Shown: in pieces, positions 1 to 64,000 of the stretch
Position numbering within the stretch: the stretch's first letter is position 1
Layout of the letters: every line of letters starts with the position of its first letter
DNA from: Oikopleura dioica
Lineage: Eukaryota; Animalia; Chordata
Assembly: GCA_907165135.1 (NCBI GenBank)
Contig: OU015569.1
Location: 11,222,001-11,286,000, forward strand
DNA: 64,000 bases
Direction: 5' to 3'
The notes under the pieces: model-generated
What the model was told of the DNA's origin: nothing
The model's database searches: none
Seen by the model: only the letters and a program-made list of their open reading frames with translations
Program-made: the position numbers and the translations under genes

Positions 1-533
1 CTTCCCAAGCCATTCTCTCAACTGTCCGGGCATCATTTTTTCTAGCAAGGCCAAAAGCGAGAAGTAAAAGGAATATTCTGAGCGAAAGTTGCATTCAAGC
101 GTTTTTCTTTTCAGCGCGTTCGGGACAATGTTATTTGAAAAATGTGCCGCGGGAGGAATGTTACGAAGAGTTGCTTGAACTGGGTGATCGATCGGGGCTT
201 ATCCAGCAACGACGACACTCCATCCATCCCACTTTATAAAATCTTCTATTCGCGACGAAAATGAGGACAATTAAGAATTACGCTTACAAAGTTGATCTGT
301 CAAAGTTGGCAAAATGGAGAAAATCATCAAAAGCAACAACGATTTCGAGGTTTGTTGGAAGTTCCTTCAGTGTAGGAATTAATTTATTGCGCCGGTTCTT
401 GAGAAGCGACAGCAGATCACCAAATGCGGTGGCTTTACTGCAAGCGGAGACAGAAAGAATACTGATAACTATCCTGAAAATGCCTTTAAAAAACGGATCG
501 GAGGTGGTTTGAGGCAGTTTCGAACAAAGAAAG

Positions 534-2252
534 ATGAAGCTTTCAAGCTTTTTTGTTCTAGCGAAAGTTGGCTTTTCGCAAGATTTGGCTGAGTTTGACT
601 CGCGATGCCCTGACTTGGAACTTGGTTTGAGATATCGAGACACTCGTAAATAAATAATCAGTAAAATTCAGGCCAGCAGTGTGATACTGAATGCTCGGAG
701 GTTTTCGTTGACTGCCGCAACAACTGTCCTGACCATCTTTGTGAAAATCAATGTCTGATCGAGTTCACAGAATGCGTCTCGGATTGTCCCTGTGGACAAA
801 ATTGCCCAAACGGATGTCAGGACTGCGAAAACCCCCTCTGCACAACTTGTAATAATTTGGAAATGGACTTTGAATTTCAGGTTTGAGATTTATCAAAAGA
901 TCAGACCTGTCCGATATTAGCAATGCAAAGTGATTGCGCTAGAAGAATTCGACCACTGCGCGATGAATTGTTTGAACAACTGGGGCTGCATCGACAATTG
1001 CTACAATCGAGAAATCTTGCAAGGCTTTTCGCAATGCAAATGCTTTGACGAGATTCCATCAGAGTCAACCGAATACCTCACCGTACTATCGCAAAACTGG
1101 TACTATGGATCACCTAATCTCGGCTATGTTACGAATGTCGACGGCGGTTTTCAGGAAAATTATCATATTTTTTGTATTTTTCACTTTGAAAAAAAATTTT
1201 GATTTTTCTAAAGCAAAACCGATACTACAGTTTTTATGAAAACAGCCTTCTATACGCAGTCAGTGCAGTCTACCAAGATAATGTCTACATCTTTGGAGGA
1301 TACGATAGTGACAATGATTTCTATAAAACAGATGTTTGTTTAAATTTCAAATATATTTCTAAAATTTAGATTCACCAAGTATTTGGATGCGAAATTCGCA
1401 AGCTTTCCGTCACACTGGAAAGACCCGTCGCATATTATACTGGAATAGTGGCAACATCCGATGGAGGTGCGAATCATTCAGCTTCCCTATTTATTTTTAT
1501 GCAACATATATTGAATAATTTTGAATAATTTGTTTTCAAGTTTACTCCGGGTTTGTTGGTAGTAATTATAAGTGGACACAGCTTTTTGATGGAACAAGAA
1601 CCATTCTTTCAAATTACAATACTGATGCGGACCATGAAGGGGGCTGCATGGCTCACTTGAATAATCAACCTGTTGCAATTGGAGGCGACGGTGGAAATAA
1701 TGTGGAATTGCTTAGATCAAACGGATGGACTTATCTCGACTCGCATCCAATGTATGATTTTCGACAATTGATCATCTAACTTGTTCTATTTAGGGATACT
1801 CATCATGCAGGATGTCTAGGATTCGGTCAAGATATGATCACGATCGGGGAAACGGAGGAACGAACAGGGTCTATAAATATAGTGGTCAATCTGGGACCTG
1901 GTCATTATTGGGATATTTGCAGCAGAATCATATGTTCAATACTGTTATTGAATTGAACGGTTACATCTACAGTACTGGTACAAACAACTGGAGACGAAAG
2001 GGCAAAAACGAAAAGATTTCTGATGCAAGCGAAGATGATACTGATGAATCTGATGATTCTCTTTGGTACTATACAACTGTTTCTCCACAAGGAGATGCCG
2101 GAATAGAGCGAATCCAAATCTTCAATTCCAGCATTTCATCTGAAATCATCTCTTTGCATGAGTCGTACGGTCATTACCGCCCAGTTCTCTTCCCGACTGG
2201 CCAGTTCGACTGTTCAACACCGATTTCAAATCGCACAGAAAACTCTACGTAG
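534..2252 (+). pseudogene. Secreted Cys-rich + Kelch-like beta-propeller protein, copy 1, with an apparent frameshift at G4 1846-1849
   Basis: Spliced product: signal-like MKLSSFFVLAKVGFS, Cys-rich CPCGQNCPNGCQDC, and Kelch-like VYIFGG and PVAIGG motifs. Copy 1 has GATCGGGGAAAC where copy 3 has GATCGGGGGAAAC. This could be a sequencing error. Confidence 0.7.
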
Positions 2253-2439
2253 TGACCCTTGCTTTGAGTGAATTTTATTTATGCTTATTCTGAAGTCCAG
2301 AATCTGAACTAATGAATGCTATCTTTGGAATAAAATCATTTCAATACGTTATGTTCAGCAACAATTCAAACTATTTTCTATCGCAGGAGTTTATTGTTGC
2401 AAGAAACAAAGATGCAGGGGAAAGGGAACGAATTAGTAA

Positions 2440-3260
2440 TTTTATGTAGTCTTGTTGGGACTCCTAGGGCTGCAGGTTGGACTGCTGAGCCACCTGGTTG
2501 GATTCCTGTGCAACCTGATTAGAAACTTGCTCGACCTGGTTGGAGTATTGCTCAGTTTGGTTGGAGAGTTGAGCGTATTGGTTCGAGTATTGTTCGTACT
2601 GGTTGGATTCTTGCTTGATCTGGTTCGAATTTTGGCAATATTATATTGCTCAGTTTGGTTCGACATTTGTGGGTATTGCTTGCAAGTCTGCTCGTACTGG
2701 TTCGATTACTTAGGAACCTGAATAGATTGCTGTGCGACTTGGTAGACCTGTTCTGTCTGGTTGGACATCTGAGGTATTGATTAAGTAAAAATTTTCTACA
2801 TACAGTTTTTTTCCTCTTTTGTGGACCCCAAGTTTGTGGACATTTTTTCCATTTAAAGGCCTTTAAGTGGGACACTTTATAAAAGATGCTGTTCCAAGTT
2901 TGTGGACATTTTTTCGCGGAAAGAAATAAAAAAGACAATTTTTTTTGTGTTGAGATTAATTCTCGCTAATCAAGATCGAGTTGTTCATTGTTTACGAAAA
3001 AAAAACAACATTAAAGGTTGAACTAGAGACAAAGGGGCCTTTGTCAGTCTTTCAGGAGCATAAATGCAAAGTCTAGAAAACCATTCGGCGTACTCAAATC
3101 TTAAAAAAAAATTTTAAGCGATTTCGATGGGACATTTTTTCGGAAGACGTTGCCCAAGTTTGTGGACATTTTTCGAAAATTTTGGGACAAAAAATGTCCA
3201 CAAAAGAGGAAAAGAACTGTATTATTAAAAATACCTGAGGAACCCAGTTTGGGTCAACTG
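2440..3260 (-). pseudogene. 3' remnant of the SNQ-heptad gene (MITE-interrupted, premature stop)
   Basis: Homologous to 10332-10770; the reading from the acceptor gives MSNQTEQVYQVAQQSIQVPK then a stop. Confidence 0.8.
2802..3219. mobile_element. Tc1/mariner-like MITE inserted in the intron of the SNQ-gene remnant
   Basis: TIRs CAGTTTTTTTTCCTCTTTTGTGGAC and GTCCACAAAAGAGGAAAAGAACTG, TA on both flanks (2800-2801, 3220-3221), and internal repeats of CCAAGTTTGTGGACATTTTT. The flanks rejoin into the intron/exon sequence seen intact at about 10700-10770. Confidence 0.85.
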
Positions 3261-3478
3261 TTTCTATTTTAAGTAACGAGGTTTGTTTGAAGTTTCGCAA
3301 GTCCCAAGACCTACAGTGTAGGAATTAATTTATTGCGCCGGTTCTTGAGAAGCGACAGCAAATCACCAAATGCGGTGGCTTAACTGCAAGCGGAGACAGA
3401 TAGCATACTGATAACTATCCTGAAAATGCCTTTAAAAACGGATTGGAAGTAGTTTGATTCAGTTTCGAAGACGAAAAG

Positions 3479-5279
3479 ATGAAGCTTTCAAGCTTTTTTG
3501 TTCTAGCCAAAGTTGGCTTTTCGGAAGATTTGGCTGAGTTTGACGCGCGATGCCCTGACTTGGAACTTGGTTTGAGATATCGAGACACTCGTGAATAAAT
3601 AATCGGTAAAATTCAGGCCAGCAGTGTGATAATGAATGCTCACTGGTTTTTGTTGACTGTCGGAATAATTGTCCTGATCATCTTTGTGAAAATCAATGTC
3701 TGATTGAGTTCACAGAATGCGTCTCGGATTGCCCCTGTGGACAGAATTGCCCAAATGGATGCCAGAACTGCGAAAACCCCCTCTGCACAACTTGTGATAA
3801 CTTAGAAACGGACTTTGAATTTCAGGTTTGACATCATGCTCAGGATTATTGAACTATAAATATATTAGCAATGCAAAGTAATTGCGCTAGAAGAATTCGA
3901 CCACTGCGCGATGAATTGTTTGAACAACTGGGGCTGCATCGATAATTGCTACAATCGACAAATCTTGCAAGGGTTTTCTCAATGCAAATGCTTTGACGAG
4001 ATTCCATCAAAGTCAACCGATTATCTAACCATACTATCGGAAAATTCGAACTATCGACCTAATCTCGGCTATGTTACTCATGTCGACGGCGGTTTTCAGG
4101 AAAATTACCAGAATTCATTTTTTGATTTTTCACTTGGACGATAATGTTAATATTTGTAAAGCAAAATCGATACTACAGTTTCTATGAAAAAACCCTTCGA
4201 CTCGCAGTCAGTGCAGTTTACCAAGATAATGTCTATATCTTTGGAGGATACGATGAATACAACGACAATTTTAAAACAGATGTTTGTTTGAATATTTTTT
4301 AAAATATCATTTCTTGAATTAAGATCCACCAAATATTTGGATGCGAAATTCGCAAGCTTTCCGTCACACTGCAAAGAGGCGTCGGATATAATACTGGAAT
4401 AGTTGCAACATCCGATGGAGGTTACTATATCATAATTCCTTACCTCTATGTTTAATATTTATAGTTATGCTACATTTCATACTTGATAAAAAATCTTCAT
4501 GTAATTTTGAATGATTACTTTTCAGTGTACTCTGGGTTCGTTCGTTATCCGTATAAGTGGACGCAGCTTTTTGATGGAACAAAGACAACTCTTTCAAATT
4601 ACGATACTTATGCGGACCATGAATATGGCTGTATGGCTCACTTGAATAATCAACCTGTTGCAATTGGAGGAGACGGCGGAAATTATGTGGAATTACTTAG
4701 ATCAAACGGGTGGACTCGTCTTAACTCGCATCCAATGTATGATTTTCGTCATTCGATTATCCATTTTTCCGATTTAGAGATACACATTATGCAGGATGTC
4801 TAGGATTTGGTCACGATATGGTCACGATCGGGGGCGACGGAGGAAAGAACAGAGTCTATAAATATAGTGGCCAATCCGGGACCTGGTCATTATTGGGATA
4901 TTTGCAACAGTATCATATGTACAATTCTGTTATTGAATTGAACGGTTATATCTACAGTACTGGAACAAACTACTGGCGACGAAATAGCAAAAACGAAAAG
5001 AGTGCTGATGCAACCGAAGATGATTCTGATGACTCTGATGACTCTCGTCGCTACTATACAACTGTTTCTCCTACAGGAGATGCCGGAATAGAGCGAATCC
5101 AAATCTTCGATTCGAGCATTTCATCTGAAATCATCTCTATGCATGATTCGTACGGTCATTGGCGCCCAGTTCTCTTCCCGACTGGCCAGTTCGACTGCTC
5201 AACACCGGTTTCGAATCCGGGTACAACAACCTATCGCACAGAAACGACTACTTATTGGCCCTCCACGTGGTGGCCCTAG
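3479..5279 (+). CDS. Secreted Cys-rich + Kelch-like protein, copy 2 (C-terminal extension ...TTTYWPSTWWP)
   Basis: Same exon structure as copy 1; no frameshift seen in the exons checked. Confidence 0.85.
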
Positions 5280-5469
5280 CCTTGAGTTAACTTTATTCAT
5301 GCTTATTCCAATGAGTGCTCTCTTTAGAATAAAATAATTTCAATACAATAGTACGTTTTGTTTAGCAACAATTCCAATAATTTTCTATCGCAGGAGTTTA
5401 TTGTAACAAGCAACAAAGATGCAGGGGAAAGGAAACTAATGAGTAATTTTATGTCGTTTTCATAAAAAT

Positions 5470-5714
5470 TAGCATGTAATCGTTGATTAATATCCTTGGT
5501 TGTACCCTTGTTGTGGCTGCTGGGGCTGCTGGTTGGACTGCTGGGGCTGCTGGTTGGACTGCTGAGCCACCTGGTTGGATTCCTGTGCAACCTGGTTAGA
5601 TACTTGCTGGACCTGGTTGGAGTATTGCTCAGTTTGGTTCGTCATTTGTGGGTATTGGTTGGAAGTCTGCTCGTACTGGTTAGATTGCTGAGGAACCTAG
5701 TAAGATTGTTGTGA
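5470..5714 (-). pseudogene. Truncated 3' remnant of the SNQ-heptad gene (unit 2)
   Basis: Matches the last exon and 3' UTR of the intact gene; breaks at ...AGATTGTTGTGATCGTCAAAGCACA. Confidence 0.8.
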
Positions 5715-5960
5715 TCGTCAAAGCACAGCAAAGATTTTTATCTTTAGTAACGAGGTTTGTTAGAAGCATCGCAAGTCCCTAGACTGCAGGTCCTACAGTG
5801 TAGGAATTAATTTATTGCGCCGGTTCTTGAGAAGCGACAGCGGATCACCAAATGCGGTGGTTTAACTGCAAGCGGAGATAGATAGCATACTGATAACTAT
5901 CCTGAAAATGCCTTTAAAAACGGATCCGTGGTAGTTTCATTCAGTTTCGAAGGCATAAAG

Positions 5961-7688
5961 ATGAAGCTTTCAAGCTTTTTTGTTCTGGCGAAAGTTGGCT
6001 TTTCGGCAGATTTGGCTGAGTTTGACGCGCGATGCCCTGACTTGGAGCTTGGTTTGAGATGTCGAGAAACTCGTAAATAAATAATCGGTAAATTTCAGGC
6101 CAGCAGTGTGATACTGAATGCTCTGAGGTTTTCGTTGATTGTCGCAACAACTGTCCTGACCATCTTTGTGAGAATCAATGTCTGATTGAGTTCACAGAAT
6201 GCGTCTCGGATTGCCCCTGTGGACAAAATTGCCCAAACGGATGTCAGGACTGCGAAAACCCCCTCTGCACAACTTGTAATAATTTGGAAATGGACTTTGA
6301 ATTTCAGGTTCGAGATCAAGTCTAAGATCATTAACCTATCAGATGTTAGCAATGCAAAGTGATTGCGCTAGAAGAATTCGACCACTGCGCGATGAATTGT
6401 TTAAACAACTGGGGCTGCATCGATAATTGCTACAATCGAGAAATCTTGCAAGGCTTTTCGCAATGCAAATGCTTTGATGAGATTCCATCAGAGTCAACCG
6501 AATACCTCACCGTACTATCGCAAAACTGGTACTATGGCTCACCTAATCTCGGCTATGTTACGCATGTCGACGGCGGTTTTCAGGAAAATTATCATATTTT
6601 TTGTATTTTTCACTTTGAAAAAAAATTTTGATTTTTCTAAAGCAAAACCGATACTACAGTTTCTATGAAAACAGCCTTCTATACGCAGTCAGTGCAGTCT
6701 ACAAAGATAATGTCTACATCTTTGGAGGATACGATAGTGACAATGATTTCTATAAAACAGATGTTTGTTTAAATATTTTTTCAAATATATTTCCTAAAAT
6801 TTAGATTCACCAAGTATTTGGATGCGAAATTCGCAAGCTTTCCGTGACACTGGAAAGACCCGTCGCGTATTATACTGGAATAGTGGCAACATCCGATGGA
6901 GGTGCGAATCATTCAGCTTCCCTATTTATTTTTACGCAACATATATTGAATAATTTTGAATAATTTGTTTTCAAGTGTACTCCGGGTTTGTTGGTAGTAA
7001 TTATAAGTGGACGCAGCTTTTTGATGGAACAAGAACCACTCTTTCAAATTACAATACTGATGCGGACCATGAAGGGGGCTGCATGGCTCACTTGAATAAT
7101 CAACCTGTTGCAATTGGAGGCGACGGCGGAAATAATGTGGAATTGCTTAGATCAAACGGGTGGACTCGTCTAAACTCGCATCCAATGTTTGATTTTTAAC
7201 AGTTGATTTTCTCACTTCTTCAATTTAGGGATACACATCATGCAGGATGTCTAGGATTCGGTCAAGATATGGTCACGATCGGGGGAAACGGAGGAACGAA
7301 CAGGGTCTATAAATATAGTGGTCAATCTAGGACCTGGTCATTATTGGGATATTTGCAGCAGAACCATATGTTCAATACTGTTATTGAATTGAACGGTTAC
7401 ATCTACAGTACTGGTACAAACAACTGGCGACGAAAGAGCAAAAACGAAAAGATTTCTGATGCAAGCGAAGATGATTCTGATGACTCTGATGATTCTCGTC
7501 GGTACTATACAACCGTTTCTCCTCAAGGAGATGCCGGAATAGAGCGAATCCAAATCTTCAATTCCAGCATTTCATCTGAAATCATCTCTATGCATGAGTC
7601 GTACGGTCATTTCCGCCCAATTCTCTTCTCGACTGGCCAGTTCGACTGCTCAACACCGGTTTCAAATCGCACAGAAAACTCATTGTAG
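5961..7688 (+). CDS. Secreted Cys-rich + Kelch-like protein, copy 3
   Basis: Same exon structure; ORFs 6359-6631, 6975-7199 and 7203-7688 are its exons. Confidence 0.85.
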
Positions 7689-7864
7689 TGGCCCTATCTT
7701 TGAGTGAACCTTATTTATGCTTTTTCTGAACTAATCAATGCTCTCTTTAGAATAAAATTATTTCAATACGTTATGTTTAGCAATAATTCAAACAATTTTG
7801 TTTCGCAGGACTTTATTGTTGCAGGCAACAAAGATGCAGGAGAAATGAAACGAATGAGTAATTT

Positions 7865-8095
7865 TATGTCGTCTTCATAAAAATTAACATACATTGTTCA
7901 ATATCCTTGGTTGTTTCCTTGTTGGGGCTGCTTGTTGGACTGCTGAGCCACCAGGTTGGATTCCTGTGCAACCTGGTTGGACACTTGCTCGACCTGGTTG
8001 GAGTATTGCTCAGTTTTGTTCGACATTTGTTGGTATTGGTTGGAAGTCTGCTTATACTGATTCGATTGCTGAGGAACCTAGTTAGATTGTTGTGA
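7865..8095 (-). pseudogene. Truncated 3' remnant of the SNQ-heptad gene (unit 3)
   Basis: Same sequence and same breakpoint as the unit 2 remnant. Confidence 0.8.
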
Positions 8096-8341
8096 TCGTC
8101 AAAGCACAATAACGATTTTTATCTTTAATAACGAGCTTTGTTAGAAGCTTCGCAAGTCCCTAGACTGCAGGTCTTACAGTGAAGGAATTAATTTATTGCG
8201 CCGGCTCTTGAGAAGCGACAGCGGATCACCAAATGCGGTGGCTTAACTGCAAGCGGAAACAGATAGAATACTGATAACTGTTCTGGAAATACGTTTAAGA
8301 CCGGATTGGAGGTGGTTTGATTCAGTTTCGAAGACGAAAAG

Positions 8342-10118
8342 ATGAAGCTTTCAAGCTTTTTTGTTCTGGCGAAAGTTGGCTTTTCGGCAGATTTGGCTGA
8401 GTTTGACGCGCGATGCCCTGACTTGGAGCTTGGTTTGTGATGTCGAGACACTCGTAAATTAATAATCGGTAAATTTCAGGCCAACAGTGTGATACTGAAT
8501 GCTCGGAGGTTTTCGTTGACTGCCGCAACAACTGTTCTGATCATCTTTGTGAAAATCAATGTCTGATTGAGTTCACAGAATGCGTCTCGGATTGCCCCTG
8601 TGGACAGAATTGCCCAAACGGATGTCAGGACTGCGATAACCCTCTCTGCACAACTTGTGATAACTTAGAAACGGACTTTGAATTTCAGGTTCGAGATCAA
8701 GCGCAGGATTATTGAACTATCTATATATTAGCAATGCAAAGTAATTGCGCTAGAAGAATTCGACCACTGCGCGATGAATTGTTTGAACAACTGGGGCTGC
8801 ATCGATAATTGCTACAATCGAGAAATCTTGCAAGGCTTTTCGCAATGCAAATGCTTTGACGAGATTCCTTCCAAGTCAACAGAATATCTTACCATTCTAT
8901 CGGAACATGAGAACTATAGTGGCTCATCATATAATCTCGGCTATGTTACGCATGTTAACGGCGGTTTTCAGGAAAATTATCAGAATTTTCTACTGTTTTT
9001 TTTTTCAACTTGACAAAATTGTTAATATTTCTAAAGCAAAATCGATACTACAGTTTCTATGAAAACAGCCTTCGATACACAGTCAGTGCAGTCTACCAAG
9101 ATAATGTCTATATCTTTGGAGGATACGATGATGACTACGGATATAAAACAGATGTTTGTTTAAATATTTTTTTAAATAAAATTTCTTAAATTAAGATCCA
9201 TCAAATATTCGGATGCGAAATTCGCAAGCTTTCCGTCACACTGCAAAAAGGCGTTGGATATTACACTGGAATAGTTACAACATCCGATGGAGGTTAATAT
9301 AACATAATTCCTTAGCTCTTTGTTCTATATTTATAGTAATGTTACATTTCATACTTGATACAAAATCTTCATGTAATTTTGAATTATTACTTTTTAGTGT
9401 ACTCTGGGTTTGTTAATTCTCCTTATACGTGGACGCAGCTTTTTGATGGCACAAAAACCATTCTTTCAAATTACAATACTGATGCGGACCATGAAGGGGG
9501 CTGCATGGCTCACTTGAATAATCAACCTGTTGCAATCGGCGGAGACGGCGGACGTTATGTGGAATTGCTTAGATCAAACGGATGGACTCATCTTGACCCG
9601 CATCCAATGTATGATTTTCAACAATTGATCATCTGAGATGATTAATCTCACTTGTTCTTTTTAGGGAAAACAACTATTATGCAGGATGTCTAGGATTTGG
9701 ACAAGATATGGTCACGATTGGAGGATACGGTGGATCGAGCAGAGTCTATAAATATAGTGGTCAATCCGGGACCTGGTCATTATTGGGATATTTGCAGCAA
9801 GCGCATATGTACAATACTGTTATTGAATTGAACGGTTACATCTACAGTACTGGCACAACCTACTGGCGACGAAAGAACAAAAACGAAAAGAGTGCTGATG
9901 CAGGCGAAGATGACTCTGATGATTCTCGTCGGTACTACACAACTGTTTCTCCACAAGGAGATGCCGGAATAGAGCGAATCCAAATCTTCAATTCCAGCAT
10001 TTCATCTGAAATCATCTCTTTGCATGAGTCGTACGGTCATTACCGCCCAGTTCTCTTCCCGACTGGCCAGTTCGACTGCTCAACACCGGTTTCGAATCGC
10101 ACAGAAAACTCTACGTAG
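8342..10118 (+). CDS. Secreted Cys-rich + Kelch-like protein, copy 4
   Basis: Same exon structure; ORFs 8774-9013, 9355-9636 and 9708-10118 are its exons. Confidence 0.85.
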
Positions 10119-10331
10119 TGGCCCTAGCTTTGAGTGAACTTTATTTATGCTTATTCTTTACTTATGCATGTTTTCTTAAGAATAAACGAGTTTCAATACG
10201 TTATGTTCAGCAACAATTTCAAGAATTTTCTATCGCAGGAGTTTATTGTTACAAGAAACAATGATGCAGGGGAAAGGAAACAAGAGAGTAATTTTATGTC
10301 GTCTTCATAAAAATTAACATATAATCGTTGT

Positions 10332-11317
10332 TTAATATCCTTGATCGTATCCTTGTTGGGGCTGCTGGGGCTGCTGGTTGGACTGCTGAGCCACCTGGTT
10401 GGATTCTTGTGGAACCTGGTTGGACACTTGCTCGACCTGGTTGGAGTATTGCTCAGTTTGGTTGGAGAGTTGTGGGTATTGGTTCGAGTCTTGTTCGTAC
10501 TGGTTGGATTCCTGTTCAACCTGGTTGGATACTTGCTCGACCTGGCTCGAGTATTGCTCAGTTTGGTTCGACATTTGTGGGTATTGGTTGGAAGTCTGCT
10601 CGTACTGGTTCGATTGCTGAGGAACCTGGTTAGATTGTTGAGCGACTTGGTTAGACTGTTGTGGGACTTGGTTAGAGACCTGTTCCGTCTGGTTGGACAT
10701 CTGAGGTTTGAATTTAGTATTAAATTTCTACATTTTTGGCTTACCTGAGGAGCCCAGTTAAGGTCAACTGGATGCTCGTTGTAGTGGTTGTTGTTGTTGT
10801 AGTTTTGCTCGTAGTTGCTGTTGTCATAGTTGTTGTTATTGTTGTTATTTTTTTTCTTCTTGCCTCGCTGGCTATCAGCAAAGCTGTCAGAATAGGAGCT
10901 AGAATCCTGGTAGTTGTACTCGTAATCATCAATGATTCCAGCAAGATCTTGGTTACCCTTGAGGGCTTGGGAACCTTCACTCTGATTATCGTCTTCGTAG
11001 AGGTAAGGGACGACGTACTCGACGTTGTTTGGCTTCTCTTCTTCGGCTGGTGCGGTGGTAGTGGACGTAGTTGTTGTTGTAGTCGTGGTGGTTGTAGTAG
11101 TGGTGGTTGTCGTGGTGGTAGTGGTAGTGGTTGTAGCTGCTTCGGTGGTCGTTGGCTCTGGAGTGGTGTATTTCTGCTTCTTGTTCTTTCGTCCTCGAGG
11201 ATCGAAGTACAACGAATCGTCAGCAGCGTCAGTAAGGTCGACACTGTAAGCGTAATCACCGTAATCACCAGTTTGCGCAAAGGCAACAGCGAGCAAAGTG
11301 GATTGAAGAAGCTTCAT
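10332..11317 (-). CDS. Secreted low-complexity protein (~313 aa): signal peptide, poly-Thr, Asn/Tyr tract, SNQxxQx heptads; candidate extracellular structural protein
   Basis: ATG at 11317 gives MKLLQSTLLAVAFAQ. A GT-AG intron at 10744-10701 (44 nt) joins ...NWAPQ to MSNQTEQVSNQVPQQ...QGYDQGY*. Confidence 0.85.
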
Positions 11318-12470
11318 CCCTAGAAGTGAATAAAAAAAAGAAGTCAGAGGGCTTTTCTCTTCAAAACCGACCGGTATTCGATCGTATTTCTTGCTCGTCT
11401 CCAGCTTCGTCACCGGTTAAATACGAATTCGAGGGCGGCAAGGGCGCCACAACGCTCACTCCTGATATCGCGGTATCGCCGACGAGAGCGTTATCCAAAG
11501 TCTATGCTCCAACCAAAGACGAGATTAGGCTCTTGAGGGGTGACGAGTTGACGTAGTCAGTAACCAGTTCGGTAATAAAGAGGCTGAAATAGATATTCAA
11601 AAAGACAAGAAGAAGTCAAGTTCAAAGATCGAATCTTTATCAGGAGTAGCACTCAGATGTTGTCGACTCAGTGGTGTCAGCGTCACGTGTTGTTATATAT
11701 TTCGAAATGGGCGAAAGTTGTGAGTTGTACAAGTTTGAATCCGATCGGAAGCGTTTTGCTTGATCGGGAGTAAATCACTTTGATCGACTCAAATAAAGCG
11801 CCACTCGTTTATCAGCCAAGTGTCATAAAGAGCCTTCGAAGGAAGTGCGCACCCGTGCCGTCGACAAGCGCACGAATCAGCGCTTTTAGTCGCTCTTCAT
11901 CGTCTTCGTCCTTGAAAAAAACGGGATATAATTGGGGTTACTTATTTTTGATGCTGCATCGCCATAAATTATGGCCCATAATCAGCGTATTTTTCGAGTA
12001 TTTTCAGCATAAATAGCGGCTCACAGCGATAATGGCCCGGTTAGAGCATTAGTGCTGATAAAGACGGCCTTGAAGGGCTCATGCATACAAATCATGCGCT
12101 CCATAATGACGGCAAGCCGTTTTATTGGACCAGTTCGCCTATCCCTCAAGTGCTCGTTGATAGTGGTCGAGATTAAAAGAGGCTCTTATTAGTTGGAAGT
12201 CGGAAAGCGCGGCAGAATTCGCCCTTTTCCCCAAAATATAATTTCTAATCTTGGAACACGGAAAACGGTTAATTTTAATGATTCCGCGGATAAGCACACT
12301 CACCCTTGATAGGAAAAGGCAACGGAAAGCGTGAAAATCTGTCTGATATTTTTGAATTATTAATAATAATTATCTGCTTTTTTGCGACAATTATCATAGA
12401 ATTAGCGTTCATTTTATCGGAAAAAAATGTTCTTTCCAAAGAAAAAGGCTTTCTCGTGGATTGCAATGAT

Positions 12471-12835
12471 CTGGGCGCGGCAACCTGTGTAAAAAAAACC
12501 TGAGTCAGGGTCTGAAAGCGGCTTTTCAATAGAGATCTTAAGGTCCTGAGTCAGATTTTACTGGGCTCGGCAACCTGTGTAGAAAACCTGAGTCAGGGTC
12601 TAAAATATCTCTAATAAAAAGCCGCGTAGCGGCTTTTTTAAAAACGAAGCCGCAAAGCGGCTTCGCCAAAAATAATAAATAGATTAAAAAGGTAAAATAT
12701 GCGAAGCCGCTTCGCGGCTTCGTTTTTAAAAAAGCCGCTACGCGGCTTTTCATTAAAGATATTTCAGACCCTGACTCAGGTTTTCTACACAGGTTGTCTA
12801 GCCGAGAGGTTTTATACACAGGTTGCCGAGTCCAG
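12471..12835. mobile_element. Foldback MITE family A (full copy 12561-12835 plus a partial copy from 12471)
   Basis: Ends CTGGGCTCGGCAACCTGTGT and ACACAGGTTGCCGAGTCCAG. The arms are near-perfect inverted repeats containing CTGAGTCAGGG and the hairpins AAAAGCCGC-GTA-GCGGCTTTT and GAAGCCGC-AAA-GCGGCTTC. Confidence 0.85.
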
Positions 12836-12917
12836 GCGATCATGAAAAATTCCAACAAGTTTTTTTTTTAATAAAACGGCTAGAAATGGAAGTAGGGTCG
12901 CCGTAAATCGAAGTCAA

Positions 12918-13552
12918 AGATGAAAGAAAGGTTGAATCCGCAGGTGTGGCGGAAGTTCGCTTTTCGAACGTGGCGCGCTTTTCTGGCGGCGCCGCATCCA
13001 ATAAACGTGTCAGTTTTTGAGAGAAATCAGCTGACATTAACAACCAAAAATGTGTTCGCTCATTAAATTTATAGACGGCTAAAGGTTAAAGTCAAGGGCG
13101 AATTGAAGGGAAAGGAAATAAATATCGGTGCAGATTTCTTCTTCTTTCCCAGTCGTCTTTTGGCATTTTGAATATTCGAATATTGGAAAAAGTCGAAAAT
13201 TTCGTTCGCTCATCTCTAGAACACGGGTTGAGCACATGTTGTTCTGGGCATTTTTTCATTTATCACTTTCACATCCTGGGTGATTGAAAGTCCGAATTTT
13301 GAGGATAAAAAGGTGAGTTTTGATGATTTTCGGCGGCGAATTAATTTTTTTTTAGCTTTCAACTCGATGGGATGGCCTTCCACTCCGTCAATTTTAGTCA
13401 AAAAAGACGGAGAACGAACGGAATCAAAATGGTCTCAATCCATCGAGTTCAAATACATCTTGAAAAAAGACGATTTGGACGAGAAGATTGGCGACATTGC
13501 CGATCTGATTAACTTCCTGACAAGTTGCAAATTTTACATAACTCCTGAATAA
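12918..13552 (+). CDS. Possible small hypothetical multi-exon gene
   Basis: ORF 13280-13552 and an upstream MKERLNPQ... segment have plausible splice sites; no recognisable domain. Confidence 0.25.
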
Positions 13553-13856
13553 AATCAATTTTCCTACTTTAAAATCTCAAATAACCGATTTTGAAAGAGT
13601 GAAAAAAAAAACTCTTTCAAAATCGTTTTGTTTCTCTTTTCTCTCTTTTGCATCTCGCAAGTGCAGGTTTAATGAATCATGATTCATAAATGATCTTTTT
13701 ATCAAAAGGGAATTATAAAGGCCGTGTTGATTTATGCGCTCATATTCTCGGAGTGATTACTCAAGTACGCTGCGGACCGCAAATCTACGATCTGTATTTG
13801 AAAGACGTCGCTTCTTCTCAAACAAATCGTCAATTATCGAATTCGTGCCCCGAAAT

Positions 13857-13971
13857 TTGGGCTCGGCAACCTGCGTCCAAAATCTGACTCAGGACCTTCA
13901 GAGCTAAAATGAAAATTTAAGCCGCGACTCAGGCCCTGACTCAGATTTTTGACGCAGGTTCCCGAGCCAAG
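13857..13971. mobile_element. Short family A foldback derivative
   Basis: TTGGGCTCGGCAACCTGCGTC ... GACGCAGGTTCCCGAGCCAAG with TGACTCAG motifs. Confidence 0.75.
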
Positions 13972-14684
13972 TTCAATAATATTGAGTTCAAAATCTGAAA
14001 GGAAATGGCGACTGCCAAAAGCTGCTGATTTCGATACTATTTATAAAATTAAACTAAGTCAAAATAATAAAGTCTAACTAAGTTCAAAACAGTCTTTTTG
14101 ACAAGTTGAGCGTATAAAAGAAACGTTATTCGTAATATAAACGTCTCTTTTGGTAAGAAAAATTGAATAAAATAGGTCTCAGAAGCAAAATTTGATCATA
14201 AACTTTGTTTTTCTTTGTAATTCTAGAAAGAAAAATAAATAGCTTTCGAAGTGGCGCTGATTCTTTTTGTTTTCAGAAGAGGCTAATGAATGTAAAAATG
14301 AATGTGGCAATGTCATTCTGGTGCTGTCGTCACTTACGCGGAGATGATTTACGGTTATTGTAGGTTGAGAAGTCGCAAAGGCAGTAAACTGCTTAACCGT
14401 TTGATGTGTTTAGATTTTCAAAACGAGCTCGTCGGGTGATCTTTACCACTTGGGATTTACGCGAACTCGTAAAATTAGCGAATTTGCCATTTCCACCGAT
14501 GTTGAATACATCTTACTAACAAGCGCCCATCATCACTCGTCAAAATAAAGGGAATCGCGATCCATTGCCGAAACAACTAACAATTATCGACATTCAATGA
14601 TAATTAGCAAATATTTTTTTAACTAAAATAGTCAATCTTCCATCCTTCATTATTTTTTTCTGACTTGTCTTTTACAATTGCTTT

Positions 14685-15001
14685 TCAAGGTTAGGGTTAG
14701 GGTTAGGGTTACAACAGTAAAATCAAACATCTGAATTAACGATTTGACACCCTTATTTGAGTCTCAAACGTTCAAAGATTTCAAATAGCGCGAATTCAGA
14801 CCATTTTTCTTTTGACAATTTTTAATTCTAAAGAATTTTAATTGATGATTCATCGATTTTTTAAAAAAAAAATGGTCTTAATTCGCGTTATTTGAAATCT
14901 TTAAACCTTTAAGACTCAAATAAGGGTGTCGAATCGTTAATTCAGATGTTAGATTTTTCTGCTAGTTACAGCCTTGACCCCCCCCCTAACCCTAACCTTG
15001 A
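14685..15001. mobile_element. Foldback element with telomeric repeats at both ends
   Basis: The left end has tandem GGTTAG repeats and the right end CCCTAACCCTAACC. Arms of ~125 bp are inverted (AACATCTGAATTAACGATTTGACACCCTTATTTGAGTCT versus AGACTCAAATAAGGGTGTCGAATCGTTAATTCAGATGTT). Confidence 0.85.
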
Positions 15002-15554
15002 TAATTCTTCGTATAACCGATAAATGGACAAATAATGAAAAGTGAGTCTTCCACTCCATAAATATAAAAACCCAGGAGGCGTCGATTAAATAACTATTTT
15101 ATTACGAAAAGCGAGTCTGAATTTGTGGCCCAGCTTGGCGCAAATTTAAAGACCGGATATTTTAGCATCGCGCAACATAAAACATCATGTTAAATGAGTG
15201 TTAACTTCCACCAACAAATAAAACTAATTCCGCTGATTGTTGTTCCGTTTCTTTTTATTTATTTGAATTATCATTAATACTAATTTTTCACGAGGCAATT
15301 AAACCTTTCGATTTCCTCCCGGTAACAATTGAAATTAAAAAACGGCGAGATTTATGGCTGCTGCTTTGAATTTTAATCAACTCGTAGATTTAATTTCTTT
15401 CGAAGCAAATCAACCAACGCCAGGATTCACGACATCAAGCCCAAAAGAAAAGATACTGCCAAGTACGCAGCCTCGTTGATTTACGAGATTGCCCTTCTCA
15501 TTCATTTCCAAGCCAAAAACGCGTTCTTTCTATATATTCTGAACAGCTCTTCTT

Positions 15555-15910
15555 TAAAATAAGGGTGTCAACAAGATAAGAACAATAATGCTTATTGAAG
15601 ATGTGGCAAACTCGAAAACTAAGGGTATCCTCCGTAACAGTCCCTGGCTAATGTTTTAGCTTTCATTTGAAAGCAGAAAATAAGGGTGTTGTAGAGCTCG
15701 TAAAGGGCAAAAAGTTCAAAAATTAAGGGTATCCACATAAAATAACGAGCTGACTTAACGTAACAGCCCTTGGCTAAGGTTTTAGCTTTTGCTTGAAAAC
15801 AGAAAATAAGGGTGTCACAGAGATAATATTGTGCAAAAAATAATAAAATATTCGATATTCTAGCATACCTTTTGAACATTTTATAGTAGTGTGACGCCCT
15901 TATTTTTTAT
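15555..15910. repeat. Tandem and inverted AAAATAAGGGTGTC-motif repeats
   Basis: Two ~125 bp similar units (GTAACAG..CC..GGCTAA.GTTTTAGCT...AGAAAATAAGGGTGT) and an inverted GTGACGCCCTTATTTT near 15890. Confidence 0.65.
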
Positions 15911-17017
15911 TTTCATTTGAAAACTAAAATCTTAGCATAGGTCTTCTGCGTATAGTCAATTTGTTATTCTAGGGATGCCCTTAATTTTTGAGCACTAAGT
16001 AGTGTCGAAGAATTATTGCGAATTTCGCTCTTCTCGTTGATTGCAGAAAAAAAAATTTATGTGAAAAAAGTTATGACATGAAAACTCATAAAAATGAAGA
16101 GTTCTCGTTGTTGATTGCAGCTGAGTAGGAATACTCCCGTCGCGTCGCATTCACACGACCTTTATGTTGAAATTTGGGCCTATAAAATTTGCGGCGCGCA
16201 ATTTCATATTGCCAATTATATTCGGAGGTTTTCTGGTCAGAATGTAAATTTTACAATTCTTCCACATAAAAGGCGCTGTCCTTTTGACGAGGCCGAGCTC
16301 AAGGCATAAATTATATTTGATCTTGAATCAACTTAACAATTTATTTTTTGCTCATAAAATCTATTTTCTACTGATTTTGATGAAGAAGATTCCGTTTCTA
16401 AGAATTTTTTTTGTCCAAGATTGTCGATGAAACTTCCAAAATTCGGCCCAAGATTGTCGATTTCGCTTGGCCATGTTTATTTCTTCGACAATTCTGTTTC
16501 TTAGATGTCTTGTTTCGGTGATTTATTTTGCTGATTTTAATTGTTGAGTTCTTGAAAAAGCTCGAGCAAAAAATTATGTTCTGCGATGAATTTTAACGAG
16601 CAGTAAATTATGTTGAGCTGCGAGTAGTCAATTTTACGTGTGGAGCATTCGAACTAATGCCCGAAAATGAAAGTGATTTCCAACCAAGGAGCGGGCCCAA
16701 TCCGAAAAAGTCAAAAGGATTTCCGAACCATCGGAAAACCGCCTCCAAGGTTCCCACAGTTTATAGAGTAGTTATAATTCGAAAGGCGAATTTGACAGCT
16801 TTACTGCGTTAATTACCAGGCCACAGTTAAAAAAACAATATTAATTTTTATCGAAGCTCGTAAAGGTGGATGCCCTGATTTATATTAAATTAGCAGGGAG
16901 ATCGTTTTTGAACTGAAAATTTTATGAAAGAAAAAGATCCAGAATCGACGGAATCAGCATTCTAGGTTCAAGATCCAGGCCAAAAAATGTTGATATTCGC
17001 CTCTGAAATGCGTGCAA

Positions 17018-17263
17018 CTGAGCTCGGCAACCTGAGTAGAAAGCCTGAGTCAGGGTTTTAAACGAGTAAAATGAAAAGCCGCGTAGCGGCTTTTTTTAAA
17101 ACGAAGCCGCAAAGCGGCTTCGCTAGTTAAAATTATTCATTTAGTTGGTAACTTTGGCGAAGCCGCTTTGCGGCTTCGTTTTAAAAAAAAGCCGCTACGC
17201 GGCTTTACATTTTACTCTTTTAGAACCCTGACTCAGGCTTTCTACTCAGGTTGCCGAGCCCAG
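17018..17263. mobile_element. Foldback MITE family A, full copy
   Basis: CTGAGCTCGGCAACCTGAGTAGAAAGCCTGAGTCAGGG ... CCCTGACTCAGGCTTTCTACTCAGGTTGCCGAGCCCAG with the same internal hairpins. Confidence 0.85.
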
Positions 17264-17774
17264 GAGTGCAATGAGCTCTAGAATTCCGTAAAAATTGGAA
17301 TTCTAGTGTAAAAAGCTTGTTTTCTTCGTTGTTTCTTGTTTTACGTTTTGATTGAGCAAATTGCGGAAGAAGGAAATCCAAATGATGAAAGATGAAAGCG
17401 TCGAAATGTGTGTAAATCAATAGACTACAACGATTTTGTCAAATTGTGCGATTTGGAATGTGTCTCAACCCTTTTTTGACATTTTAACTGGGGAACATGT
17501 TTAGGCGCAAGCGGTAGATCAAAAAGGGATTTATTGTGCGCGCGGAAATAAAAACGTCAATTGCTCGCTTGATTTCGGGCTTTGACCGCTGCAGTGGCTT
17601 ATCCCGAGTGTTCAACCCTTCCCATACTCGCCACCCTCCCCAGGGCAAGTCTAATCTGCCCAAAGGCGCATGTACCAAATTCAGGCTCATGGGAAACAGG
17701 AAATCAAAAACTCTCACCTGTTTTCAATAAAACTGCCACTGCCAATTGTCGATCGTCCTAGTTTTTTACTTGTA

Positions 17775-17970
17775 ACAGGCTCGACAGCCTGTGTATAAAA
17801 CCTGAGTCAGGGTTCTTAAAAATCTCTAATGAAAAGCCGCGGAGCGGCTTTGCTAGAGTTCAGGATAGACTGAGATGGCAACAACAGTAAAGCCTCTTCG
17901 CGGCTTCGATAAAAAAGCCGCTACGCGGCTTTTCGTTATTGTTCTTTCAAGATCCTGACTCAGGTTTTTC
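17775..17970. mobile_element. Degenerate family A foldback copy
   Basis: AAACCTGAGTCAGGG, AAAAGCCGCGGAGCGGCTTT, AAAAGCCGCTACGCGGCTTTT and CCTGACTCAGGTTT. Confidence 0.7.
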
Positions 17971-19348
17971 GTTTTTAAAAACTGGGATTGAAAATAAATT
18001 TGGAGTTGTTTTAGTGAAGAAGTTGCTGCTTCGGAAGAAAAATGCAAAGATCAACGCGCAAAAAAACAGAGCAATATTGACCTGGGCTCTTCTTTTGCGG
18101 CGGAAAGGTCAGGCCGAAGCAGCGAAGGCTCAATCATCGGGCACTTCTATCTCTCTCTGTGCAATATTTGCATCGTAAAATGACCCGTTAGAAGTGATTT
18201 TCTCCAAGCTTAGAATCCAAATTCATTCCGATCCAAAGATCACCTAAATTCTTGACTTTGGGAGTCGAAGATTGTCCATAGCATTTCGGAAGTTGGGCCC
18301 AAGATAGTTCATTTCCTTATTTTCGGCTTCTGATTGGCCGAAAGTGCATTAGAATACTTCTTCATGCGGAAATGAAGAATCTGGGGTCCAATTTCCGAAG
18401 TTAAATCGACAATCTTCGACCAAGATTGTCGATGAGTCATCGACAATCTTGGGTTAGGCCTCTGATAGTCGAGGAAAGTTTTTACGAAAGTAAAAAGGTG
18501 AGAATGATTGCTTTTGCTTTTCAGATTGGCCGTGTTTTATTTGCTTCGGAAGAGAGTAACAATTTTAGGGGCTAATTTTATATTTTAATGAGAGCTGGAT
18601 TTCACGGCGCGAGTGGCGAGCGAGAAAATAATGATTCGCTATAAATTTGGCGTCGATTATTGGACTTATTTTACCGCCTGGCGATTCTGTTTTACTGGTG
18701 ATAATGAATCTTTAGTTAAAAACCATTTCCCCTCTTTAAAAATGTTATGGCTAGGGGCTCGGGGCGATTAACGCGAGTAAATTCCTCCGTCCAACGCCCG
18801 AAAGGAGTTTACTGGTGATAACTTAAAACCCTTAACACCTTCACTACTCTGTGTGCCATACTGTACAATGGCTAGATAGTACAGGGGTCCAGCTACGAGT
18901 TCATGCTTCTCAAGGCCTGAGCCAAAGATTCGCTACTTCAGTTTGATTCAGTCGATCATTCCACAAAAGAAAAAAGATCCAGCGCTAGAATAGAGCCTCA
19001 GAAATCTTTGGTCTTCGCGGCAGAAGGTACTTTTGGTTCCAGCAGGATTTTCGCTACTTGAAGTTGAAAGACACAACATTTTTTGATACAACATTGAAAG
19101 ACGATAAAAAGTTTTATGGCCCCTTTGGTAAAGCGAATACTAATTACGTGCTTGCGCGGAAGAGGTAATGCCTATCAATTGCGAAATTGGCGAAAAATGT
19201 GTAAGGCAGAAACAGAATTTTGAAATTTGAAAGTTTTCAATTCTCAGCCCTTTTTATGGCATATGTTTTATTGCAGATTTATAGGGGGCATAAATTAGCG
19301 GGCGAGATGAAGACTGTCTCATACTACTGTATTCTTTTGTCTGTACTT

Positions 19349-19432
19349 TAGCCCTCACCCGAACCTAACTCGAACCAATCTTTACGTAAACCTTGACCCT
19401 ATTAGGGTCACCCTAACCTTAACCCTAACCCC
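19349..19432. repeat. Degenerate interstitial telomeric (CCCTAA-like) repeats
   Basis: ...CACCCTAACCTTAACCCTAACCCC preceded by variant hexamers. Confidence 0.6.
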
Positions 19433-19990
19433 AACACTATGATATGGCAATATGATGGAGCTAGAATTTTTGGTCAAAATAAATTGTTGGAATTTCAACT
19501 CAATTTACTCATAATTTCCCATATTTTGTCCGTTTCCTCGAACAATAAAAATATTTGCCGATTATTTCCTCATTTTGAACCCCTAGTCGAAAAGGGTTAG
19601 CTTAACCTATTGACGAGTAGTAGCCTCGGCTGACCAGAAAGAGCAGCCCAAAAGTCGAGAAGAGCTGAGCAGCGCCCCTCGACCCTTGGAGTTGCGCCGC
19701 TTGGCGGCCGAATACATATCCAATAGATTCGTTTTTCAATAAATCGCAATCGCGTTAGTTAAACGAGCTCGCAAATTATAGCCACAGATAACAAACAACA
19801 ATAAACGAGTGTCGAAAATCACGAGTCGTAGGATTTCGAAAAAAGAGTCGGAGAAAAAAACGCAGAAGAAGAAACCAGAGGATACTAAGTTATAGCCCAA
19901 TCGCTTCCGCGCGCAATTTCCGGCTAAGCTGCTTTATTGCTTTGCTGCAGCCTTAATTATCGTTGTCGCCAGTCTGATTCTACCATTTTC

Positions 19991-22701
19991 ATGATGTCCT
20001 ACCCTTACAGCTTCTCACAGGGTCTGCACCAGGTAAGAAATAAATTAGAATTTTTAAAATTAATTAATTCGAGTTTGGGAACTCGGAGGACTAAAAATTA
20101 ACATCTCAAATGGCGAAATAAAATAACATTGAACATCTAGCCATATATCCCGACTACAGGCGGCTACCAAGTGCACCCAATGTACAGTTCCTCTTCGCAA
20201 TCGACGCAGAATCAACTGCGACTTTCTGGCGCTATCGACTCCGCTCATGCACGATCTAGCGCAGGTCTCACAGGTAAGATAATGCAGGGTTTGGGCTACT
20301 AGAATAAAGGTTTGGATACGGCCTTTAGGGGCTAGAAATTTCGAAATATTTTTGATTTTCGGTCAATTTTGCCAAATTTTCTTCCTTGATATCACTTTCT
20401 CGACCATTTTTTTTTTGAAGAAAAAGGCATTAAAGTAAGGGGAAAAATTATCAGTAATTAGATGAGGGGGAAGTGGCTACGGCTGTAAACCAGCGAGTAG
20501 GTCGCGATTTATGGCCTAGGCTTAGGCGACAGACTTACTCAAACTTATACACACGGACGCTAATCAGCACGTAGATGGCCAAATCAAAGGAAATTCGCCG
20601 TCACCGACTTTAAAAGAAAAAAAAAACGCGAGAGACGAAATTCAAATTTCTTCGTGTGATTTTTTTTTCGTTTTCTGAAATAAAAGAGAAAGGAGAAAGG
20701 TAAATGAAAGTGGGAGCTGGCGGAAGCCGTGGGCTTGATTGAAATAAATAAAATTTTAATTCATGAACCATTAGATTTAAGCCGATGTTATGGCGAGTTT
20801 TACGCGCGGCCGTTACCGCGGTCGACGAGTTTTACTGGGCCGCTATGACTGACACTATCGACCACAACGCTACTGCTCTCATTCCCATGCCCCAGCGCTG
20901 GGTCAACAGTTTAACGCGTTTTTATATTTGATACAGTCATGCGGCTCGTACCGTTTTAGATAATGCCGCCAATTACTAGATGTGCCCATGATTGTCGACT
21001 AGAAATTGAAGGAGAGGAATCCGACTTTCCGGGCTGGAAACATCAATGATCGCATTGATGATTCAGAATTGACGCTTTTAATCTTTGATAATTCCAATTA
21101 GATTTTTAACTGGAAAATTTTCAGAAGATCTACCATCTTCCGTGAACGAGTTGCAGAGCGATACAGCGACCAATTCAACTGACGCCCCATCGACGCTTCT
21201 CTCCAGCTCGGCCGAGGCAGGAATCGACGCTCTTCCAACTCCGGGAGAAGTCCAGAGCCCAAGTGCGACCAGCGCCAGTTCCTCAGCCCCGAGACCGTCA
21301 GCTGGCAGCTCCTCTGGAGCCATGCCCGGTGCAACGAGCATGGACGAGTCAGAAACAAGCCCCAAGAACAGCGCAGAAAATGGGTCCTCGCAAAACAACG
21401 GCGAAAACAGCACTCCATCGGAAGATGAAAGCGACCCGGTCAAGACCGAAAGCGGCGAAACTTGTAAGTTGAAATCATGGAAGAGTACCTCGGAAAGGGG
21501 GGAAACTATAGCTCCTCAAGATCATTTTGACAGAACTAATCCAGTAACTGATCAATTTTCTTTCTGGAAGAGTGTTTCCACAAAGCTCTGATTCTAGTAA
21601 AGTCCTGTCAAGATCGTTGGTCTTCGCGATGTCTTCATTTTGGGCATATTTTTGAGTGATATTTTAAGCGGCCAAAAAGCCGTAAACACCTCTTTGTATT
21701 TTTATGACAGGGTGTTATATATCTTGAGACAAGCTCCTTTGCCCTCCCGCATTTTTAATCATTTAAAATTTTAATTTGATGATTTGGGAATATTTGGGCT
21801 AGGAATTGGCGATGACGTTATATGCTTAAATGGCTTATCTATCTCAGGTGCTCAGCGCTTGATCTTTTCTCGGCGGTTGCGAGTTGGGCTCCGATTTTAT
21901 GTTTCACTAAATATGAAATGGCGGCGCTCGTTAAATCAGCGCGGGTTCATTAAAGAGTTCTCCTTCCGGGAGTATAAGGGTCTTGCATGTGCGCGCTATT
22001 TGCGCGGGGAAGGTCGCCCGCCTTTTTATTTACGAGATACAGACATAATTATACACCATCACATTCTTTCTTGCCCCAGCTCAAGAACATCAATTTAGCA
22101 TCTGAATTCGACCCAACGCGAAACTGGCTCACTGCTCAAGGAAGAAAGAAACGAGTTCCTTACACGAAATTCCAGCTTTTGGAGCTTGAAAAGGTTGGTT
22201 GTTTTCTCTCATTAATTATCATCATTAATTGCTTTAGGAATTTCATTTCAACCAGTACCTGAGCAGAGAAAGAAGACTCGAAGTCGCGAAAAATGTTGGA
22301 TTAACTGATCGCCAAGTCAAAATCTGGTAAGAAACCGTATCCCAAAACTGTCGTTTGACATGATTATTCTAGGTTCCAGAACAGACGAATGAAATGGAAG
22401 AAGGAAAGAAAAGAGGAGCGAAATCGAACTAACGATATCAGCCAGGTTTGAGCTCTTAGAAAGGTGCTTGAAAATTTAATGATATTTTCTAGCTAATGCC
22501 TCCTGGAATTCCCGGCCTCCCCCATCTTAATCCTCAAGTTCAACTGGTAAGTGTTAAAACTACTTGCCCTTCCTTACCCTCGAATTCTAGCCATTCGACT
22601 TCAACCCTCACTACGCACACCACCCGGGACTGCACCAGCATCCGCACTCCCTCTTCGCCCTGCCGCCGTCCCACTACTTTCAGCAGCAACACCCTCAGTA
22701 A
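19991..22701 (+). CDS. Hox10: Posterior (Abd-B class) Hox protein, most similar to paralog group 10
   Basis: Eight exons (19991-20032, 20141-20273, 21125-21463, 22099-22193, 22238-22326, 22373-22445, 22493-22546, 22591-22701) join in frame. The homeodomain [64 protein letters not shown] has Hox10-type NWLTA, RERRLE and LTDRQVKIW features. The paralog group is assigned by eye. Confidence 0.88.
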
Positions 22702-23039
22702 ATTCGAGGTCGGCTTTCTCGAAGAAGCCTCAAGAAGCGACCCTCGGCCCTGTAAATTGTTCTCGACGCAAAGAAAACCACACGCCGAAGCTGTCAGATT
22801 CAAACAGTGCCCATTATTTTTCTCAATTTCTACTTTGAACTTGAAATTTAATTTTTCACAAACTTCCCCGAGAAAACGCAAAAGTGAGTTATCGTCAAAT
22901 TTCTTTTTTTGATCAGACTGCCGACCCTTTTTTCTTAGACGATATATATATTTTGATTCACCACTGTATTCTTACTGTAGTTTGACATTTTTTTATTTTC
23001 TCAATTTTGAATTATTTGTTGGTTGCTAGAATCGCTCAA

Positions 23040-23172
23040 AAATAAGGGGGTACACGTTGTTAATTGAATATCTTTTATCTCTTCTTTTGAGTAAATCAAG
23101 TGACACCCTTATTTTTTCCTAAAAGCAAGGTAAAGCATGAAGCTTTATTTTGATGAAAAATAAGGGTGTCAC
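23040..23172. repeat. Small inverted-repeat element of the TAAGGGTGTC family
   Basis: GTGACACCCTTATTTT at ~23100 and AAAATAAGGGTGTCAC at ~23157. Confidence 0.6.
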
Positions 23173-24282
23173 TCTGCTAGGTCAACAAGAAAAGTAATTC
23201 TGAGAGTTTTACAACGTCTTTTCCTCAAAATTACTTTGAGCGATTTGTGCAATTAATGTTTTATTTATTCCCATTTCGCGCACTTCAAAAAACATATTTC
23301 AAAAAAGAATGCTCTCTTCTCAATTTATGCCTCGACTCTTCAAAATAAGAACACGAGCAGACTTTGAAAAACTCTTCTGTAAATACTAACTGTACAAAGA
23401 AAGAAACTATATACTATTTTATTTTTTGCCAGGAAAAGAAGTGGCAGAAAAAGTTGCTCTACTCGTGACTGAGTAAAAGTTCATTGAAATAAATTATCCA
23501 AAAAGAAAAGAAAAATCAGTTTTCCTTGTTTGGCGAAAAATGCGTCACTTCTAAAATTTGCACATTTTCGGGCGGAATTTATCTCTAAATTAAGAAATTA
23601 ATGGGCGCCAATAATCTCGGCGATCTAGGAAAAGATCTGCCTTCCATAAAAATTTACGAGGGGAGCTAAAGGCCGCCCGGAAACGCTTCAAGCTATTCCG
23701 TCAATCACATCGTTTCGATATTAATTTATGCATTTTAGGTGATTTGATTGTATATTGCTGTTTACGTAAAAATTTCTTTATTTGGGGAACGATAGACCTT
23801 TGCCAAATTAATGAGCTGGTTTCAAAACGTCCAAAAATGAAAACTTTGCAACATTTTTCCACAAAAAAGACCACTGGGAGAACGATTTGTCGACATTTTA
23901 GGGGTAGAAAGATTGTTTTTTTGACGGTAAGAGACTTCGTAAACTTGGAAATATAATGTCACGGATCACGTGCCAAATGAAGGTCAGAGTGCAAAGGTTG
24001 CATGACACAATCGAAGGGCAGGATGAGCAGGACTACGCTTGGCTGTAATTTTGACACTTGGGCGCTGATTTATGGCGATTTCTGCATGCCAAATCAGCCA
24101 TAAAAAGCTTTTCAAGATGAAAATCATTTTTGCTACTGGACCTGCTTTTGCTAGAAAAAGATTTGATAAATAATGACTTGATTTCTTTTTATTTTTTTAC
24201 TCGCTTAGTGAGATTAATATAAGATCAAAAACATAGCAGTAGAAGATGAAAGCACAGAATGAAAAAATACGCGGTGAAGAGT

Positions 24283-27200
24283 TCAAATTAACCGATTCTG
24301 AAGTCTTTTCGAGGAGCCTTGAAGCCGAACAATGGATTGGCTTGCTTTTGGAGGTTGAGAATGGGACTGAGAATGTCCATTATTTCGCGGATGGTGTTCG
24401 TCGGCACCGATGGATATTTGTGACGGAATTCGACTGCAAAGGTTCAAAAATTTTGTCGAAAAAATAAGATAAATTAAGGTTTTCTTTACATAATTTTTGA
24501 ACACTTTCCTTGAATGGCATTGAGAAAATTCGACTTTTTAGGGTCGTAGGCCCAGTCGTGTTGGGCTTCCTGGTCGTGGAAGAGTTTCCAAAGCCGGCGC
24601 GCTTCGAAGAACACCCCTCGAAACTGGAAACCTTTTGGATGCTCGTCGCTGTAGATGAATTCGGAGATGGCGCGGCGAGCCAGCTCTTGGAACGGCAAGG
24701 AGCTGTTTTCGGCGTAGTCGCAGGAGTCGAACTTGGTCTTGGCGATTTGCTCGTATCGAGACTGCAGAAGATCGGACTCGATGAACTGGGAGAACTCGCT
24801 GGAGAGGAGGGCGCGGAGGAGGTCTTTTCGAAGAGTTAAGAAGTTGTTGTGCTGTTCTTTGGAAACGCGGCGAAGGTAGCACCTTTGCGACTCTAGAATC
24901 AACCCTTTTAGAACCTTTTTGACGGAGGAACTTACTTATGCATGGCTCGAGAAGGAGGATAGAGCTCATTCGATCCAGGAGGCACCTGATAGACGGCTCC
25001 TCGAAAAGAGTCGGTTCAAGTCGACGATTGAACTTTCTCATGTAAACATCGGCAAAGTCGAGCAGCGTCAAATCCCTGTTTTCGTCGAGGAGCATTTCTG
25101 TCTGCCGCGTAAGGATCGACATTTTTTCTTTTATCGTCAAGCTCAGTCTCTTGTCGTTCGGTATTTCGTCGATTGTTACAATATCAGGAATGGCTTCAAA
25201 CAAGTCCTGAAATGACATTTTTGAAAATTATTTTATAATTAATCAACTTACTTGAAGTTTGGTGAATCCATAGTTGCTCAAGCGACACTGCCTGCCAAAG
25301 TGATGGTGGTAGTGTGGCACAAATGCGGTAAATGGGAGGCTGAACTTGTCGCAATCGCTGAGCAGCTCGGCGACCTCGCTGCCGAACTTTTTCGTGCGCT
25401 GGATTTCATCTGATGTCCGATTCTTCTTCGGCAGCGAGATTAATAAATCAGGCCCCTCTCCGGTCGTTTCCAAGTGTCCCTCGGGTACGTCGGACAGCAG
25501 ATCCGCCAAGTCGCACACGCCAAAGTCCGACAAACGGAAGTTCGTTTTGAAGTGATCCGAGTAGAGTTGTGGGTATTCGGACGCGTAGCAATTCCTGTCC
25601 GACAGCGATTTGAGAATCTTCACCGTTTCTTGAGTGAATCTTTTCACTTGTGCTCTGTGAGTGAGGGTGATGACTCGCTTTTGCGCACCTTCAGGACCGA
25701 GCACTTGGACCACGTGACTCAATCTGGCGAGTTGTTGAACTGGTGGAACGCCGGGTCGGAAGGGAACCTTGCCAAACTTCGCAGAAAATACGGTGTTCAA
25801 TTGAGAAAGAGCGACTGCTGATCCGTCGTGCTCCTTGAGAAGCTCTGTCAATTCGCGGCCAAAGTTGACGATCGATGGGTCCCCGAGAGGTGCTCTTGGT
25901 CGACTCGAGGTCGTCGACGACGAGGAAACAGATTCAGTGTCTCCGTCGGTTGAAGATCCTGTTTGAGCCCATGAAATGATCTTGTGTCCATGATGAGAGG
26001 TGATTATTTCGACGCCAGGGACGAAAGACGCCAAATGCTCGAGGTAGACGCCTTCTGAATTTTCGCCGCTGACTTCGGGAAAGTGCTGGAACTCTTCTTG
26101 CCAGCAAATATTGAGTGAGCAGAGTGGGAGAATGCCGTGGTGGTTTGCCAGTAGTGAGTGAAGTTTCGCTGCGAATTCGCGCAGTGAACAGTTGACTTTG
26201 ACCGGGGTCAGCAAAAATTATATTTTACAAAGTATTATGCTGGCTAACAGACAGTTTCGCTATGATTTTTTCGGAAGATTTGTGGAAAATAAGGTAGAGT
26301 TAACGATGGTTCTTTCTATTAACTATTTTATTTGTCAGTCTTTACTATCGATTTTTAACATATTTTAAAAATACAATTAGGCGGATTATTTAAATGCATT
26401 ATGGTTTTCGAAAATGATGTCTAGAAATTTCAGTAAACATTATTTAGTGATGATCCCAGCCTTTGACCATTGATGCATCGTAAACGGGAACGCCGACTTG
26501 CACGTGACGGTCGCAGTGTGGTTGAGAGACAGTGAAGGGGGATTGAGGAATGTTTCGTAGGTTTGGTGGCTTCTTGCGAATCGGAGTGGCCAGGCGCACG
26601 TTGATTTGGTCCAAATCGTGCTTGCAGAGGCGGCAAGGCGTACCAGTCTGACAGCTCTCGCAGGGATTTCGCCCACGTGACCAGACGGACTCTTCAATTT
26701 TCAAAAATCCAGGGCCCAGTCGTCGGAGATTCTCGAGCGTGCACGCTGTCGGGTCGTGGAAAACTTCGTTGTACTTGGCCTGCAGTTCAGAGAGCGACAC
26801 AGCGTTGCCGTCTTGGATGAGGTAGGAAACGTTCGCGCGGAATGCGTTCATTCGCATGTCGGATTGTTGGGTTAGCGTCACTAGAATACGCTTCTTGCCG
26901 AGGCGCGCGCGTTGACAGGACTCAAGCACGCTGGTTGCGTCGGTCATGTTGGGAACAACGACGTCGGCGGTCATGGTGAAGCGATTGTAGGGCTGGATGA
27001 CGAGGCGAATGATCTGCGAACACTTGTGGATCTTCGACGTCAGCGCTTCTTTGATGCCTTCTTCTCCTAGAGCGGCATCAATGTTCGTGATTGTCAGCTA
27101 AAAATGAAGAAGTTCGAAATTGAAATCAACGAGGACTCACCTTGACTCCATCGGCCAATTGCTGCGGAACTGGTGGAGGTTTCGCAATCGTCAGCTGCCG

Positions 27201-30014
27201 CGCCTTACTGATGGAACTTCCGCTCAGAGCAGAAGCGTAGCTTGGAGCGTAGCTAGAATTCGAGGAGCCGTAATCGGGTGGCATTGACGAAGACAGGCTA
27301 TTTTGAATTTGGGCCATTTGGCGGTAACCTTTTCGACGCTGTTCTTCTTCTGTGAATATCGCCTTTTCCCTAATTACAAAGTTAACAACGGATAAGTCAT
27401 CGTTGTCTTCACCTTATAGTTATCTTGTTTCCAAAGACATCTTCTCCATCGAGCCGCTTCAAGGCGCGTCTGGCCATGTCATGATTTCGGAAGCTAACGG
27501 ACGCGCTTTTGCCGAAGACGTGCTGAACCCGGCCGCCAGTATTCTCGAACAACTGACTCAGTCGGTTTCGAATGGCCGATTTAGGTAAGTGCTGCGTTGT
27601 TGGCAGATTTGATACAACGACCATCAGTTCGCAATCTTGAATGGAGTTGCGCGGCGGTAGATCAAGTGCGAACTCGGCGTAACTTATTCGTGTGCTTGTC
27701 GCGTAAATTAGCGGATCAGGAGCCTTAATTACAGTAAGAAGGGAAATTTAAATGATGATTGGTTAGTACCTGCTCTGGGTAAATAAGAACAACATTATAT
27801 TTCTTCCGATTATTTAGGTCAGCGATGTCGGGCACGAAGTTGATGTCGCCAGTTATGATGATGATAGTAGCTTTAAAAGGCATTCAAAATAGATTGTGTT
27901 TATTTCAATCTGACCTGGAGGAGGATGCTCGTCGGCAAATCGGCGAATCGCCTGTCGTAGTTTTTCGTCCGCTGCGTTTTTCGCTGTTCCTTTGATGTGG
28001 ACAATATTCACTTGCGCACTGTTGAGCTCGTCCATCACGGCTTTGGTCTCCTTGCTGGCGTCGCAGGCGACCATGAATTCTACCTCGCGTAGGTAAGTGA
28101 ACATTCGCTCGCGGATTCGCTGAACAAGGGCGAAGGCGCTCTTCTGATGCGGCACAGCGCAGTTTTCAATGTCCCAGAAAACACCGGCAATTTCCATTTG
28201 ATCCACTGGAACCCTGAAATCGAGAAATAGGAAACCGTGATGAACAATATTTTTGAGTACCTGTTGTCAACAGAAGACTTGTTGAATAGATTCGTCGCAT
28301 AATTCATTTTGTCTAAGTGATGAGTGTGGAAGAAAGAAGAGGATTTCGAATCTGGAATCGGCGGAAACCCTAACATAGAAGTGAGAAAAAGCCTAATGCC
28401 CTCAGCTAGAGCATGGACTAAATATGTTTTTCTAGAAATTGTCGATTTTTCAAACACCATAAATCTGCATTCTTCGTTGTTTTTTAATACTTTTTAGACT
28501 TGATGGCGATGAATCAATAAGAACAGCAAGTAGAAAAAGGTCACGTTAATTAAGATGAAATTAAAAAACTTTTTGCAGCAAAAAATTTGACCCATTCATT
28601 TTTTGGGCTCTAAAGAAAGCCCGGAAAATTCTGATTCGATCAGTCAAAATTTGACCAAAAAATACCAGATGATGACGTCACAGGGGACCTGTGAAGACCG
28701 CAAAAATGGCCATTTTGGGCAAACTTTGAGTCACTTTTTAGATGCCTTTCAGTTGGTTATTTTCGGCGTGAAATAGCTCAAATGAAAGCTTATCAAAAAT
28801 TTAAGGTTCATTTTTGATATTAAATATCATATATAAATATCATTATATAAAAATTGCTAAAATAAGAAATTCTTATTTTAGCAATTTTTTTTTCAAAAAA
28901 TTCTAGAGCCAAATTTTTATGGAATTTCCTAAAAATCATCTAAAATGGACCTTCAGTTTCTCCTGAGCTTCCATTTGACCCATAGAACACTAGAAATATC
29001 CATCGGAAAGGCTTTCAAAAACCGACTCAAAGTTTTCGGTTTTTGGTACTTTATGACGTCATTTGTGACGTCATTCTCTAGAAAATTTTCCTCATGGGAA
29101 AGTGGATTCAACTCAGAATTTCTCGCTCTTTCTACTGAGCTCAAAAAATCGACAAGTCAAAATTTCTGCTGCAAAAAGTTTTTTAATTTCATCTAACGCT
29201 TACCGGGAGGAGCCGAGCGAAGATAAAGGTTGCTCATCGATTCGGTTAATGACTTCGCTTGTTGGGAAGGCTGAACTTGAGGATGATGAACATTGTTGGG
29301 GCGACAGTAGGAGCGAGTATTCTGGCCATGGTTAGTCAAAGGAGGAGGCGTCGCGTAAATCATGGAAGAGAGGCCTAGAAAATTGTTTTAGCAAATGAAT
29401 GAGTACTGAGATGAACCTTGATTAGATTGCATGTAGTTCGGAGACTGATAAATATTCGGCGAGTGCATGTAAGGGTCAAAGGTCGGAGGAACGCAAGCAG
29501 ATGGATGCGAAGTCGGAGCGCCCATGTGTGGCCCGCGCACGGGGGTCATGAACCACGGGTTCTTCTGAGTTACCCACTCGGGCGTGTGCGGCTGATGATT
29601 GGGAGTGTGCGGTCCGTGCATATTTGGGCTGTGATTGTAGACGTGGCTGGGAATGGGGCTGTTGGCGATCGTCGGATGCTGGCAGTTTGAGCAGAAGGAA
29701 TCTCTGTTTTTAAGTTTCATTAAAATTAATCACAAAAAAGGTGTGGCAAATGAACTGAAACGATTCCTTTGATAAGGCGAAGCGTAGAGACCGGTGAGTT
29801 GTGAAGTCATTGGCCTCCCACAGGGGCTTTGCTGTACATGAAGAGGGTAAGAGCTACACAGAAAAAACTTTGAAAAGATGGTGTACTACTGTATTTACCT
29901 TTGGCAGGATTGGTTTGAAGACATGGCAGTAGAAGGCTCAGTAGACTGTTGGTAGTACTGAGAGCGATTGTTGTGGCCCTGGTAGGAAGGGTTCTGGTTC
30001 TCTTTATTCTCCAT
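24283..30014 (-). CDS. MARF1: Meiosis regulator and mRNA stability factor 1 (limkain-b1): NYN RNase + RRM + multiple LOTUS/OST-HTH domains
   Basis: NYN motifs [25 protein letters not shown] and ITGDINF; RRM (VVSNLP...[15 protein letters not shown]); LOTUS ([23 protein letters not shown]). Probable start MENKENQ at 30014; the exact last-exon frame and stop are uncertain. Confidence 0.92.
28553..29194. mobile_element. Foldback/MITE in a MARF1 intron
   Basis: TIRs AGATGAAATTAAAAAACTTTTTGCAGC and GCTGCAAAAAGTTTTTTAATTTCATCT, further imperfect arm pairing, and a central hairpin AAAAATTGCTAAAATAAGAA/TTCTTATTTTAGCAATTTTT. Confidence 0.8.
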
Positions 30015-30206
30015 TTTCTCGCGTTCGCACTTGAAAAGAAGATTTGCTTATTTTTACGAATTTGAGATTCGCACTGCCCGGGCGGTGACGGTGAATGAAA
30101 AACAAAAAAAGAAAACGAACCGAATCGATTTGAAAAACAATGGAGGGCGCCCCGCCAAAAATACTCAACAGAAGTTTTCAAGCTTCAACTTCGATCTTTG
30201 TTGATT

Positions 30207-31183
30207 TCAATCAGCAACTCTCGAAAATCTGTAAACAGGGTCATCCCAAGGACGAACACCAGGTTTAACGGGGTTTCCTGGACCCGTTTCTTTTAAAATT
30301 TCGTCTAATAAATTAAAAAATACAGTCAAAACAGAGCCAAAAGTCACCTGATCATTGCAGAATATCTTCTTCTTTCCACAGTAGTCGCAATCCTCAAATA
30401 TCCGGCTGACCATTTCGCTACCTCTGTAAAACACGAGTCAAATTTTCACAAACTCTCTTTCTCTGTCTCTTTAGAAAAAAAGGAAAGGTCTCGAAGAAGC
30501 GAAAACCTAATCTGGAAAATTATGTAGGTGTTTTTTGCGTTGACGATTTCTTCAGTTACGCAATGATTTATCCCGATTCGAATTCCTCAAAGGCATCGAA
30601 TCATTCAAGCGATAGGACCTTCGATACTTTTCGCCGCGGAGAATCATTTTCTCAGGGGAAAGATTTGATTGAAAATTATGAAAAAAGGGTTGATAGTGGT
30701 TCAATAATAAGAACTTACTTTTAGTGACAGTAGCTCACATTTCCGCAGCGTTTTTGGCGTTTCGGCTTTTCTCTTTCGTCGTTGTTGGAATTTGGGCACA
30801 AGAAATTGAGCAGACAGAGGAAGATATTGTTTCAAGAGTACAATTATTTACAAACGCAAAGTTATATGATGAGAAGGCAATGAAAGAAGGGAGCAGATAT
30901 AAATGATGACAAAATTCGTATTTTTCCAATAAAAATTTACAAATACAGCCTGTACTGTACAGGTGATTTATGAAACGGACTAATAAATAATTTCGACATA
31001 CGCTGGGTTGATGAGGTAAAGAGCTACGCAAATCAGAGAAACAAACAGAATGGCCAAGAGGACGATTACTTTCTGAACGATCCAAGAATATACAACACAG
31101 AAAATGATGCTGACAGCATCAAGAACTACAGAGTGAATGAACTCTCTCAGGAGATCTTCTTCTGGAAATAAGTTTGCGTTCAT
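30207..31183 (-). CDS. Hypothetical multi-exon membrane protein
   Basis: ATG at 31183 opens a strongly hydrophobic segment (AVSIIFCVVYSWIVQKVIVLLAILFVSLICVALYLI), with further hydrophobic ORF pieces downstream; exon chain not resolved. Confidence 0.35.
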
Positions 31184-31860
31184 CGTTCTTTTTTCTCGAT
31201 ATCTTTTCCTCGATGAAAAAATCAGAATTCTGTTATTTTCTTTTGACGTACTGCTTGCTTGTTTTCTTTTGAAAGCTGAATGATTGTTTGATATAAAAAT
31301 TCTGCGGCCACGTGGCTTTGATTTTTTGGACGATGCGAACCCCTATATTCATACTGATAAGGGCTGAATGGGCTGTCGGAATGTGACTCATCTTCTTCTT
31401 AGGTTGGATGATTTTACAGTGGTATTTCTGATAGAAAACTTAATGTTTTGATGTCGAGTTATTTTCTACAAAAAAAAGGGCGTTATAAATATAAGGGCTA
31501 TAAATTATAGGCTATGATGAAAGTCTGCCAGATATCCGGTTTCTTTGGCAGATTAGTTGTTTAAATTTTTAACTTAAAATAGAACTTGTCGAAAATTGAA
31601 ATCGAGATTTTTATTCTTCGTAAGGTTCAAGATAAATTCAATTATCTGTTCTGCTGTATGGAAATTATTTGAACGACAGATCGTATTGATTAGTGATAAA
31701 CATTTTCAAACAAGCGACTTATTCAGACGAAGATGTTGTTTGTTTTGCTTGATGGAACCACATGGAGCGTTGTTTCTGCCCTTGAAAAAGCAGCTCTCCT
31801 CGCTGCCCAAATCAGCATCAAACAAAGAGAGCAAAAACTTAAAGTTTAAACCTACTAAAA

Positions 31861-32672
31861 ATGAAGACTTTTGCTTTCCTTGCCGCTACTGTCCTCGCCC
31901 AGAAAAACAAGAACAACTACAACAATAACAACAACAACTATAACAACAACAGCAACTACGGCTCTGCATATGGCGATCCCCACTTTATGGTCTCTTCCAA
32001 CGACCAGCCAGCCATTTGCTTCGATTACAACCCAGAAGCCAACACGAGAATCGAGCTCCTCAGAGATCCAGATACATCTCTCGAGGTAAGAACAAGAAAC
32101 TTAAAAATTTCTTCAAAAAAAATTTTTTCTTCGAATTTTCTTAATTGAGCAATTTAGGTCTCCGCCGCTACCAAATCAACTGGCAACAAGCACCATGAAG
32201 ATCAAGTGATCATGAGCGAAATTACTCTTTCGACTCCTGGAGGCGCAAAAATCACCATGGACCGCGACGGTCTTCATCTTGACGCTTCCGCCGAAGCAGG
32301 CAAGCGAGATTCGTTCACTGGCGTCTTCGATTTCGCAGATGCGAAAATTGTCGAACACAAGGCGCCAAATGGAAGCATGGATCGAGCACACATCCAGGTC
32401 GGAGATGCTGTTTTCATCATCAAAGCCACAAAGAAGGGAAGCATGAGTTTCGCCATCCGCGAGCCACGAGGTCTTTCCCCGCTCCAGCGGCCTCATCGGC
32501 GAGTTCCTCGAACCAAACGCCTACACCGTCAAAGTCATCGACGAAAACAACGCTGAAATCATCCTCAACGGAGGCAAACTCGACGCTACTAAGAAAGACT
32601 TCCACCGAACCGCCGACTGCTGGGTTGTTGACGACGATCTTGCTCAATTCAATGACTTGATCAAGGAGTAAA
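31861..32672 (+). CDS. Secreted protein: short Asn/Tyr-rich peptide + GDPH + ITIH heavy-chain C-terminal-like domain (apparent frameshift near 32478)
   Basis: Signal MKTFAFLAATVLA, then GDPHFMV...ICFDY...IELLRDPDTSLEV, SSGLIGEF and DCWVV, matching the ITI-HC C-terminal pattern (DPHF..CF..L..DP / GLLGQF / CW). The last part needs a frame change in the C-run at about 32476-32480. Confidence 0.75.
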
Positions 32673-32797
32673 TGCTGCTGTTTTTTCTGTTCTCTTATTT
32701 TCTGACGCGATGTATTCTAAAATATACCAAAACGTACTTTAATTTTGTGTGTTTGAATAGAACTTATAGAATTGCAATTTATTGAAGCAGTCGACGT

Positions 32798-34975
32798 TTA
32801 TGCAAGTGGGTCTTTTGGCGCTTTCCAGAACTTTTTCTTCTCAATGACGCACATGGTAAGAAAGTCTGGGTACTCGCCGGCGGCCATGATTGCGTTGGCA
32901 GCAGTAAGGAGACACCAGTCCTGTCCGTAAGCGTCCAAGAAGTTGACCTTGTCGAGTCCAGTTAGGACGATTTGGACATCATCGGAACCCATGTTCTTGG
33001 TTGGAACACCTGAAAAATGAAGGCGAAGATATTCATTAAAAAATCACCTGATTTGAAGGTCCATGGAGTATCTTTAGTGATAACTTTGGTCAATTCGAAA
33101 GAAAAGCCTCCCATGGTGTATTTTCCGTCGTTCTTGAAGTAGGGGAAGTTCAATCGGTAAATGTTCTCAGTGTCGACAAGTGAGACTCCAACTTCGCCGG
33201 ATCGGATCTTCTTGAGGAAGTCAGCGCCGCAGACATCCTTGGTCCAGACAACGAAACCTTGGTAAAGGTCGGTTCGGGGATTGACTGGAGAGTTCTTGAC
33301 TTTGAATTTGTTGGCGAGGATGACGGAGTCTTCACCTTTGTAGATATATCGGCTTGTTTTTCGCTAAATTTGTTTTATCATTTCTTACAATAAACAGATT
33401 CAATCTTACCCTGTTCCATCTAACAGTCCAGTTTTCACACTCAGAGAGCATAGTTTCGTTTGGATCACATCGGAAGTTACCGTTGGTGTTCACGCAGATC
33501 TCGAAACTATGGCAATTGTGAGTACCAGCATCGCACTCATCGAAATCAACACACTCTCCATCGACACACGTGAATCCATCTGTGCAGGCGGGATCACAGT
33601 TACAAGTTGGAGGTTCTGTAGGTGGCTCAGTTGGCGGCTCAGTTGGTGGTTCAGTTGGCGGGTCAGTTGGGGGCTCGGTTGGCGGCTCAGTTGGATCACA
33701 AGTACCCTCAACTCGGCAGATACACTCAAAGCTCTGGAGGTCGGCGGTGTTCTGGCAATAATAATTGTCATCGCAGTTGTGATTTGCGCAAGGAGTATGA
33801 GTATGTGGCCCGTCACCAGGCTTGCAGGAGAGCTCCAAATCGTAGTCGCTCCATACGTAGCCGCCCTCGAACTCGCCGAAGTCACCGATACATGTGCTAT
33901 CGTGGTCTGGGTTTCCAGTGGAGTAGTAGGATCCACCTCCAACAGAGGATGCAAGGAACCAACCGTAGTTATTGGTCCATCGAAGTTCCCACACTCCTTC
34001 GGGACCTTCGCAAAGGTATTGATCCTTGCCATTAACGATGTCTCCGGAGGCAGTGCAGGTGGCGCTGGCAAAACCCATGCTTATTACCTTGCAGCAGCCA
34101 AGGTCAGTTCTTTCGTAATCAGCGCAAGTAGCAAGTCGACCGTCTTCGTCTTCGCCGTCCAAGCAATCCTTGAAGCCGTCACAGAGCTTGTGCTCGAAAA
34201 TAGGTCGGATGACGTCAACGTGATCGTAATGAAGGCACCTTGTTTTTGGTTCCATCGGATGAGTGTCTAGCTTAGCTTCGCAGTAGAGCACGTAGCCTTG
34301 TTCAGCATCGGTGGTGGTTAGAAGTGGGTGGGGATTATAGCTTCTGCCGTTGACGAGCGTGAACCCGCTGTACATGACGTTGGATGCTGGTTCAAAGGGA
34401 TGACCAGTGTCAATCCAGTTTGCAGGGTCGATATCTCCGACATCGCCCCCAGTGATCCAATCGGCCCAGTCGGGTCGATCCTGCTCGTGCATGTATCCAA
34501 TAGCGTGGAGAAACTCGTGGTGGATGCCACCAACAGCGATGCACCAGTTAGGAAGTCGAAGTGCTTGCCATCCATCGTGAATTCCGCTGACGCCATTGGA
34601 GCAACTATTGCAGCGACCCACGTAAGACCAGCAACCGTTTCCTTCGGATGTCTCACCGGCAATGTGAACACCGTGGGGGTAGGTGAAGTCGGGATCAAAG
34701 ACGAATCTGACACACCCCAAAGCTTTCGTGAAGTCGTCGAGCTCGTCGTGGATTTGCTGCCACTGATCTGCGGGAACAGTGTTTTGGATCGCGTATGGGA
34801 CGACGTATCTTCCAGTTGTATCCTCATCGAATTGCCAAAGTTTAGCCCAGGTCACAAGTCCTCGGCCATTAGGGGCTTTAGTTGGTGTTCCCTGGTCAAT
34901 GTTCATTTTTTCCTTATTTTGGCTCTTAACTCCCAAGAAAGTAATAATTGATACGAAATTAATAATTTTAGACAT
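32798..34975 (-). CDS. Astacin-family (M12A) secreted zinc metalloprotease with LDLa, Cys-rich, TEPP repeats, EGF/EGF-Ca and an unassigned C-terminal region
   Basis: HEFLHAIGYMHEQDRPD zinc motif, GCWSYVGR, Met-turn-like SNVMY, LDLa CDGFKDCLDGEDE, and EGF-Ca DFDECDAGTHNC. Short introns link the 3' exons to the stop at 32798. Confidence 0.88.
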
Positions 34976-35783
34976 TCAATAGCCTTCTCCTTTTCATAAC
35001 CAATTTTTTCGAACTCAGCAACCTGCCAGGTTTGAACGATCATATCACCATATTCGCCGTTATGCCAGTCTGGAAGGGTAACTGGAAATTTTGGCTCCCA
35101 TTTTCCTCTTCTAGCGGCGACCTAAAAGAACTTTTAATCTCTATCTCTCTCATTGATACTTACAGCAGCGGCCGTTGCAGCGAAAATTTTCATAATCCGA
35201 AGTTTTTCGATGCTCGATCGGTCAATGCTCTCCAAAAGTCAGATATAAATGAACCGACGCGTATCTCTGAAATCATGTTCCGCAGTTATCATGCATCGGA
35301 TCCTCAGCGGGCGGGGCTATTCGATGTTTAATTTCGATGTTCGAATTTTGGTCAGATTTGAAGTGTGATATTTTATTCATTGACTCCATAGGTACTCCTC
35401 TTTTCTTGCCTTTCTCTTTGCATCGAATTTTGCATGATTTTCATTTTTTACACTTTTGATGAACAAATACCTGCCTGAAATATTTTCTGAAATCAATTCT
35501 GTCGCAAAGTCGGCTTGTAAAATGAAAACTCCTGCAATAAAACTCAGATCATTTTCGGGGACTTTATTCGATATAATTGATCAACTTCAATTTAATAAAC
35601 ATTTTAGAGAGGCCTGCAGTTGGGACCAAGAATTGGGTATGGGCAAGCTAAGCGAGGGAAAATATACAATGGAGAGGGCAGTTAGAATTGTGAGGTAAAG
35701 AGGGTACATGGGGCAGTGTGTAGTTCGAGGTTGATATTTTATCAGTTAGTTTTTCTTGGCACGGGGGTGAGAGATGTGCAGGC

Positions 35784-38700
35784 TTAGATGAAGAAAAGCG
35801 AGTCTTGGAACACCTGCTTGACGGTAGTTCGCTTGTCGTGGGAGTCGAAGTATTGTCGGACTTTTGGGAGCTCCTTTTCGAGATTCTTGGAGCCCTTCCA
35901 GTGTACACGAGCTCGTTCAGCTACGATGGAAGCGAGTCTGACTGGGGCGCATTCCGAAGTTCTGAAATAATGTTTACTTCTTTGACTTGTTTAATCTATC
36001 TTACGCTCGGTTGGCGCGCATGGTTGCTAGAGACAGCGCGTATGTCATTTCTGACATATTTTGGAGCTCGATGTTGTTGTCGTCATGGAGGACCTGATAG
36101 AAAGTCGGATTCACTGTTCCGCAAGCCGCCTGTGACGCAAGGTGGAAGGAGTAGGTGTCTAAAGAAAGAATTGATAATAGGAAGGCGGCATGTTGACTTA
36201 CCTGGAAGGCCGTTTCCGTAGCCGGCGACGACGGTTCCAGCGGGGATGTTCTCACCCATTCCGTCCTTGTCCTCGTCATTAACGCAGAAAAATTTCTGCT
36301 TGGAGCCTCGGACGGAGCAGATGAAGGTGATGCCTGGCTGGTAAGACTCGTCGATCTCTGCGAGGGCCTTTCGGATGCCTTCCATGAGCTCGTTTTGAGA
36401 ATCGATTGGATGGCTCCCTCGCTGGCACCTCCTCGGTAGATTATGATCCGCTCTGGCTTGGCACCGTTGTTCTTTGTGATGAACTGGCCGATGAGGTGCC
36501 TGAGAGCGGCCTTGAGGGTGTCTTTGTGGATGATGCAGAGGCGGGGGTCTTGATGGTAAACAAAGTTGACAAAGCCAGTTCCACCTTGAGCCGTGGATGC
36601 AACAAAACCCACGAGAGATGGGTCAGTCGACTCTGGCTCCGCATGCGAGATGCTCATTCCCATGATCATAAGAGGAGTTGGCGAGGGTGGTAGAGGAACG
36701 TCGATTCGCCAGTTTTCGCCGCCGAGTTTGGCGTTGAGCTAAGATTGTTTTTAGATATTTTTCAATGTAAGGGATGTTACCTTGTACCAAAGATTTTTGA
36801 GCATCGCTTCCTCTGGCCGAATGACATTTTTGGATCTGACCATCTGGGTGAGGATGCCATTGTTGAGTTCGGCGATGGACTTGACCACTTCGTAGTCGGG
36901 GCCAGAGTCAGGGACGCAGACAAGCACAAATGCAAGTTTGTCTAGATATTTTCCTTCCTTAGCGTGATCCGTAATGATTCGATCGAATTCGAAGCCCGAG
37001 TCAATTTTTTCGTCTAGCATCGGCTCGGACTTGATTTCAACGCCGAGTTTTCTGCCAACATTGACAAACATTTTGCCGAAGGTATCCCAGGTCTGTCGAT
37101 CTCGAATTTGGCTGCCGATACAGATTCGTCCCCACATCGGCACCTCGGCGGCCTTGTTGAAGGCGTTGATATTCCAAGTTCCGTTTCCTTCGCCTTTTGA
37201 CTTTTCAACGTCAACTTGATGGCCCGCGTTAGCAGTGATTGCTGGCATGTCGAGGACTCGACCTTCAGCGCTCATCGCTTCTTTGTTGATTCGCATACCG
37301 AAGCCTTCAAGCATTTGATCATCGAAGAGTTCTTTCGTCTCGACGATCTCTTGAATCCTTGCCTGTCGGATCGGCGCAGCCTCTGCCGAAGCTCGGATGA
37401 GGTGGGCCTTGTCATCTGCAGAGATAACTTTTGGTCTTTGCCCCGCGAGGAGGCGGCACATGTCAGCAGGAAACATCTTATTTCCGGCGCCTCGACCACG
37501 GCCTCGTCCACCGCCACGACCACGTCCACCACCACCGGCTTTCGCAGTTGTAACGACAACTGGGAAGTTGCCATTTGGACTGTAGTCGTGGTACTCGTCT
37601 CCAAGGCGGGTTTCTCGGCAAATTGGGCCGAATTTCTCGAACTTGTAATACCTCCCGTCTTCTCCTGAAAAAGAATTTATGTATCTTTTAAAAATAAGTT
37701 TTTCCATCTTACCTCTCACCTCCATGTTGAGGTGCTTAATGCTGTCCGCGAGTTCATGGAGATTGTCCGGATCGTACGAATCCCGAAGGATGTCAGCAAT
37801 ACACTTGTGCTCCATGAACATGCCATAGGCCACTAGAGATGGTTCGATTAGGTTTTGGTACTAAAATACTCACAATCAACACTGAGGGTGACTTTCGTGC
37901 CGATGCCTTTCCAGTTGGAGATCTTGGCACTCTGGTGAATTCCGTGCCAGACTTCACGGCCGCGAGGGATGATTCGGCGATCTGCATCTTTGTTCGCAAT
38001 TGGGCAAAAAGCAGCCCGACCCTTTGAGATGGCACTGAGATAATTGTTAGTAAAGACAAAGATCTATTTTCATAGACTTACGCTGCTCGCAGAGCGGGGT
38101 TCGTTCGAAGTATGATCTCGATCGCCTGGATTACTTCGGGGGGATGTTGTCCTCCACTCTCCATGAAGTCGAAAAGGGCTTTCATCTCGACTCGGTGCCT
38201 GTTCCGTTCGAGAGTTCCTTCCGCAGTTTCCTCCTTGTGGCCAGTTGAGTAAGTGACGCGGAACTCGACATCTCGATTCTCGTAGACACTTCCATCGCGA
38301 TTCCCTAATTCCCCGAAGTTTCGAAGCTCTCGTGGAGAAATTAACATCTTGTCTCCGTCGAAAGCAAACTTGACCCCGAAAATTTGAGAGAGGACGCCGA
38401 CAATTTTCCGCTTGTTCTCTTTCTTCACGTCTGGAGCAGGCCCTTTGCTTGGGCCTTTCTTAGCGGAGGCAGCAACCTTAAAGTTACGGAGCTGTAAAAC
38501 AAAGTTGAAATAAACTCACTTTCGCTTTGAATTCGTAGATGTAGAAGACAGCGTCGTTGCTCTTGAAGTCGAGAGCGTAGTTGTTGGTCTTCATCTGGAT
38601 CACTCGTCCGCGGTTGAGCTCTCCTCTCATCTTCGCCACTGGGACATCTTGGGTCTTTCTTGCGACTTCTCTGGCTAAATTCAAAGAATAATTTTGATAG

Positions 38701-39242
38701 AAACTCTTCACTCAACCTCTATCATGTTGTTTCCGGTCCTCATCAGTTTTGGAAAACTTGGCAATATCGGCCCTCAAGTTGAGGGCGTCGAACTGTCGAG
38801 CAAGATCAGCTCTGGCACGCTCGATCTGGTCACCGCCATGGTAGGCTTCGCGCTTGATGTTCTGGAGGCGCTCTTCTCGCTCTTTAGCCTGAATTTTTGT
38901 TAATTGTCGCGCTCGAGCCCATGGGGCCATAAGGTGGTGATAAAGTCCTACCTTGTCTTGGCGCTTTCCGCGACCTGCGTTTCCGCCACGGCCACCACGT
39001 CCGCCTCGACCACCACCGCTGCGGCGGTTGTCACCATGATCTGAAAACAAAATTTGAAATCTAAGATTTGAAACCTTATTTGAAAATCAAAGATAGGAAC
39101 TCGTAAAATAACCTCGTCGATTGTAGTCGCGACTACCACCGCGATTATCACGGTCGTGGTCGTATCCACCTCGGTCCCGGTCGCGATCTCGTCGATCATA
39201 AGATCGATCTCGATCCCGGTCATCGTGTCGGTCGTATCCCAT
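35784..39242 (-). CDS. Divergent Argonaute (AGO-like), predicted non-catalytic; one apparent frameshift near 36393-36396
   Basis: DR/RGG-rich N-terminus, GRVIQMKTNNY (N domain), GREVWHGIHQS (L1), FPADMCRLLAGQR (PAZ end), MID DYEVVK..TQMV..KNLWYKLNAKLGG, PIWI YRGGASEG, YQPGITFI and GTVNPTFYQVLHDD, and C-terminus SLFFI*. Confidence 0.92.
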
Positions 39243-39666
39243 TTCTCTTCTTCTTTCTCTTTTAATTTGCAAAAAAGTGAAAAAATTGGTTCATAAAATG
39301 AATGAGGAAAATCGAGCTGGACGGCGCTTTAAATACTCCGATCCGAAAAGTCGCGATCATAAATGATAAAAGGATACACAGAACCCGGATATTGGGGCTC
39401 CGGATGGAACCTGATCGTCTTTCTCTGAGGATCGCGACTTTGGATCTGGGAAACCTTACGTTTCATGTCGTTACGTAGTCATACTCATCCTTCATTCCGA
39501 AGATGACGACAGTCCAACTCCCTCATCTTTTTTGCGCGTTTGCGTGGAATATTTGCTCTTGAATTTTCTTTGAATTCATGGCAAAGTGTGAAGTTCTTTT
39601 TAGGTCAAGTTATGAAGTAAGTTTTGGTTTTCAATGTAGAAATAAACGTTTGCCGCGAAAGACAAC

Positions 39667-39839
39667 CTCGACGCTACTAAGAAAGACTTCCACCGAACCG
39701 CCGACTGCTGGGTTGTTGACGACGATCTTGCTCAATTCAATGACTTGATCAACGAGTAAATGCTGCTGTTTTTTTCTGTTCTCTTATTTTCTGACGCTAT
39801 GTTTTCTAAAATATACCAAAACGTGCTTTAATTTTGTGT
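39667..39839 (+). repeat. Direct-repeat copy of the 3' end and UTR of the ITIH-like gene (32579-32750)
   Basis: CTCGACGCTACTAAGAAAGACTTCCACCGAACC...TTTAATTTTGTGT is nearly identical at both sites. Confidence 0.92.
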
Positions 39840-40390
39840 TATGTATGAAATTTATTAAATAGAACGTTCCATTTTGAAAAGCTGGTTGTAGTTTTTCTAG
39901 AACGTTGATAGATATTAATTTGTTTTGCCAGAAAAAATCAGTTTCGATTGGCGCTAACGAAAGGAGGTAAAATTCGTGAATTTTTATTAATACAATACTT
40001 TGATAAATTTATTTGTCTTTTCATAGAAATGAAGCTTATCAAGAAGTTATGGGTTTGTGGAGCCCCTGGAAACTCCGATTCAGCGCCAATCTCGCCCAGA
40101 ATTCCCGACACAAGGTAGGAAATATGCAATCATGGAAGATTTAATGGTTCGCATTCTAAAGAAATCATAAGTGATTTATGAGATCTGTGCTTTGAGAAAT
40201 GGCTCATTTACATCTGTCTTGTAAATTTTACAGTGTAAAAACTTGTGAATAATTTTTTACTTCCCAAGTCCTAGGCTTATTCACAAAAATCGCATTTGTA
40301 TCAGTTTTTTTAGTTCCATTTGCTGATAAAAGTAAAATATATTTTCATTTTAGTGCACGGACTACGAAGAAGCGCCGTAAATTCCCTTTC

Positions 40391-40736
40391 ATGCCTGCGC
40401 GCACACCACGAAAGAAGACGACGGACGAAGAACAACGCATCTCACCGCGATCATTCTCAAGCGAGTTAAGCGGAATTTCCCTTGCAGATCTTCTGAGACG
40501 AACAAACGAAGCCAAAGAAACCCATCAATTTATGAACTCAATTCTCGACGAACTTTTGGTCATCGTAGTCTCAAAAGGTAATTTCAGATACTAAGTATAG
40601 AATGATAAAATCTACTTTAGAACAATCTTTGGAACAAGCTCCTGATCCACCATCGACTTTTTCCCAAATGTTGGAGAAAATCATTAGCTGGCCACCTCTT
40701 GGACTTCGCAAGACCAGCATCGAAGAGGAAGAATAA
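40391..40736 (+). CDS. Small hypothetical protein (two exons seen; 5' end may extend upstream)
   Basis: The ORF MPARTPRKK...VVSK joins through a 43-nt GT-AG intron (40578-40620) to EQSLEQ...SIEEEE*. Confidence 0.5.
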
Positions 40737-42404
40737 TTTATTTTTGTAAGTTTAGTTTAGTTTGTATTCTTTAATATTTATTTTAATAAAAAATCCTATC
40801 ATAATCGATTTATTCGCAGTTACCTATCTTCGAATAAGTAACTACGAATATTGTTGTTTATGAGTCTTCTCACAAGAGCTTCATGCTAGCTTCTGAAAGG
40901 GTTGAAATGTTGTTGAAATTGGCTCGCGGGGAGCATCGCGCATCCATTGACCCAGATGGTAGACCACAAACCATCACTCGTGAGGCTATTTCGGGCTAAC
41001 TCAATTTCTAACCCGCGGACCCAAAATGGAAACTGAAGTTCCAAAACTTCCGCTTCCTTTTTTTGTTTCGTTCTTTTCGACTTGCTTAATTGAAAAAGTT
41101 TGAGTTAGTAATTTGTCGATCTTGTCAAAATTGTAAATGCGATGTTATGGAACGTGGTGGTGACCACCATCTTATGAAACATGCCGTGTAATGAGTTTAG
41201 TCTGAGTAAACGCGTTTGGACAAGCTCCGATCGGATTTGGTGAACTTGCTTAGACGCCGCCAAATATTTTTACACCGCGAAAAAGAAGACGAAGAATCCA
41301 TCTTAAAAATCGCCCGTTATCTTTTTCAAGCTAGAATTATTGATTAATTAACATTTGACAGTAGAAATGTCTGAAGGAACAGATCTACTCTTTCAAATAA
41401 GAAAAAAAAACGCTGCTGTTATTATTACAGTAGTAAAGAGAACAACTCAACTTTCTTATTTCTTCTCTCTTATTTTTCGACTCATCGACGATTATCCAAT
41501 TTGCCCAAAATTAACTCCAGGAAGCAGGGGAAAACGACTGTAGTTAATTAGCCCGAGACATTAGGATCGAGGTACAGTGGTCCCTGTATGTGGACCGGCT
41601 GTGGGGTACCGGTTGTTAAAATTAATAATTTTTTCGGCGCCTCCGCCCAAGGCGCTTTCAATTCTCAATCCCTCGCCAAACACTCCGAATCAGAAAAAAT
41701 AAAACCAGAGGAAAGATGAGCCACAAGTGGCACTAAAGAGAACCGCCAGAAGATCATCCACGAATCCACATACAGTGACGATGCCCCAGTAAGCCCCAAG
41801 GTAGTGCCCATACGCCCTAACCCAGGCTCGACTTGGCCGCCCTGATAAGCCGCCAATGTCCGCTGATAACACTCTATTTCCCAAACACCGATAGGAGCGC
41901 AGCAGCAGAAAAAATCGAGTAGCACTAGAATCACTTTTGCGAAACCGGTCAAAAATGGAGGAAAACAAGACCGCCGGCGCGGTCTTTCGATTACTAAAAT
42001 TACTAGAATTTTTTCAATATAAATATTTAGATTTTCCGCCGACTAAAAAAGGAACCCCTGTAATTATACTGTAATTAAATCCGTCAAAAGTTCTGTATTT
42101 TGAAATGCAATTTTGGTCTCTTTTTTGGAATTTTTCACGAGAAAATTTGGAAAAAAATATTTTTCAAAGTCATTTTTTTTATTTTTCATTTTTAAATCTT
42201 TATTCATGAAAAAAATAAGGTATGAAGCTGAAGCAGCGGCTGATTCTATTTCCATGTCTCGTCGTGGTCCTTTGGATAACTCGTCCTCTTTGGCTAGAAC
42301 GTGAAGGAAAGAGTTCGCGAGAGTTTTTCACTAGAATTTTAACATTTTAATTAATCAACAAAAAAAAAAGAAAAAGAGAAAGATTCGTGAACTTTTTCAA
42401 ATAG

Positions 42405-45400
42405 ATGAGCAGCCGTGGCGAATTCGCGAAAAACACGTCGGAAAACTGCTTCACAGGAAAAGCGCTAGAATTACGCTGTTTAGCTGTTTTACATAATTTC
42501 TTCCCACGTTGTCTGTTTTGGGTTTTTATGTTTTGTTTATTATTGAACGCGTGTGTTTCCGGGCCCTTGGTTCTTTTCTAAAGCCCCCTTTTTTCGTTCA
42601 AGGAATTCTAGCAAAATTTTTTTAAAAGGAAATGGTCATTTAAATGGCCAAACAAACCGAATGAGTTAATCATTCTTTCGCGAAAGAAAAAGCGATTTTT
42701 GAAAGAAAGAAAAAAGCGCTGCTTTGTAAAAAACAAGAGTAAAAACTAGAATGCGAAGCAGCTAGGATCTTTGTTCCGGCAAAGATCAATGATCCCCCGC
42801 CGAGCGCGGCTTATCACTGCTGATAAGGAGCCAAGAGTATGTTTAACATAAGTTTTAAAATGCGATCTTTTGATTGAAAAGAAATAAAAAGCTCTTCTTC
42901 CTTGATATCGACGAAAAACAGTCATCTTTAATCTCCAAAAATTAGCTATATTAATATTCTTTTTCGACCACCTCTCAGATCCGTGTTAGTATAGTGGTGA
43001 GTATTCCCGCCTGTCACGCGGGCGACCGGGGTTCGATTCCCCGACACGGAGATTTTTTTTCCCAGATTTCTTCTTTTGCGAAGATTATTTCTTTCTAGAT
43101 TTGATGATTTCAAAAACCATAACTGTCTTTAAAAACAAGTCTGTATAAATTTTCCTAAAAACATCACTTCGGAATTAACAAGTAACGCTCATACATATTT
43201 TGAACATTAGCAAGATGAATTCAAGATGAAAGTATTTACTTTTTAAAAAATATAACTCAAGTTCTAAATCCGTCCACGTCCTTCCGCCACAAAACAGGCC
43301 AGAAATTCTAGCGCATCGAAGAAACGATCCCTCCCAATCAAGCTATCACGGGCCATTCCATCCAGACCCCAACTATCGGCCAGAGCGCTACCGCCGCGGT
43401 GGGAATGCCCCTTCCCGCGACTACCAGCTCTTCAACGCCGGTGGCGGCCTGCCCCAGGGCGTGAACCGGTATCCACCAGCAGTAGCTTACAACCGAAAAC
43501 CGAACGAACCTCCGCTTGCTCCTGAACAGCCGCAGAAGCTTCTCCAAAATCTGCCGAACTCTTCAATTTCGCAAGTAGCAAATTTTCCAATTTCCCAAAC
43601 GACGAAATCGTCCTCGACTTCCGCGAGTTCCGCAACTTCCTCGAGCACGACGACTTCAACGACGACGACAACTGCAGAGCCGTCAAAGCCATCATCGAAA
43701 AGGGCATTGCCACGTGTCTCGACCACAAAAGCGCCTCCAGAGCCGCCGAAAAAAGCGCCACCTGGCGGCGGATCCAAACGCGATCAGTCGGTAAGTTCAA
43801 TCTCTTTCTCCTGTCTCGTGTCACTTCTACTCACATGCAAGAAGCGCTGACATGATCCATGCTGGCATGTTTTGATTAGTCCGAAGAAGTCCTTTTTTCT
43901 TCAAAAGGTGCAGCTGCAGGAGCTCAAGCTAATCGCTGCATATCTGCCGGGACACGAGCAACTAAACAACCGCAAACCGCTCCGCTGCTGTATTATGCGG
44001 TCGAATGCATCATTTTTGAGCGATTTTTTAAGAACACTGATTTAACCTAAACTATTTTAACTCCTTCAATTCAGAAAGGTGGAAAAGCGCTGCCAGGAAA
44101 ACTCCCCGGCGGTGGATCCCTCCCGCTGCCGACAATGAAGCCTTCAATTCGAAAGAAATTCATCGAGGATGAAATCGATCGAATTGGAATCAAGATCGAG
44201 GAAAAGGCTAATACCAATCACTGGGAAATCGCCAGGGACTGGCTTCGAGTGCGATCGGTTTATCCGCAGAATCACCAGGGACTTGGATCGCTCATGTTTG
44301 CCATGACTAATACCAAGGTAAAATTTGAGGTTTTACTCAAATTTACCTTTGATAACACTCAATTCAGATCATGAAAGCTGACATTCTGACGAAAGGAACC
44401 CAACTGAAGATGATGTTCTATCTTCAAGGCAACCAGCGCGCCATCTTCAAGCCAAAGCGCTACGAGCGTGAACACGTGATCAAGGGCAACGCATACGACG
44501 GCTACGACAGACACAACGGCGAGATCGCTTCATTCCACTTGGATCGCATTTTGAATTTTCGCCGAGCGCCGATTGTCGTTGGCCGCAAAATCAACCTGGA
44601 AACTGAGATCTTGCCGGTTGCGACGCAGCGGCTCAAGGATACCTTCAAGAAGAAAAACGGCAATACCTGCTTCTACGGACAGTGCTACTACTGCAAGGAG
44701 ACGGAGCTTGCCTGCGGTCATGTAAGATCATCTTTAAACGCTACTACGCGGCTTACTTTCTAGTGACCTGGGCGGGAAAATCTGTATTAAGGGTCAGGAC
44801 CATGACTCAGGGTTAATTTTGTTGAACTATCTATTCTTCTTTGATCATTCCTATCGCTATCTTATAGCTATAGCTAACACTTTATCACCTTAAAGCCTAC
44901 TAAAGCAAATAAGAATGACACTGGTCTGATTTTTTATTATGGTCTCTGAATTTGTCTCATTTTCGCCCACACTTCTACAGTACAAAGAGAAGACATAAAT
45001 TTTCTTCTCTGTTGATTATCTTTCCGTCTTTCAAATTTCTTTCAGGGTGAAATAATGGAAGGAAGCCTGACACTCTGGATGGCGGATACGTTCACTTTGG
45101 AGAAGGTACGACATCCTTATCAGCGGACATACCGAGACGATAAGAGCGCCAAGTGGGAGACGGATCCAGATTACTGTAGCGTTTACGGTAAGACTCACCT
45201 CTAGTGCGCTCGAGGGAAACTTTCGTATTTCAGTGAAGCCAAATCCGCCGTACGACAAAGGCGTGCGACTTCTAGACATGATGGACATGGCGATTTTTGA
45301 CTTCATCATTGGCAACGCGGATAGGCACCATTACGAAGTCTGGGCCGAGCAGCCTGAGTCGATGATCATTTTGCTCGACAATGCGAAATCCTTTGGCAAT

Positions 45401-45768
45401 CCGCACCACGACGAGCTTAGTATTCTAGCGCCAGTCGCTCAGTGCTGTTTATTGCGAAAGTCGACTTTTGACAGACTTGTGGAACTAAAGGAAAGGGGCT
45501 TGTTATGACCATTTTTCAAAAAAACGGGATTCAACATGAATTTTTGTATTTTCAAGAGCCAAAATCAACCCTCTCTCAGGGCGGATTACTGACGAAGATG
45601 TTGATAGAAGCAACACGCAACGATCCGATCTCCCCTATTCTCCACAAAAAGCACATCGAAGCCATCAATCGCCGCATGCCAATCATCTTCCAGACGTTGA
45701 CCAAGTGCGTCCAGGAGCACGGGCGCGACACTGTCATTGTCGAAAATTGGAAACGCCCGGAATCGTAG
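42405..45768 (+). CDS. FAM20B: Glycosaminoglycan xylosylkinase with a Ser/Thr/Pro-rich stem; 5' membrane-anchor exon (42405-42550) is tentative
   Basis: [49 protein letters not shown] and DPISPIL match FAM20B rather than FAM20C. Confidence 0.9.
42980..43051 (+). tRNA. tRNA-Asp (GTC)
   Basis: TCCGTGTTAGTATAGTGGTGAGTATTCCCGCCTGTCACGCGGGCGACCGGGGTTCGATTCCCCGACACGGAG folds as a cloverleaf with anticodon GTC and A and B boxes, followed by a T-run Pol III terminator. Confidence 0.96.
44745..44815. mobile_element. Fragment of family A foldback in a FAM20B intron
   Basis: GCTACTACGCGGCTT and CATGACTCAGGGTT motifs. Confidence 0.4.
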
Positions 45769-46615
45769 CTTGATTCAATACTATATTAATTATTTATTAT
45801 ATAGACCCTACTTCTAGTTGAAAAAAATAATGAAACACTGCCTGTATCATACCGTATGATTCATACGACACAACCCGCCAAAACAGTACCTATTTAAACA
45901 GTTGCCTTACTGTAAAAGTTCAAAAAACACACTTTTTCAAACTCACTCGGGCCAAATACAGTGCCCAGTCGAAGAAAAAACCAAGGTCACTTGTAAAAAA
46001 ACCACCAGTTACTATCACAATACTGCGAAAATCAAGGAGGAAGCGCTACTGAGGAAACTACAGTAACAGCTGCTTTTTTTTAACCTTTCAAGACACGCGT
46101 TACACGTTCGTCGCGCTCGTTACAGTTGCATTACAGTTACAAGACTACCGAATTCCCTGCAGTATTACCACCTTTTACTATTTAATCGAATCGTATATTT
46201 TCATTTTCAAAAAAGTTCCATGTAAACTTCTTCTGTATAATGCTCATTTTACAAAATATATATATTTGAATGTCTATTATAATCCCGCGTGAATCATTTA
46301 TCAGGCAAAACCCTTAGCTAGAAGGTGAAGAAGAGTGAAGAACATGTTTGTTTTCCATTTTGAAGGTTGGGTTCTTCGAGATTAATTTTGCACAAATACA
46401 CTTTTGATTTGTTGATTCTAGCTCTTCTCAGGGGTTGAGAACTTTAAGGAGCAACTTTTTGTCATTGAAAAAGTTTGGATTATCGTAAAAAAATCAGAGT
46501 TATGATGTAATGAGAGAGATGTTTGTTTTCATTCTTATCAAAAATCAGTGCTCGACGGCTACTGAGAGGCAGATCAAAAATCGGTTTATTTGGTAGAGAA
46601 TTCTAAATCGTCCCT

Positions 46616-47371
46616 ATGAAAGATACGGTTAGCCTAGATGGTATAAACAGATGTATTGACTCAAATGAAAAATGGAAATGTCATGATGATGTTGGAGGCT
46701 GTGGCTCGGAACTCAGTTTTTCCGAATCCGTTGTTGGTTCATGCTGTGAGAAGGCTGCTATTAGGTTGCCACCAACTGGTAAGTAGTTAAATTTATTCAT
46801 TCTAAATTATAGGAATAACCATACGCAAATTTAAAGTTAACATCATTTTAAGAAAAATTCGAATTTGTTCTGATTGTAAATCGGATCTATGAACGAGCAC
46901 GAAAAGATGAAGACATTGCAGAAGAGAAAGTTAAAGATGCAAAGAAAGAAGTCGCGAATGCAAAAAAAGTGCTTAAATTTGCGGAAGATAAAGAAAATGA
47001 GGCATGCAAAGAGCTAGAAAAAAAGAAAATCTGGCGCAAAAAAGTTCAAAAGCGATCCGTGCTCCTCACAAAACACGCTATGAAGGAGGAGAACAGCGAC
47101 CTTGGTAATATTTTATAAAATGTGAGCTATTTAGTAATAATAAACTTCAGAATCGTCGGACGAATTAGTTGAAGTTGACGGGGAAAAAGAAAACAAAAAG
47201 CTGAAATGCAAGGTCTGCTTCGAACTCTTCGACGACGAGCACCGGGAAGCCGTCTTGACAACTTGCGGTCACAAAGCCTGCTTCAAATGTCTCTCTTCTC
47301 TTCCTCAGAAGACATGCCCAACCTGCCGTGCTGATTTCACTGAAGACAAGATTCTCAAGATTTTTGACTGA
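46616..47371 (+). CDS. Coiled-coil + C-terminal RING-HC (C3HC4) protein, copy 1
   Basis: CKVC...TCGHKACFKC...CPTC, preceded by a K/E-rich coiled coil and a Cys-containing N-terminal exon; start codon tentative. Confidence 0.8.
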
Positions 47372-47474
47372 TTTCTTTTTCAATTTATCACACTCTTTTC
47401 GTAGGCTGTTAGAAGCTCAATAAATTTATTTCCTCTACTTCCGTCTTTGTTGATTTCAATTTTCATAAAGTTCA

Positions 47475-47630
47475 ATTAAATAGATTAATTTATTCTTCGT
47501 CGATTATCTGTCAGGAAAGAGGAGCAAGAAAAGCTCCTTTGCAGGGTAAAGTAAATCTGCTTTTGTTTTGGCGTTGAGCGGTGAAACTTGGACAATTCTA
47601 GTTGTGAAATTAGAGGTATTCGGTGTATCT
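47475..47630 (-). pseudogene. Duplicated 3' end and UTR of the claudin gene
   Basis: Matches 48706-48861 and includes the codons for ...RYTEYL*. Confidence 0.85.
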
Positions 47631-47849
47631 GTTGAGAAATGTTATCATAATGAAATTTAGTTTTGATTGCTGTAAGTTACAGCCTGTAACGAGAAATGAA
47701 GGTTATGATGTAATTGATGGCTTTAAAATGTCCAATAACGTGTCTTGTGTTGATTCTTATCAAAAATCATCGCTCGACGGCTGCTGAGTGAATACGAAAT
47801 TGAAACGAAAATCGGGCTAGTTTGCCTCGACAGATTTTTCAACTGGGTT

Positions 47850-48595
47850 ATGAAGGAGAGTTCTATTAACTCAGAAGATGTAGAGAAAATATTGAGCATG
47901 AAGGATAAGCAAATATGCATTGCAATCGGAGTTGGAGGCTGTGGATCCGATCAACTCAGTGTGCGCGAGAGGTTTGTTGGTTCATGCTGTGATAAAGCTG
48001 CGTACTCGTTGCCAGCTGAGAGTAAGTAAAAAAATTACAATTTAGACCACATATATCAAGAATTTAAACATCCATTTAGATAAATACGAAATTGTGTGCA
48101 TTGTCAATCGGATCTATGAAGAAGCGAGAAAATATGAAGGGGTCGCAGAAGAGAAAGTTGAAGATGCAAAGAAAAAGGTGGCTACGGCGAAGAAAGCTCT
48201 TGAAGATGCAGAAACAGAGGAGAATAAGGCACGAGAAGAGTTAGAGAAGAATAGAAACTGGCGCAAAAGAGTTCAAAAGCGATCGTTGATCCTCACAGAA
48301 AATGCTATGAAGGAGGAGAACAGCGATCTGGGTAATACTTAGTAAATGATAAGTCCTTTGATAAATTTTAGATTCGTCCGACGAGTCCGATGAAACAAAC
48401 GGGGAAGAAGAAAACGAAAAGCCTAAATGCAAGGTCTGTTTTGAACTCTTTGGCAACGATCACCCCGAAGCCGTCTTGATAACATGTGGTCACAAAGGTT
48501 GCTTCGGCTGCCTTTCTTCTCTTCCTCAGAAGACATGCCCTTTCTGCCGAGCTGATTTCACTGAGGACAAGATTCTTAAGGTTATTTCTCCATAG
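47850..48595 (+). CDS. Coiled-coil + C-terminal RING-HC protein, copy 2
   Basis: CKVC...TCGHKGCFGC...CPFC; tandem paralog offset by ~1.23 kb; start codon tentative. Confidence 0.8.
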
Positions 48596-48840
48596 AATCA
48601 ATTAATTTTTGGATCTGCTGTTAGAAGCGCAATATAATTAGAACTATCTTTTTGTCTCTTCCTTGTTTTTTGTCTTTTAGCAGAAAAAAACCAATATAGA
48701 AAATCATTAAATAGATTAATTTATTCTTCGTTGATTATCTGTCAGGAAAGAGAAGCATAAAACGCTCCTTTGCAGGGTAAAGTAAATCTGCTTTTGTTTT
48801 GGCGTTGAGCGGTGAAACTTGAACAATTCTAGTTGTGAAT

Positions 48841-51800
48841 TCAGAGGTATTCGGTGTATCTTGAGACAGGCTGCGTGATTGTGGAATGCAGGGGATACGA
48901 GCGGCGAGGCTGGAGCAGTCGCGACGCCAGAGCTGAAGATTTTCAATAGTCTTTTATGTTTCCTTCCTGTTTCTTTACCTAGAATTACTCCGGCGATCAC
49001 TAGAAAGACCATGCTAGCCCATCCAAACCAGACCCCGCTTTTCTGAGGATCAGCTACTGTTTCATTTTCGTCCAGATTCTGGACTCAAGAATACGAGTTC
49101 CGGATTTAAAGATTCAATGATCCGTTCCTATCGAAACTAATAGCTAGCTCGTCGTTCGAGTTTGAGATAGTTTCTTGGTTGTAGAAAGAGTTTGACATTT
49201 TGAGCACCTGAATGGCCCGCCACGTGACTCCCGTGCCGCTCAGGATTCCACTGATGCAGGCGAGCGCTCCTTCATAAGACCGTTGTTTTACATTCGCGAG
49301 GAAATCAGCCACTACCTGTTAGAAGCAGAACACACGGCTTTGCACCATCCTGTATTAACACTGAGCACTTGCACGCGAGCCAGACGATGGCCGATCCAAG
49401 AGAGGAACAAATTATTGCGCTGATAAGTAGAACTCGCGCTCCAAGAACGCTGAATAGATAATTTTCTGGCACCAATTCTCTTTCTAAATATGAACCTGAT
49501 TGGAGTCGAATTTTCATCGAGCTTTTGACCATTGGAAAATCCACGCCAATTCCAGCAAGCCCACTTTCAAAAGTTATCGAAATACCGTTCGTTAGGATCC
49601 TAGAATTATATTGCTTACAATTTGTAAGTTACAAATGTTATTAGTCTGTATGAGGGCTTAATTTTTACTACGAATTACTATTTTATGCTCAAGTTTTCAT
49701 TTTACCCACTAATAATAATTTCAATAAAAACTACACAATCCTATCTGATTTTCTATTATGGTCTCTCTGACTCGGACGCATACTCATACTGTCTCGCACG
49801 CGTGAGAGACAGTAATCAAACTTTCTCCTCTCTTAAGGGATCCCCCCCTGATTTTTCAAATCTTTATGACGGGTGTACTAGTGCCGTATTTAAATTCCTC
49901 GTTTCCTAAGGATCATTTTGATGTATAATTGTACCCCATTACAGACATCGTTACCCAAAATTTTTGCACTTGAAAATCGCGAAAATGCATGTAAAATGTA
50001 CTTAGCGCAGGGTTCCGAATCGCGGGGGCGCGCGCCGTGAGCGCCAGAGTTTGAACGCAAGCGCGAACGAGAATCTCGGGAGCAAGCGGCGCCCTCCCGA
50101 GCAAGTTGGGGAGCAAATTTTCAAAATGAAAGCGCCGGCGGGTCCGAGTTTGCGCCTCTTTTCTCGGTTTATAATCGATCAGTTTGTGAAAATTGAATGA
50201 AAGAATCTTCCCCTGAAGAATATCTTTCAAAATTATGATGAATTATCTTCATTATGAATTTCGACATGAGCTATTTTCAAAAATTCTTTTTGTAGTTTTA
50301 AGTTTTTCTCTATCATTCTGAATTCAGTCGCTATCGACGAAAGAAAAGTTTAACTTCAAATGGATTCAGCACTTTCAATTTTGAAATTCAAATTTGAAAA
50401 GTTATCTTATGAGGTCTTATGAAAATCATTAAAGTAATAAGAATCTGTAATCCCTACTATGGAGTCTAAGTAGTCTTAGAGTAGTCTAAGACTATGGAAC
50501 ATAGTTATTAGCACATACTTTGCGGGAATCAAGCGCAAACAAACCAAAATATTGCCTCGCGCAACGCGAACGCCCGCTGTGGAACCGATCCACTCCGGAA
50601 AAGCTCACCTTCCACTCGGCTGGTGATTGTTTTCATAACCCCATTAGTAGGCTTATTAGATGAAAACTTGGCTCATTTTTCTAGCTTAGTTTAGGGGTCA
50701 TATGTTACAGTTTTGGAAAGCCCAGAAGCTGAGCTTTCATTTGGGCACCATATCAAGGGGTCTGGTTTATGCCCGCAGGGCAATTCATGAGACCGGAAGT
50801 TCCGAAATCGGCACTAGATCTCTTCAATCGAATTTTTGAGTGCTGGTAGTCACTCGAAATGGCTCCAGAGTAGGCGCGTTAGAAAGCCCAGTGTCTGAGC
50901 TTTCCAAAACGCTAAAAAAATCTAGCTGCCTTGCTACCTAGTGGCCGCTAGGGGCGCTAGAATAGTGAATTTTAAGGATTTCTAGGAAGAAAACTGCATA
51001 ATCTTGGTCTCAACCGGTTGGTTTTGTCACTGTTAAACGTCACTACTAAGATGTTTACGTCTTTATTAACAAATTCAAGCCTTAAATTTCGACCAAATGA
51101 GCAAGTTCTAGTGCAAGAAATCCCATTTACGGTGCCAAATTTGAGTTTCTAGCGCCCCTAGCGACCACTAGGTAGCAGGGCAGCTAGATTTTATTAGCGT
51201 TTTGGAAAGCTCAGACACTGCGCTTTCTAACGCGCCTATTCTAAAGCCATTTCGAGTGACTACCGGTACTAAAAAATTCGATTGAAGAGATCTAGTGCCG
51301 ATTTCGGAACTTCCGGTCTCATGAATTGGCTTGCGGGCATAAACCAGACCCCTTGATATGGTGCCCAAATGATAGCTCAGCTTCTGAGCTTTCCAAAACT
51401 GTGCCATATAACCTCTAAACTAACTTATAAAGATGGGCCGAATTTTCATCTTATAAGCCTACCCATTAGGTAACTTTAGTACAGAATTTTCTCGGCTTTT
51501 CGGTGAATCAAATTTCGTTGAGAAGAAATGAAGTTTGCAGGAGTTTATGCCTTTTGAAGTTGAATTTCTCTTTTTCACTCTAGCTCAAGAATTAATTGTG
51601 ATAAGGAAAATCTGAAAGTGGGAGGTGAATGCTGAGAGAATGTAGATATGTTTAACAGAAAAAACAAATCGAAAAAGCTTTTCTGAAACATCAATGGCGA
51701 CCGCGTGAAGTAGGACTTCGCGTTACTCGCCCGGGTACTCCTATACATCGACGCGGCGCTGCTAGCTCGATCCGCGCTCCGCCAGAACCTAGGCGCGATC

Positions 51801-52889
51801 GAGCCCTTGGTTCGCGAACAAGAGGCTCGGGCGCGCCCGGCACTCGCCGTGAGCGCTGAAAAATGTTGCTCCCGAATTTTTTGGGGAGGGCGCACCTCGC
51901 GCCCAAGAGTTTTGTTCGCGCGCGCGGTTTGACTTGGCCGCTCCCGGCGCACGCCCCCGCGATTTGGAGCCCTGACTTAGCGTGAAAATCGTAATTTTTT
52001 TCGACTTTTCAGTGTCATCAAAAGTAGACGAATAAGGGGTCTATCGAAAGCCTAGAATCTACTGAATAAGAATATAATAACCGCACTAGAACTTCTGGCC
52101 ACAAATTGGCGCTAGAGAGCAATTTGAAGCTAAAAAAAGGGTAAAAATGGCTTCAAAAAGTTGTTCGTAAGAATTTTTTTCTGTTACTTTATCAATCACA
52201 CTTATCATGCATGCAAATGTAGCCAAGGGTCTAAACTTCATGAAAATGAAGTAATATTAGCAATGCATAAGGCCACAAAATAGTAGATACAACTTGAAAA
52301 TGGCCGAAAATGGCCGTTTTTGGCAACCTAAGTCACTTTGACGGCTTCTAAAGCATAAGTGAATCTTATAACTAGGGGCTTATCGTGCATGCATTTGCTC
52401 GTCAAGAAACGGGCTTCAATTTGAGCCCATATACAGCCCCTCACGCAAGACGAGTAAAAAGTAGATAGGGGTCAAAGTTGGGAAAATTGGGGGGGATCCC
52501 TTAAATTTCTTCAAAATAATTCAATAACCTTTCCTGAGAAATCGGAGTAGCAGCTTGCTGAGTGCAGCGATGCCAAAGTCCTTTTTGGGAATAAAAAGTT
52601 AGAATAAAAAGTTCATTTTCACAAATTTTGGAAAACTGGAATTGATTCCCTAACCTTCGTAATAGACGACAGAGGCGTCTGAGGTCAGAAAGTGGCTGAT
52701 CCATTTTGAGGAGACGATTGAAATCAATTGACATATTAGACCAGTTATGAGCAGCAGCGTGCCTAAATTTCCATTTAATTCCCATTTGATATCGCAATTA
52801 AGACAGAATAAAAAAAAACAGGGTGGCTCTGAAACTACAGTAATCCACCTACCTAGGGCATGAATAAACTGCGCCAGCACCCGAAACAT
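48841..52889 (-). CDS. Claudin-family tetraspan membrane protein
   Basis: Spliced MFRVLAQFIHALGTLLLITGLICQLISIVSSKW...YYEGLWHRC...WAC, TM2 ARVLLISAIICSSLGSAIVWLACKC, TM3 ALACISGILSGTGVTW, TM4 WFGWASMVFLVIAGVIL, and PDZ-type C-terminus YTEYL. Confidence 0.85.
50008..51974. mobile_element. Non-autonomous hAT-like element
   Basis: TIRs CAGGGTTCCGAATCGCGGGGGCG and CGCCCCCGCGATTTGGAGCCCTG, an exact 8-bp TSD ACTTAGCG (50000-50007, 51975-51982), and GC-rich inverted subtermini. Confidence 0.88.
50647..51462. mobile_element. Foldback element with ~316-bp inverted arms and a 6-bp TSD
   Basis: Arms 50647-50962 and 51147-51462 are reverse complements with scattered mismatches; CCATTA flanks both ends. 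Confidence 0.88.
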
Positions 52890-53218
52890 CTGAATACAAT
52901 CAATATTAGATGCAGCCAAAGTATGAAGCCGGCGATAAGCTATTCTCTGTCCAAATTTCTATGACACAAGAAGACACAAACGATCAAACGGATGCCTACG
53001 CGCGACTCCCAGCCCTGACTGACCCTGTGATAAGCCCCAACGACGGGAAGAAATAAAAATTGACAAAATTTTTAATTTTAGAAATAAAAGGGATCATTGA
53101 GGACTAGACTTTGAGGACCTCAATTTTCAGGTGAATTTTTCCGTAAGAGTTAATGAAGTTACACCCTTAATTAATCCAAGAAAACATGCTAAATAGATCA
53201 TAAAATTGATTGGTAAAA

Positions 53219-53437
53219 GTAAGGGTATGGGTGAGTTAAGGTTTGTATTGGACGATTTAACATAGTGATACCCTTATTTTTTATTCAAAAAATTATTGAA
53301 ATAGCTAAGGCTTTATAGAAAATTTTTCTATGAATTTCTATTCAATAATTTCTATAAGAAAAAATAAGGGTATCACTGTGATAATTTTGAAATAAAATCT
53401 TCATAAATAAATCTTAACCCTAACCCTAACCCTAACC
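53219..53437. mobile_element. Second telomere-repeat-capped foldback element
   Basis: Degenerate G-rich left end, internal inverted repeat GTGATACCCTTATTTTTT/AAAAAATAAGGGTATCAC, and three CCCTAA-type repeats at the right end. Confidence 0.7.
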
Positions 53438-53639
53438 AATTTGATAATTTACGAGGACTCTCAAAAAAACCAAAGTCTATTTTTCTTGTACGAAGGAAAC
53501 AGAAACAGACTGTAATAAAAGATGAGTGCCCTTTATATCCATTAGTTGGAGTAGAATAAAAAATGAAAAGTTAATAAGTAGCAAGATTCGAAATCTGAGC
53601 AAAAGACGCGGCAAAGGGATCTCGTCAGGAGATGATCCC

Positions 53640-55310
53640 GGCGAAATCTGCTGTGGCGATTGATTTCAAACTTACCCCGCATAATGTGGCTTGATCTTCT
53701 AATCTCTGCTCATGGGCCATTTGCTAAAGAAAATGTTTAATAGAAACCCAGAGTTGAAAAGTTGAATCTCAAGGCGAAACCTGGTAGTGTTGCCAGCGGA
53801 GGAATCGCTGGAATTGACGAACTTGGTACTCCCATTCCGATGGGTGAAAGGGGGTCATCACTTCTCCATTGCTTCCTTGATGTGGATTTGTTCCGTTGCT
53901 AGTACTGATTTTAGGGCTCTATTTTTGGGATGGTGTCTGGAACCGACAAAAAATTTCGACAAAATTTGCGTAGGCGGCTATACGGCTGCTGATTGGCCAG
54001 CTTGCTGAATCAAGGCTTCTGATTGGTTGAAAATTTCCACGCAAAATTTGTCGAAATTTTTTGTCGGTACCAGACACCTCCCCCTATATTTAGGGAAAAA
54101 AACGAAGCCACGAAGCGAAAATATACCCAAATCAAGGTCGATACCCTTAAAATTAACTTGTTTTCTCCAGAAATAAAGCCCTTTTCAATGAAGTTTTGTA
54201 GCTGAATAATTGCTCATATCTTCGAAGACGGTCTGATTTTTGTAGTAATTGGCAGGGCTCTTCTCCTCCCGAATCTCGGGCGGCGCGGGTGGGAAGGCAG
54301 GATTTCCTTGATTCTCGATTTCGACAGAAGTTCTCTGTTTTTCGGCTAAAATCGAGGCATCATCATTAAATGCTTCTCGCTTCTAAGTTTTTAATATTTC
54401 AAAAAGTTCAAGTCAGTCGCGCTCAGAGTCTTATCCCGCCCAAGTGAATTATTCATCGCGAAAGAAAAAACAAGAAAAATTGGAACAGACGCTATTGTAT
54501 ACGCAAGTGGCAAGAATCAAAGACGCACTTGTTCATTTTCATCCCTTTGGCGGTCACTTTTTTCGCAACAGTCAAAAAGTGACAGCGCTCGTTTTTCAAT
54601 TCTAAAGCGATCTAAAGCTACTATCTGAATCGATTCCTTTCGTTCCTGGAAAAGCGAGATTTTCTTTTCCTTCTTTTGCAGGGTTCAGTCTTTCTTCAAT
54701 GCTTGTTACTGTATTCTAGCGATTTTATCGGGAATAAATGTCGAAAAGAGGCGATTTTGTTCGACTTGATTGCCAGCCCTAACTGTAAATTGCACTAAAA
54801 ATCGCCAAAACTCACAATTTCAATTGTTTTTAATAATTTAAGTTTATCCATTTATATTCCTCCCCTCTGTTAAATTATTCAAAGAGGCAAACAACGAGTG
54901 TTCCAAAGTCTCTTTAAATTAAACTGAGTATGAATGAACACTGCACTTGGTTGCTGCGTAAGTTCTTCTTCTTGCTGCTGGCGGAAGGTCTATTCTTGGC
55001 GCATTTTTCCGGCGCGTTGATTACATGATGATTCTCTCCTTTTTTTCTCTTTTGGAGTTTGTTCGTGTTCTGCGAGAGTCCAAGAGCAGCCGAGCTTCCA
55101 AGAGCGGGTGGTGGCGTCGACGGCGCGCCCGCTCCTTTTGTCCCACTCCTCCCCACTTTTCCCGAAGCCAGCATTCTTCTTCACCGAAATGCGAATCAAT
55201 TAACAATTCAACATAATCACCCTTCTGACCTTTTCTGATTAGCGGCGGCCTCTTCCGAGATCCAAACTCCCGTTTCGGACGAGTACGAACTCTCAGCTCC
55301 TGAAGAAAAA
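53640..55310 (-). CDS. Hypothetical multi-exon protein (partial chain)
   Basis: In-frame GT-AG-joined exons ...MTPFHPSEWEYQVRQFQRFLRWQHYQ|QMAHEQRLEDQATLCG plus further ORF blocks at 54.2 and 55.0-55.3 kb; ends unresolved and no domain recognised. Confidence 0.4.
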
Positions 55311-55439
55311 TACAGTAATTAACCAAGATCAGACTCAATGCTACATCTTACTACCGTAATTGGAATCTAATATGCAAAATTCAATTCGGTATCAAGTTTA
55401 TCTGCCAACAGTCCAGATTAGTGAATTTTTACATTTTTC

Positions 55440-55815
55440 TTAGCTCGCTCAAATTTAATAAAAAACTGGCTCAGCTCGCTCAAATTGACCGGAGTTCGCT
55501 CATATTTTGCTCAGCTGACTGATATTTAGCTTAGCTGGTTCATATGAAGCTGAGCTAGATCATAATCGAGTTGAGTGCGAAAAAATTGAGCGAAACTGGC
55601 GGAAATTGAGCTGAGCTGGCTCATTAAAGACAGAGCTGGCTCAGACTGAGCTGAGCTTTCGGATTTCGAGCTAAGCCGATTTGTATGGAGCTGAGAGTGC
55701 TCAAGGTAAGCTAAGCTTGCTCAGATTGAGCTGATATTACTCAAATTTAAGTGAATTTATTCAAATTGAACCTAACTGATTTTTGAGCTGGCTCAGACTG
55801 TTGAGCTGAGCGAAA
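55440..55815. repeat. Degenerate GAGCT/GCTCA pentamer-rich repeat
   Basis: About 19 AGCT cores counted by eye in ~370 bp; GCTCA dominates the left end and TGAGC the right. Confidence 0.75.
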
Positions 55816-57742
55816 TTTTTGGAATTCTCCGAAAAATAATCGCTCAATTTTTGTCTTGAGAGTTTTTTTTTTCAAATCATAAGAACGGGGTTAGAATTTA
55901 AAATGTTCGAAAACAATTGATACCGGCTAAAAATGGTGTCTCTTGTTTGGTCCTCTTTGATTTTCTGACGCCTGGAAGGTAAGGAGTCAGGCATGGTCTA
56001 TAAAAAAAAGTGGAAATTGTCCGTTTGGACACTAATTAGCAATTAAAACTTTGTAAATTAGCGAGGAAAGCTGCAGGATCGTGAAGGCGGATGAATATTT
56101 TATCGTATAGAAAAGAAAGTGAGAGATAGGCTGCCCACAAATACCACATTTCTCTGAGGACGAAGACGTGCTCTATCGACGAGCTAATCAATTAATCACC
56201 AGAACTTACTGTTTTCCTCGCGATATTTCCTAAGTATGTAAGCCAAGACACGACGAGGTACTTAGTACTTAGAATCTCCGATAATCCTCCAAAACACTCT
56301 ATTTTTTAGCAAATTGAAGAGCCTACTTTCTAAACTAGAAAAAGAGAGTTTAAACTTTCTTTTGCTAGAATTTCATAAAGTGACAATCCTTGTAGATTTC
56401 GGCCATTCTCTCCCCAAAAAAATGAATCAAGTTTTTTGCTCACAATAACGGTAAATAAGTGTTTTAACCATATTAAATCACGCCAAAAACAGAAACCATA
56501 ATAAATAATCAAATCGGTCTAATCATAAATTGACAAAATTTCCTTGACAACTGCAAAAATGCTAACAACACCTACGGGTTCATAACGAAAATCTCGAAAG
56601 CGATTTTCAAGTATCATATGATGATGATTCATATCTCTTGAATGAAATTAACACTAAAAGTTATGATCAAAAGTCTGAGTTATACGCAATTATAAATCAC
56701 GTCACGCAACTTTAAAATGATCGAAGAAAGGTTGTCAGTCTTACCGCCTTTTTAACTGGATTATTCTTTCAATCGAAGGACTGCGAATTCTCTATTTTCA
56801 GGCAAAAAGTAAAATATTAAAATTATTTGTGTCTTACCAATATTGACGACAAGTTCTGCTTCTGACAGTGGTTGTTCTAACGTCGCGTCCATTCTTCCCC
56901 AAAGTGCTTGGATTCAAGTGTCTGAATCCTTAATTGTCAAACCTCAATCTTCGCTCTTCTCTGAATATAATAAGGGCGCATTCTCTTATTTCCCCGCCGC
57001 CGCAATCGTCAACTTCTTATTTTCGCCAAAAGAGGACCAAATGGGGATTTCTTCAATTCATCTGTCTTTTCTGTTGCGATTTCTTCAATTTCAGTAATTC
57101 GGGGTCGCCACGCTTTCGATGACACCGATCATGGTATATTGGCCCTATCGCACGCCAGCTAAATGCAAAGAGCCCCTTATTAATCCCCCAGATGCTCCAC
57201 CAGGGGTACTATCTAACCGAACACATGGCCAAATGCACGAAATACAACTCGATAGTCAACAAGCCTATTCATTTTCCTCACTTCTGTCTTTGCTCAAAAA
57301 ACATAGACGACAATTATTTTGAAATAATGCAAAATGAAATTTTCTAAAATAAAGTTTTTTGTTACTAACACTCAAATTTTCAAACAACAGATAAGATCCG
57401 ATAAGAATCGAACCAACTCCGGGAGATCAGCCAGAACCTGGCGCCCTCTTTTGGTCGACGTAATGCATAAAGCTGATTTCAAAACTGTGGGGAGCCAGAA
57501 TTTATGAAGAAGAATATTATTTTCTAAAATGAAGCAAAAAGACTTGGAGGACTAGAAAAATCAATCCCTGACAATCTGTCTCTTAACACTGTTAATAAAA
57601 ATAATACAGACTATATAATATAGTCTATATTCGTAAAAGCGTGGATGACTTTGAAAAGGTTCACACTCGATCTCTAGAACATATTATTACTGAGTCGTTT
57701 TTCTTCCCCTTTTTCGCAGTCGAGCTTAGGAGACCCTGCGGG

Positions 57743-59186
57743 ATGGCAGAAAACAATAAAAATCCAGGTAACCTTGATTCCCACTTACAACTCCGTAACA
57801 CGAGCACTTCCTGTACCTGGTACTAATCGAAATTACAGAAAGCTTCAAAGCCCGCGCGGCTAGACGCAGCTCCATGTTTCAACCAGAGATGAAGCAACGG
57901 ACGGCGTCAATTTTCTCGGTAAGAAAATTCTACTAAATTCTTGCACTCCGGTAATTGTTTTAGTACTCAAACGATGGAAGCCAAACTGGGTTCAAAGCTG
58001 TCGCCCTTGGCCCGAAATACATGAACACATACAAAATGTCTCCAGATCGAAAAGCAGTTATGCGAGAAGTAAGAGCTGTGCTAGAGAAGTCCATAAGAGG
58101 TAATGCTTGAATCTAGGAGTTGAGTGGAAAATTCAAATAACAACGAGCTTGATCAAATGCTTAAGGAGGGGGTCGACGAGAAAAATTTTTCGTTCTTTCA
58201 AAATTTCGATTATATTTTTGAATTCATTAATAAAAAGGAACATTTTTGGTCCCCAGCTTTTTGCGCATTTGTTAACTTTTTTAAGAAAATTTTCGATTTT
58301 CTGTCCGAAATCCGAGATTTTTCGAAAGTTAAAAGTTAGTTTTTTCGCTCAAAAACAATTTTCATCCAAATTTTTTTTGCAAGATATTGTTTTTTAATGG
58401 TATCTTAATCATTATCAATAAAAGAATCCAAGTCTCCACGACTTTGGTAAAATTCTCTATGAAAAAATGGTTTTCTCTATGAAAACTATGGGTAAAAATG
58501 ACGATTTTGACGAAAATCGAATATTTTTAATCAATAAGAAAAATTTTTTTATGATAGTAACCCTTAATTTTTTGATCGCCGGTTAATTTTTAAGGGTCTT
58601 AATTATTTATTAATTATATTTGATAAAGAAAAAAAAACTCGGTTTTCGAGATTTTTTGGTCACGAGACACCCCCACTTCAACCCTTATTTTTGAAAAATT
58701 TTTCAAAAAAAATTTTTTTCTGCTTCTTGCCGGTTAATTTTTCAAACCCTTTTCTTTCAATCTGAAAAGTCAGAATTTTCCTATCTAATCGGGTTTCTCC
58801 GCATTTTTGGTCACGGAAATCCCGATTCTCGTCGACCTCCCCCTTAAATATACCATTTATTCATGTTTTAGCAAACTTTGCTGGACAGAAATTCCAGTCG
58901 GCTTCTGACGAAGAAATCATCAAATGCAGCAACGACGAAATTCACTTGCGCTTGAAGGGCATCGTGCCCAAGCGATACCGTTTTATCGTTTCAATGGGAT
59001 TGATTGAAATCGCCGACCAAGGTTCCTTACCCAAATCCCCCATTTTACTCCATGCTCATAAATTTAGACGTCTCCGTCGCCTCCCGAATGCTCTCCAACA
59101 CAGAACACGACTCCTTCGTCGAATTCAACTTGAAAGAAGCGGACTTTGCTGTGACCGCCACCGTTTTCTTGATTTACTTAGAATAA
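57743..59186 (+). CDS. Tctex-1 domain dynein light chain (TCTEX1D-type with N-terminal extension)
   Basis: Spliced ...YMNTYKMSP...HLRLKGIVPKRYRFIVSMG...DVSVASRMLSNTEHDSFVEF...FAVTATVFLIYLE* fits the Tctex-1 pattern. Confidence 0.85.
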
Positions 59187-59719
59187 TTTTCTTTCACTCT
59201 TTTTTACTATTTTACTATTTTTATTTTTTTCTCTTTCTTTTTCACGAATATACAATTTTTATTTTAAACCGAGCTCGTTTTGATTGTTGCATTTTATTTT
59301 ACCCTGAGCGTTTGAAACCAAACTTGTCACGTGATGTTCAAACTGTCAAAAAGTTAGTGCTGATTTTGAATTTTGGCGATGCGATGGGGCGAGTCGTCTT
59401 GAATGGCTTAAAAATTTAAGAGTTGCGGCGCGTATTATGGGTTTAGGTGGCGATATTATGAGCCGAATACGATTAGAACATCGCAAAAACGAAGTTTTAG
59501 AACAATCTGGGTGGATCAATGTTGAGATAATAAACTGTCGAAACGGCGCCACGGCGCGGCTAGCTTCCGCAGGGCTGGAATGCTGACCATGCCAAGCGAA
59601 CAGGGAGACACAAACTGATATGAACAAATGAAGGTCCTCCAGGTGCGGCTCGCAATAAACATAAATAGAGAAAGAAAATTGTATAAATACAGAGATCGGA
59701 AACGAAGAGAAACTACTAC

Positions 59720-60084
59720 CTGGGCTCGGTAAATTGATCTGTCTAAAACCCTGAGTCAGGGACTGTTTCCCGTCTTTGGAGGTACTAACTTGACAAAATA
59801 TAAGAGAATTTAAAACCGTGAGTCCATGACCCTGACCTGTGTAGTACAGGCTTTGTTCAACACAGAACATGTTTACAGTCAAAAAAGATAGAACATGCTT
59901 GATATTTTTGAATGCTAATATACATTTCCAATAAAAAGCTGGGCAAAACTCTGAGTCAGGGTCAGGTCTGACCGAAACGATCAGCTTCATAAACCTGAGT
60001 CAGGCTTGTTCTCTGAGACAGGATTGCCAACTTGTCTGGTGGAAAACAAGTCCTACTTTTAAAATAGACAAGTTGCCGAGCCAA
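59720..60084. mobile_element. Family A-related element
   Basis: Ends CTGGGCTCGG and TTGCCGAGCCAAG, with three CTGAGTCAGG motifs. Confidence 0.6.
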
Positions 60085-60139
60085 GTTTGTTTTCCTTCTA
60101 ATTTGAGTATTATTTCTAATTGCGAGCGCGGAAAAAGTG

Positions 60140-63098
60140 CTTATTAGCAGGTTCGGCTGTTGCTCAGAAGAGTGCCTCTTACGATGGCGAAATCGTCATC
60201 GAGGCAGTCATCGAAAGCAAGGAGCATTTCGACACATTGGTTGATATCAACAACAAACACTTTCTCGACTTTTGGTATCCAGACTCGCTCGCTAGAATCA
60301 AGCTCAATGATAGCTTCCAAGGAAGGGCTGAGGAAAGTTTCGCTTTTGAAAATGATTTTCAAACTGGATCAACTCGATTTTGTTCCTTTTTTTTAATTTC
60401 GTCGGTCGGCGATGGTTCGGACTCAGAACTCGCGTAGGGACAATATTTGATCAGAGGGATGAACGAAAAAAGGTCCCTCAGCCTCGATCAAAGCACGTGT
60501 CACCAAAGAAGACAAACACGATGTTCTTAGAGAGATCCACATGTCCGGAATGAACTACAGAATTATGCACTCGAATCTCGACCAAATGATTGCTGATTCG
60601 GCCGCAGAGAGTTCCAAGTAAGTTTCAAGAGAAAAATAAACGCTCGGTAAATCACGGATAACTTTTATTTGGATCGAATATTTTTTCGTTCAGTGATAAA
60701 AACTACAGAAGTAATTGTGATCGACGATTTTGACGATTTCGTTTCATTTTTAAAAGTTTAAATTCATCCCTTTCCGAAGCTCTTATATAGCCCCTCGCAG
60801 CTGGAGCTAACCAGCTGCGCCAAATCGTAATTATTCGTGTTTGGGCTGAAAAATTTCCTTGATTTTACCTTACTGATCTTGAGGAATAGAAAATAGTCTT
60901 GACCACTTATAAGGAGCGTTATCTTTTTTTGCAGATCCTCATGGTTGTACAAAAAAGTCTCATACCGACCAGATTAGTTTTGTAATAGAATGATTTGGAC
61001 ATGTGTTGAAAAATCGTGTCTTTCTGATTTTTTCGTATTTAAGAGTACAACATTCGCAAGCAATTAACCGATTCGAAGACTCACACCTCCAGTATGATTA
61101 CTTCAAATATCACAACATGGAGGATATCTACGAATGGAGCGACCAAATCGCCCAGTTGGACGGTGTCGAGAAGAAGGTGATCGGCAAGTCGTGGGAGGAT
61201 CGCGATCTCTTTGTCCTGGTCATTGACGACGTCAGTGGCATGAAGAACCCGCACAAGGTCTTTGTCGATTGTGGCATTCACGCGCGCGAGTGGGTCAGCC
61301 ACGCATTCTGCCAGTATTTGGTCGGGCAGCTCGTGGACGACACTTCCTCCAAATTCGGCTTCATGCGAAATGGCGTCGAGTGGCACATCATGCCCGTGGT
61401 CAATCCGGACGGATACGAATTCACGCACACCCACGATCGATTCTGGAGAAAGAACAGAAACCCCAATACGGATGCAAAGACGCGCGCAAGTCAGATTGAG
61501 TCGGGCGCGTACATGTCCGGCTGCGGCGAGTACCGTGGAATCGGGGTTGATTTGAACAGAAACTACGATGCGATGTGGCGTCTGGGTGACCCGATGGTTG
61601 GCGCATCGAAATGGTGCACAGACGATTCTTATCAAGGAGCATCCGCGTTTTCAGAGCCAGAGACACGGGCGCATTCAGGCAACGGGAAAGATAAGGGAAC
61701 CCGTCAAGGTGGAGTGTTCACTTCGTTTCCCTGAAAACAGAATACATCCTCTCTGTCAAGCCAGAAGCGTACTTGACCATGCACTCGTACGCTGAGGTCA
61801 TTCTCTTTCCGTACACGTACGCCATCGACGCACCTCGACCACACAACTACCTAGGCACGGTCTAGATTCTCAACCCTCGTGTCTACTGATTCCGTCTGCT
61901 CCTGATGTTGTTATTATAAATGACCCAAATTTGTTTGTAAACACATTTTGAACGGGGGCAATTATGTGAGATTTATTACAACACTTGGAGGGGGTCTAGA
62001 CCATAAGCGATGAACTCTACCGTTTGGCAGGAGAAATGACTGACAGAATATACAATCAAAACAAAGAATGGGACTATCATCCTAGCAGATGGACATACGG
62101 ACAAGGTTAGATTTATATCTTATTTTCAGGAACTGACGGCATACGATTTCTTCTCATTCTAGGAAATTTTATTGCTCACGATACTTAGCAGCTACTGTTA
62201 ATTACTTTTAGGGCGAACAATTTTTTATCCAGCTGCTGGCGGTTCAGACGATTGGGCTCACAAAAACGGCATCAACATTTCCTACACTCTCGAATTGCGT
62301 GACAAGGGCCGGTAAGTTCCATTTTTTCATGACATTTCATCAATAACAGCATTCTATCAGATTCGGATTCGTAGTACCGGACACCTACCTCGAGCGAACA
62401 ATGAAAGAAACAGCAGCGGGTGTCTCTGCCGTCTACGATCACGTGACGCGTCATGACGCAGTGAACGCAGCAGCTCAAGCCAGCGCCGGAAGTTCGGGAG
62501 GAGCTAAGGCCCCTGTTCCGACTTTCTCTAAGCCGTCGTTTGTCGCCCCGCCGACGAGATGCGGCGATCCGGCTGAAGTCTACGGCTTCAAGAATTCAAA
62601 GTCGTCAGTTAAGTACACACCTACCTTTTCCTGCAACGATAGCGGGCGATGCGAATATACGTGTCCAGCGGGATCAAGGAAGGGAAACCTCGCCGCTGTT
62701 ACCTGTAGACCAAATAAACAGTTCAAGCCGAACCCCAAAGCGCCCATGGCTAAGCCGGAGAAGTTCTGTTCATACGGTAAATTTAACTTTGGAAAAAAAT
62801 CTCAGTCAGTGTAATTTTAATTCTAGCTTTGAGCGTCGACAATGATACCGATTTCGAGAAATACTGCTCAAAGTACGGGCCATATTCGAACATATCCTCC
62901 GCATGGACAAACAGTAACTTGACGAAAAACTGCAAGCTGCTCCCCCGAGGAACCAAGATCGTCTGCAACTTCTCGTGCAGGGGACAGAGAAGTCTCGGAA
63001 ACGCAAAGACATTTGTAAAGATGACGAAGAATGGCGTCTCAGCTGGGCCGAAGAAGATAGTGGAACCTATTTGCTCGCTGGCGAAGTCTTGTAATTGA
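60140..63098 (+). CDS. M14A zinc carboxypeptidase (carboxypeptidase B-like) with propeptide and Cys-rich C-terminal extension; 5' exon not located
   Basis: [48 protein letters not shown] and TLELRD; the propeptide has LDFW. Confidence 0.9.
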
Positions 63099-63639
63099 GA
63101 ATTAACGAAGATACAATGTGTACTTCCGCAATGGATAATTCTGTGCGCTGTACAGATACAAAAATAAAGTCTTTCAACATATACAATTTTTCCGTTTATA
63201 TGCGCAGATCCATATGTCGCTATTTGGAATCGTTCTTTTCAAGTTTGGAAACTGTGCTTGCCTGGCTTTTTGCAAGCTATGAGTGTTGATAATATGGGAG
63301 GCCCAGGGAGGGGCTGAAGCTGCATTGAGTATCCTGCAAGTATTTTAAAATTTCATGCGATAAAAGGTCAATTTAAAAGGGGTTATAAAAATCAAGAATG
63401 CCTCAGTAGCATTCTAAATATTTGGTTTGTTTGATTTATACACCGTATTTTATTCAGAATACAGAAGTTTCAAATAAGAATAAACTTAAAACAGTAAAAC
63501 TCGCGAGTTTTACTGGAAGAACAGATCTTTCCCGATAGTAATAGTTAAGGAAATAATTGTTTTAATATTGCACTAAGATCACTTTTTTGGTTACAGAAAA
63601 GAAAGATGAGAAAACAAGGAAGATTCACGGATTCAGGTA

Positions 63640-64000
63640 AAAATGGATTTAGTGTTCTCTAATTTTCGACTTTTCATTTGGTCGAGCGTGCTTTCTTCAA
63701 ATTGGCGATGGAATTGGCGCATTCTGAGATGAGCTTCACCGCGTTGAGCGAAGCCTCGAGGGATGAAGTCTCTTCCAGCTGCTGGGTCGCCCAATTCAAC
63801 TGAAGACAGCGCTAGATTTTGAGCACAAAGGTAGCTTGCTTACTTTTTTGGTTACGACGGAGATCGAGTGAAGAATGCCACTGGTGATTTCGCGATAGGA
63901 CTCGCCGCCTTCACTTCTGTTGTCAGACTGATCCGTGGCGGCGTTGGAGTGGTTGTCGTCGGTCGTGTTTTCTTGGAATCACGTGATTTCGGAGGATTTT
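63640..64000 (-). CDS. Probable 3' exons of a gene continuing beyond the window
   Basis: Open frames with GT/AG-like boundaries and coding-like GC content; no domain recognised. Confidence 0.25.

What the first reader, a model, noticed from the sequence alone, without database searches (positions are those of the whole stretch)
35784..36990. Chordate Argonaute with the whole DEDH slicer tetrad lost but the 5'-phosphate pocket intact
Aligned by eye to human AGO2: GADVTH becomes GMSISH (D to S), RQEII becomes RLCII (E to C), YRDGVSEG becomes YRGGASEG (D to G), and YYAHLV becomes RLASIV (H to S). MID residues Y, K, Q and K (DYEVVK, TQMV, WYK) and the hydrophobic C-terminus are kept. This predicts a guide-binding, non-slicing, fast-evolving Argonaute, analogous to nematode WAGOs, and points to a lineage-specific small-RNA pathway.
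Basis: partly seen in the sequence, partly recalled or inferred. Interest (0 to 1): 0.8.

Follow-up and report, generated by a model that had tools for sequence, protein, structure and literature searches.

The report
Slicer-dead Argonaute gene in Oikopleura
This is an intact gene of the larvacean tunicate Oikopleura dioica for an Argonaute protein that keeps its small-RNA anchoring pocket but has lost all four RNA-cutting residues. It belongs to a conserved, expressed, larvacean-only subfamily, so this relative of vertebrates probably runs a silencing pathway that does not cut its targets.

Summary
The minus strand, 39242-35784, carries an 11-exon, roughly 991-aa Argonaute gene with ten GT-AG introns of 41-72 nt. 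HMMER alignments to human AGO2 and PIWIL2 place S, C, G and S at the DEDH slicer positions. The MID 5'-phosphate pocket (Y, K, Q, K, K, R) and the hydrophobic C-terminus are intact.

The single frameshift is an assembly error. Read-derived contigs of two samples add one base to the A-run at 36393-36396, which restores the frame.

The gene is not a pseudogene. dN/dS against its paralog is 0.12-0.15. Its own branch gives 0.22, with a bootstrap range of 0.14-0.34.

It is not unique. Two paralogs in this genome and at least ten further sequences from marine data form a clade with 100/100 support. All share S / variable / G (N in one) / S, A or N at the four positions. Two related lineages are represented by full-length, spliced-leader-capped mRNAs.

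Eight or nine of the genome's 12 Argonaute loci lack the tetrad, and three cellular RdRP loci are present.

Guide binding, the small-RNA class and expression of this particular copy remain untested. Other windows of this scan flagged paralogous slicer-dead Argonautes.

The parts
35784..39242 (-). Whole coding gene, from ATG 39242-39240 to TAA 35786-35784. It has 11 exons: 39242-39113, 39040-38952, 38888-38717, 38674-38520, 38476-38082, 38034-37874, 37832-37713, 37664-36781, 36738-36202, 36158-36005 and 35961-35784. The protein is about 991 aa.
   Evidence: Model built; all ten introns are GT-AG and 41-72 nt long. Splice sites are conserved in paralog L038 and in metagenome copies L043 and L052. 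Every junction is reproduced in the intron-free mRNA contig L055 of a related lineage.
38952..39242 (-). N-terminal low-complexity region rich in Arg-Asp and Arg-Gly (RGG) repeats. It begins MGYDR and is predicted to be disordered.
   Evidence: Translation. The equivalent 130-140 residues have pLDDT under 50 in both AlphaFold models of relatives. The MGYDR start is conserved in L038, L052, L055, P0165 and P0204.
37874..38674 (-). Argonaute N domain and linker L1 (exons 4-6).
   Evidence: Pfam ArgoN E 1.9e-07, over its cut-off; ArgoL1 E 0.0076, under its cut-off.
37400..37832 (-). Shortened PAZ-like domain. It has a deletion of about 12 residues relative to canonical AGOs and an RG-repeat insert of about 20 residues (codons at 37542-37477).
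   Evidence: No Pfam PAZ hit for this gene or for L055; a weak hit (4.9e-05, under the cut-off) in the basal member P0165. In the model of L055 the domain is folded (pLDDT 78-95), but the RG loop, residues 471-481, is under 50.
36781..37399 (-). Linker L2 and MID domain with the 5'-phosphate pocket residues Y665, K669, Q681 and K702. K706 follows in the next exon at 36729-36727.
   Evidence: Pfam ArgoL2 1.1e-05 and ArgoMid 0.0058. HMMER alignment to hAGO2/3 with E 1e-17. The pocket is invariant in all clade members.
35784..36738 (-). PIWI (RNase H-like) domain over exons 9-11. It carries S731, C770, G805 and S944 in place of D597, E637, D669 and H807. R949 (equivalent to R812) and the C-terminal LFFI are kept.
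   Evidence: Pfam Piwi 3.7e-28. Alignments. Codon coordinates.
36393..36396 (-). Assembly error. The A-run reads 4 A in the assembly but 5 A in read-derived contigs. Correcting it gives ILK-N-ELMEG and one continuous frame.
   Evidence: read laying: 'put in behind 36392: T' in 80.4 of 80.4 depth in X1 and 9.36 of 9.36 in X2. This exon is 538 nt in L038, L043, L042 and L052 against 537 nt here. The paralog and the mRNA read ILKNEL.
35732..35744 (-). Small conserved 3'UTR hairpin, core TGATA-AAA-TATCA, about 40 nt after the stop codon.
   Evidence: The block (G)TTGATAAAATATCAAC is present at the same place in L038, L042, L043, L052 and L055, although synonymous sites are saturated between these lineages. 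Fold z-scores are -4.8 here and -6.0 in L055.

Best explanation
The locus is a functional gene of the larvacean Oikopleura dioica. It encodes a full-length AGO-clade Argonaute that can no longer cut RNA. The protein most likely still loads a 5'-phosphorylated small RNA: the MID pocket, R949 and the C-terminal carboxylate tail are intact. It would then pair with targets and silence them without slicing, by recruiting partners. Likely contact surfaces are the disordered N-terminal RD/RGG region and the RG loop inserted in the reduced PAZ domain; arginine-glycine repeats are the usual docking sites for Tudor-type partners. Shown here: gene integrity, loss of all four catalytic residues, retention of the pocket, purifying selection, membership of a larvacean-specific clade, and mature mRNAs for related lineages of that clade. 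Inferred: guide loading, lack of cleavage, and partner recruitment. The class of guide is open; products of the genome's three cellular RdRP genes are one candidate.
For: Gene model with ten GT-AG introns and no stop codon. The frameshift is removed by read contigs of two samples. Pfam hits ArgoN (1.9e-07) and Piwi (3.7e-28) over their cut-offs, ArgoL1, ArgoL2 and ArgoMid under theirs. The tetrad is S/C/G/S by HMMER against solved structures and by profile alignment. The MID pocket aligns to hAGO2 and is invariant in the clade. dN/dS to paralog L038 is 0.15 overall and 0.11 in PIWI. Branch omega is 0.22 (0.14-0.34) for this copy. All exon indels against L038 are multiples of three. L038, L043 and L052 are intact ORFs of 1003-1024 aa. 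L055 and L046 are intron-free contigs that begin with the spliced leader, which occurs 53 times in this genome. AlphaFold models of two relatives align to human AGO2 from the N domain to the last residue, with Z 46 and about 750 aligned residues. The clade has 100/100 support.
Against: There is no RNA evidence for this particular copy. Two bulk RNA runs laid no read, and the tool rates that as no test. This copy evolves about four times faster at non-synonymous sites than its sister L038 (48 against 23 private substitutions), so some relaxation of constraint is possible. The PAZ domain, which normally holds the guide's 3' end, is reduced and not recognised by Pfam. No small-RNA data, partner proteins or biochemical data exist. 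X1 may be the sample the assembly came from, and X2 is from the same study.
Confidence: 0.8

Rival explanations
1. Recent pseudogene: the 1-nt deletion is real and the copy is decaying, while its paralog L038 carries the function.
For: The assembly shows a frameshift. This copy has a higher branch omega than L038, 0.22 against 0.046. No read from two RNA runs was laid.
Against: Contigs of X1 (depth 80) and X2 both carry the extra base. There is no other stop or frameshift in 2.97 kb of coding sequence. All ten splice sites are intact. Omega is far below 1, with an upper bootstrap bound of 0.34. The private substitutions are mostly conservative and none touches the MID pocket.
Confidence: 0.04
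2. A canonical microRNA effector that simply does not need slicing, like vertebrate AGO1/3/4. It would load miRNAs and act through a GW182-type partner rather than in a separate pathway.
For: The fold and the best sequence matches are human AGO1-4. The MID pocket is of the 5'-monophosphate type.
Against: The genome already has miRNA-type AGOs with much higher similarity to canonical AGOs: L033 and L034 score 959 and 1020 bits on my AGO profile, against 404 bits here. The clade sits on a stem of 1.8 changes per site. PAZ is remodelled with an RG insert. The RGG N-terminus is not a feature of vertebrate AGO1-4 (my own knowledge). No Ago_hook family match was found in the genome, but that search had no positive control.
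Confidence: 0.12
3. An Argonaute-derived protein that no longer binds guides and acts as a scaffold, a decoy, or an RNA-binding protein through its RGG regions.
For: The PAZ domain is reduced and not detected by Pfam. All catalytic residues are gone. RGG repeats can bind RNA by themselves (my own knowledge).
Against: Six pocket residues and the C-terminal tail are invariant across clade members that are only 38-45% identical. That is hard to explain without 5'-phosphate binding. The L2-MID and PIWI domains have the lowest omega, 0.12 and 0.11.
Confidence: 0.08
4. A still-active nuclease that uses other residues for catalysis.
For: None positive. The tools return no atomic coordinates, so neighbouring acidic side chains could not be inspected.
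Against: All four positions are replaced at once by residues that do not bind metal. The residue at the glutamate-finger position varies freely in the clade (C, A, N, S), as expected for an unconstrained, non-catalytic site.
Confidence: 0.02

Closest known systems
Oikopleura dioica 'unnamed protein product' / 'Piwi domain-containing protein' (P0201, NCBI/UniRef annotation of the reference genome)
   Same: It belongs to the same clade and the same sub-branch as this gene. It is 89% identical to the mRNA L055 in MID-PIWI and has the same S/A/G/S positions, pocket and FFI end.
   Different: P0201 is a truncated 648-aa model from another O. dioica lineage. In the held database it has no name, no functional note and no mention of the lost tetrad. 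The copy in this window is a lineage-specific duplicate, sister to L038.
Vertebrate AGO1-4 (AGO clade; AGO1 and AGO4 do not slice)
   Same: They share the four-domain architecture, are the best structural match (Z 46 to hAGO2 over about 750 residues) and the best sequence match (E 8e-43), and have the same MID pocket residues.
   Different: The sequences are only 24-28% identical. All four tetrad residues are lost here, whereas the vertebrate non-slicers keep most of them (my own knowledge). There is a long RD/RGG N-terminal extension, PAZ is shortened and has an RG insert, and the clade sits on a very long separate branch.
Nematode WAGO (worm-specific Argonaute) clade
   Same: Both are lineage-specific expansions of Argonautes lacking the catalytic tetrad, in a genome that also encodes cellular RdRPs. 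RG motifs in N-terminal disordered regions occur in some WAGOs (my own knowledge).
   Different: Common descent was not tested. No WAGO reference sequence could be obtained, and WAGOs are nematode-restricted by definition. 5'-triphosphate 22G-type guides are unknown here.
PIWI-clade Argonautes
   Same: Both have N-terminal arginine-glycine repeats. The first half of the PIWI domain alone scores slightly better against PIWIL2 than against AGO2.
   Different: The L2-MID region matches only AGO-clade chains. The full MID-PIWI region scores 8e-43 against AGO2 and 5e-22 against Piwi. The AGO-type families ArgoN, ArgoL1 and ArgoL2 are detected. The genome's single Piwi-like locus, L036, keeps DEDH and is very distant.
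Arthropod siRNA-type Argonaute-2 (centipede, beetle, tick, locust)
   Same: These are the nearest named proteins outside the clade in the all-protein search, at 27-33% identity in L2-MID. They are also fast-evolving AGO-clade members with long low-complexity N-termini.
   Different: They keep DEDH and a recognisable PAZ domain. No sister relationship is resolved in the tree.

Membership tests
Eukaryotic Argonaute, AGO clade | N, L1, L2, MID and PIWI domains in that order | tested here: met
   Pfam ArgoN 1.9e-07 and Piwi 3.7e-28 are over their cut-offs; ArgoL1, ArgoL2 and ArgoMid are under their cut-offs but fall at the expected places. My AGO profile matches exon by exon in order. The model of a 66%-identical relative aligns to hAGO2 residues 22-859.
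Eukaryotic Argonaute, AGO clade | PAZ domain that holds the guide's 3' end | tested here: inconclusive
   There is no Pfam PAZ hit here or in L055, and only a weak hit in P0165. The domain is shortened by about 12 residues and carries an RG insert of about 20 residues. It is nevertheless predicted folded in L055, with pLDDT 78-95 outside the loop.
Eukaryotic Argonaute, AGO clade | MID 5'-phosphate pocket (Y529, K533, Q545, K566, K570 and R812 of hAGO2) and a C-terminal tail inserted into it | tested here: met
   Y665, K669, Q681, K702, K706 and R949 are aligned by HMMER. They are invariant in 13 clade members, and the C-terminus is FFI or FFL in all.
Slicing Argonautes | DEDH catalytic tetrad in the PIWI domain | tested here: not met
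   The four positions are S731, C770, G805 and S944.
Eukaryotic Argonaute, AGO clade | Branches with AGO-clade rather than PIWI-clade proteins | tested here: inconclusive
   Rooted on the genome's Piwi-like locus L036, the clade falls among AGO-clade representatives. PDB sequence and fold matches favour AGO over PIWI. The tree holds only one PIWI-type row and no WAGO row.
Nematode WAGO clade | Descent within the nematode-specific WAGO radiation | not tested
A larvacean-only distribution makes membership unlikely but does not test it.
Nematode WAGO clade (works-like question) | Loads RdRP-made secondary small RNAs | not testable with these tools
   Only the precondition is shown: three loci match the cellular RdRP family PF05183, with E 2e-87, 1e-57 and 2e-52.
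Functional gene (versus pseudogene) | Open frame, intact splice sites, purifying selection | tested here: met
Functional gene (versus pseudogene) | Transcription of this copy | tested here: inconclusive
   Runs X11 and X12 laid no read, which the tool rates as 'no test'. Mature mRNAs exist for related lineages of the clade: L055 at 66% identity and L046 at 38%.

The most novel reading that the evidence does not exclude
Larvaceans run a chordate counterpart of the nematode RdRP/WAGO system. Cellular RdRPs (three loci) would make secondary small RNAs, and these would be loaded into a dedicated, lineage-specific set of slicer-dead Argonautes (this clade and the other tetrad-less loci; 8-9 of 12 in the genome). 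They would silence targets without cutting. This could be the machinery behind the DNA-induced gene silencing (DNAi) reported in O. dioica (PMC5345011).
Probability: 0.25. Interest if true: 0.85.

Novelty: new variant of a known kind. Interest (0 to 1): 0.62.

Why it matters
Non-slicing Argonautes are well known, so the category is not new. What is unusual is the setting. [quoted passage not shown] Here most Argonaute genes have lost the catalytic tetrad, one loss-of-tetrad clade is conserved and expressed across larvacean lineages, and cellular RdRP genes, which vertebrates lack, are present.

This gives a concrete, testable entry point to two open questions: what RdRPs do in a chordate, and how DNA-induced silencing works in Oikopleura.

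In the held protein database the reference-genome member is only an 'unnamed protein product'. The one paper found that catalogues Oikopleura Argonautes (PMC4402516) says only that several belong to the Ago subfamily and one to Piwi.

There is also a practical lesson. The frameshift is a homopolymer error of the assembly, and two in-frame introns read as open frame, so ORF-level reading of this genome misleads.

Tried and rejected
1. My first gene model was wrong in three places. It used a 28-nt intron, since replaced by a 43-nt intron ending TTTAAG. It also read two in-frame introns (63 and 48 nt) as coding. Comparison with L038 and the mRNA L055 corrected it.

2. RNA runs X11 and X12 laid no reads.

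3. The word-index protein search with the 369-aa exon found only fragments because of its length window. The full-library search and a region search with L055 did better.

4. The Ago_hook (GW182) family search found nothing and had no positive control, so it was not used as evidence.

5. A MAFFT --auto run timed out and was redone with faster settings.

6. A regular-expression check of the third catalytic residue of locus L034 found nothing.

7. No supplementary files of PMC4402516 are held, so its Argonaute list could not be compared.

8. PIWI-clade and WAGO reference sequences could not be obtained, so the clade question rests on one outgroup plus PDB scores.

9. The pseudogene reading was rejected.

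Full report
**What is there**

The region lies in a compact eukaryotic genome of 64.28 Mb in 19 contigs; the window is C2:11,222,001-11,286,000. Three-frame translation of the minus strand between 39300 and 35700 gives a string of open pieces that match Argonaute domains in order. Pfam finds ArgoN (1.9e-07), ArgoL1 (0.0076), ArgoL2 (1.1e-05), ArgoMid (0.0058) and Piwi (3.7e-28).

After correction (see below) the gene has 11 exons from the ATG at 39242 to the TAA at 35786-35784. It has ten GT-AG introns of 41-72 nt and encodes about 991 residues.

The organism is the larvacean Oikopleura dioica or a member of its species complex. The nearest annotated protein is an 'unnamed protein product [Oikopleura dioica]'. 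Related transcripts begin with a leader sequence that occurs 53 times in this genome and never in the reversed control.

**The observation**

- HMMER alignment of the first PIWI exon to solved PIWIL2 and AGO2 chains places GMSISH opposite GMDVYH/GADVTH, RLCII opposite the glutamate-finger motif, and YRGGASEG opposite YRDGVSEG.
- My profile alignment places RLASIV opposite YYAHLV.
- A complete MID-PIWI alignment of the 66%-identical relative L055 to human AGO2 (E 7.8e-43) shows all four positions in one alignment.

In my numbering the residues are S731, C770, G805 and S944; codon coordinates are.

The MID pocket is intact. Y665, K669, Q681 and K702 align to hAGO2 Y529, K533, Q545 and K566. K706 and R949 correspond to K570 and R812. 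These columns are at least 90% conserved over 97 Argonautes.

**The frameshift**

The frame breaks inside the run AAAA at 36396-36393. The paralog L038 reads AAG-AAC at that spot, and one more A would give ILK-N-ELMEG.

Contigs made from the reads of two runs were laid on 35700-39300. Both insert one T behind 36392, at 80.4 of 80.4 depth in X1 and 9.36 of 9.36 in X2, and X1 shows no other difference. X2's other differences are single-base losses inside homopolymers, with no substitutions, so they look technical.

The exon is 538 nt in four relatives and 537 nt here. The frameshift is therefore an assembly error. X1 may be the source sample and X2 belongs to the same study, so this is not fully independent evidence. 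The paralogs point the same way.

**Correcting the gene model**

Comparison with L038 exposed two introns that happen to be in frame and open here, of 63 nt (38951-38889) and 48 nt (37712-37665). In L038 the second is 43 nt long and must be spliced. A frame change near 38500 is solved by a 43-nt intron ending TTTAAG; its L038 counterpart is 40 nt.

All other indels between the two copies within exons are multiples of three (3, 18, 33, 36, 3, 6, 6).

A degenerate pattern written across the spliced MID/PIWI junction found one record in the JGI collection, L055. It is 3,292 nt long. It starts with 29 nt of the spliced leader, holds one 1006-codon frame and ends in a poly-A run. It reproduces every junction of my model and has N at the frameshift codon.

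**Not a pseudogene**

- dN/dS between this copy and L038 is 0.15 over the whole length. By region it is 0.17 (N-terminus), 0.18 (N-L1), 0.18 (PAZ-like), 0.12 (L2-MID) and 0.11 (PIWI).
- With L042 as a third sequence, branch values over 568 codons are 0.22 for this copy (bootstrap 0.14-0.34), 0.046 for L038 (0.024-0.080) and 0.11 for L042.
- This copy has 48 private substitutions against 23 in L038. They are mostly conservative and none lies in the pocket.

So it evolves faster than its sister but is clearly constrained. L038, its metagenome allele L043 and the more distant L052 are all uninterrupted frames of 1003-1024 codons with the same splice sites.

**A family, not a singleton**

A Pfam Piwi scan finds 12 Argonaute loci in the genome. 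At the four catalytic positions they read as follows:

| Locus | Catalytic positions |
|---|---|
| L033 | DEDH |
| L035 | DEDH |
| L036 (Piwi-like) | DEDH |
| L034 | D, E, unclear, H |
| L031 | D/N/P/Q |
| L032 | D/N/T/S |
| L040 | E/A/P/K |
| L037 | S/T/N/E |
| L041 | S/H/D/K |
| this gene | S/C/G/S |
| L038 | S/A/G/S |
| L039 | G/N/G/N |

Marine metagenome and transcript contigs add further members:

| Sequence | Catalytic positions |
|---|---|
| L042 | S/C/G/S |
| L052, L055, P0201 | S/A/G/S |
| L054 | S/N/N/N |
| P0165 | S/N/G/S |
| P0202-P0206 | S, then N, A or S, then G, then S or A |

All of these have the pocket Y-K-Q-K-K-R and an FFI or FFL end. The first position is S (G in L039) and the third is G (N in L054). 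The second, the glutamate finger, drifts freely, as expected if catalysis is gone.

In maximum-likelihood trees of MID-PIWI the clade has 100/100 support on a stem of 1.8 changes per site. It arises from an unresolved base of AGO-clade representatives when rooted on L036.

Inside the clade, transcripts of other species are basal. Next come an L039/L054 branch and a branch holding (this gene, L038, L042) and (L052, L055, P0201).

A search of 1.84 billion representative proteins with the PAZ-L2-MID exon found four relatives at E 1e-30 or better, all fragments of this clade. Scores then dropped to 1e-18 for ordinary Argonautes; the nearest named ones were arthropod Argonaute-2.

P0165 comes from a 3,655-nt contig (L046) that starts with the leader and has one 989-codon frame. 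Its best match in this genome is only 41-54% identical, so it is an mRNA of another larvacean.

**Structure**

Two relatives were folded, because a spliced model of this gene cannot be referenced in the tools.

- P0165: pLDDT 78.9, pTM 0.78.
- L055: pLDDT 80.0, pTM 0.79.

In both, the first 130-140 residues are disordered and the rest is confident. Foldseek ranks human AGO1-4 first (E about 1e-67) and PIWI-clade chains later (1e-51). VIA-align gives Z 46 to hAGO2 with about 750 aligned residues, from model residue 148 to the last residue, against Z 39-40 for PIWI proteins.

The tools return no coordinates, so I could not look for substitute acidic residues near the active site.

**The PAZ domain**

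Pfam finds no PAZ domain here or in L055, and only a sub-threshold hit in P0165. In the alignment, the branch holding this gene lacks about 12 residues that canonical AGOs and P0165 have. It carries an RG repeat of about 20 residues just before the PAZ-L2 junction (codons 37542-37477). In the L055 model the domain is folded, but the RG loop has pLDDT under 50. How the guide's 3' end is held is therefore uncertain.

**Context**

Three loci match the cellular RdRP family, with E 2e-87, 1e-57 and 2e-52. Obbard and colleagues already reported an RdRP in 'a tunicate' (PMC2592633). Two to four loci match the Dicer dimerisation domain.

Sequence-specific knock-down by injected PCR products (DNAi) is documented in O. 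dioica (PMC5345011). [quoted passage not shown] I found no paper in the held library that mentions loss of the tetrad.

**Most likely mechanism**

The protein most likely loads a 5'-phosphorylated small RNA in the conserved pocket, pairs with targets and silences without cleavage. Partners would be recruited through the RD/RGG N-terminus and perhaps the RG loop.

Gene integrity, residue states, selection, clade and family expression are shown. Loading, non-cleavage and partners are inferred. A link to RdRP products or to DNAi is a hypothesis, to which I give about one chance in four.

**Comparison and novelty**

It works like the many known non-slicing Argonautes. It meets the domain order and the pocket features that define a eukaryotic AGO-clade protein, fails the slicer feature, and is unclear for PAZ.

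It is not shown to be a WAGO, and resemblance to WAGOs is functional analogy only. I file it as a new variant of a known kind: a larvacean-specific, tetrad-less, RGG-decorated AGO clade in a chordate that also keeps RdRPs.

Other windows of this scan flagged paralogous slicer-dead Argonautes and the RdRP genes.

Noticed in passing
G000: L031 (C1:8.85M), L032 (C2:9.88M), L040 (C5:14.63M), L037 (C4:10.26M), L041 (C2:8.46M), L038 (C5:11.87M), L039 (C4:5.81M): Eight or nine of the genome's 12 Argonaute loci lack a complete DEDH tetrad. Only L033, L035 and the Piwi-like L036 keep it. L031, L032 and L040 form a second divergent clade (100/100) together with a transcript-derived protein, P0107.
   Followed up: partly
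G000:C1:11201149-11202963, C2:7457815-7459549, C2:320849-322571: Three loci match the cellular RNA-dependent RNA polymerase family PF05183 (E 2e-87, 1e-57, 2e-52). Vertebrates lack this gene family.
   Followed up: partly
window 35732-35744 (minus strand), and the same place in L038, L042, L043, L052, L055: A 16-nt block, (G)TTGATAAAATATCAAC, forms a 5-7 bp hairpin with an AAA loop about 40 nt after the stop codon. It is conserved between lineages whose synonymous sites are saturated. Further 3'UTR blocks (AACTGCC, CCTCACAATTCT) also recur.
   Followed up: partly
window 38889-38951 and 37665-37712 (minus strand): Two introns (63 and 48 nt) are in frame and free of stop codons, so they read as coding in an ORF scan. 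The mRNA L055 and the paralog L038 show that they are spliced out.
   Followed up: yes
window 35756, 35862, 36794, 37005, 37601, 37911, 38138, 38311, 39271: Contigs of run X2 drop one base at each of these homopolymer runs and show no substitution. This looks like a technical homopolymer bias of that data set rather than variation.
   Followed up: partly
G000, 53 places (for example C1:7555058, C4:8484321, C5:14004228): The 21-nt 3' part of the trans-spliced leader, CCGATTTCGATTGTCTAACAG, occurs 53 times, often in close inverted or tandem pairs. These are presumably the spliced-leader RNA gene copies.
   Followed up: no
window 33332-34975 (minus strand): Directly downstream lies a 547-aa open frame with a metalloprotease-like HEFLHAIGYMHE motif, a run of PTEPPTEPPT repeats and cysteine-rich EGF-like modules. 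It looks like a secreted astacin-type protease; no family search was run on it.
   Followed up: no
L034 (G000:C5:9451783-9452955): The tandem partner of the canonical AGO L033 differs at the third catalytic position.
   Followed up: partly
G000:C2:6656899, C1:13630138, C1:8170566, C1:14447580: Two to four loci match the Dicer dimerisation domain, which suggests more than one Dicer-like gene.
   Followed up: no
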